DNA of 38,983 bases from an uncultured Bacilli bacterium. Lineage in GTDB: Bacteria > Bacillota_I > Bacilli_A > RF39 > UBA660. The stretch is taken from assembly GCA_944351375.1 (NCBI GenBank), contig CALVPN010000002.1, forward strand, positions 1 through 38,983, written 5' to 3'. Under the pieces are notes generated by a model. It was not told the DNA's origin and did no database searches. It worked only from the letters and a program-made list of their open reading frames with translations. This document shows positions 1-38,983 of the stretch, piece by piece. How positions within the stretch are numbered: position 1 is the first letter of the stretch; each line of letters begins with the position of its first letter. The position numbers and the translations under genes were made by a program.

Positions 1-327
1 AATATTAATAGGTAGTTCAGCATCACTTGTACTAGTAACTTCTATTTTAGTTGGAATAAACTCCATTCCTCTTAATCTAACATTTTCATTTTTCTTTAAA
101 GTACCTGTTACTTTAATAGTAGACTCTGCTGTTAAATTATTAACTAACTCTACCATTTCAGCATTGTTTTCATCACTTTTTTCAATAGTTACTTGAACCT
201 TATCAGTAGAATCTCTTAATACTAAAAACTGTACCCATTTAATATTTCTAATGTTTTCAACAAAACCACTGATTTCTATTTCTTTATCAAAATAATTTTC
301 TAAATCTTTGAAATAAATTTTCTTCAT
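1..327 (-). CDS. aspS: class IIb aminoacyl-tRNA synthetase, N-terminal OB-fold part (probable aspartyl-tRNA synthetase); continues beyond window start
   Basis: Minus-strand ATG at 327, 3 nt after the hisS stop. My translation is MKKIYFKDLENYFDKEIEISGFVENIRNIKWVQFLVLRDSTDKVQVTI..., which resembles the anticodon-binding OB fold of archaeal-type AspRS/AsnRS. The hisS-aspS gene order is typical of Firmicutes. Confidence 0.55.
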   Translation of the reverse strand, partial: MKKIYFKDLENYFDKEIEISGFVENIRNIKWVQFLVLRDSTDKVQVTIEKSDENNAEMVELVNNLTAESTIKVTGTLKKNENVRLRGMEFIPTKIEVTSTSDAELPINI

Positions 328-330
328 TAA

Positions 331-1650
331 CTACACCTCTTCTTCATCATGATTATGATTATGACAACTGCACTCTTCCTCTATAGGCAAATTATCGTCA
401 CTTATATGTTCATCAAAGTAATAAATGATATATTCCATCATAATCTTTTCTTCTTCTTTAGTTTTATTATTTTTAATAGTAATTAAACCTTCATTTAAGT
501 CATCACTGTTTAATAGTATTAAATATTTACTATTAAAGTAATCTGCTCTTTTAAACTGACTCTTTAAACTTCTTTTAGTATATTCTGTTTCTACTACAAA
601 ACCTGACATTCTAAGTTCGTTGGCAAGATAAATAGCATTTTTCTTTTCATCTTCATTAACATACATAATGAAAGCATCTATATCATCTCTAACATTATCT
701 ATATCTCTAGAGATTATTTCATCAACTAATCTATCAAGTCCAACTGCATAACCTACACATGGTGTTTCTGGTCCACCTAACATACTAACTAAGGTGTCAT
801 ATCTTCCTCCACCACCTAGTGCAAGATTATTATTTTCAGTCATTAGTTCAAAAACAGTATGATTATAATAATCAAGTCCTCTTACTATTTTAGAATCTAT
901 TTCATATTTAACTTCTAATAAGTCAAGATATTCACATACTTTATTAAAGTGTTCCTTACTTTCTTCATTTAAATAATCTAATATTTTAGGAGCATCTTTA
1001 AAGTAGTCTTTATTACTATCTACTTTACAGTCTATAATCCTTAAAGGGTTCTTATCGAACCTTTCCTTACAATCATCACATAAATCGTCTAAATGAGGCT
1101 TAAAGTACTCTTTTAAGGCTTCTCTATATTTATCACGTGATTCTTTATCTCCTAGACTATTAATATGTACTACTGTATCAGTTAGTCCTAACATTTTATT
1201 GATGTTGTAAGCAAGGGAGATTACTTCTGCATCAATTATTGGATCACTACTACCTAGAACCTCTACCCCATATTGACTAAGTTCTCTATATCTACCCTTC
1301 TGAGGCCTTTCATAACGATACATTGTCCCATTATAATAAACTTTAACAGGTAAGTTATGAGTACCATACATTTTATTTTCTATATAACTTCTAACTACTC
1401 CTGCAGTTCCTTCTGGTCTTAATGTAATAGATCTATCCCCTCTATCTTTAAAGTCATACGTTTCCTTAGTAACAATATCAGTAGAATCTCCTATTCCTCT
1501 ATGAAATAGCTCTGTTGATTCAAATATAGGTGTTCTAATATAATTATAGTTATACTTTTCCATACATGAATCTATAACTTCTTCTACATATTTCCATGTT
1601 CTTGCCAACTTATCCGTTAAATCAACTGTTCCTTTTGGTTTACTAATCAT
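331..1650 (-). CDS. hisS: histidyl-tRNA synthetase
   Basis: 439-aa ORF with class II HisRS signatures (LRPEGTAGVVR, GGGGRYD). It has an unusual C-terminal tail, EEECSCHNHNHDEEEV. Confidence 0.93.
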   Translation of the reverse strand: MISKPKGTVDLTDKLARTWKYVEEVIDSCMEKYNYNYIRTPIFESTELFHRGIGDSTDIVTKETYDFKDRGDRSITLRPEGTAGVVRSYIENKMYGTHNLPVKVYYNGTMYRYERPQKGRYRELSQYGVEVLGSSDPIIDAEVISLAYNINKMLGLTDTVVHINSLGDKESRDKYREALKEYFKPHLDDLCDDCKERFDKNPLRIIDCKVDSNKDYFKDAPKILDYLNEESKEHFNKVCEYLDLLEVKYEIDSKIVRGLDYYNHTVFELMTENNNLALGGGGRYDTLVSMLGGPETPCVGYAVGLDRLVDEIISRDIDNVRDDIDAFIMYVNEDEKKNAIYLANELRMSGFVVETEYTKRSLKSQFKRADYFNSKYLILLNSDDLNEGLITIKNNKTKEEEKIMMEYIIYYFDEHISDDNLPIEEECSCHNHNHDEEEV

Positions 1651-2024
1651 TATAATCCCTTTCTTTCTACCTGCTATTATACAGTAATTTTCTCTATTAG
1701 AAAAGATAAACCTTAAATTTTATTAAATTTAATACAAAATAAAAGAAGTCACCTAAACTCCTCTTTTTTTGTTTAATTTGGGCGACTATAAAACAAAATA
1801 AGATGGTAAAGAGAGTCAGATGACTTAGGAAATTTCTTTCCTAATACAAATATATAATAAAACTTAAAAAGTTACAAGTACGAGTTTTCGTAAACGCACT
1901 CAAACCCTTTAATATCAACAAAAATTTATTATTATTTTTTTTACTTTAAACGGAACAAACAGAGATAAAACTAGTAATTCTATACAAAAATAACCAAATT
2001 AAGTTAATATAAGTTCTTAAAAAC

Positions 2025-3920
2025 TTATGAAAAATCTATTACCTCTTCAGTTCTTTTAATATCTTCTAAAATATTGTTAATTTTTACTATCATCAAATCA
2101 TTTTTATTATTTAATATTTCTTCTATTCTTCTAGATTTATCATTAGTATTATCTAAATAATTATAATCAAAGTTATTAATTGTATCCGTTAATAATTTTT
2201 CATCATCTAATAAAACTTTTATTATATCTTTAACACTTACACTATCTTTAGACAATACATTTTCTACAAAAGTATTATTATCTTTTTGATATAGATATCT
2301 TTTAAAGATATTTTCAAGTAATAGTTTTAAATAATTGTTTCTATTGACACTACTAGCTAAATCTCTAGCTTTATACTTAGATGTAAATTTTAAAGTATTA
2401 CCTGTTTTTAAATAGTCTATAACAGCATAATTACCTTGTCCTTTCTTATAGACTTTATCACAAATGGATATAACAGTGCTTAGATCTAAAACAGTATTTA
2501 TATCTTTAAAAATAGTGTTATCATCTTTTGTAATAGTTACATTTATTTTAGGACTACTTTCAAGTAGTTTTAATTCGTTAACCCTCATATTTAAATAATC
2601 TCTAATCTTCTCATAATTAGTTTTAATATTAGTAGTCACTTCTAATTCATTAATTATATTATCACTAGTATTAACACTAGGTACAATATTTTCTTTTATA
2701 TAGTTACTAGTCAAAAGAGAACCTATAGTATTACTATCATATAGAGTTTTTAAGATACTTTTAGTATTAAATTCACTCTTTATATTAGGATTTAATAAAA
2801 CTTCTATTATAAGGCGTTCTACTTCTTTTAATTTAGTATCGCTTTCTTCTTCATAGTTAGGAAAATACTTATCTATTGATATATCATTATAAGTAATATT
2901 AGGATACTTATTACTTGGTTTATGATTTACTAGTAGAGCAATATCGTCAATAAAAGAAAGTTGAATTGTTATAGCATTTTCTAATTCTTGTAATCTTGTT
3001 TTATATTTTAATATTAAATCATCTATTTCCTTAGTCATTCTTGTTTTATAACTTTTCTCAATATACCTCATATATTCATTAATATCATAATAAATACCAG
3101 CATTCCTTATAATTAGTTTACATGTATCTATAATATTATCTTTAGTTAAAACTAAATTAGGAAGACTACTAAAACTTTGATTTAATATTTCTATTTCTTT
3201 TTCTTCTTTAATAATAGCATAATATTTACTACCATCTTCAAGAGTGTATAAAGCATAGACTAAATTGCTATTATTTATATAGGTAGAATCTACTATTTGA
3301 TCATTTATTTTAGCAAATAAAGAGAATACTCTCTCATTTTCCTTACCTAATTTAGCATTAATATCCTTCTCTTTATAATTAGATAATATTTCTTGAACTC
3401 GATTAATAAATGAAGTAATAATATTGATATCTCTAGTATTTTTCACTTCATTATATAATGGCAATAAAGATTCTAATAAGCTTTTAGATAGTACAGTATT
3501 ATTTAAGGCCATAATAACTTCATTAGCTTTTTTTATTAAGTTATTATATTCTAATAAAAAGTTATCATTTTCTATAATATTTAGAGTTTTACTATTTAAA
3601 GCATTATAAGTATCTAAAAGCTCATTATATATTTCATTTAAGGATGTTAGTTTAACTTTAGAATTATCTTCATTTTCTAAAGAAGTAATCTTTTTTGTAA
3701 TTTTATCTTTAAAGGCAATATAATCGTTAAACTCTTCTTTAGGAATAATATCTTGTACTCTAACTAAAATCTGATTATAATAGCCCATTAATTGATTTAT
3801 TATAGTTATTTTAAGTTTTATTTCTTCATCTAAAATAGTTTTATTACTAGAATCAATAAAGCTTTTTATTTCAGATCTATCATCATCAAGTTCTTTTAAA
3901 ACTTCAAAATTATAAGCCAT
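2025..3920 (-). CDS. hypothetical protein, large Asn/Lys/Ile-rich, probably helical/coiled-coil, no signal peptide
   Basis: Uninterrupted 631-aa ORF. No family motif recognised. First gene of a tightly spaced three-gene cluster. Confidence 0.7.
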   Translation of the reverse strand: MAYNFEVLKELDDDRSEIKSFIDSSNKTILDEEIKLKITIINQLMGYYNQILVRVQDIIPKEEFNDYIAFKDKITKKITSLENEDNSKVKLTSLNEIYNELLDTYNALNSKTLNIIENDNFLLEYNNLIKKANEVIMALNNTVLSKSLLESLLPLYNEVKNTRDINIITSFINRVQEILSNYKEKDINAKLGKENERVFSLFAKINDQIVDSTYINNSNLVYALYTLEDGSKYYAIIKEEKEIEILNQSFSSLPNLVLTKDNIIDTCKLIIRNAGIYYDINEYMRYIEKSYKTRMTKEIDDLILKYKTRLQELENAITIQLSFIDDIALLVNHKPSNKYPNITYNDISIDKYFPNYEEESDTKLKEVERLIIEVLLNPNIKSEFNTKSILKTLYDSNTIGSLLTSNYIKENIVPSVNTSDNIINELEVTTNIKTNYEKIRDYLNMRVNELKLLESSPKINVTITKDDNTIFKDINTVLDLSTVISICDKVYKKGQGNYAVIDYLKTGNTLKFTSKYKARDLASSVNRNNYLKLLLENIFKRYLYQKDNNTFVENVLSKDSVSVKDIIKVLLDDEKLLTDTINNFDYNYLDNTNDKSRRIEEILNNKNDLMIVKINNILEDIKRTEEVIDFS

Positions 3921-3975
3921 AACACCACTTCCTATTCTTAGGAAAATTATAGCAGAAAAAAAGCAAATAGTAAAA

Positions 3976-5373
3976 CTATTTTGTCATACCATTTGCTTCC
4001 ATAGTGTTTGTATCTTCAAAACTTATACTTCCATCTGTATTAACAACAATATTACCTGCTTCACCATTAGCCATAGCTTCTACTGCTTTAGAAGCCGCTA
4101 TTTCTAAATCAGTTGGTGTTGTAGTAGCAGTAGTATTTGTAGTTGTTATATTTTCATCTTGATATACTGGTACTTCTTGAGTATTTTCTTCTCCTGTAAT
4201 TTCAGATGATTGTTGACCATTATTATTTTGTTGTAATTCCTCATCACTTGTTACATAATCACCATTTGCTGTATTATTAGGATCAGGTAATGGATCATTT
4301 GGATTTGCATAATCTAATTCATAATCATCACCTACTCCTACTTCAAAATCAACAGATCCTTCATTACCCAAATAGTTATCATCAAGGATAATATCTTCCT
4401 GATTTGTAGGCTGGTCCCCTCCACCTGCTGGTACATCAATTTCTTCGCTATAATCATTATCTGGTTTTTCACCTTCTTGATAATTATTATCTTCTTCACC
4501 TTCACTTACATTTCCATATGGATTATCTGGAGTTTCTGAATCAGTTGGTGGAGTTGGATTATTAGTAGATCCATCTATACTAGCATTTGGATCTTGGAAC
4601 CCTCCTAATGATTCATTAACAGTACCAGGTGTAGTTGTAACATTTGAACCACTATTTGTTGGTTGTGTCCAAGAAGTATCATATGTATAGTAGCCTGTAC
4701 TACTTTGTTCAGCAGTTACTACAGGTTCTTCAGGAGTCTCTGCTGTTTTCTCTTCTTCTTTTTGATTTATTGCTTCATCTATATATTTACCAATACCTCC
4801 AATTTCACCTGTAATACCTACTTTAGGTCCATCATTAGTTGGACTTTTAGATTTGTTTATAAAAAATGCTCCAATTCCAAATGCTACAGCAATAGCAACA
4901 AAAGCAGATGAATATTTAATTTTTTTTGCCTTAGGTAAATCTTTAAATCTATACCATGCTTTTTTAGGAAGGTTTAAAATTGTAGATTTTAAATTCTTAC
5001 CTCTATTAAGTAGTCTACTAAATATTGAACCTTTTGCTTCCTTATCATATTGATCTTTAGCTTTATCAAAGTCATCACTATTAAGCTTTACATTCTTATT
5101 AGCTTTTTTAATGTGAAGAAAGACATCATTTTTATCTTTACAGTTAAAGTTAAAGATATCTTTTTCTTTTGCTAATTTATTAGCATCTTCTTTAGTTTTA
5201 CATTTTCTATTCTTAAGCAAATCTGTAGTTAAACCTCTAGCTTCGTCTAAATCATCTGTAAAACCATAATTAATATTACCTTTAGAATCTTCATAAGTAT
5301 AAACGAACATTCTAACCTTATTTCCATCTTCGTCATAGTCATAATAACTATATAAACCTGTAATTCTATCCAT
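3976..5373 (-). CDS. hypothetical bitopic membrane protein with an acidic/Pro/Thr-rich low-complexity C-terminal half
   Basis: 465-aa ORF with a single hydrophobic helix (SSAFVAIAVAFGIGAFFI) near residue 165, followed by a long low-complexity region (TTNTTATTTPTD, PNDPLPDPNNT). Confidence 0.7.
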   Translation of the reverse strand: MDRITGLYSYYDYDEDGNKVRMFVYTYEDSKGNINYGFTDDLDEARGLTTDLLKNRKCKTKEDANKLAKEKDIFNFNCKDKNDVFLHIKKANKNVKLNSDDFDKAKDQYDKEAKGSIFSRLLNRGKNLKSTILNLPKKAWYRFKDLPKAKKIKYSSAFVAIAVAFGIGAFFINKSKSPTNDGPKVGITGEIGGIGKYIDEAINQKEEEKTAETPEEPVVTAEQSSTGYYTYDTSWTQPTNSGSNVTTTPGTVNESLGGFQDPNASIDGSTNNPTPPTDSETPDNPYGNVSEGEEDNNYQEGEKPDNDYSEEIDVPAGGGDQPTNQEDIILDDNYLGNEGSVDFEVGVGDDYELDYANPNDPLPDPNNTANGDYVTSDEELQQNNNGQQSSEITGEENTQEVPVYQDENITTTNTTATTTPTDLEIAASKAVEAMANGEAGNIVVNTDGSISFEDTNTMEANGMTK

Positions 5374-5384
5374 ATTTTCCTCTC

Positions 5385-6341
5385 CTATCTCATATTACCT
5401 GTATAAGTATAACCATTATTTAATAAATTAGTGTCATTATAAGTACTCCACTTCGTATCAGTAGAACCACTACTTATTAATGTTCTTGTTCTATAACTAA
5501 AATAATGTACTCTTTTATACACTGCTTCTCCATCATTTGTAGTACCAACTTTTTCAATTCTTGAATACAACTGAATCTCTTTTAAACAATTGGCATCATT
5601 TAAACCACATATAACAGCGTTAACTCTATTATTATTATATTCCCATTCACTCCACTCACTCCAATTAGATAAAACGGGATTAATTACTTTTCTATACTCA
5701 TACATTGTAATAACTTGAGGTGAATTATTTGAAGTACTATTACTTGATGTATTAGTATTTTCATTATTAATAATATTAGAGTTATTACTATTAGAAGAAG
5801 ACTCTGTAATCTCTACCTCTTTAGTAGGCTCTTCCTTTTTAATTTCATTTTTATCCTCTTTACTACTATCTTTTTTACAGATAGCATTTTCACAATAACT
5901 GTATTCTCCTACTTTCATAAGAGAATAATCCTCTTTTTCTTGACACTTAAGATTTACTTTTAATGTATAATCATTATCATTTTTAGTTAATCTAATATAA
6001 CTATTATTAACATCACAAGATTTACCATCTGCATCTGTAAATGCTACTAATAAATTTCTATTAACCATATCTCTTAATGTTAATTCTACTTTTTCTCCTA
6101 CTTCTTTAGGTAAATTATCTTTTGTATAATAATTAAAGGCTGCACTTTCCATTTTTTCTAAATTTTCACTAAATACTTTATCATAGTTAGAACTCGCTCT
6201 ATTAGCATTACTTTCTTTATTAGAACTTGTTAATTTTGTAATAATGAAAATTATCAAGATTAAAAAAATTATAACTACTATTGCTTTTAATAAAATATCT
6301 CTTAATGGAAATCTACCTCTAGCATTCTCCTCTGTATACAT
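5385..6341 (-). CDS. hypothetical N-terminally membrane-anchored protein with a WSEWSEW motif
   Basis: 318-aa ORF starting 11 nt after the upstream gene's stop. N-terminal helix ILLKAIVVIIFLILIIFIITKL. Has an Asn/Ser-rich linker, then SNWSEWSEWEY followed by Cys residues. Confidence 0.7.
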   Translation of the reverse strand: MYTEENARGRFPLRDILLKAIVVIIFLILIIFIITKLTSSNKESNANRASSNYDKVFSENLEKMESAAFNYYTKDNLPKEVGEKVELTLRDMVNRNLLVAFTDADGKSCDVNNSYIRLTKNDNDYTLKVNLKCQEKEDYSLMKVGEYSYCENAICKKDSSKEDKNEIKKEEPTKEVEITESSSNSNNSNIINNENTNTSSNSTSNNSPQVITMYEYRKVINPVLSNWSEWSEWEYNNNRVNAVICGLNDANCLKEIQLYSRIEKVGTTNDGEAVYKRVHYFSYRTRTLISSGSTDTKWSTYNDTNLLNNGYTYTGNMR

Positions 6342-6390
6342 AACTTAATTCCCCCTTTTCCTTAAGTTTGGGCATATTATACCATATTTT

Positions 6391-6657
6391 TTAAAGATTG
6401 TCAAACTTCAGTGTAACAAGTGTACACCCTGGATTCATAAAATCTAATTTATATTCTAAAACTCGTTTTTCTTTTTGCAAATAACTTCCTATTGCATCTT
6501 TTAAAATACCAGATCCAATACCATGTATTATAACAATGTTTTTATATTTGAGCTTATAACAATCATCTATAAATTCTTTTACTTTAAAAACAGCATATTC
6601 TCTATCCATACCATGTAAATCAATACTAGGATAACTAGATAATATCAAGATCCTCAC
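6391..6657 (-). CDS. Smr (small MutS-related) domain protein
   Basis: 88-aa ORF with Smr hallmarks IDLHG...IIHGIGSGILK. Its start overlaps the 3' end of the kinase gene. Confidence 0.8.
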   Translation of the reverse strand: MRILILSSYPSIDLHGMDREYAVFKVKEFIDDCYKLKYKNIVIIHGIGSGILKDAIGSYLQKEKRVLEYKLDFMNPGCTLVTLKFDNL

Positions 6658-7537
6658 TTCTTTCTAAAACGCTTTTTAAACTAGGAATTGAATAGCGTCC
6701 ACCAACTTTTAATGTTGATAAAGCTCCTGTAATATTTGCTAATCTGCAAGTATCTTCAAGACTATAACCATGGGTTATAAAGTACGTAAAAGCCCCATGA
6801 AATATATCACCTGCTCCTGTTGTATCAACAGCTTTCACTTTAATGCTTGGTATTAATTTATATTCATCACCAATTTTAGTAAAACAACCTCTATCTTCTA
6901 AAGTAATAATAACATTATTATGAAAATCATTAACTAACTTTTCGTGCATTTTAATAAGATTTTCAATCTCACCATCATATGGTAATTTAGTATAATCAAG
7001 AGCAAAGTTTTTAGAACAGACAAGATAGTCTACTAAAGGACATAGATTAACAGTTGATGGTTTACAAGTACCAGCATCTATTATTTTAACAGCATCTTTA
7101 TTATTAAGAAGAACCCTTTTACTCATCTCTTCTTCTTCACCATCTACTAAGATAACATCATATTTATTATCATTAAGAATACTACATCTAGCGATAAAAT
7201 CATCTTGACTTGTCAATATAGTCCTTGATGTATTCGTTGTATTGGCAATTATATAACTAAGATTAGTATCCATAGAATCAATAAGTTCTAAAAAGTTAGT
7301 ATCAACACCAACACTGTTAAACTCTTCTTTAATCTTTCTTCCATAATAATCATTACCTACAACACCTTGAAAAGATACATCACATCCCCATAAAGATAAT
7401 AGATAACCAGCATTACTTGCAGGTCCCCCTCCACAATCAATATGTTTCCCAACACGTTTTTTAGTGTTTTCTATAGGAAAGCTATCAACTCGAAAAGTAA
7501 TATCATAAGAAGCATGGCCTATTGTTAAATATTTCAT
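6635..7537 (-). CDS. PfkB/ribokinase-family carbohydrate kinase
   Basis: Shows DTTGAGDIFHGAF and CGGGPASNAG motifs. The track ORF extends to 7621, but that extension reads through intron domains V/VI. MKYLTIGHASYD at 7537 is a typical family N-terminus. An in-frame TTG at 7555 is an alternative start. Confidence 0.85.
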   Translation of the reverse strand: MKYLTIGHASYDITFRVDSFPIENTKKRVGKHIDCGGGPASNAGYLLSLWGCDVSFQGVVGNDYYGRKIKEEFNSVGVDTNFLELIDSMDTNLSYIIANTTNTSRTILTSQDDFIARCSILNDNKYDVILVDGEEEEMSKRVLLNNKDAVKIIDAGTCKPSTVNLCPLVDYLVCSKNFALDYTKLPYDGEIENLIKMHEKLVNDFHNNVIITLEDRGCFTKIGDEYKLIPSIKVKAVDTTGAGDIFHGAFTYFITHGYSLEDTCRLANITGALSTLKVGGRYSIPSLKSVLERSEDLDII

Positions 7538-7613
7538 ATCATGTCGAGTAGACAAGTCTCGACTACACCTCTCTTTCTTTTTTAGTGAGAGGTTTGTCTC
7601 ATTGCCCCTCACA

Positions 7614-7646
7614 GAACCCATCGTGCCCTATTAAGGCAATAGGCTC
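7614..7646 (-). ncRNA. group II intron domain V (catalytic hairpin)
   Basis: Minus strand reads GAGCCTATTGCCTTAATAGGGCACGATGGGTTC. GAGCCTAT pairs with ATGGGTTC, there is a 2-nt CG bulge on the 3' strand, and the AGC triad is at the base. This matches the domain V consensus architecture. Confidence 0.8.
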
Positions 7647-7657
7647 TTCAAATAATC

Positions 7658-8929
7658 TTATATATTCCAGTACCAAATATCTTTGTATATCTTAGGCTCA
7701 GCTATCGGAACTCTTTTAAGTATTTTATTAAATGTTTTGATACTAAGTTTTCTTTGGCTTCTCCTAAATATACTACTTCCGAGTGCATACAAGGTATGAT
7801 AATATATCTTGTATAATTCAATAAGCATACCATTTATTCCATAGTAAGCATATAATCCTATTAATTTCTTATTTAATAGTTTTATTATCTCTATAAATTT
7901 TACTGCTCTATGTTCTTTAATCCATTTTGTAATTGCCTGTTGTTTTAGTTTCTTTTTCTTCTTACTCATTTTATGCCCTACTGTATACTTACCATTTCTT
8001 GTTGTTCCATTGTAGTGCATAAAGCCAAGAAAATCAAATGTTTCTTTTGTTCCTTTAAATCTGCCAAATGGAAGTATTCTTGTTTTATCTTGTTCCATTT
8101 TTAATCCAAATTTTGCTAATCTTTTAATTAATAATTGATATACTTGTTTAGCCTCATTTTCATATTGAAACATTATTATGAAGTCATCAGCATACCTTAC
8201 TAAATATGCTTCTCCTTTTAATTTAGGCTTTATGTACTTTTCAAAGAATAGGTCTAGTACATAATGAAGATATACATTGGCAAGTATTGGCGATATTAGC
8301 CCACCTTGTGGTGTACCTTTATCAGTTTCATAGTATTTCATATCTTCCATGTAACCACTTATTAGAAATCTATTAATGTATCTTAGAAATACTTTATCAT
8401 TAATGTCATGTTCCAGAAATTTCATTAGCCATTTATGGTCAACATTATCAAAGAACCCTTTAATATCACAGTCTAGTATATAGTTAACTTTGTTAATCAT
8501 AATTCGCTGATTTATTTCCCTTATTGCTTGATGGCAACTTCTTTTTGGTCTAAACCCATATGAGCATTCTAGAAATTTGCATTCATAGATTTCGTTTAAT
8601 ATGTCTGCCATAACTCCTTGTACCAATTTATCTTCATATGCTGGTATCCCAAGTGGTCTTAGTTTTCCATTTGCTTTAGGAATATATGTTCTTCTTACTG
8701 GCAATGGTTTATAACTAAATTTCTTCATACGCTCAATTAAATTTTCTATATTGTCTTCTAAACTGATTCCATATTCATCTTTAGTCATTTTATCTATACC
8801 ACTTGCTTTATTTCTTTGTTGTTTCCTGTGTTGTTCTTTTAATCTTTCTTTATTGACAAAATGAATTAAGTTTTCAACTTTGATATTTCTTTGTGCATAA
8901 TATTTTATATCTTTTCGTTCATTTTCCAC
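7658..8929 (-). CDS. group II intron reverse transcriptase/maturase (intron-encoded protein, RT plus X domains, no HNH/En domain)
   Basis: Motifs RPLGIPAYEDKLVQ, GTPQGGLISPILANVYL, YADDFII, and an X-domain-like LIGLYAYYGI. GTG start at 8929, about 10 nt downstream of a GAGGAGG SD. Confidence 0.92.
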   Translation of the reverse strand: MENERKDIKYYAQRNIKVENLIHFVNKERLKEQHRKQQRNKASGIDKMTKDEYGISLEDNIENLIERMKKFSYKPLPVRRTYIPKANGKLRPLGIPAYEDKLVQGVMADILNEIYECKFLECSYGFRPKRSCHQAIREINQRIMINKVNYILDCDIKGFFDNVDHKWLMKFLEHDINDKVFLRYINRFLISGYMEDMKYYETDKGTPQGGLISPILANVYLHYVLDLFFEKYIKPKLKGEAYLVRYADDFIIMFQYENEAKQVYQLLIKRLAKFGLKMEQDKTRILPFGRFKGTKETFDFLGFMHYNGTTRNGKYTVGHKMSKKKKKLKQQAITKWIKEHRAVKFIEIIKLLNKKLIGLYAYYGINGMLIELYKIYYHTLYALGSSIFRRSQRKLSIKTFNKILKRVPIAEPKIYKDIWYWNI

Positions 8930-9549
8930 TTATTATTCCTCCTCATGGGTTGTAAGTGTTTCTCTAAAGAAACGATTATTTGCTAGTCCCTTCGCTCCAT
9001 GGTCGTTACTCATTTCATCACTACTATGAACTAGTCCGACTACTTATATATCTTTTGAATATCTTGGGTTAACCAAGTCCTTGCATATTCATTACCATTA
9101 CTATTAGTATTTTAAACCTTTTAGAATTAGGAATATATAAGTCCTCTCAGGTACGTATATAATAACTATGTAAAACTCGCCATGTCCTAAAGACCCCGAT
9201 AGATTTCTCATAATATCTCGCATTAACGATATTACCGATATTGCATACTGTGTAGGTGACCACATCTGCATCTATTTATTTATTATTTAACGAGGCTCAA
9301 TAACTTCACGCTTACGCATTACGGCTCGAATTCTTGTTTACCTACGCTTAAACCTAGTCTCACGATTTCGGCTCCAAGGCTAACTACTAGCTCTTTGCTA
9401 GAGATTACCAGGTCGGTTTCCCACCGACTATATTATATACGCCGAACTGACGCACCACCGTTTTAATTATAACAATTTTTATTAAAAAAATATATACAAA
9501 AAGCAAGATATTAGTGTAAAGATATGTTACAATTAAATGGGTGTTAAAT

Positions 9550-10149
9550 ATGAAGAAGAAAAAAGATAAGAAAAAATTAACTAAAAAACAAATGATTATA
9601 CTTATTATAGTTACTATTGTCTTAGGCACTTTATGTTATTTTATATCAACAGAGATTACTAAATCTATAATAGATCATAAAACTATGGAAGAGAGATTAA
9701 GGAATGAAGAGTATCCTGATTTAATAGAACCTGATACTATTAGTAATATTTCTTTAAATGATTTAATAAATAATTTTAATGAAATCAGTGCAGAAGATAT
9801 TGATATAAATAGTATAGTTGATAATAAAACAACTATGAATGATATAGAAATAGAATTTTGTCTTAATGAAGATAACGTTAGTATTATAAGTATTAATTTT
9901 AATAAAAAAAGTGATGCACAAGATATAATCACTGATATGATAATTGCAAATAATGAAAATATTACAGAAGAAACAACTACGCTCATATATGATAGAGTAT
10001 TCGAAACCTTAGGTAATACAAATGATAAAGAAAGTAAAACATCAGAGTTTTTTCAATATCAAGGGTTAGAATTTAGTTTAAAAGAATTTAAAGAAAAAAA
10101 TAAGTATAAGTATAGTTTTAGAATAGGTAGAATAATTGAAGAAGAATAA
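9550..10149 (+). CDS. hypothetical membrane-anchored protein
   Basis: Plus-strand ORF. ATG at 9550 follows a GGGTG SD-like element. Lys-rich N-terminus, then the helix MIILIIVTIVLGTLCYFI. A terminator follows at 10221. Confidence 0.6.
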   Translation: MKKKKDKKKLTKKQMIILIIVTIVLGTLCYFISTEITKSIIDHKTMEERLRNEEYPDLIEPDTISNISLNDLINNFNEISAEDIDINSIVDNKTTMNDIEIEFCLNEDNVSIISINFNKKSDAQDIITDMIIANNENITEETTTLIYDRVFETLGNTNDKESKTSEFFQYQGLEFSLKEFKEKNKYKYSFRIGRIIEEE

Positions 10150-10213
10150 GAAACAAAAAATTAAAAAATCTAGTTTGATTAAAGAGAAGAATATATTTAA
10201 GGACAAAAATTAC

Positions 10214-10250
10214 AAAAAAAGACAGTAATTTCAACAATTATTGTCTTTTT
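10214..10250. terminator. bidirectional rho-independent terminator
   Basis: GACAGTAATT (loop TCAAC) AATTATTGTC forms a 10-bp stem with one G-U pair. It is flanked by an A7 run on the left and a T5 run on the right, so it can terminate both the + ORF and minus-strand transcription from the 630-aa gene. Confidence 0.7.
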
Positions 10251-10260
10251 GTCATATATC

Positions 10261-10350
10261 TTATTTTATCCCTATAATCACGTTGTCATTGTAACTCTCG
10301 TTACCATTGTTGTTGACATACCGAACGGTTGACGAAGATTTTGGTAATCC
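10261..10350 (-). pseudogene. decayed, internally deleted third copy of the C-terminal lectin-module/cassette region (30 codons ending in TAA)
   Basis: The minus strand GGATTACCAAAATCTTCGTCAACCGTTCGGTATGTCAACAACAATGGTAACGAG... translates to GLPKSSSTVRYVNNNGNESYNDNVIIGIK*. This aligns with GLTKS[YWTLTPYS]SSHVRNLNYYGSANN...NVEI of the gene end. It has no start codon and lies in intergenic DNA. Confidence 0.55.
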
Positions 10351-10393
10351 CCTACTATAATTTATTTAAACTAATTATAGCCTAACTTAATTA

Positions 10394-10431
10394 GTCAACA
10401 ATCTAGAAAATACATTTCCTAGATTGCTGAC
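10394..10431 (-). other. 13-bp hairpin starting 2 nt after the stop codon of the 630-aa gene (no U-tract)
   Basis: Minus strand GTCAGCAATCTAG (12-nt loop) CTAGATTGTTGAC, with one G-U pair. It is followed by TAATTAAG, so it is not a canonical terminator. Confidence 0.7.
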
Positions 10432-10433
10432 AC

Positions 10434-12326
10434 CTAACTACCTAAAGTTAGAACAAATGGATCTGATTTTACACCTGTCCCTGAGGTTATCTCAACATTA
10501 GATTTTAGATTTATTGATGGACGGACGCCGCCAGCATCGGTCGGATTGTAGAGGTTGTTCGCGCTGCCGTAGTAGTTGAGGTTACGCACGTGAGACGAAC
10601 TATATGGTGTTAAGGTCCAATAAGATTTTGTTAATCCTGTACTAGAACTTCCTCCTTTAACTGCATATCTTTCAAATTGACCTGACATTAATTCACCTAA
10701 CCTTAGTAGACCCACTTTAGCATTAGTTGTGTTTGAAGTTGTACTACTCATATTGGTATCTGTATATTTTGCTAATTTATAACTTGTACCATTTCCTACT
10801 GTTCCTAGATACCATGTAGTATTATCTTCTATCATATTACTATATGCACTATCTACATAACTTGTTAGATAGTCTCCATTTAAAAATGTTCCTATAGTAT
10901 TACTATTAGAAAATGTTATATTACTTCCAAAAACACTTGTTACAAAGTTTCCAGAACTCTTTAATGGTTCGGCACTGACTATTTTTGTACCTACTCCGTT
11001 TTCATGACTTACTATTCTATAGAGATTATTTTCATCATTTCCAAAGCGAATGTATTCTCCACTATATCTAGTTGACAACAATGTTCCTGAAAGGTCTGTA
11101 TCGTTATCTCCATTTAAACGATATGGGTTATCTACTGTACCATCTCCATCTACGATTTTGACGTTAGATTTTAGATTTATTGATGGACGGACGCCGTAAG
11201 CAAAGGTGGGATTGTTGTTGTCCGCGTTGCCGTTGTAGTAGACGTTACGCACGTAAGACGAACTATATAGTGTTAAGGTCCACCAATCAAGTCCATTATT
11301 TAAATAACCGCTTCTATAAGTTGTTCCATTATAACTAGATTGATATTCATACATATTCAAAAGCCCTACTGCATTTGTGACCACTGTTGTTCCATTAGGT
11401 CTTGTTATACTTCCTAATTCTCTATCATCCATAGTTGCATCCCATACTGCATCCGTTACTATAAACTTTTCTGGATCTCTTAAATTACCTAAAAATCCAT
11501 CGACACTTGTATCATTTAACCACTCTTGCATATAACTTCCTTCAAAATCAGTATTATCACTTGAATTATAAGGTATTGCACTTATATTCCATTGTGTTAC
11601 TAACTTTACACTGTTATCACTTGGATCTATTGATACTGCCCTCCATAACTTTCCACTATACCAGATATAGTTATTTGGATCGTCTCCAGTTATAAAGGTT
11701 TGTTCTTCATCTGTTGTATTTATATTTTCTTCTGGTAAATTTCTTAATAAAACACTTGCAACACTTTTATCTTTTTCTTGACTTACTTCTACTCTTAACT
11801 TTCCACTAAATACTTGACCACTATAATTACCATCAACTTCACCTGTTATCCATAAGTTTAAACTATATTCATTTGTTTCTTTTCCTTCTATAGTCCCACT
11901 ATCTAATACTCTATTAGGATTACTTCCTATTGATGTTAAAAGCTTCGCTCCACTGCTTTCTCCATTCTTTACTAGATTATACTTTAAGAACTTATCATCT
12001 ATTCTAGTATCAGTATCACTTATAGTATTATCATCTAAATATATTATATAATCTACTGCTTTACTTCCATTATTTATTAATTTAAATGTTGAACCTTCTA
12101 GTGATAATCCTTCACTATCACTTATACCTATAGCATTATCTAGACTTATTCCTTCACTCGTCTCATCAAGTACTAAATCTAATGTTCCCACTTTTACTAC
12201 TTGATCTGTTCCAGATAACTGAGTTCTAAAAAAAGCATAACTTACTGCCATTATCAAAATTATAATGATTAATATACTTATTACTATTGTAATTATCTTT
12301 TTCTTTTTATCATCTTTCTTTTCCAT
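10434..12326 (-). CDS. secreted/surface protein: SipW-type signal plus TasA/camelysin-like N-domain, then two divergent lectin-like (DUF1566-like, ...YWTLT...GVRP) modules, each carrying a hypervariable cassette
   Basis: 630-aa ORF with a GAAGGAG SD. The N-terminus ...AVSYAFFRTQLSGTDQVVKVGTLDLVL resembles the TasA/CalY signal and mature start. Both modules end in ...SSS(H/Y)VRN...GVRPSINLKSNV. Confidence 0.85.
   Translation of the reverse strand: MEKKDDKKKKIITIVISILIIIILIMAVSYAFFRTQLSGTDQVVKVGTLDLVLDETSEGISLDNAIGISDSEGLSLEGSTFKLINNGSKAVDYIIYLDDNTISDTDTRIDDKFLKYNLVKNGESSGAKLLTSIGSNPNRVLDSGTIEGKETNEYSLNLWITGEVDGNYSGQVFSGKLRVEVSQEKDKSVASVLLRNLPEENINTTDEEQTFITGDDPNNYIWYSGKLWRAVSIDPSDNSVKLVTQWNISAIPYNSSDNTDFEGSYMQEWLNDTSVDGFLGNLRDPEKFIVTDAVWDATMDDRELGSITRPNGTTVVTNAVGLLNMYEYQSSYNGTTYRSGYLNNGLDWWTLTLYSSSYVRNVYYNGNADNNNPTFAYGVRPSINLKSNVKIVDGDGTVDNPYRLNGDNDTDLSGTLLSTRYSGEYIRFGNDENNLYRIVSHENGVGTKIVSAEPLKSSGNFVTSVFGSNITFSNSNTIGTFLNGDYLTSYVDSAYSNMIEDNTTWYLGTVGNGTSYKLAKYTDTNMSSTTSNTTNAKVGLLRLGELMSGQFERYAVKGGSSSTGLTKSYWTLTPYSSSHVRNLNYYGSANNLYNPTDAGGVRPSINLKSNVEITSGTGVKSDPFVLTLGS
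10498..10619 (-). repeat. VR-like cassette A (122 nt, C-terminal module)
   Basis: TGGACCTTAACACCATATAGTTCGTCTCACGTGCGTAACCTCAACTACTACGGCAGCGCGAACAACCTCTACAATCCGACCGATGCTGGCGGCGTCCGTCCATCAATAAATCTAAAATCTAA. By hand count about 59 of 122 nt are G/C, in an otherwise very AT-rich gene. Confidence 0.8.
11164..11282 (-). repeat. VR-like cassette B (119 nt, internal module)
   Basis: The flanks match cassette A exactly. There are about 14 substitutions plus one codon indel. Sequence outside the cassette is not alignable at DNA level. Confidence 0.8.
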
Positions 12327-12355
12327 AACTCGCTCCTTCTATACTATCTAATGAA

Positions 12356-12384
12356 ATATTATCATATTGAACTAAATAAATCAA
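12356..12384 (-). promoter_or_regulatory. sigma-70-like promoter for the 630-aa gene
   Basis: Minus strand TTGATT, 17-nt spacer, TAATAT, lying between the efp terminator and the GAAGGAG SD. Confidence 0.45.
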
Positions 12385-12399
12385 TTATAGAAAAGAAAA

Positions 12400-12421
12400 A
12401 ACAGTAACTTAAATTACTGTT
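12400..12421 (-). terminator. rho-independent terminator of efp
   Basis: Minus strand AACAGTAA (loop TTTAAG) TTACTGTT followed by TTTTTCTTTTC. Confidence 0.8.
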
Positions 12422-12979
12422 TTACGCACGAGATACATATTTACCATCTTTAGTACTTACTAAGATATCTTCATCTTGTTTAATAAATAATGGTACTTGA
12501 ATAGTCATACCTGTCTCTAACTCTGCATTTTTCATAGCACCACTTGATGTATTACCTTTAACTGCATCTTCTGTCTTTGTTACTTTCATAACTACTTTAT
12601 CAGGTAATGATAATCCTAACATCTCTCCTTCAAAGAAAGTAATTTCAACTTCTAAGTTTTCTTTTAGGTATTTAGTATCATCACCAATAACACTTTTATC
12701 AAGTTCTATTTGTTCATAGTCTGACATACTCATAAAATAATAAGTATCTCCCATAGAGTATAGAAATTGCATTGTTTTCTTAGAGATATGAGCAGTTTCT
12801 ACTTTAACTCCTGCATTAAATGTTTTCTCTACAATAGAACCTGTTCTTAAGTTTTTCATCTTAGCTTTTACTATTGCAGCACCTTTACCTGGTTTAACAT
12901 GTTGACTTTCAATTATAGTATAGATTCCACCTTCAAATTGAATAGTCATACCTGGTTTAAAATCATTTGAATTAACCAT
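12422..12979 (-). CDS. efp: elongation factor P
   Basis: 185 aa, DFKPGMTIQFEGGIYTIIESQHVKPGKGAAIVKAKMKNLRTG. Confidence 0.95.
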   Translation of the reverse strand: MVNSNDFKPGMTIQFEGGIYTIIESQHVKPGKGAAIVKAKMKNLRTGSIVEKTFNAGVKVETAHISKKTMQFLYSMGDTYYFMSMSDYEQIELDKSVIGDDTKYLKENLEVEITFFEGEMLGLSLPDKVVMKVTKTEDAVKGNTSSGAMKNAELETGMTIQVPLFIKQDEDILVSTKDGKYVSRA

Positions 12980-13006
12980 ATTATTACTCCTTTCTTATAG
13001 ACTTAA

Positions 13007-13027
13007 AACAGTCATTAAATGACTGTT
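13007..13027 (-). terminator. hairpin downstream of rpmG
   Basis: AACAGTCAT (3-nt loop) ATGACTGTT is a perfect 9-bp stem. On the minus strand it is followed by TTTAAG, a short U-tract. Confidence 0.5.
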
Positions 13028-13033
13028 ATATTA

Positions 13034-13201
13034 TTATTTTTTCTCTTTATGAGTTGTATGTTTACCACAGAATTTACAATATTTACTAATTTCCATTCTT
13101 CCTGGAGTATTATTTACATTTTTTTCTTCTCTATAATTCTCATTTCCACAAACTGAGCATACAAAAGTCTTCTTTTGTCTATGTCCTAATTTTTTTGCCA
13201 T
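13034..13201 (-). CDS. rpmG: 50S ribosomal protein L33 (not in the supplied ORF track)
   Basis: My translation is MAKKLGHRQKKTFVCSVCGNENYREEKNVNNTPGRMEISKYCKFCGKHTTHKEKK, with the CxxC...CxxC zinc ribbon typical of L33. A GGAGGG SD lies upstream. Confidence 0.85.
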   Translation of the reverse strand: MAKKLGHRQKKTFVCSVCGNENYREEKNVNNTPGRMEISKYCKFCGKHTTHKEKK

Positions 13202-13257
13202 GCGTTTTCCCTCCTTTTTTCTCTAGTAATTTTATCAAAGATTTTTAAATCTAGCAA

Positions 13258-14544
13258 CTATTTATTTAATTCTTTTAATAATTCAATAGTTTTTCTCATC
13301 TCCCCGTCATATTGAACCATCTCAATACCACCAAATTGATTTAAAAAGTCATCTAATTCCATTTGATAACGTTCAGCAAGTTTTTTAGCTTCTTCCATTG
13401 CTTCATCTTCTGATACTTCAATCTTTTCCATATTCATGATTTCTTCAAGCATTAAACGATATAATACGTTTTGATAAGCTTCTTTTTCAAGTTGATCTCT
13501 TAAATCTTTCTCAGTAGATTTAGTAACTTGATAATATAAATCTAAACTAATTCCTTGCATAGCCATTTGTTGTTCTGTTCTTCTAAGTAGTCTATCTGTT
13601 TCTTCATCTACCATTTCTTCTGGAATATCAACTTCTACATTTTTAGATACTGCTTCAAGTAATCTATCAATATAGTTATTTTCTTCTTCCATATCTTTAT
13701 TAGCTTTTATATTAGCTTCTATTTCTTTTCTAAGACTCTCTTCATCATTAACTCCTTCAATACCAAGATCGAAGAAGAAGTCTTCATCTAATTCTCTTTT
13801 TTCTTTAGTTTTAATTTCATGTACTTTTACTTTAAAAGTAGCATCAGCACCTTTTAAAGACTCTTCCATATAATCTTCTGGGAAAGTTACTTTGATTTCT
13901 TTTTCTTCACCAGACTTCATACCAATTAATTGTTCTTCAAATCCTGGAATAAAAGAACCACTACCTATTTCTAGAGAATAGTTTTCACCTTTTCCACCTT
14001 CGAAAGCAACACCATCTTTAAATCCTTCAAAGTCAATAACTGCAACATCACCGTTTTCTACTTTACCATTCTCATCTTTATTAACTAGTTCTTCATATCT
14101 TTCTAAAAGATGCCCTAACTCATGATCTACTTCTTCTTTAGTTACCTTAACTTCATTAGGCTTAATTCCTAAATCTCTATATTTACTAATTTTAACTTCA
14201 GGTTTAGTAATAATTTTAAAAGTAAAAGTAACACTCTTTTCATCTAAACTCTTTAAATTAGGTTCAGGTTGTACTACTGGTACTAAATCATTTTCTTCTA
14301 AAACTTTTGTATAAGCATTTTGTAATACTAAGTCAGCAGCATCTATTAAATAATCTTGTCCAAATTTCTTATCATAAATACTTTTAGGACATTTACCTTT
14401 TCTAAAACCGTCTACTTCAACTTTTTTAACTCTTTCTTTAAAAGCTTTATCAACAGCATCAGTCCATTCTTTTCCTTCTACTTTTATTTCAATATTGTGA
14501 TAGTTTTTCTTATTTGTTTCTTTTTTAGTTTCTTTCTTTTCCAT
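13258..14544 (-). CDS. tig: trigger factor
   Basis: Contains an FKBP-type PPIase core (DFEGFKDGVAFEGGKGENYSLEIGSGSFIPGFEEQLIGM). The start is moved to MEKKETKK at 14544, which follows a GGAGGA SD. Confidence 0.9.
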   Translation of the reverse strand: MEKKETKKETNKKNYHNIEIKVEGKEWTDAVDKAFKERVKKVEVDGFRKGKCPKSIYDKKFGQDYLIDAADLVLQNAYTKVLEENDLVPVVQPEPNLKSLDEKSVTFTFKIITKPEVKISKYRDLGIKPNEVKVTKEEVDHELGHLLERYEELVNKDENGKVENGDVAVIDFEGFKDGVAFEGGKGENYSLEIGSGSFIPGFEEQLIGMKSGEEKEIKVTFPEDYMEESLKGADATFKVKVHEIKTKEKRELDEDFFFDLGIEGVNDEESLRKEIEANIKANKDMEEENNYIDRLLEAVSKNVEVDIPEEMVDEETDRLLRRTEQQMAMQGISLDLYYQVTKSTEKDLRDQLEKEAYQNVLYRLMLEEIMNMEKIEVSEDEAMEEAKKLAERYQMELDDFLNQFGGIEMVQYDGEMRKTIELLKELNK

Positions 14545-14676
14545 AAATATTTCCTCCAATACGTTTCTTATTATATATGATAAACAATAGTTTTTCAACA
14601 ATAAATTCCCAACTTTTCCATAAAAAGGTCAAAATAACCAGAGACTTCTAGAGTTCTCTGATCTCAGGTTATAACA

Positions 14677-15702
14677 TTATTTTATAAACATAGCATCTCC
14701 AAAAGAGAAGAATCTATATTTTTCTTTAACTGCTGTATTATAAGCATTTAAGATATTATCTTTCCCCGCTATAGCAGATACTAACATGATTAAGGTTGAT
14801 TTAGGTAAATGGAAATTAGTTATAAGTCCATCTATACTTTTAACCTCTTTCCCTGGATAGATAAAGATATCAGTAAAACCAGAGTCTTCTCTAAACTCTC
14901 CAAACTTCTCATAAACTGTCTCTAATGTTCTAGTAGATGTTGTTCCAACTGCAATAATTCTTTTACCATTTTCTCTTGTTTTATTAAGAATATCTGCAAC
15001 GCTCTTACTTAATGAATAAAACTCACTATGCATTTTATGTTTAGTAACATCTTCTACTTTAACAGGTCTAAAAGTACCAAGTCCTACATGTAAAGTTAGA
15101 TAAACGACATTTATACCTTTTTCTTTTATTCTTTCAAGTAACTCTTCTGTAAAATGTAGCCCTGCAGTAGGAGCAGCTGAGCTTCCTACTTCTTTAGCAT
15201 ACACTGTCTGATATCTATCTTTATCTTCTAGTTTTTCATGAATATATGGAGGAAGTGGCATAGTACCAAGTTTATCTAATAATTCATAGAATATTCCTTC
15301 ATAACTTGCATCAAACACTCTAATACCTTCATCTTTTACTTCTGTACAGGTTAATTTTAATAGCCCATCACCAAAAGATACAACATCTCCTACATGAATA
15401 CGTCTAGCAGGTTTAACTAAACACTCCCATGTATCTCCTTCTTTATTTTTTAATAATAATACTTCAATAACCGCTTTAGTTTCCTCTTTTTCACCTATTA
15501 ATCTAGCAGGTAAAACTTTAGTATCATTTAATACTAAAGTATCTCCAGGATTAAGATAATCTATAATATCATAAAAATGTTTATGAACTAACTCTCCAGT
15601 TAACTTACTAAGTACCATAAGTCTTGAAGCATCTCTTTGTTTTATTGGTGTTTGTGCGATTAATTCTTCAGGTAAATTATAATCAAATTCTTCTATTTTC
15701 AT
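14677..15702 (-). CDS. queA: S-adenosylmethionine:tRNA ribosyltransferase-isomerase
   Basis: [31 protein letters not shown]... The start is placed at the internal Met (15702), as in QueA family N-termini. Confidence 0.92.
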
Positions 15703-16213
15703 GAGTATACCCCCTATCAAAACTAGCATTTTCTGCAAAACCTATTTTTTCTCTTCTCTCTTTACTAGTCTTATTAGTAAAGTCATCTAATATTTCATCA
15801 TCTTTTCCTTGGTAATAATCTAAATAACAACTCTTTTCAGGTAAATTATCTACTTTTTCAGATATTACATTTATTATTTTGGGTGATATTTTAGCATTAA
15901 CAAACTCTTCTAATTCATCACTATCATAATCACTCAAATAAAATCCTAGAAAATAAAGACTAGAAAGAGAATAATCATCATAATTATTAATTCTATTTAA
16001 AAAGGATATTAAACCTAATAAAAAACTAACTTTAGAATGATGTTCTACCTTTGCTTTTTTATACATTTCATTTACTTTAAGTATTATTTTTTGTTTATCT
16101 TCATCATGATCTTCACTACTCTTTAGATTGCCTAACCAAAAAGGAATTAATTTTTCATTATATTTATTAATTAATATTTCTCTATGCAACGAATCTATTA
16201 ATTCATTATACAT
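15683..16213 (-). CDS. hypothetical protein inserted between ruvB and queA
   Basis: 176-aa ORF that overlaps the ruvB stop by 8 nt and the queA start by about 20 nt. No recognised motif. Confidence 0.55.
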
Positions 16214-17228
16214 CTAAATCCACTCCAAAAAGTCCTCCTTGGTAGTTTATATTAAGTTCCCTATAAGCTTTTTCTGTAACCATTCTACCTCGACTTGTTC
16301 TTTTTAGATATCCTTCTTGTAATAGATATGGTTCTATAACATCTTCTATTGTCGATGTCTCTTCTCCTATTGATGATGCTAGAGCATCTATTCCAACAGG
16401 TCCTCCATTAAATCTTTCAATAATTGCTTTTAATAATTGATGGTCAGTCTCATCAAGTCCACTCTTACCTACTTTTAATCTTTCTAAAGCTTTGTTCATA
16501 ACTTCTAAATCAACAGATTCTTTTTTATCTACTAAAGCAAAGTCTCTAACTCTTTTAAAGAGACGGTTGGCAATACGTGGTGTTCCTCTACTTCTTTTAG
16601 CAAGTTCTATAGCAGCATCATCATCTATAGGCATATCTAAAACTCTACTTGTTCTTTTAATAATCTCAGTTAACTCTTCTGTTGTATAAAATTTCAGTTT
16701 AGAAACAATACCAAAACGATCTCTAAGCGGTGCAGATAAATCTCCTGCTCTTGTCGTTGCCCCAACTAATGTAAACGGTGGTAAATCTATTTTAATACTA
16801 CGAGAACTTCCTTCTCCACCAATTATTATATCTAAAGTAAAGTCTTCCATAGCAGGATATAGTATTTCTTCTATAAATCTAGGCATTCTATGTATCTCAT
16901 CTATAAATAAGACATCTCCTGGTTCTAAAGTTGAAAGTATTGCTGCTAAATCTCCACTTTTTTCAATAGAAGGACCACTAGCAGTTTTAATATTAACACC
17001 AAGCTCTCTTGCAATAATAAAGGCAAGAGTTGTCTTACCTAATCCTGGAGGACCATATAATAAAACATGATCAAGTACTTCTCCTCTAATCTTACTAGCT
17101 TCTATAAAGACTCTAATATTTTCTTTTACTTCACTTTGTCCTATATATTCATCTAATACTTCAGGTCTAATAGTATTATCTACTACACCATCATCAACTA
17201 ACTCTTCACCTGTTACTATTCTTTCCAT
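16206..17228 (-). CDS. ruvB: Holliday junction branch migration DNA helicase RuvB
   Basis: Walker A motif [14 protein letters not shown], plus FIDEIHR and the RuvB C-terminal domain. Confidence 0.96.
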
Positions 17229-17236
17229 TTAAACAC

Positions 17237-17797
17237 CTACTTTAATAATAATTTTAAGGCTTCTTTTATCTGGTCTTCTATACTTAAAGAAGAATCTATC
17301 TTCAAGATAATACTTTTTATTTCTTTATCTTTATAACCAAGTCCAAGTAATGCTTCTCTTAACTCTTCACTTGTATCTATCACTTTCTCATCACCAGCTG
17401 TTAAATCATCTAGTTTTCCCTTCAAATCAAGAATCATCTGCTTAGCAAGTTTCTCTCCTATTTTAGGGAACTTCTTTAGATAAAGAATATTTTCTCTATT
17501 AATCGCATCACTAATTCCATTAATAGAACCAGTAGCGATAATAGGTAGAGCCATTTTAGGTCCAAGTCCTTTAACACCAATAAGTTTTAAGAACAGATCT
17601 TTTTCTTCTTTAGTTTTAAACCCAAACAAACTATGTTCATCTTCTTTTATTTGTTGATATAAATAGACTTTGTATTCACTACCTTCTACAAAGGCAAAAG
17701 GATTAGGTGTATTAATAAGATAACCTATTCCATTATTTTCTAAGACAATAGCATTAGACATTACTTCCGTTACTTTACCTATAATATAACTATACAT
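17237..17797 (-). CDS. ruvA: Holliday junction DNA helicase RuvA
   Basis: 186 aa. MYSYIIGKV...GIGY N-terminus and the helix-hairpin-helix motif LIGVKGLGPKMAL. Confidence 0.92.
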   Translation of the reverse strand: MYSYIIGKVTEVMSNAIVLENNGIGYLINTPNPFAFVEGSEYKVYLYQQIKEDEHSLFGFKTKEEKDLFLKLIGVKGLGPKMALPIIATGSINGISDAINRENILYLKKFPKIGEKLAKQMILDLKGKLDDLTAGDEKVIDTSEELREALLGLGYKDKEIKSIILKIDSSLSIEDQIKEALKLLLK

Positions 17798-17798
17798 C

Positions 17799-18521
17799 TT
17801 AGTCTTCCTTCATATTATGATGAACGTCCCCTACATCATCTATATCTTCTAAAGCCTCTATTAGATTATATACCTTTTCTTTTGTTTCATCATCAAGTTC
17901 TACTTCATTATTTGGGACAAATGTAACTTCACTAGTTAAGAATTCTGCTACACCAATACTAGCAAGTGCATCTTTTACAGCAATAAATTTATCACTAGGT
18001 GTTGTAATTAAATATGTATCCCCTGTTTTTTCAATATCTAATGCTCCTGCATCTAAGGCAGTTAACATTATTTCATCTTCATCATAATCACTTGGAATAA
18101 CAATAATACCTTTACGTTCAAAAATATAACTAACAGAGCCATCAGTACCCAAATTACCTCCACGTTTAGAAAAAGTACTACGTACCATTGATGCAGTTCT
18201 ATTACGATTATCAGTAAGACAATCTACCATGATTGCAACTCCTGCTGGTCCATAACCTTCATAACGAATGCTTTCATAATTTTCTCCATTACCGGCTCCT
18301 TTAGCCTTATCAATAGCTTTCTGGATATTATCTTTAGGCATATTAGCAGCTTTAGCTTTCTCAACAACCAATCTTAAAGATGCATTACTATCTGGATCTG
18401 GCGCTCCACTTTTAGCAGCAACATATATTTCTTTAGCAAGTTTTTGAAATACTTTACCACGCGCTGCATCTATTAACCCTTTCTTTCTATGAATAGTAGC
18501 CCATTTTGAATGTCCACTCAT
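17799..18521 (-). CDS. YebC/PmpR family DNA-binding transcriptional regulator
   Basis: MSGHSKWATIHRKKG... The start is set at this Met (18521), which follows a GGGAGG SD. Confidence 0.92.
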   Translation of the reverse strand: MSGHSKWATIHRKKGLIDAARGKVFQKLAKEIYVAAKSGAPDPDSNASLRLVVEKAKAANMPKDNIQKAIDKAKGAGNGENYESIRYEGYGPAGVAIMVDCLTDNRNRTASMVRSTFSKRGGNLGTDGSVSYIFERKGIIVIPSDYDEDEIMLTALDAGALDIEKTGDTYLITTPSDKFIAVKDALASIGVAEFLTSEVTFVPNNEVELDDETKEKVYNLIEALEDIDDVGDVHHNMKED

Positions 18522-18621
18522 GTTATTACCTCCCTTTCTTTCTTCATTATAATAACACAAATATATCATTTATTCTAGATTTAACTTAAAAATAATGTTA
18601 TATTACTAACAGGTGAGTCAC

Positions 18622-18963
18622 ATGGAAAAATATATTAAAAACGGTAATAAAAAAATCAAGTTTAAAACAGTTACTAAATTTAAAGACAGGATAAAAGGCT
18701 TTAGATTTTATCTTTATCCAATTAAAGAAGGGTTATGTTATCCAAAAAAGAAAATGATTAATACTTATTTTGTATGTCAAAAACTAGATATAGTTGTTAC
18801 TGATAAAGAGAATAATATTCTAGCTATATATCCTAGTATTAAAACAGAAAACTTTATAAGACCGAGATTAAAAGCATATTACATATATCTACTTCCTGAA
18901 GGTAGTTCTAAAGGCCTTGAAAATTATGATAAATTAATAATAATGACAAAAGACAATAAATGA
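18622..18963 (+). CDS. small protein, possibly DUF192 family
   Basis: Plus-strand ORF. ATG at 18622 follows an AGGTGAG SD. The pattern GFRF...GLCYP...MINTYF...LDIVV...YYIYLLPEG loosely matches the DUF192 layout. Confidence 0.5.
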   Translation: MEKYIKNGNKKIKFKTVTKFKDRIKGFRFYLYPIKEGLCYPKKKMINTYFVCQKLDIVVTDKENNILAIYPSIKTENFIRPRLKAYYIYLLPEGSSKGLENYDKLIIMTKDNK

Positions 18964-19073
18964 TTATACTTATTGTTATAATCGTGCTTGAATTAAAGAA
19001 ATATTAAAAGGACTATCTCCTATAAATTACAGGCTATAATCCTCTATTAATACTAATAATAAACTACCAATTT

Positions 19074-19919
19074 TTAAATTAACTTTTGTAATTCCTCTAT
19101 ACTAAGCCCTGTATTTTTAGACACAGATTCTATAGGCATACCATCTTTAAGAAGGTTCTTAGCAATAGAAATTTTTTCTTCCTTTTTACCTTCTTCAAGT
19201 CCTTCAGCTTTTCCATCATCGTAACCCCAATTACGAGCAGTATTAATCATTCTTTTCTGCATCTCTTCATTATCATAAATTACCCCAAACTTGTCATCAA
19301 TTCCTAGTTTCTCTAACTCATCCACGATTTTTAAAGCCTCCTTATCGTCTCCTGCTATTTCTCTTAACTCTTCGTAAGATGTTGCAGTAAATAAAGATAA
19401 ATACATTTCTTCTTTATTGTCTCCATTATATCTTATTCCCTTGTAATTTTCAAGATACACTTCATGTATCTTGAAATCTTTTATTTCTTTATGTGTATCT
19501 AAATCCATAACAGAATAAGATGCTTTACTAACATAAGGATGCTTCTCTTTATTAAAGTTTATTTGAATAATATATTTTTTCTTTACATCTTCTCCACTAT
19601 TTAAACTTTTAGCAAGTAAGGTATACACATATAATCTATTCTTAAACTTTGTAACCTCACTAGGAAACTGATTCATCTCTATCGAGATAATTATATCAAT
19701 ATCACTATTTACAAGTAATAAATCTAAACGATAATCACGTTTTTCATTACCACTATTAAGTTCGGCATCATATAATTCAAAATTACTAATATCCATATCT
19801 ATAATAGATTTAACAATAACATTAAAGAACTCTTTATACTCCTCTTTTTTAAACAAGTGTTTAAATGTAGTATCACTTAACAAGCTTATAAACCTTTTTT
19901 CTTTCTTTTTATCTTTCAT
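19074..19919 (-). CDS. Rpn-family recombination-promoting nuclease / PD-(D/E)XK putative transposase, copy 1
   Basis: LLSDTTFKHLF...YRLDLLL...IISIEMNQ matches the layout of PDDEXK_2/YhgA-like proteins. A paralog lies at 31489..32352. Confidence 0.75.
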   Translation of the reverse strand: MKDKKKEKRFISLLSDTTFKHLFKKEEYKEFFNVIVKSIIDMDISNFELYDAELNSGNEKRDYRLDLLLVNSDIDIIISIEMNQFPSEVTKFKNRLYVYTLLAKSLNSGEDVKKKYIIQINFNKEKHPYVSKASYSVMDLDTHKEIKDFKIHEVYLENYKGIRYNGDNKEEMYLSLFTATSYEELREIAGDDKEALKIVDELEKLGIDDKFGVIYDNEEMQKRMINTARNWGYDDGKAEGLEEGKKEEKISIAKNLLKDGMPIESVSKNTGLSIEELQKLI

Positions 19920-20063
19920 AAAGTTTCACCCCCAAAATTTAAATACTTTCTAGAAAGTGATTTAACTCTAACACGGAAGATAGATTAATGCAAAAAGGTA
20001 ATATTAATAATTCGTTACAAAAAACAAAGATCAATTTAATAAATTCACTAGGAAAAATAAAAA

Positions 20064-20086
20064 TTGACTCTAAAAATTAAAGTCAA
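20064..20086 (-). terminator. rho-independent terminator of dnaI
   Basis: Minus strand TTGACT (11-nt loop) AGTCAA followed by TTTTTATTTTT. Confidence 0.6.
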
Positions 20087-20106
20087 CTACTAAATTCTAA
20101 ACTTTT

Positions 20107-21012
20107 TTAATTTCTTCTATTTTTACTAATTAATTCCAAAGGAACTGTCAACTGTTTAATTCTTTCTATTATTCTTTTAGCCTTTACTTTTTCAGTACCA
20201 CTATTAGTAATACTTAAAGAAGCTTCTAGCTCACTTAAAGTTAAATTAGATGTAAAGAATGTAGGTAACTCCTCTTCCATGCGATATTGTAGTATTGGTC
20301 CTAATACTTCATCTCTACTCCATGATGTAGTATTCTCTGCTCCTATATCATCTAATAATAAAAGTGGGACTGTCTTAATAAAGTCAAACTTCTCTTCATA
20401 GTCACTACCAAAAGATGACTTTAAACTTCTTAGGAGTTCTGGATAATATACTAAAGCTGAAGATATGTTTTTCTTAGCAAGTTCATTAAAAAGTGCTGCT
20501 ACTAAGTAGGTTTTTCCACTTCCAAAAGAACCACTTAAATATAGGCCCTTACCTTTTTTATCTTTTAAATAACTATCCATAAACTCTTTAAAATATTTAA
20601 AGATAGGTAAACGTTTATTATCATCTCTATAAGCTTTAGAAAAAGAAGCTTCACTTATTTCTTTAGGCAAATCAAAACAAGTAATATTTTTCTTATAAGC
20701 ATATGTATTTTCTTCTTTTATTAACATTGGACAAGGTATATAACTAAAATTTAAATTATTACCATCTTTTAAAGCTGTAAACCTATGTCCTTTTAAGGTA
20801 TTAGGACAATTCTTTAAACCAGGACAAGACTTACAATTATTATTTTCCTTAACTGCATCTTCTATACTAGATGTATATTTAATTAATATATCATCACTTA
20901 CATCAAGATTATCTACATACGCTTTAAAATCAATATTTCCTAAAGCTTCGCCATAATAACTTTTTAATTTAGTAATATCACTTTTCTTTACTAATGTATT
21001 TACTTTTTTCAT
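20107..21012 (-). CDS. dnaI: primosomal helicase-loader DnaI (IstB-like AAA+ ATPase)
   Basis: N-terminal Cys cluster CKSCPGLKNCPN...CP, Walker A GSFGSGKTYL, and LLLLDDIGAE. The start is uncertain (21012 or 21027). Confidence 0.85.
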   Translation of the reverse strand: MKKVNTLVKKSDITKLKSYYGEALGNIDFKAYVDNLDVSDDILIKYTSSIEDAVKENNNCKSCPGLKNCPNTLKGHRFTALKDGNNLNFSYIPCPMLIKEENTYAYKKNITCFDLPKEISEASFSKAYRDDNKRLPIFKYFKEFMDSYLKDKKGKGLYLSGSFGSGKTYLVAALFNELAKKNISSALVYYPELLRSLKSSFGSDYEEKFDFIKTVPLLLLDDIGAENTTSWSRDEVLGPILQYRMEEELPTFFTSNLTLSELEASLSITNSGTEKVKAKRIIERIKQLTVPLELISKNRRN

Positions 21013-21206
21013 AACTTCACATCCCAACTAAAAGTTTTTGCATCTATATCATCTAATGACTTCTCAAAATCATATATTGCAGTAGCGACAACATAAAGTG
21101 TCGCACCTTCTTTATTCGCTTCATCTGCCTTTCCATTTTGAATAAAACGTTCCATTACTAGATTTGCAGTTTTTACCAATAAATCATAGCGTTCATTTTC
21201 TTCCAT
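21009..21206 (-). CDS. small hypothetical protein
   Basis: 65-aa ORF that overlaps the dnaI start. No motif. Could be a remnant of a larger gene. Confidence 0.35.
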   Translation of the reverse strand: MEENERYDLLVKTANLVMERFIQNGKADEANKEGATLYVVATAIYDFEKSLDDIDAKTFSWDVKL

Positions 21207-21286
21207 TCTTTTTGATACTTCTTCATTTGCTAAAAAATAATATTTATTACTAAGAATCCAACCTGTTAAGTGATATAAACTATAAT

Positions 21287-21484
21287 TTAAATTATGAAAT
21301 ATTCCTGGTGTAAAGAAATTTCATCATCTAAATTAATAACATAATTAGCAAGGGTTAAAAGATATCTATCAACTACCTCATCATACTCTAACTCTTCCTC
21401 TTTATCAAAACCTAATATTTTTCTTGCTCTCTCATCAATATTATTCATACTGTATTTCATAAGTCCCACTTCCCCTACTTCCAT
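21287..21484 (-). CDS. small hypothetical protein
   Basis: 65-aa ORF in a different frame from 21009..21206. No motif. Confidence 0.3.
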   Translation of the reverse strand: MEVGEVGLMKYSMNNIDERARKILGFDKEEELEYDEVVDRYLLTLANYVINLDDEISLHQEYFII

Positions 21485-21550
21485 TCTATCATTATTTTTA
21501 GAATTTTAACAACTTTTTTAATCTTTCATAAACTATTATAGGTGATGCCT

Positions 21551-21772
21551 ATGAAATTTAAAAGAAACAAACATAGTCCTTTCTGTAGATGTTATTTTTG
21601 CAAACAAAAAAGAAGAAACAGTATCTTTTATTTAGGGACTTTACTTGCACTTCTAGTAATTATCCTTTATCAGGCTCTTCTTCTTTTATTTTTAGTAACC
21701 AGAATCCATGCTTTATTATTATTAATTGAGTTAGTGCTTTTCATAGTGCTTCTTATCTTTCTCATTCTTTAA
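21551..21772 (+). CDS. possible small membrane protein
   Basis: AGGTGA SD 6 nt before the ATG at 21551. Basic, Cys-containing N-terminus (FCRCYFCKQKRR), then a long hydrophobic tail. Overlaps the 3' end of the convergent gene. Confidence 0.3.
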   Translation: MKFKRNKHSPFCRCYFCKQKRRNSIFYLGTLLALLVIILYQALLLLFLVTRIHALLLLIELVLFIVLLIFLIL

Positions 21773-22597
21773 TATAAACTCACTAGTTAATTTTAATCTA
21801 TCAAAAAAGTTAGTTAATTCTAAACATTTATTTAAGCTAGAGGGATAAATATCTATTTTTTCTGGTATTGTTATATTTATAAGAAAATAAAGATATTCTT
21901 CTTCTTTATAATGATATCTATGCTGATATAGTCTAAAATTACTTATCATATCCGTATCATTATAATTTTTTTTAAAGAAATTAATGAAATCAAACGGTGG
22001 TCTTTCCAAATGAGCTTTTTCTAAACTTATAAAATAATCATTATCTGCTGTAATAAAATGACTTAACTCACATTTGCCATGAGCATAAACATATCTTTCG
22101 CGTTTTTTGTCTTTCATGATTTTATACCAATTATGAACTAGATTTCTAGAATAATTTAAAGCACTATAAATAATAGAGACATTTCTTATAAATAAATATT
22201 CTGATGGAGATGGATAGACTTTATTTTCAATTAATTCTTGCATTGTAAAATAATATTCTTCTAAATAACTAATTCTGTTATTGAAGTTATCATATTCTTC
22301 TTTTAATTTATCTTTATCTATCTCTTTATAAATAGTAGTTTTATTCTGTAAATCAGATAAAGCGTATACTAAATGTTTTGCAACTTCATCATTATCTAAC
22401 TCTTTCTTGTTTAAATAATTAAAATATAAATCTTTATCAGTTATTTTAAATGGTTTTAGATAATTACTAATATTATGATCATCTAGATATTTATAGATTT
22501 TATCTATATCATATCTTTTTTTCTTTTTTATTAAGATTTTTTCATCACTAGTATCTATAACTTTAATATCTTTCAAATAAGTATATTTATTAATCAT
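21731..22597 (-). CDS. CotS/YsxE-like spore coat protein (kinase-like fold)
   Basis: The HGKCELSHFI...FISLEKAHLERPPFDFINFF pattern resembles the CotS-family catalytic region. It sits immediately downstream of a SpoVID-like gene, as ysxE does in Bacillus. Confidence 0.5.
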   Translation of the reverse strand: MINKYTYLKDIKVIDTSDEKILIKKKKRYDIDKIYKYLDDHNISNYLKPFKITDKDLYFNYLNKKELDNDEVAKHLVYALSDLQNKTTIYKEIDKDKLKEEYDNFNNRISYLEEYYFTMQELIENKVYPSPSEYLFIRNVSIIYSALNYSRNLVHNWYKIMKDKKRERYVYAHGKCELSHFITADNDYFISLEKAHLERPPFDFINFFKKNYNDTDMISNFRLYQHRYHYKEEEYLYFLINITIPEKIDIYPSSLNKCLELTNFFDRLKLTSEFILKNEKDKKHYEKH

Positions 22598-23390
22598 TAA
22601 CTTCTAATGCCATAGGAATAATTAGTTTAGAACCTACTTTTAAATTATCTAAATCATTATATTCTGCAAGTATTTCTCTATTAGTTTTATATTTAGCGAT
22701 TACTTCTTCTAAATTATCATCTTCTCTTAATATATAAACTGAATAGGTAGCATATGTCTCATCAGTATTAGCGAAACTTTCAAAGATTGAATTCATTACT
22801 TGATTACTATCAGTAGTATCTTCTTGTGAGACTGTAACATCATCTTCTGCCATAACAGGTATTTCTTCTTTAACTGTTACATCATTTAAACTTGGTAAAG
22901 CATCATTATCTTCAAAACTAGTTAAATCTTCTAAAGTTTCTTCTTCTGTTGTTAAGACCTCTATTTCTTCTTTACTGTTACTTTCTCTCACTTCAATAGG
23001 TTCCTCTTCTTTAGTATTTACTTCTTCTATCGTTTCACTTTCTTCTTCGTCTTCCTCTATATCTATTTTTTCTAATCCTTCTATTAGAATTTCTACCTTG
23101 ATTTCTAAGGCTTCTTCATTAACTATTCCGTAAGTAAAATTATTAATATCTACTTTTCTTTTATCCTCTAATAGTGAAGTTGTAAGCATAATTTCAACGG
23201 GCACTTTATAATTAAATTCTTCTTCTAATGTACTAGCTTCTGTCATTTTATAAGTACCAGATATTATCAAGTTACCTTCTATTTCACTATCATTAATAAA
23301 GGCTAAATCAGGTTCTAATGAAATACTACTGATTTCTCCTACCATAGTTTTAAAAGCTATTTCTTTTTCTAAAGTTATTATTTGTTTCAT
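22590..23390 (-). CDS. SpoVID-like protein (N-terminal SPOCS-like region, acidic linker, C-terminal LysM)
   Basis: C-terminal LysM domain YSVYILREDDNLEEVIAKYKTNREILAEYNDLDNLKVGSKLIIP. Highly acidic middle region. Confidence 0.6.
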   Translation of the reverse strand: MKQIITLEKEIAFKTMVGEISSISLEPDLAFINDSEIEGNLIISGTYKMTEASTLEEEFNYKVPVEIMLTTSLLEDKRKVDINNFTYGIVNEEALEIKVEILIEGLEKIDIEEDEEESETIEEVNTKEEEPIEVRESNSKEEIEVLTTEEETLEDLTSFEDNDALPSLNDVTVKEEIPVMAEDDVTVSQEDTTDSNQVMNSIFESFANTDETYATYSVYILREDDNLEEVIAKYKTNREILAEYNDLDNLKVGSKLIIPMALEVND

Positions 23391-23430
23391 ATTATCTCCT
23401 TTCCTTAGTTAAAATATATGATAATATAAA

Positions 23431-23470
23431 AAGATTATTACTGTATTTTCTCCACAAAAGCAATAATCTT
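23431..23470 (-). terminator. rho-independent terminator of lon
   Basis: Minus strand AAGATTATTGCT (16-nt loop) AGTAATAATCTT followed by TTTATATT. 12-bp stem with one G-U pair. Confidence 0.65.
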
Positions 23471-23528
23471 TTCTTCTCTATTTAAATAGTATTAAGAGCA
23501 TACCTTCTATTTTCTATAGATAAATCTT

Positions 23529-25844
23529 TTAGTTACATATTTCCTCTTTAACAAATAGTTTACTATATAACTCTTTATAATTAGATATATAAATGAACTG
23601 TAGTTTTTCTCTTATTTCTTTAGGAACATCAATAATCTCTTTTTTATTTTTTAAAGGTAAGTAAATAGTCTTCACTCCCTCACGATATGCACCTAACACT
23701 TTTTCTTTAACGCCACCTATTTCTAAAACATCTCCTTGTAATGTAATTTCTCCTGTCATAGCTACACGTGTAGATATTTTAGCATTAGTAAATGCACTAA
23801 TTAAAGCGGTAGTAAGAGCGATACCTGCACTTGGTCCTTCTTTAGGAATCGCACCCTCAGGTACATGAATATGGATATCATCTTCAAAAATATCTTTAGA
23901 TAAACCAAACTTTTTAGCATTCGCTTTTATATAACTTAAGGCAATCTTAGCAGATTCTTGCATAACATCCCCTAGTGAACCTGTTAAAACTAAATTAGAA
24001 TTTCCTTTATAATGATTTACTTCTATAGGTAATATATCTCCACCATACTCTGTATAAGCAAGTCCATTTACAACACCTTTTAATTTAGTCTCTTTATTTT
24101 CTTTATTAGTATATATTTTTCTATCTAAATACTCTTCTAAATCTTTACTATCAATAGAGTAAAAGACAGGTTCATTTTCTGTTAAGACTTTTTTAACTAT
24201 TTTCCTTAATATTTTAGATATTAATCTCTCTAAATTTCTAACCCCAGCTTCTTTGGTATAGTAATTAATAATATCAAGTATCGCTTGATCACTAAAATTA
24301 ACTTGTAAAGAAGTTAATCCATGTTCTTCTAATGCTTTAGGTATTAAATAGTTTTTAGAAATAGATAATTTCTCATACTCTGTGTATGAATCTAAATATA
24401 TTATTTCAAGCCTATCTTTAAGTTCAGGGGGTATCCTATCTTCATAGTTAGCAGTAGCAATAAACAAAACATTTGATAAGTCATACTCTTCTTCTAAGTA
24501 ATGATCATAAAAAGCATAATTTTGTTCTTTATCTAAAACTTCTAATAGGCTACTAGCAGGATCTCCTCTAAAGTTTTTAGTCATCTTATCTATTTCATCT
24601 ATAATGAAAACAGGATTTGAACTACCACACTTTCTGATACCACTAATTATTCTACCAGGTAAAGCACCTACATAAGTTCTTCTATGTCCAACAATCTCTG
24701 CTTCATCATTAACACCACCAACTGATACACTTACAAGACGTCTATTAAGAGCTTTAGCAATTACTTTAGCAAGTGATGTCTTACCAACTCCAGGTGGTCC
24801 TATTAGACATAAAATAGGACTTTTTTCTTTAGGAGAATTTTGTTTAACAGCAATATACTCTACAATTCGCATCTTTACTTTAGAAAGACCATAATGACTA
24901 TTATTTAAAGTATTTTCTATTTCTTTAATATCTGTAACATCACGTGTTTTATAATCCCAAGGCAAACTTAACATTAAATCAAGATAGTCTCTTAATATAG
25001 AAGCTTCTGGTACATTTTCATTTATAGATTTATAATGTTCTATTTCTTCTTTTATTTTATTTCTTACTTTATTAGAACATTTTAACTTTTTTAATTTTTT
25101 ATTAAAATTATCTATAGTTAAATTTTTACTACTAACAGTACCAAGTTCATTAGATATTATTTTTAACTTCTCAGATAAATAATATTTTCTTTGATCATCA
25201 TCTATTTTTTTATGAACTTTTACTTCTATTTCTTTCTCTAATTTAGCAAGTCTTATCTCTTCTTTTAATTGACTAACAAGACTCATCGCTCTTTTAATAG
25301 GATCTAACTCATACAAATAACTTTTTTTAATATCAGGAGATAAATTAAGAAAAGAAACAATAAAATCAGTTAATTTATCTAAGTTTTTAATAGAAGATAT
25401 CTCACCTAACATAGCATTACTAACAGAGGATATCTCTCTTACATACTTCTCATAATTACGATATAACATATTTAAGTATTTATCTTCTTCTATAGAATTA
25501 TCTTTATTATTATTTATTTCTTTATAATTAGCATAATATATGCCATTTTCTTCTTCATAAGAAGTTATCTCTATTCTTTTTAAGCCTATAAAGATATAAC
25601 GCATTTTAGAGTTTGGAATATTTAGTTTTAAAGTTAGCGTTGCTAAAAGACCTATTTTAGGAAATTCTGTTACATCGTCAGTACTGATATTATCAATAGA
25701 GTGAATTATAACTAACTCTTTACTTTCACTCTTATCTGTTGCATCAATTATTCCTTGTTCATAATAATCTATCGTCTCTCCACGGTACTCCATCCCTGGA
25801 AAAATTATTGCATTATTAATAATTAAAATAGGTAACTTCGCCAT
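23529..25844 (-). CDS. lon: ATP-dependent Lon protease
   Basis: 771 aa. Walker A LIGPPGVGKTSLA and the catalytic serine motif PKEGPSAGIALTTAL. Confidence 0.96.
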   Translation of the reverse strand: MAKLPILIINNAIIFPGMEYRGETIDYYEQGIIDATDKSESKELVIIHSIDNISTDDVTEFPKIGLLATLTLKLNIPNSKMRYIFIGLKRIEITSYEEENGIYYANYKEINNNKDNSIEEDKYLNMLYRNYEKYVREISSVSNAMLGEISSIKNLDKLTDFIVSFLNLSPDIKKSYLYELDPIKRAMSLVSQLKEEIRLAKLEKEIEVKVHKKIDDDQRKYYLSEKLKIISNELGTVSSKNLTIDNFNKKLKKLKCSNKVRNKIKEEIEHYKSINENVPEASILRDYLDLMLSLPWDYKTRDVTDIKEIENTLNNSHYGLSKVKMRIVEYIAVKQNSPKEKSPILCLIGPPGVGKTSLAKVIAKALNRRLVSVSVGGVNDEAEIVGHRRTYVGALPGRIISGIRKCGSSNPVFIIDEIDKMTKNFRGDPASSLLEVLDKEQNYAFYDHYLEEEYDLSNVLFIATANYEDRIPPELKDRLEIIYLDSYTEYEKLSISKNYLIPKALEEHGLTSLQVNFSDQAILDIINYYTKEAGVRNLERLISKILRKIVKKVLTENEPVFYSIDSKDLEEYLDRKIYTNKENKETKLKGVVNGLAYTEYGGDILPIEVNHYKGNSNLVLTGSLGDVMQESAKIALSYIKANAKKFGLSKDIFEDDIHIHVPEGAIPKEGPSAGIALTTALISAFTNAKISTRVAMTGEITLQGDVLEIGGVKEKVLGAYREGVKTIYLPLKNKKEIIDVPKEIREKLQFIYISNYKELYSKLFVKEEICN

Positions 25845-25874
25845 TTAAATTCCTCCCTAAAAGAACTAACATTT

Positions 25875-25902
25875 ATTATAACGAAATTTTAAAATTTGAC
25901 AA
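25875..25902 (-). promoter_or_regulatory. sigma-70-like promoter of lon
   Basis: Minus strand TTGTCA, 16-nt spacer, TATAAT, upstream of a GGGAGG SD. Confidence 0.5.
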
Positions 25903-25907
25903 TAGAA

Positions 25908-25931
25908 AAGAACAAGTTTTTTCTTGTTCTT
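25908..25931 (-). terminator. rho-independent terminator after the pilin genes
   Basis: AAGAACAAG (loop of six nt) CTTGTTCTT, followed on the minus strand by TTCTATTG. Confidence 0.65.
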
Positions 25932-25949
25932 TAATTCATTATAAGAATA

Positions 25950-26534
25950 TTATCCAATAACACCAGAAATTGTACAAGAAGCAGGACTATAAGCTTCAAA
26001 TGTAGTATTACTATCAGCTTGATACAATTTTAATGTACCACCCTCACTTATAGTACTTTGAAAATTACTATTTGATGATTTTTCTGCATCTTTTTCTATA
26101 ACTAAATCTCCATCAAGAGTACTTTCTAACAATACTCCAAATCCATTACCTGCTTTATCTGTCATTTGTACAAAATATTCATATTTGTCCTGACCTGATG
26201 TTGTATTATTGAAAACAATAACATAACTATTATCAGAATAATCTTGTCCAAAAGGACTTTCATGAGAACCACTTTCTAGAGCAACAGAATTTGTAGACAC
26301 CGCTAAACATTCCCCTCTACCTGGCATCTTAGTAGCATCATACTCTCCATTTACAAAGCTAAGTCTAACAGCATGAGCATATTGTTGCGCCGTAGTAACA
26401 AAAGTATCCTTTCTTGCATCTCTAATATATCCAGACATTGCTGTAATTGCTAGTGTCATTAATATAGCTAAAATAATGATAACTGCTAATAATTCGATTA
26501 ATGTAAAACCTTTTCTGTTTAATTTTTTTATCAT
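25950..26534 (-). CDS. prepilin-type N-terminal cleavage/methylation domain protein (type IV pilin/pseudopilin)
   Basis: N-terminus KGFTLIELLAVIIILAILMTLAI. Confidence 0.85.
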   Translation of the reverse strand: MIKKLNRKGFTLIELLAVIIILAILMTLAITAMSGYIRDARKDTFVTTAQQYAHAVRLSFVNGEYDATKMPGRGECLAVSTNSVALESGSHESPFGQDYSDNSYVIVFNNTTSGQDKYEYFVQMTDKAGNGFGVLLESTLDGDLVIEKDAEKSSNSNFQSTISEGGTLKLYQADSNTTFEAYSPASCTISGVIG

Positions 26535-26579
26535 AAAATAACCTCCATATTCTTCTAATAAATCATAACAAAATTTCTA

Positions 26580-27092
26580 TTAACTGTCAATAATGTTTGT
26601 AACAGTATAACCATTTATATTAGAACCAATTGTTGGTTTTACAATGGTTAAATCATCATTACTAAATACATTTTTTCTAGCATTTTCTTTATTCAGTTCA
26701 TTCCTAGAAGTTAATGGTATTCCCCTTTTTGAATCATCATAATTTTCAACTATTGTTGCATAGTAAAGATAGGAATTACCATTTCTCGCTACTAAAACAT
26801 AAGAGTTTTCTAAATCATAACTTCCTCCTTCTGGTCCTTCATTAAAATCACTCAAATCAAGAGAATTTAAAGGAACAATAATACAATTACCAGATGTAGG
26901 AAGAGGAATACTTGTATCACTTCTAATTTTATATTCTGCTAGTGTTATCATTTTTTTAGCATCTTCAACATATGTATCCTGTTTATTTTTATCTATTGTA
27001 CTCATAACATTTGGAACTGCTATTATCATTATTAATGCTAATATTAATATAGTTGCTAATAATTCAATTAATGTAAAGCCATTCTTTTTCAT
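26580..27092 (-). CDS. prepilin-type N-terminal cleavage/methylation domain protein (type IV pilin/pseudopilin)
   Basis: N-terminus MKKNGFTLIELLATILILALIMIIAV. Confidence 0.85.
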   Translation of the reverse strand: MKKNGFTLIELLATILILALIMIIAVPNVMSTIDKNKQDTYVEDAKKMITLAEYKIRSDTSIPLPTSGNCIIVPLNSLDLSDFNEGPEGGSYDLENSYVLVARNGNSYLYYATIVENYDDSKRGIPLTSRNELNKENARKNVFSNDDLTIVKPTIGSNINGYTVTNIIDS

Positions 27093-27130
27093 CTATCATC
27101 ACCTATCTTAATATCATTATAGCACTGTTT

Positions 27131-28318
27131 TTATTTAGATAAAATATTTTTTAAATTTTCTTTTTCTAAAAAACTAGTTTCTGTCAAGTTATTACCAAAA
27201 ATAGAATCATAACGAAATAGTGCAAAACCACTATAATTAGATAATTCTCTACTTAACATTACTTCTCTTGCAATGATATTATTATACTCTACCCATTCAT
27301 TAGCCCCTTCTTTAGCATAATTATCTATATTACCAGTTTTATAGAAAGCAAGAGCAGGTATTAATTCTATATTGTTAGTAATTAAATTATTCCAAGACTT
27401 AACAGTATCTTCAAAAGGTTTTGTACTATTTAAAAAACCATAATATACTTGAGGCATTATATAATCAAGGTATCCTTCTTCTGTGCAAAACTTTCTTGTA
27501 TCTACATAATTACTATTATAGTTATTATTGATATTACCATCAGGAGAGATGCCAAACAGAATAGATTTATCATAAGACTTTATAAGTTTATATGTTTTTC
27601 TAATCAAAGAACTAATAGTATTTAATCTATATTCTTGTAATGTTAAACTATTATTATCTTTATAAGCCTTTTCATAATCAGTACTATCTATATCATTACT
27701 CTTAGGATAAAAATAATCATCAAAGTGAATACCATCAACATCATAATTTTTAATTATTTCTTCTATTCCATCAAGAATTAAAGATTCTACTTCACTACTA
27801 GCAGGATTATAGTAAATACCTATATTATCTATTACTTTAACTGAAGATGTATTTAATAGTTTATAAGCAGGATTCTCTTTACTTATTATACTAGTATCAG
27901 TATCATTACTAATTCTATAAGGATTTATCCAAGCATGTAGTTCTAAATCTTTTTGATGAGCTTTTTTAATAAAGTATTTTAATATATCAAAAGGGAGTTC
28001 ATCTCCTTCATTATTTACAACGCTTCTACTACTAGGAAATATAGATGAAGGATAAATAGCATCACTAAAACTTCTTACTTGTAATATCACCATATTAAAA
28101 TCAAAGTTTTTAACATTGTCTAACATATCATTAATAGACTTTTTAATAGTTTCTTCATCTTTACCCCTTAAATAATTACCTAATTCTATATAAGAAATAA
28201 AAACTGCTCTTTTCTCTTCCCTTTCTTCCTTTTTAGTATCGGTAGTAGCACTTGGTACTAATAAATAAATTATAAACAATAAAAAAATGATAAGTAGTAA
28301 ATAGTATTCTTTTTTCAT
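27131..28318 (-). CDS. glycoside-hydrolase-like family 10 (GHL10/DUF187, YngK-type) secreted protein
   Basis: Signal-like N-terminus. Motifs VILQVRSFSDAIYPS, HAWINPYR and DGIHFDDYFYP are typical of this family. Confidence 0.6.
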   Translation of the reverse strand: MKKEYYLLLIIFLLFIIYLLVPSATTDTKKEEREEKRAVFISYIELGNYLRGKDEETIKKSINDMLDNVKNFDFNMVILQVRSFSDAIYPSSIFPSSRSVVNNEGDELPFDILKYFIKKAHQKDLELHAWINPYRISNDTDTSIISKENPAYKLLNTSSVKVIDNIGIYYNPASSEVESLILDGIEEIIKNYDVDGIHFDDYFYPKSNDIDSTDYEKAYKDNNSLTLQEYRLNTISSLIRKTYKLIKSYDKSILFGISPDGNINNNYNSNYVDTRKFCTEEGYLDYIMPQVYYGFLNSTKPFEDTVKSWNNLITNNIELIPALAFYKTGNIDNYAKEGANEWVEYNNIIAREVMLSRELSNYSGFALFRYDSIFGNNLTETSFLEKENLKNILSK

Positions 28319-28358
28319 ACTCTTATCATATTATTAAAAATATAAATATATTGTCTAA

Positions 28359-29006
28359 TTAAGAGATACAATCACTATTTTTTATAATAAATAATTGATT
28401 ATCTTTATAAAAAGCATAGAAAACATCATCTAACTTAACTTTTTTAGTTTCTAATAATTCATAAAGCCATTTTTCTTTTCTTCTAATTCTCTTTAATGTC
28501 ATTTCCTGAATTTTACCATCAAGGATTAATGGTAATGGATATGGTCCACTATTATTAGCATCTTTAGTAAAAACAGATAACTTACCACTTGTCTCAAGAA
28601 TAGCATATTCTACTTCTTCAATACTCTTAACTTCTTTAGCACGTAACTGAGTAAGTAAATCTTCCAAATTATATCGTTGTTTAATCATTTCTTTAAAGTT
28701 TACTTTACCATTATCAATAATAACAGAAGCATTACCATCTAACATACTTCTAATTTTATCACTTTTAAGTGATACTTTTGCAAGTACTATTTGTAAAATA
28801 ACTAAAACTCCTATAGGCAAAAGTACTAAAAAGACACTAGTATCATATTTTTCAATACTAATCGCTGCTAGTTCTGCTATTAATATTGAAACAATTAAAT
28901 CAATTATACCGAGTTCTCCTACCTCCCTTTTACCCATAAAACGGTAAAAGAGAACAATAGCAAAGTAAAAGAAAAGAGTTTTTAAAAGTATTAGTAAATA
29001 ATCCAT
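28359..29006 (-). CDS. DUF421 (YetF-like) membrane protein
   Basis: FYRFMGKREVGELGIIDLIVSILIAELAA plus a C-terminal soluble domain. Confidence 0.7.
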   Translation of the reverse strand: MDYLLILLKTLFFYFAIVLFYRFMGKREVGELGIIDLIVSILIAELAAISIEKYDTSVFLVLLPIGVLVILQIVLAKVSLKSDKIRSMLDGNASVIIDNGKVNFKEMIKQRYNLEDLLTQLRAKEVKSIEEVEYAILETSGKLSVFTKDANNSGPYPLPLILDGKIQEMTLKRIRRKEKWLYELLETKKVKLDDVFYAFYKDNQLFIIKNSDCIS

Positions 29007-29047
29007 ATTATCACAGACCTTCCTACTAATAACATTTCCAAAACTCT

Positions 29048-29698
29048 TTATTTTATACTAATTATTCCTTTATTCTTTAAAATTTGTAATATTTCCGAAT
29101 GTATTTCCCGAATAGTTTTTTCTTTATTATCACACACACAATCTATTACATCCCAATTATATAACTCTGCTAGTTCTTTATAGGCAAGTAAAACTTTTTC
29201 TGATCTTTTATCATTAAGAAAATTAAACGATATTTGGTTATTATACTTATATGGCATATTAAGAAGAATAGTATAATCTGGTTTAGGTAGTTTTAAAAGC
29301 CAATATTCCAGTTTATCAATCCATTGATACATATAAAACCTATCTTCACTATCATCATATTTACTTCCTTGAATAGCCATATTAGAACTAGTATAACGGT
29401 TAATAACAACAATATAATCTTCTTTTAAATATTTTTCAATTTTTTTAATATTATATTTACGGTCAGCTGCTGTATAAAGACAAACAAGTTCAGGTTCAAG
29501 TCCATCATACCCCTCAGGAAAAGAACTGTTATTATTTAAAATACAATCTTTAAAGATTTTACCTGTTGGAGTTTCATACATAGGAAAAGAAAATTCAATA
29601 GATTTTATTCCTAATTTATTTAAGGCATCTACTAACAGATTACTTTGAGTCTCTTTACCAGATCCTTCTATTCCTTCTATAACAATAATCTTACCCAT
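29048..29698 (-). CDS. thymidylate-kinase-family nucleotide kinase (divergent)
   Basis: P-loop IVIEGIEGSGKETQ and NRYTSSNMAIQG, which corresponds to the DRY..S..AYQG region of dTMP kinases. Confidence 0.6.
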   Translation of the reverse strand: MGKIIVIEGIEGSGKETQSNLLVDALNKLGIKSIEFSFPMYETPTGKIFKDCILNNNSSFPEGYDGLEPELVCLYTAADRKYNIKKIEKYLKEDYIVVINRYTSSNMAIQGSKYDDSEDRFYMYQWIDKLEYWLLKLPKPDYTILLNMPYKYNNQISFNFLNDKRSEKVLLAYKELAELYNWDVIDCVCDNKEKTIREIHSEILQILKNKGIISIK

Positions 29699-29710
29699 AG
29701 CTTACCTCTC

Positions 29711-30292
29711 CTATATTTCTATATTATTATGTTCATCAAAAGGCAGTATTAAACATTTACGACTTGCTAAATAGTCACACATATGGACAAAGTTCTGATA
29801 TTTAGTATGAGGTTTTTCTAAAACTTCATTACCACTATAATCTACTGTATAATCTCCCATATGAGTCTTAATAGCATCACTTATAAAAGTAGCATCCTCT
29901 TTTGATAATCCTACCTCACTAGCATTATCAAGAATGATTTTAGCAGCGATTAGTGGATGATCAAAACGAGTATATCTTTCCTCTACAAGCCCTTTTTTAA
30001 AACCATCATGTAAAAGTAATGCCATTAACATTAAATCTTTTTCATGATTAGTATATTTTTTACTAATAGATAAATCTTGTAATAGTTCATACCCTATTCT
30101 AACAGCAGCCTTTGTATGACGAAGAAGTCCTCCTTCACCCTGAGCATACTTAGGATGATATTTACCAGTTGATGCTGCAGGCTCTTTAAAGAAATAATCT
30201 GGTAATAATTCTATTAACTTGCCAAGACTCTTTCTTAAAGATTCATCTTTTATATAATTTATTTCATCATAAAATATCTCTTTTTTATTCAT
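29711..30292 (-). CDS. HD-domain phosphohydrolase
   Basis: Motifs YHP...LLRHTKA...LLHDGFK. Confidence 0.7.
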   Translation of the reverse strand: MNKKEIFYDEINYIKDESLRKSLGKLIELLPDYFFKEPAASTGKYHPKYAQGEGGLLRHTKAAVRIGYELLQDLSISKKYTNHEKDLMLMALLLHDGFKKGLVEERYTRFDHPLIAAKIILDNASEVGLSKEDATFISDAIKTHMGDYTVDYSGNEVLEKPHTKYQNFVHMCDYLASRKCLILPFDEHNNIEI

Positions 30293-30359
30293 ATAATACC
30301 TCTTTCAAAAACATTATATCCCATAAACATTTGTTTGTAAATGTTTTTAGGAAATATAA

Positions 30360-31463
30360 TTACAACTCTTCTATTAACTTCATTAATACTTCGTCTAAAA
30401 CATAAAAATATTCTTCATTTACTTTTAAATAATTATTATCTTCTTCTAAAATTTTATTTATAACTAATTTTCTATAATTAATTAAATCTTCTATATTTAT
30501 ATTATACTTATCTTTAAATATTTTTTTATTTATACCTTTATTTGTCCTAAGTCCTAACATAATTTCATAAAACATTTCATCTTTTTTAGTTAATCCTTCT
30601 TTTTCATTAGTTGTTTTACCTTCTATATATTTAGTAATACTTCTAGTATTAGTATATCTTATATTATTAAGATATCCACTTGCACCTACTCCAAAACCAT
30701 AGTAATGTTTATTTTCCCAATATTTTAAATTATGTTTAGACTGATAACCAGCTTTTGCAAAATTAGATATTTCATAATGAATATAATTGTTATCTTTTAA
30801 AACTTTAGAAATTAAATCATACATTTTTCTATCTAATGTTTTATCTATATTATTAACATGATCTATTTTTAATTTAGTATTATTTTCTATAATTAAAGAA
30901 TAAGTAGAAATATGTGGAACTTCTAATGATAAAAGAAAGTTTAAGTCTTCTTTTAATTCATCTATAGTCTCTTCCTTAATAGCATATATTAAATCTACAT
31001 TTATATTAGTAATACCTATATTTTTTAAGTTTTTTATACAAGTGATAACAGTATCTTTATCAGTTTTTCTATCGATTACAGTCTGTAATTTATTATTAAT
31101 CGTTTCAACTCCAAGACTTACTCTATTAACACCATATTCTTTTAATAATCTAATTTTATCTATAGTAAGGCTATCAGGATTAGCTTCAAAAGTAAATTCA
31201 CAGTCTTTACTTAAATTAAATATTTTTAAAATATTAAAGAGTTTTTCAAGTTTCTCTAAACTTAAACTACTTGGAGTTCCTCCTCCGATATATAAGGAAG
31301 TAATAATTTCTCCTTTATAATTTGTTTTTATTTCTTTTTCTAAAGCCTCCAAATATTTATTAATATATTTTTTATTATAATAAACTTTACAAAAATCACA
31401 ATAAGCACAAATATAATTACAAAATGGTATATGAATATATACTGCATCAGTTTCAAATTGCAT
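30360..31463 (-). CDS. hemW: radical SAM heme chaperone HemW (oxygen-independent coproporphyrinogen oxidase-like)
   Basis: IHIPFCNYICAYCDFC radical SAM cluster motif. The start is placed at MQFETDAVY (31463) so that it does not overlap the upstream gene. Confidence 0.85.
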   Translation of the reverse strand: MQFETDAVYIHIPFCNYICAYCDFCKVYYNKKYINKYLEALEKEIKTNYKGEIITSLYIGGGTPSSLSLEKLEKLFNILKIFNLSKDCEFTFEANPDSLTIDKIRLLKEYGVNRVSLGVETINNKLQTVIDRKTDKDTVITCIKNLKNIGITNINVDLIYAIKEETIDELKEDLNFLLSLEVPHISTYSLIIENNTKLKIDHVNNIDKTLDRKMYDLISKVLKDNNYIHYEISNFAKAGYQSKHNLKYWENKHYYGFGVGASGYLNNIRYTNTRSITKYIEGKTTNEKEGLTKKDEMFYEIMLGLRTNKGINKKIFKDKYNINIEDLINYRKLVINKILEEDNNYLKVNEEYFYVLDEVLMKLIEEL

Positions 31464-31488
31464 AAATATCACTACTTTCAATTTGTAT

Positions 31489-32352
31489 TTAGTTTTTATC
31501 AGTTGATATTGTTTCGAGCAAATGATTAATTTCTTCAAGACTTAAACCAGTAGATTTCATTATATCTTCTTTAGAAATATTAAGGTTAAGAAGCTTTTTT
31601 GCAATATTTATTTTCTCTTCACTCTTACCTTTTTCAACTCCTTTTTCAATTCCTTCTTCTAGGCCTTCTACTCTAGCAGTATTTATTAATTTATTTCTTA
31701 CTACCTCTTCTTCATATAAAGCATTGAATTCGTCATTTTCTTTTAATTTTTCTAATTCATCCACAATTATACTTGCCTCCTCATCTTCACCTGCTATTTC
31801 TCTTAACTCTTCGTAAGACTCTGCTGTAAATAAAGATATTAACATAGCATCTTTGTTACTTCCATTATATCTTATTCCCTTAAATTTGTGAAGATAAACT
31901 TCATAATCTTTTATTCCTTCTATTACACTACCATATTCTATATCTCTAAAATCATATGTTAAAGTAAAGGCCCTTCTATTAATTGAACATAATGAATTAT
32001 TAAAGTTTATTTGTAGCACTTCTTTTTTCTTATATACTTCTCCTTCTTTAAAATTACTTCCCGCAAGTCTAAATAAATATGAATGATTCTTTATTAGTGT
32101 ACTATCTCTTGGATCTTTATTCATTTCTATAGATATTACATTATCACCTTTTCTTAATAAGATATCTAATCTATAATCTTTTATCTTATTACCACTATTA
32201 AGTTCATTATCATATAAGGTATATCCTTCTATGTCAATACCAGTTGCATACATTATTACTCGCCTAAAAAACTTTTGAAATCTTTCATCTTTAAACATAT
32301 ATTTAAAGACAGAATCATTTAATAGTCCTATAAATTGTTTATTTTCTATCAT
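31489..32352 (-). CDS. Rpn-family recombination-promoting nuclease / PD-(D/E)XK putative transposase, copy 2
   Basis: Paralog of 19074..19919. Shares YRLD(L/I)LL, ISIEMN and FTA(T/E)SYEELREIAG(D/E)D..A..IVDELEKL, with long near-identical DNA stretches. The track start is TTG at 32385; ATG at 32352 is preferred. Confidence 0.75.
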   Translation of the reverse strand: MIENKQFIGLLNDSVFKYMFKDERFQKFFRRVIMYATGIDIEGYTLYDNELNSGNKIKDYRLDILLRKGDNVISIEMNKDPRDSTLIKNHSYLFRLAGSNFKEGEVYKKKEVLQINFNNSLCSINRRAFTLTYDFRDIEYGSVIEGIKDYEVYLHKFKGIRYNGSNKDAMLISLFTAESYEELREIAGEDEEASIIVDELEKLKENDEFNALYEEEVVRNKLINTARVEGLEEGIEKGVEKGKSEEKINIAKKLLNLNISKEDIMKSTGLSLEEINHLLETISTDKN

Positions 32353-32462
32353 ATATTTTCTCACTTTCTTATAAAATTTTTTCAATACTTTGCAAAGTAA
32401 TTTAAATCTATCATATTAAAAAGTATAGGACAAATTAATGTTTTTTAAATTTCATGAAAAAA

Positions 32463-32481
32463 AGAGCCTAATAATCGCTCT
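32463..32481 (-). terminator. probable terminator of tgt
   Basis: Minus strand AGAGC (9-nt loop) GCTCT followed by a run of about eight T. The stem is short. Confidence 0.4.
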
Positions 32482-32558
32482 CATTCTACATTATTTTTAA
32501 AAATTGGTTTCTAGATTAAATATCAAATTTTAATCTTCAAACTTTTTTAAAATTTTTA

Positions 32559-34124
<1,566 letters not shown>

Positions 34125-34141
<17 letters not shown>

Positions 34142-34805
34142 CTCCTTTTAATAAGTCAGGCCTTTTTTCTTCTGTTAATTTAATTTGCTTTTCTCTTCGC
34201 CATTTATTTATCTTTTCATGATCTCCATTAACCAAAACATCTGGAACACTTAATCCTTCATAAGTTCTAGGTTTTGTATAGGTTGGATAATCTAAAAGAT
34301 TATTAGTAAATGATTCATTTTCATAACTTTCTTTTCTTATAACACCATCTATTAGTCTTGTAATAGAATCAATTAAGACCATACAAGGTATTTCTCCCCC
34401 TGTTAAGATATAATCTCCTATAGATAGTTCTATATCTACTATAGTTTTAATTCTCTCATCAAATCCTTCATAATGACCACAGATAATAATTAAATGCTTT
34501 TCTCTTGATAAATTAAAAGCGAGTTTTTGACTATATAAACTACCACTAGGAGTTAACAACATTACTTTAGAATTCTCACTTCTTAAAGCCTTAACTGCAT
34601 CAAATATTGGTTGGCACATTAAAACCATACCTGCCCCTCCCCCATAAGGAGTATCATCTACTTTCTTATGAGGATCTTTGCTATAATCTCTAATATTATG
34701 AACATTAATTTCTACTAGATCATTATCAAGTGCTCTTTTAATAATAGATTCATCAAATATACTATTAAACATATCAGGAAATAAGGTTAATACATCTATT
34801 TTCAT
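34125..34805 (-). CDS. trmD: tRNA (guanine37-N1)-methyltransferase
   Basis: MKIDVLTLFPDMF...DDTPYGGGAGMVL...IICGHYEGFDERI. Confidence 0.95.
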
Positions 34806-34814
34806 AATTTCCTC

Positions 34815-35294
34815 CTATAGAAGTTTAACTATAACTTCTTTTTTATTACTATCTATTTTTACAAAATCTTTATGATATGGAACTAATACTTGCATTTCAT
34901 CTATTAATAGTCTTATTATTTTATAATTATTACCAGTCTCTTCAATATCAAGAATCTTACCTTCTATATTATCAGTAGTTTTAACTTTATAAGTTATAAG
35001 TTCACTATCTAAAATATCTTCATTATTAAGATTAATCTCATTCTTAGATTTATATACTTTCTTACCCTTCAAGAATAATACTTCATTTATATTATTTAGC
35101 CCTAGGAAAGTAACCATATCATAGTCTTTATGAACTCTATAACTAGTTATCTTATAATTTTTATCATCTATAATTAAATTACTTCCTATTTTAAATATCT
35201 CATTTCTTTGTTTAGTAGTTAAGTTATCTTTAATCCTAAGTTCACCTTTAATACCATGAGTATTAACTATTTTACCAATATATAATCTATTCAT
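34815..35294 (-). CDS. rimM: 16S rRNA processing protein RimM
   Basis: IGKIVNTHGIKGELRI N-terminal motif. The start is ambiguous (35294 or 35312). Confidence 0.85.
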   Translation of the reverse strand: MNRLYIGKIVNTHGIKGELRIKDNLTTKQRNEIFKIGSNLIIDDKNYKITSYRVHKDYDMVTFLGLNNINEVLFLKGKKVYKSKNEINLNNEDILDSELITYKVKTTDNIEGKILDIEETGNNYKIIRLLIDEMQVLVPYHKDFVKIDSNKKEVIVKLL

Positions 35295-36027
35295 CACATT
35301 TATCCATTTCATAAAGAATTATAGAAGTAGCGACTGCAACATTAAGGCTTTCTACTACATCGTTCATTGGTATATAGATGAATTTATCACTTTGTTCTAA
35401 ATACTTAGGATTAACACCATTACCTTCATTTCCCATTATAAGGGCAAAGGTTTCTTTTTCTTCTTGAGATAAGTTCTTAACTTCTTCCCCATACTTAACA
35501 TTAGTTGCAAATACAGGTATTTTTAATTTTTTTAAAATAGGAATTAATTTATCTATTGAATAAATTACTATAGGTACATGAAATAGCATTCCTTGAGTCG
35601 CTCTAACTACTTTAGGAGAAAAAACATCTACCGTATTATCTCCTATTACAATAGTATCTATATTAAAAGCAACTGCACTTCTAATAATAGTTCCCATATT
35701 ACCAGGATCTTGTATTTCATCTAATATTAAGATTCTCTTACCTATTGTTGTATCGATTATTTTATCACATAGTCCTATCATTTTAGGAGGAGATGCTAAA
35801 GCACTTATCTTCTTTAAAATATCTCTAGTTACTTCAACTTGTTCTATATCTATAGGTAGTACTTCTCCTTCTTCTAATAGTACTTCTTTCAAAATACCTG
35901 CTTTATAGGCTTCTAATACTAAATGTTCTCCTTCTACAATAAACTCATTATTTAAATCACGATATTTTTTCTTCTGTAATTTATAATAATACTTAACTTT
36001 CTCATTATCTAAACTAGTTATAACCAT
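35287..36027 (-). CDS. TrmH/SpoU-family RNA 2'-O-methyltransferase (RlmB-like)
   Basis: DEIQDPGNMGTIIRSA and LIMGNEGNGV motifs. Start at MVITSLD (36027), which follows a GAGGAG SD. Confidence 0.85.
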   Translation of the reverse strand: MVITSLDNEKVKYYYKLQKKKYRDLNNEFIVEGEHLVLEAYKAGILKEVLLEEGEVLPIDIEQVEVTRDILKKISALASPPKMIGLCDKIIDTTIGKRILILDEIQDPGNMGTIIRSAVAFNIDTIVIGDNTVDVFSPKVVRATQGMLFHVPIVIYSIDKLIPILKKLKIPVFATNVKYGEEVKNLSQEEKETFALIMGNEGNGVNPKYLEQSDKFIYIPMNDVVESLNVAVATSIILYEMDKCDE

Positions 36028-36028
36028 A

Positions 36029-36679
36029 CTACTCCTCTTCTCCATATTTATTAGTTAATTTTCTCCACTTCTTATAATCAGGACAGTTCTCTTCGACAAT
36101 AGCCCAAAACTTCTTGGAATGATTCGCTTCAATCAAGTGACTTAACTCATGATAAATAACATAATCAAGACAACCTATATCTTTAGTAATTAATTCTGTA
36201 TTAAGTGTTATAACATGAGTTTTAACATTACATACTCCCCATCTAGTAGTCATCTTTCTAAGTCTAAGTTTAGGATGAGGAATACTTCTTGTAAAGTTAT
36301 TATAACACATTTCTAGATGTTCACTAAAAATACGTAGAGCCTCTTTTTTCTTCCATTTCTCTAAATCAAAATCTTTACTAATAAAAACTTTATTTTCACC
36401 TAATTTAAAGTCACAAAACTCTGTATATATAATATCATATTTTTTACCTAAATAGTAAAATTCACTATTAAATTTTATTTTTTCTTTTACTTTCTTTAGC
36501 ATTTTTCTAATAGAATCATAATTTTCTTCTACTACACTCATTACTTTTTTATTAGAAGTTAGTGTATTACAAGTAACATAAATAGTTAAATCATCTTTAA
36601 CTCTAATATAAATATTTTTAGTAGTACTTTTTTTTACTATTTCTAAATTATAAGTTTCATTATCTATAGTCAAAGTCAT
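36029..36679 (-). CDS. YgjP-like (DUF45/SprT-like) metal-dependent hydrolase
   Basis: RWGVCN...ITLN..L and the HELSHL zinc motif. Confidence 0.8.
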   Translation of the reverse strand: MTLTIDNETYNLEIVKKSTTKNIYIRVKDDLTIYVTCNTLTSNKKVMSVVEENYDSIRKMLKKVKEKIKFNSEFYYLGKKYDIIYTEFCDFKLGENKVFISKDFDLEKWKKKEALRIFSEHLEMCYNNFTRSIPHPKLRLRKMTTRWGVCNVKTHVITLNTELITKDIGCLDYVIYHELSHLIEANHSKKFWAIVEENCPDYKKWRKLTNKYGEEE

Positions 36680-36692
36680 AAAATCATCCCTC

Positions 36693-36721
36693 TTGATAAA
36701 ATTAATTATTTATGATAATAT
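36693..36721 (+). promoter_or_regulatory. near-consensus extended -10 promoter on the plus strand, firing antisense into the small-ORF element
   Basis: TTGATA (36693..36698), 17-nt spacer, TGaTAATAT (TG at 36713..36714, -10 at 36716..36721). Confidence 0.45.
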
Positions 36722-36749
36722 GAATATGTAAAGAGAATTTACATATTAT

Positions 36750-36987
36750 AAAAAAGAGGAATACCTAGTCATGCTTTTGGGTATTTTACCTCAAAAGTGT
36801 TTGTGGTAAAATACCCTAGTTACAAAGTTGTAATAGGGTATTTTACTATCTATAGATGATTAAAAGAATAATAGTTATTATCAATGATAAAATTAAAAAA
36901 TCTTTCTTACTCATAAGCAGTTCCCCTTTCTGACCACCTAAAATAAGTTGGTTGAAAGAGGTAAAACACCCATTACTAAGTATTCCT
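36750..36987 (-). other. fold-back element: about 238 nt bounded by imperfect ~30-nt inverted repeats and ending in a U-tract; contains the 22-aa ORF (type I toxin-like mRNA, or a MITE-like element)
   Basis: The 5' arm AGGAATACTTAGTAATGGGTGTTTTACCTC (36987 down to 36958) pairs with the 3' arm GAGGTAAAATACCCAAAAGCATGACTAGGTATTCCT (36792 down to 36757), which is followed by CTTTTTT. There are four copies of the 11-12-nt core GGGT(A/G)TTTTACC or its complement, at 36779, 36805, 36836 and 36960. Confidence 0.6.
36846..36914 (-). CDS. 22-aa hydrophobic peptide MSKKDFLILSLIITIILLIIYR (candidate type I toxin or small membrane protein; not in the ORF track)
   Basis: An AAAGGGGAA SD lies 8 nt upstream of the ATG at 36914. 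Charged N-terminus followed by a single predicted TM helix. An upstream CCTCTTTC can pair with the SD. Confidence 0.45.
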   Translation of the reverse strand: MSKKDFLILSLIITIILLIIYR

Positions 36988-36993
36988 AAGTAA

Positions 36994-37022
36994 ATAATAA
37001 CATAAATGTATCTTCAACACAA
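36994..37022 (-). promoter_or_regulatory. possible promoter for the small-ORF transcript
   Basis: Minus strand TTGTGT, 17-nt spacer, TATTAT. The predicted start near 36987 coincides with the first base of the 5' inverted-repeat arm. AT-rich context, so it could be fortuitous. Confidence 0.3.
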
Positions 37023-37038
37023 GCGAACAAGATACATT
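37005..37038. terminator. bidirectional terminator after the 410-aa gene
   Basis: AATGTATCTT (14-nt loop) AAGATACATT is a perfect 10-bp stem. The plus strand continues TTTTTTATTT. The minus strand continues TATGTTATTATTT. Confidence 0.65.
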
Positions 37039-37040
37039 TT

Positions 37041-38273
37041 TTATTTAATAATTTTCCGTTTTGAATATGTTTTCATTTTATCTATTTGTTTTTTATAAGG
37101 TGTGATATTAATAGATACTGTCGTACCTTTTTCTACTAATTTATTAATTAAATCTGCAGTATAATATAAATCGCTTACATCTTTACTAAAATTAACAAAG
37201 TTATCTTTACCAAAAACTTTATATAAAGGAGATACTTTATTATATAAAGAACAATAGTTAAATAAGTCTTCATAGTCTTGTAATAAATAATCTATTAAAG
37301 GTACAAAATGAGTATATAAACATTCTGTTTTATTACTATTTTCTTCAGTATCAAAAATAGATATACCGTTTTTTTTCATTTTATTATGTAACCTCATCGT
37401 TTTTGATTCTGTTTTTAATTCATTTATAACATTATTATCTCTTTTATAACTTCCTATACCACTATTTCCTTTTTTAGATTCAATAGCATGAATACTCTCA
37501 TGTACTAAAACATGATCAATACTTATATCATCTTTTATTTTTAATATTGGAAGATAAACAATAATATAACTTTTTTTATTTCTTTCAATTGACCAAGTTG
37601 TAGCGGCATTATTATCATCAAATAAAATCTTTCTACTATAGTTTAAAGACTCATAGTAATAGTTAGTATCTAAAATATTAGAAATATGATTAGTCATTTC
37701 TTTACCAAAATTAGTTAATTTTAAAAGTTGTATTTGTTTAGACCTCCCTAATAAAGAAGTATAAGCATCTAATTCTTTACTAATATCTATAAAAGCTAGG
37801 GGCAAATCTTCTTCCATACACCTTCTAATAAAATCACTTTGTTTTTCTATTATTAATGATTTTAAACTTTCATTAAGAGAATATCTTAAAATATTCATAG
37901 AATTTTCACTAAATACTTGGTAATTTAAAGACAATATTTCATTTAAATGTTTACTTAAATAATCATCTGATAGTGATAATTTTTCTTTTAAATAGTTATA
38001 TATTTTTTTCTTAATTTTCTTATCTAAATAGTCTTCTACTTGCCTATAATTTATATAATCTTGATAATATTTTTCTAATGATTTATATTTTTTAGGATCA
38101 TAACCTAGTTCTTTTAAAGAATAATAAGTAATGTCTGGTGTTGATTTAAAAATATAGTTAGTTTTAGATAATCTATTTCTAATTAATTCTTCATATCTAT
38201 AACCATATTCTTCAATAAGCATTTCTTCTATATAATTATAGCTTTCTTTAAATATATTTTCTAACTCTTTCAT
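37041..38273 (-). CDS. hypothetical protein with an HExxH motif (putative zinc metallopeptidase-like), translationally coupled to obg
   Basis: 410-aa ORF containing VLVHESIHAIE. Its ATG overlaps the obg stop (TAATG). No signal peptide. Confidence 0.65.
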   Translation of the reverse strand: MKELENIFKESYNYIEEMLIEEYGYRYEELIRNRLSKTNYIFKSTPDITYYSLKELGYDPKKYKSLEKYYQDYINYRQVEDYLDKKIKKKIYNYLKEKLSLSDDYLSKHLNEILSLNYQVFSENSMNILRYSLNESLKSLIIEKQSDFIRRCMEEDLPLAFIDISKELDAYTSLLGRSKQIQLLKLTNFGKEMTNHISNILDTNYYYESLNYSRKILFDDNNAATTWSIERNKKSYIIVYLPILKIKDDISIDHVLVHESIHAIESKKGNSGIGSYKRDNNVINELKTESKTMRLHNKMKKNGISIFDTEENSNKTECLYTHFVPLIDYLLQDYEDLFNYCSLYNKVSPLYKVFGKDNFVNFSKDVSDLYYTADLINKLVEKGTTVSINITPYKKQIDKMKTYSKRKIIK

Positions 38274-38983
38274 TATTTACGGTACTCAAAGTAAAAGTCT
38301 AATATTCTAACCATATCCCCATCAGTTGCACCCATCTTCTCAAGTTCTTCATCAATACCCATTTTTCTTAGTTTATTACTAAATCTTTTAATACCTTCAT
38401 CAGTAAACTTAGTCATTCTAAATAGTTTCTCTACCTTTTCTCCTTTAATTACAAAGTCTTCCCCTTCTTTTTCAATTGTAAAAGGCTTCTCTTCTTTAAA
38501 TTTATATAAGACATGAGATTCAAAAGCATCATCTTCATAAAGATTTTCTTCTTTTATAGTGTCTAATAAGTCACTTAAGTAATCTATCACTTCAGTAAGA
38601 CCATCGCTTGTAATAGCACTTATTTCAAAGATTTTCTTATCTTTAACTTTCTCTTTAAATTTAGCAAGGCTATCAATACTTCCTTCAATATCCATTTTAT
38701 TTGCAATTATCACCATAGGTTTAGTAAGTAGTTTTTTATTAAACTCTTCAAGTTCTTTATTAATTAAAACATAATCTAGATAAGGATCTCTTCCTTCAAT
38801 ACCAGCCATATCAATAACATGTAATATTACTCTAGTACGCTCTATATGTCTTAAGAATCTATCACCTAGTCCTTCTCCTTTACTTGCACCTTCTATTAAT
38901 CCAGGTAAATCGGCCATAACAAAAGTTTTACCGTTAGTAGCACGTACTACTCCAAGGTTTGGTTTTAAAGTTGTAAAGTGATA
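38273..38983 (-). CDS. obg: GTPase Obg, C-terminal two thirds (5' end outside window)
   Basis: The reading frame stays open to the window edge (YHFTTLKPNLGVVRATNGKTFVMADLPGLIEGAS...). Has the NKMD G4 motif and the Obg C-terminal (OCT) domain ...DGDMVRILDFYFEY. Confidence 0.92.
   Translation of the reverse strand, partial: YHFTTLKPNLGVVRATNGKTFVMADLPGLIEGASKGEGLGDRFLRHIERTRVILHVIDMAGIEGRDPYLDYVLINKELEEFNKKLLTKPMVIIANKMDIEGSIDSLAKFKEKVKDKKIFEISAITSDGLTEVIDYLSDLLDTIKEENLYEDDAFESHVLYKFKEEKPFTIEKEGEDFVIKGEKVEKLFRMTKFTDEGIKRFSNKLRKMGIDEELEKMGATDGDMVRILDFYFEYRK

Follow-up and report, generated by a model that had tools for sequence, protein, structure and literature searches.

The two short GC-rich cassettes in a putative surface protein of the 38,983-nt stretch of DNA analysed here (the window) are very probably the variable regions VR-A and VR-B of a gene targeted by a diversity-generating retroelement (DGR), a known system of targeted hypermutation, and the element that wrote them has since become detached. 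The first-pass annotation had already taken the cassettes for DGR VRs, and the relatives of this genome bear this out: in these, a template (TR), an Avd homologue and a reverse transcriptase (RT) with the motif IGNYTSQ follow the target gene, and the VR differences lie almost exclusively at TR adenines. The target gene and its cassettes are located as follows.

10434..12326, minus strand: target gene, an ORF of 630 aa with two DUF6273 modules and a variable cassette at the end of each
about 11127-11744, minus strand: DUF6273 module A
about 10437-11057, minus strand: DUF6273 module B
11164..11282, minus strand: VR-A, internal, at the C-terminal end of module A (aa 349-388; WTLTLYSSSYVRNVYYNGNADNNNPTFAYGVRPSINLKSN)
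10498..10619, minus strand: VR-B, at the C-terminal end of module B (aa 570-610), one codon longer than VR-A
11164..11195, minus strand: IMH-like 3' boundary of VR-A, the GC-rich block GGCGTCCGTCC and then the 21-nt tail ATCAATAAATCTAAAATCTAA
10498..10529, minus strand: IMH-like 3' boundary of VR-B, identical to the 32 nt of VR-A

The target protein starts with a transmembrane/signal segment followed by a beta-rich N-domain, and its gene is surrounded by the housekeeping genes efp, tig, queA and pfkB. More than 3000 homologues were found, the closest of which is 98% identical. The Pfam search matched the protein to DUF6273 (PF19789) in two stretches (E 9.6e-12, 45.5 bits against a cut-off of 23.5). 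The better of them, aa 468-609, covers the profile positions 29-172 of 172, and the VR thus lies at the C-terminus of the domain. The resemblance to DUF1566 proposed earlier has to be replaced by this assignment. The TasA/SipW-type N-domain, which had also been suggested, is reflected in a match to Peptidase_M73 (camelysin/TasA-like) that stays below the Pfam cut-off (E 0.0055, 17 bits against 22.5). NCBIfam gave no match for the target protein. As described previously, the two modules are only weakly similar as proteins (36% identity, owing mostly to the cassette), and as DNA nothing could be aligned between them outside the cassettes.

The AF2 model of the full-length protein reached a pLDDT of no more than 48, whereas module B, modelled from a deeper alignment, had a pLDDT of 94.4. 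In the module B model, VR-B is predicted to form a beta-hairpin with loops, and its local pLDDT (85) is the lowest of the module. The Foldseek search with the module B model returned DUF6273 proteins as the top matches, which in BFVD were DUF6273 proteins of phages (E down to 6e-8). The classical C-type-lectin DGR targets Mtd and TvpA were not among the matches, which was counted against the DGR reading.

The alignment of the cassettes confirmed the coordinates and the identical flanks reported for them before. VR-A and VR-B are 86-87% identical over about 122 nt (blastn E 1.6e-39) and have two stretches in common without a mismatch, TGGACCTTAACAC as the 5' flank and GGCGTCCGTCCATCAATAAATCTAAAATCTAA as a 32-nt block at the 3' end (10498-10529 and 11164-11195). 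Among the 20 largest repeat families of the window, the cassettes are the sole direct repeats with 89% identity; the remaining families are AT-rich and reach 82% identity or lower. The anomalous codon usage noted for the cassettes was also confirmed, as GC3 amounts to 64% in the 67 cassette codons versus 13.5% in the 563 remaining codons of the gene. In the tail, the codons AAT CTA AAA, which include the rare leucine codon CTA, are invariant at the DNA level in 26/26 of the cassettes listed, and ATA AAT CTA AAA TCT is retained in most of these 26.

The relatives that we compared with the window are uncultured Onthousia-like Bacilli with homologous target genes, whose MAGs are labelled 'Tenericutes' or 'Bacilli'. 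At the loci L009, L022, L025 and L027, a noncoding AAC-rich TR is situated about 100 nt past the stop codon of the target gene, and behind it there are a 112-aa ORF (74 aa in L009), an Avd homologue and a DGR RT. Namely, the order in L009 is the VR-B cassette with the gene end, the TR, the 74-aa ORF, a 113-aa ORF and a 317-aa RT, and that in L022, L025 and L027 is VR-A and VR-B, one TR, the 112-aa ORF, a 114-aa ORF and the RT. The 113/114-aa ORF overlaps the start of the RT and was assigned to PHROG 3206, 'Avd protein of DGR' (E 2.2e-5), and weakly to the Pfam family bAvd (E 0.08), with no profile match among PDB sequences and none in NCBIfam. The 112-aa ORF had no NCBIfam match either. The RTs of L009, L018, L022, L025 and L027 contain IGNYTSQ and YMDD in 5/5 cases.

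In L022, L025 and L027, both VRs depart from the single local TR almost exclusively at TR adenines. The TR-VR homology of L009, L022, L025 and L027 stops within the GC-rich block, after ...CGN C and before CAT. The IMH-like 3' end that had been proposed for the window cassettes is supported by this, since the 32-nt block common to both VRs is the place where the homology ends in the relatives. Judging from the sequences, a GC-rich block appears to close the TR-VR homology and to be followed by a conserved tail specific to the VRs. Other loci of the clade retain less of the element: the TR of L018 is cut by an IS element, L013 has the TR and no RT, and only the leader is left in L008 and L019. 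Two-VR genes with no detectable TR include those of L003 and of the complete genome OZ006970.1 (L017/L021).

VR-A and VR-B of the window differ by 13 substitutions in 10 codons and by one codon indel. Eight of the substitutions fall on first, four on second and one on third codon positions. The codon indel and the bias towards positions 1-2 (12/13) therefore stood as first described, and the count of about 14 was corrected to 13. For the assignment of these differences to template adenines, the A sites were defined independently by the TRs of related genomes. The alignable differences between VR-A and VR-B coincide with related-TR adenines in 10 of 12 cases (p about 1e-4), and the comparison of the window VRs with the VRs of the same signature from L001 and L020 gave further counts of 14/16, 15/16 and 17/18. 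Over the range from 10/12 to 17/18, the hypergeometric p was 1e-4 to 4e-10. At the differences GTC/CTC and CCC/CCG the related TRs have G, and CTA/CCA represents the 5' edge of the TR homology, where the related TRs read CCA. The proposal that every substitution could derive from a template A thus agrees with the 10/12 differences at TR adenines and, as judged with the related TRs, does not hold for GTC/CTC and CCC/CCG. By the same measure, the VR variation is almost confined to template adenines. At non-A sites the VRs of each genome share synonymous variants of their own, such as GTC CGT in the window, GTG CGA in L002 and GGG GCT CGG in L019, as would be expected if they were templated by one TR per genome.

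The comparison of 45 homologues showed that the VR residues are hypervariable against a conserved scaffold. The mean column entropy was 2.16 bits in the VR cores versus 0.77 elsewhere, 24 of the 40 most variable positions were located within the two cassettes, and the hypervariable columns corresponded to aa 358-377 in VR-A and aa 579-599 in VR-B.

The remains of the element were sought downstream of the target gene, where the following features were identified.

10394..10431, minus strand: conserved 17-bp hairpin in the leader, directly after the stop codon
10278..10342, minus strand: truncated, decayed TR relic (AAAATCTTCGTCAACCGTTCGGTATGTCAACAACAATGGTAACGAGAGTTACAATGACAACGTGA), alignable to the TRs of the intact DGR loci
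10213..10245, no strand: hairpin with a T-run, read from the sequence, in the gap towards which the target gene and the 202-aa ORF converge
9541..10149, plus strand: 202-aa ORF, convergent to the target gene

The leader (10343-10436) is common to the window and the intact DGR loci and is about 90% identical to that of L009. Its hairpin lies 66 nt beyond VR-B; RNAalifold analysis of 6 loci gave 17 pairs and -23.7 kcal/mol, with one pair occurring as UA, GC and CG. This hairpin could be a terminator, an RNA element of the DGR or a target-recognition element. The locus of the relic lacks the 3' part of the TR, the spacer, the 112-aa ORF, avd and the RT, and at the hairpin with the T-run the homology to the DGR loci is already over. 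No avd-like ORF is present between the target gene and the convergent 202-aa ORF. The right-hand junction of the relic, AATGACAACGTGATTATAGG...GACAATAATTGTTG, is shared by the window and the L002 species, the target protein of which is 74% identical to that of the window. The relic mismatches the VRs of the window at many non-A positions, which rules it out as the template they use at present. It should be noted that the relic had been overlooked in the first-pass annotation.

The window does not contain a complete DGR cassette: the cognate TR, a DGR-type RT and Avd are all missing. A TR-like copy with A at the variable positions beside a DGR RT and Avd, which had been suggested as something to look for, is not present there, and an ungapped, A-tolerant TR search on the two strands recovered just the two VRs. 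The pattern scans revealed no cognate TR in 185,579 GTDB species-representative genomes, nor in the JGI metagenomes, IMG/VR or any locus fetched, which yielded VRs alone or nothing. Compared with the window VRs, the L009 and L022 TRs show 9-15 mismatches at non-A positions. The RT-bearing loci L022, L025, L027, L028 and L029 all have TR types that are non-cognate to these VRs, and the contigs of L023, L024, L026, L030 and L031 begin downstream of the TR. The lack of a cognate TR from all collections searched counts against the DGR reading of the window cassettes and indicates that the window VRs are either orphan or remotely serviced.

Based on the established pathway and the intact loci of the relatives, we propose that an RNA with one AAC-rich TR would be copied by the DGR reverse transcriptase acting with Avd. 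The cDNA would receive random bases opposite the template adenines and, by retrohoming, would replace each VR as far as the GC-rich boundary, with the conserved tail lying beyond. Modules A and B would both be fed by one template. Such a common template would make the VRs alike at the non-adenine positions, supply them with GC-rich NNC codons foreign to the AT-rich genome and limit their differences to the first two codon positions. The varied residues lie at the C-terminal end of a putative ligand-binding DUF6273 domain of a cell-surface protein. In the window, the 112-aa ORF, avd and the RT have been deleted, with the leader hairpin and the decayed TR relic remaining, and the VRs would by now be frozen orphans, unless a DGR at another place in the genome uses them as remote targets.

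That the VRs are an active remote target, both rewritten in trans by an unlinked DGR with a cognate TR, and that the relic is an older dead copy, is possible but somewhat doubtful. Such rewriting is consistent with the fact that VR-A and VR-B differ almost solely at candidate template adenines (10/12) and have kept a GC3 of 64% in a gene of 13.5% GC3; in contrast, the VRs of the TR-less two-VR genes of L003 and OZ006970.1 have diverged at non-A sites. The RT-bearing contigs of this DGR family are short (mostly 1-5 kb) and broken within or beside the TR, and binning may readily miss them for this reason. For chromosomal DGRs, targets at remote sites are documented (PMC5758913), namely the TvpA family of Treponema denticola and the DGRs of Legionella (PMC4891356, PMC5758913). 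Like these, the DGR discussed here is not phage-borne, and paralogous surface targets share a VR signature (L011, L020 and the window). However, the TR for the remote VRs is present in the Treponema and Legionella genomes, and none was found in our case. The sample BRZ_ET contains window-signature VRs (L011, L020) together with the intact DGR L025 at a coverage similar to that of L011, but the TR of L025 is not cognate to the window VR signature.

The comparison with sister strains, which had been recommended at the outset, covered 11 strains that are 96-100% identical. VR-A was variable at 1 residue and VR-B at 3, and this almost static state of the VRs speaks against active servicing and was also counted against the DGR reading as a whole. 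Nevertheless, 4/4 of the within-cassette polymorphisms (L/P, S/A, H/Y, L/I) are located on codons variable between the VRs, and 3/4 coincide with an adenine of the L009 or L022 TR. The relic and its junction are common to the window and L002, yet the VRs of each have their own concerted signature. If the deletion predates the split of these two lineages, something unlinked must have kept the VRs concerted. We hold it rather unlikely that such an agent acts here, be it a second DGR with an unseen TR type, or a resident non-cognate DGR or VR-to-VR exchange operating in an undescribed way.

Gene conversion between the modules or with paralogues, combined with diversifying selection on the binding residues and without any retroelement, is disfavoured and appears highly improbable, even though recombination is frequent at the target locus. 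L001 and the window agree at 99.9% identity as far as about nt 1620 of the gene and are unrelated beyond, and L020 is 98.2% identical between the VRs and 80% upstream. Some codon runs are common to different VRs, such as TTT GCT TAC, which the window's VR-A shares with the L001 VR-B, or AGC CTG TAC GGT in both VRs of L022 (one base off in VR-B of L025), which indicates some VR-to-VR exchange. However, conversion would homogenise all sites and would thus leave unexplained why the differences lie at the adenines of an independently identified TR. The GC-rich NNC codons maintained against the genome bias and the noncoding AAC-rich copy with Avd and a DGR RT behind the genes of the relatives would remain unexplained as well.

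In-situ rewriting was also considered for VR-B of L001, the one allele of VR-B that differs strongly, and rejected, since this allele lies within the recombined 3' tract, in which the flanks were replaced too, and not in a clonal background. It is therefore not evidence of activity.

An RT is encoded close to the target gene, together with an intron RNA.

7658..8929, minus strand: group II intron RT/maturase, 1.5 kb downstream of the target gene
9183-9421, minus strand: group II intron RNA D1-D4 (RF02005), 110.5 bits with a gathering score of 49

In spite of its position near the target gene on the same strand, there is next to no chance that this RT, the sole one in the window, is a DGR RT servicing the cassettes, because it passes TIGR04416 (group II intron RT/maturase; 367.8 bits, cut-off 300), is preceded by the RF02005 RNA, has QGGLISP and YADD and not [ILV]GxxxSQ, is adjoined by no TR, and belongs to an insert that is missing as a whole from the syntenic L002 and L003; it was thus identified as a group II intron protein.

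With the cassettes read as VRs of a DGR target whose local element was lost, the locus documents a DGR family of small-genome uncultured gut Bacilli (Onthousia-like), in which a chromosomal surface protein would have its two tandem DUF6273 modules diversified by one template. Within the clade, the decay of the DGR can be followed from intact loci through IS-disrupted, TR-only and relic states to leader-only ones, and this series could reveal the fate of hypervariable surface proteins once the mutator is lost. For DGR biology, it raises the question of whether orphan VRs stay fixed at a sequence that was selected or are still serviced in trans. For annotation, it means that DGR targets are recognisable without an RT and a TR on the contig and that a nearby RT may mislead. 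No new mechanism is added, as both DUF6273 targets and multi-VR targets are known already.

The DGR of Bordetella phage BPP-1, with the order mtd-avd-TR-brt, is the reference system; a hairpin downstream of the VR is not universal among DGRs. Like BPP-1, the intact loci of the relatives have a 3' VR, a TR after the target gene, Avd and an RT with [ILV]GxxxSQ, as well as adenine-specific TR-VR differences and a GC-rich block as the 3' limit of homology. Unlike in BPP-1, the TR of the relatives precedes avd, with the additional conserved 112-aa ORF between them, the tail after the GC-rich block is unlike the continuation of the TR and does not differ from it by just a few bases, and the target domain is DUF6273 and not the Mtd fold. 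Moreover, when 97 nt from each VR end were folded, no stable hairpin was found directly behind VR-A or VR-B (z -0.08 and -0.71). Neither VR of the window thus has the downstream hairpin/cruciform that BPP-1 requires, and this was counted against the DGR reading.

DUF6273 has already been published as a DGR target domain (PMC10743442, PMC11792537), namely in the tentaclins of the gut Firmicutes phages nd4/nd12 (PMC10743442) and in the Faecalibacterium prophages Lelie, CP11, Roos and Pioen (PMC11792537). The window target shares with these the Pfam domain, the C-terminal VR predicted as a surface beta-hairpin with loops, and the rewriting of codons in the AAC pattern. It differs from the phage targets in being a chromosomally encoded protein of the cell surface whose N-terminus bears a membrane/signal segment, in having tandem modules with a VR each, and in the deletion of its local DGR. 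In IMG/VR, no match was found to the TR spacer or the VR patterns of this DGR family.

The presence of two VRs in one protein, regarded as unusual in the first-pass annotation, is indeed rare but has been documented: the CLec1 target gene contains three VRs, and two of these are internal (Wu et al. 2018, PMC5758913). The window target differs from CLec1 in the domain family, the host clade and the loss of the template. As in CLec1, several VRs are contained in one ORF with one TR, and the IMH-like tail of the internal VR doubles as coding sequence, which in the window encodes SINLKSN.

One minus-strand gene of the window carries two cassettes, read here as variable regions (VRs) of a diversity-generating retroelement (DGR), each at the C-terminal end of one module (A or B) of the encoded protein.

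Features of the window
10434..12326, minus strand: two-cassette target gene (630 aa), with cassettes at 11164-11282 (VR-A) and 10498-10619 (VR-B)
10278-10342: 65-nt relic of a template repeat (TR), alignable with the TR of intact loci, heavily substituted and missing its 3' part
7658..8929, minus strand: reverse transcriptase (RT)/maturase of a group II intron (TIGR04416, 367.8 bits, cut-off 300; motifs QGGLISP and YADD)
9183-9421, minus strand: group II intron D1-D4 RNA (RF02005)

The cassettes are 86-87% identical and have the same 5' end (TGGACCTTAACAC) and the same 32-nt 3' block. When the two modules were aligned by blastn, only the 125-nt cassette was matched (E 1.6e-39), with no DNA-level alignment outside the cassettes, and the 36% protein identity of the modules comes mainly from the cassette. 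This bears out the first-pass annotation, which had described two near-identical cassettes with identical ends in DNA-divergent modules; its codon indel was recovered as well, and its count of about 14 substitutions is corrected to 13, in 10 codons (8 at the first, 4 at the second and 1 at the third position). The cassette codons have a GC3 of 64%, the remaining gene one of 13.5%. The 20 largest repeat families listed for the window include no other of comparable identity.

The protein contains DUF6273 twice (Pfam, E 9.6e-12) instead of the DUF1566-like modules suggested earlier, and the structure model of module B, built from a diverse alignment, reached a pLDDT of 94.4. The TasA/SipW-type N-domain also proposed finds a camelysin/TasA-family match in the N-terminal 200 aa, at a sub-threshold level only. 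Thousands of homologues occur in gut metagenomes, some of them named Candidatus Onthousia. It should be noted that DGR targets of gut phages with DUF6273 and a VR at the domain C-terminus, as in the window's protein, have already been described (PMC10743442, PMC11792537). Several VRs in a single gene are rare but have a precedent in a three-VR target with two internal VRs (PMC5758913).

A pattern in which the cassette's non-adenine bases alone were fixed was used to scan 185,579 species-representative genomes, and it retrieved 15 loci. The match in L009 is AAC-rich and does not code for protein; this locus shows the order target-gene end, leader, TR, small ORF, 113-aa ORF and 317-aa RT. Its target ends in ...SDPFVLTLGS, the same as the window's protein, and its TR reads ACG TCT AAC GTG CGT AAC GTC AAC AAC AAT GGC GAC GCG AAC AAC AAC ACT CCG ACT AAT GCT AAC GGG GTT CG. 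The search with the L009 RT as the query reached three further loci (L022, L025 and L027), in which a full-length target containing both VRs precedes a single TR; after the TR come a conserved 112-aa ORF, a 114-aa ORF and the RT. The 114-aa ORF matches the PHROG 'Avd protein of DGR' (E 2e-5), and all five family RTs checked contain IGNYTSQ and YMDD. In these three loci both VRs differ from their own single TR almost solely at TR adenines. The intact loci lie in a chromosomal context (ackA, uvrC, mutL, lepA), and the family's patterns had no match in IMG/VR.

The 112-aa ORF between the TR and avd is kept in L018, L022 and L024-L029 (74 aa in L009) and has no match in Pfam, NCBIfam or PHROG; it is possibly an additional accessory gene, particular to this DGR lineage. 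About 45 nt upstream of it lies a poly-T tract of 9 to 20 T, differing between loci, which might be a slipped-strand switch of avd/RT expression. Contig ends are frequent at this tract or in the TR.

Positions of the two elements in DGR loci
112-aa ORF: L018 2131-2469; L022 1359-1697; L025 7345-7683; L027 7345-7683
Poly-T tract: L009 ~890; L018 ~2082; L022 ~1300; L025 ~7289; L026 ~10; L027 ~7286; L028 ~322; L029 ~344

With adenine sites defined independently by the TRs of L009 and L022, 10 of the 12 alignable differences between VR-A and VR-B fall on TR adenines (p 1e-4). The same holds for 14/16, 15/16 and 17/18 of the differences between the window VRs and the same-signature VRs of the related loci L001 and L020 (p down to 4e-10), the signature being the synonymous variants at non-A sites. 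Among 45 homologues (67-80% identical), the VR cores have a mean entropy of 2.16 bits vs 0.77 elsewhere. The VRs of one genome have common synonymous non-A variants, particular to that genome (GTC CGT in the window; GTG CGA in L002; GGG GCT CGG in L019; GTT CGG in L008 and L027), as expected from one template per genome. Both the first-pass observation and its core interpretation of the cassettes as DGR VRs were correct, the interpretation in view of the TR, Avd and RT loci of relatives and the adenine-specific differences.

Past the stop codon, the first 94 nt (10343-10436) match the intact loci's leader at ~90% identity and contain a 17-bp hairpin, one pair of which is seen as UA, GC and CG. 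Homology to DGR loci stops 3' of the adjoining relic at a junction common to L002, base for base; beyond it lie a T-run hairpin and, in convergent orientation, a 202-aa ORF. Judging from the leader and truncated TR relic followed by the end of homology, the 3' end of the TR is deleted behind the window's gene, together with the 112-aa ORF, avd and the RT. The local twist is a deleted writer with a TR relic left behind.

It is possible, if doubtful, that a remote active DGR elsewhere services the window VRs. In favour of recent or continuing templating, VR-A and VR-B do not differ at non-candidate-A sites and still keep their GC-rich codons, whereas the VRs of two-VR genes without a detectable TR (e.g., L003, closed genome OZ006970.1) have mutually diverged at non-A sites; the family's RT/TR contigs are also short and easily lost from bins. 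However, no cognate TR, i.e., one agreeing with the VRs at non-A positions, was found in the window, the 185,579 genomes, JGI metagenomes, IMG/VR or any fetched locus, and the TRs observed differ from the window VRs by 9-15 mismatches at non-A sites. Moreover, 11 strains at 96-100% identity show one variable residue in VR-A and three in VR-B, and the sole divergent VR-B allele, that of L001, sits in a recombined tract (3 mismatches to the window over 4.6 kb, followed by a breakpoint at about nt 1620 of the gene). Low turnover by itself is weak evidence; the intact loci L022 and L025, from different studies, also have nearly identical VRs. More probable than a remote active DGR are orphan VRs, the writer of which was lost recently. 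The RT at 7658..8929 is ruled out as the writer, being a group II intron maturase by its TIGR04416 match, motifs and adjoining intron RNA, and is unconnected with the cassettes.

Two loci of CALVVB01 (L011 and L020, sample BRZ_ET) encode target paralogues that have additional membrane anchors at the C-terminus, and their VRs have the window's non-A signature. L025, from the same sample and with coverage similar to L011, has an intact DGR with a TR not cognate to this signature; therefore, one genome may have two VR classes, only one with a matching TR.

Other stages of decay were seen in relatives. In Ca. Onthousia faecavium (L018, DVIS01000024.1), an IS transposase gene (530-1579) between the target gene and avd/RT takes the place of most of the TR, leaving its last ~40 nt; the insertion has naturally knocked out the DGR template. 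L013 retains a TR but no RT, and in L008 and L019 nothing beyond all or part of the leader is left.

The target gene is set among housekeeping genes: efp, tig and queA lie upstream of it, and pfkB and a gene with an Smr domain lie downstream. The group II intron occupies 7540-9440 (minus strand), between the 202-aa ORF and pfkB, and is absent from the syntenic L002 and L003. The pfkB ORF (6635..7621) appears 28 codons longer than the relatives' copies, presumably through a reading frame open into the intron 3' end. The paralogous diverged genes 19074..19919 and 31489..32385 (~72% DNA identity, 19288-19775 vs 31727-32217) resemble relatives' HTH_Rpn_C/PDDEXK_2-type genes; a gene of this type lies directly 3' of the DGR RT in L022, L023, L025 and L031. 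Adjacent small minus-strand genes at 25950-27092 have a common 72-nt stretch (78% identity) at each 5' end (26442-26513, 27012-27083); by sequence, they could be a tandem of pilin-like or pseudopilin-like genes.
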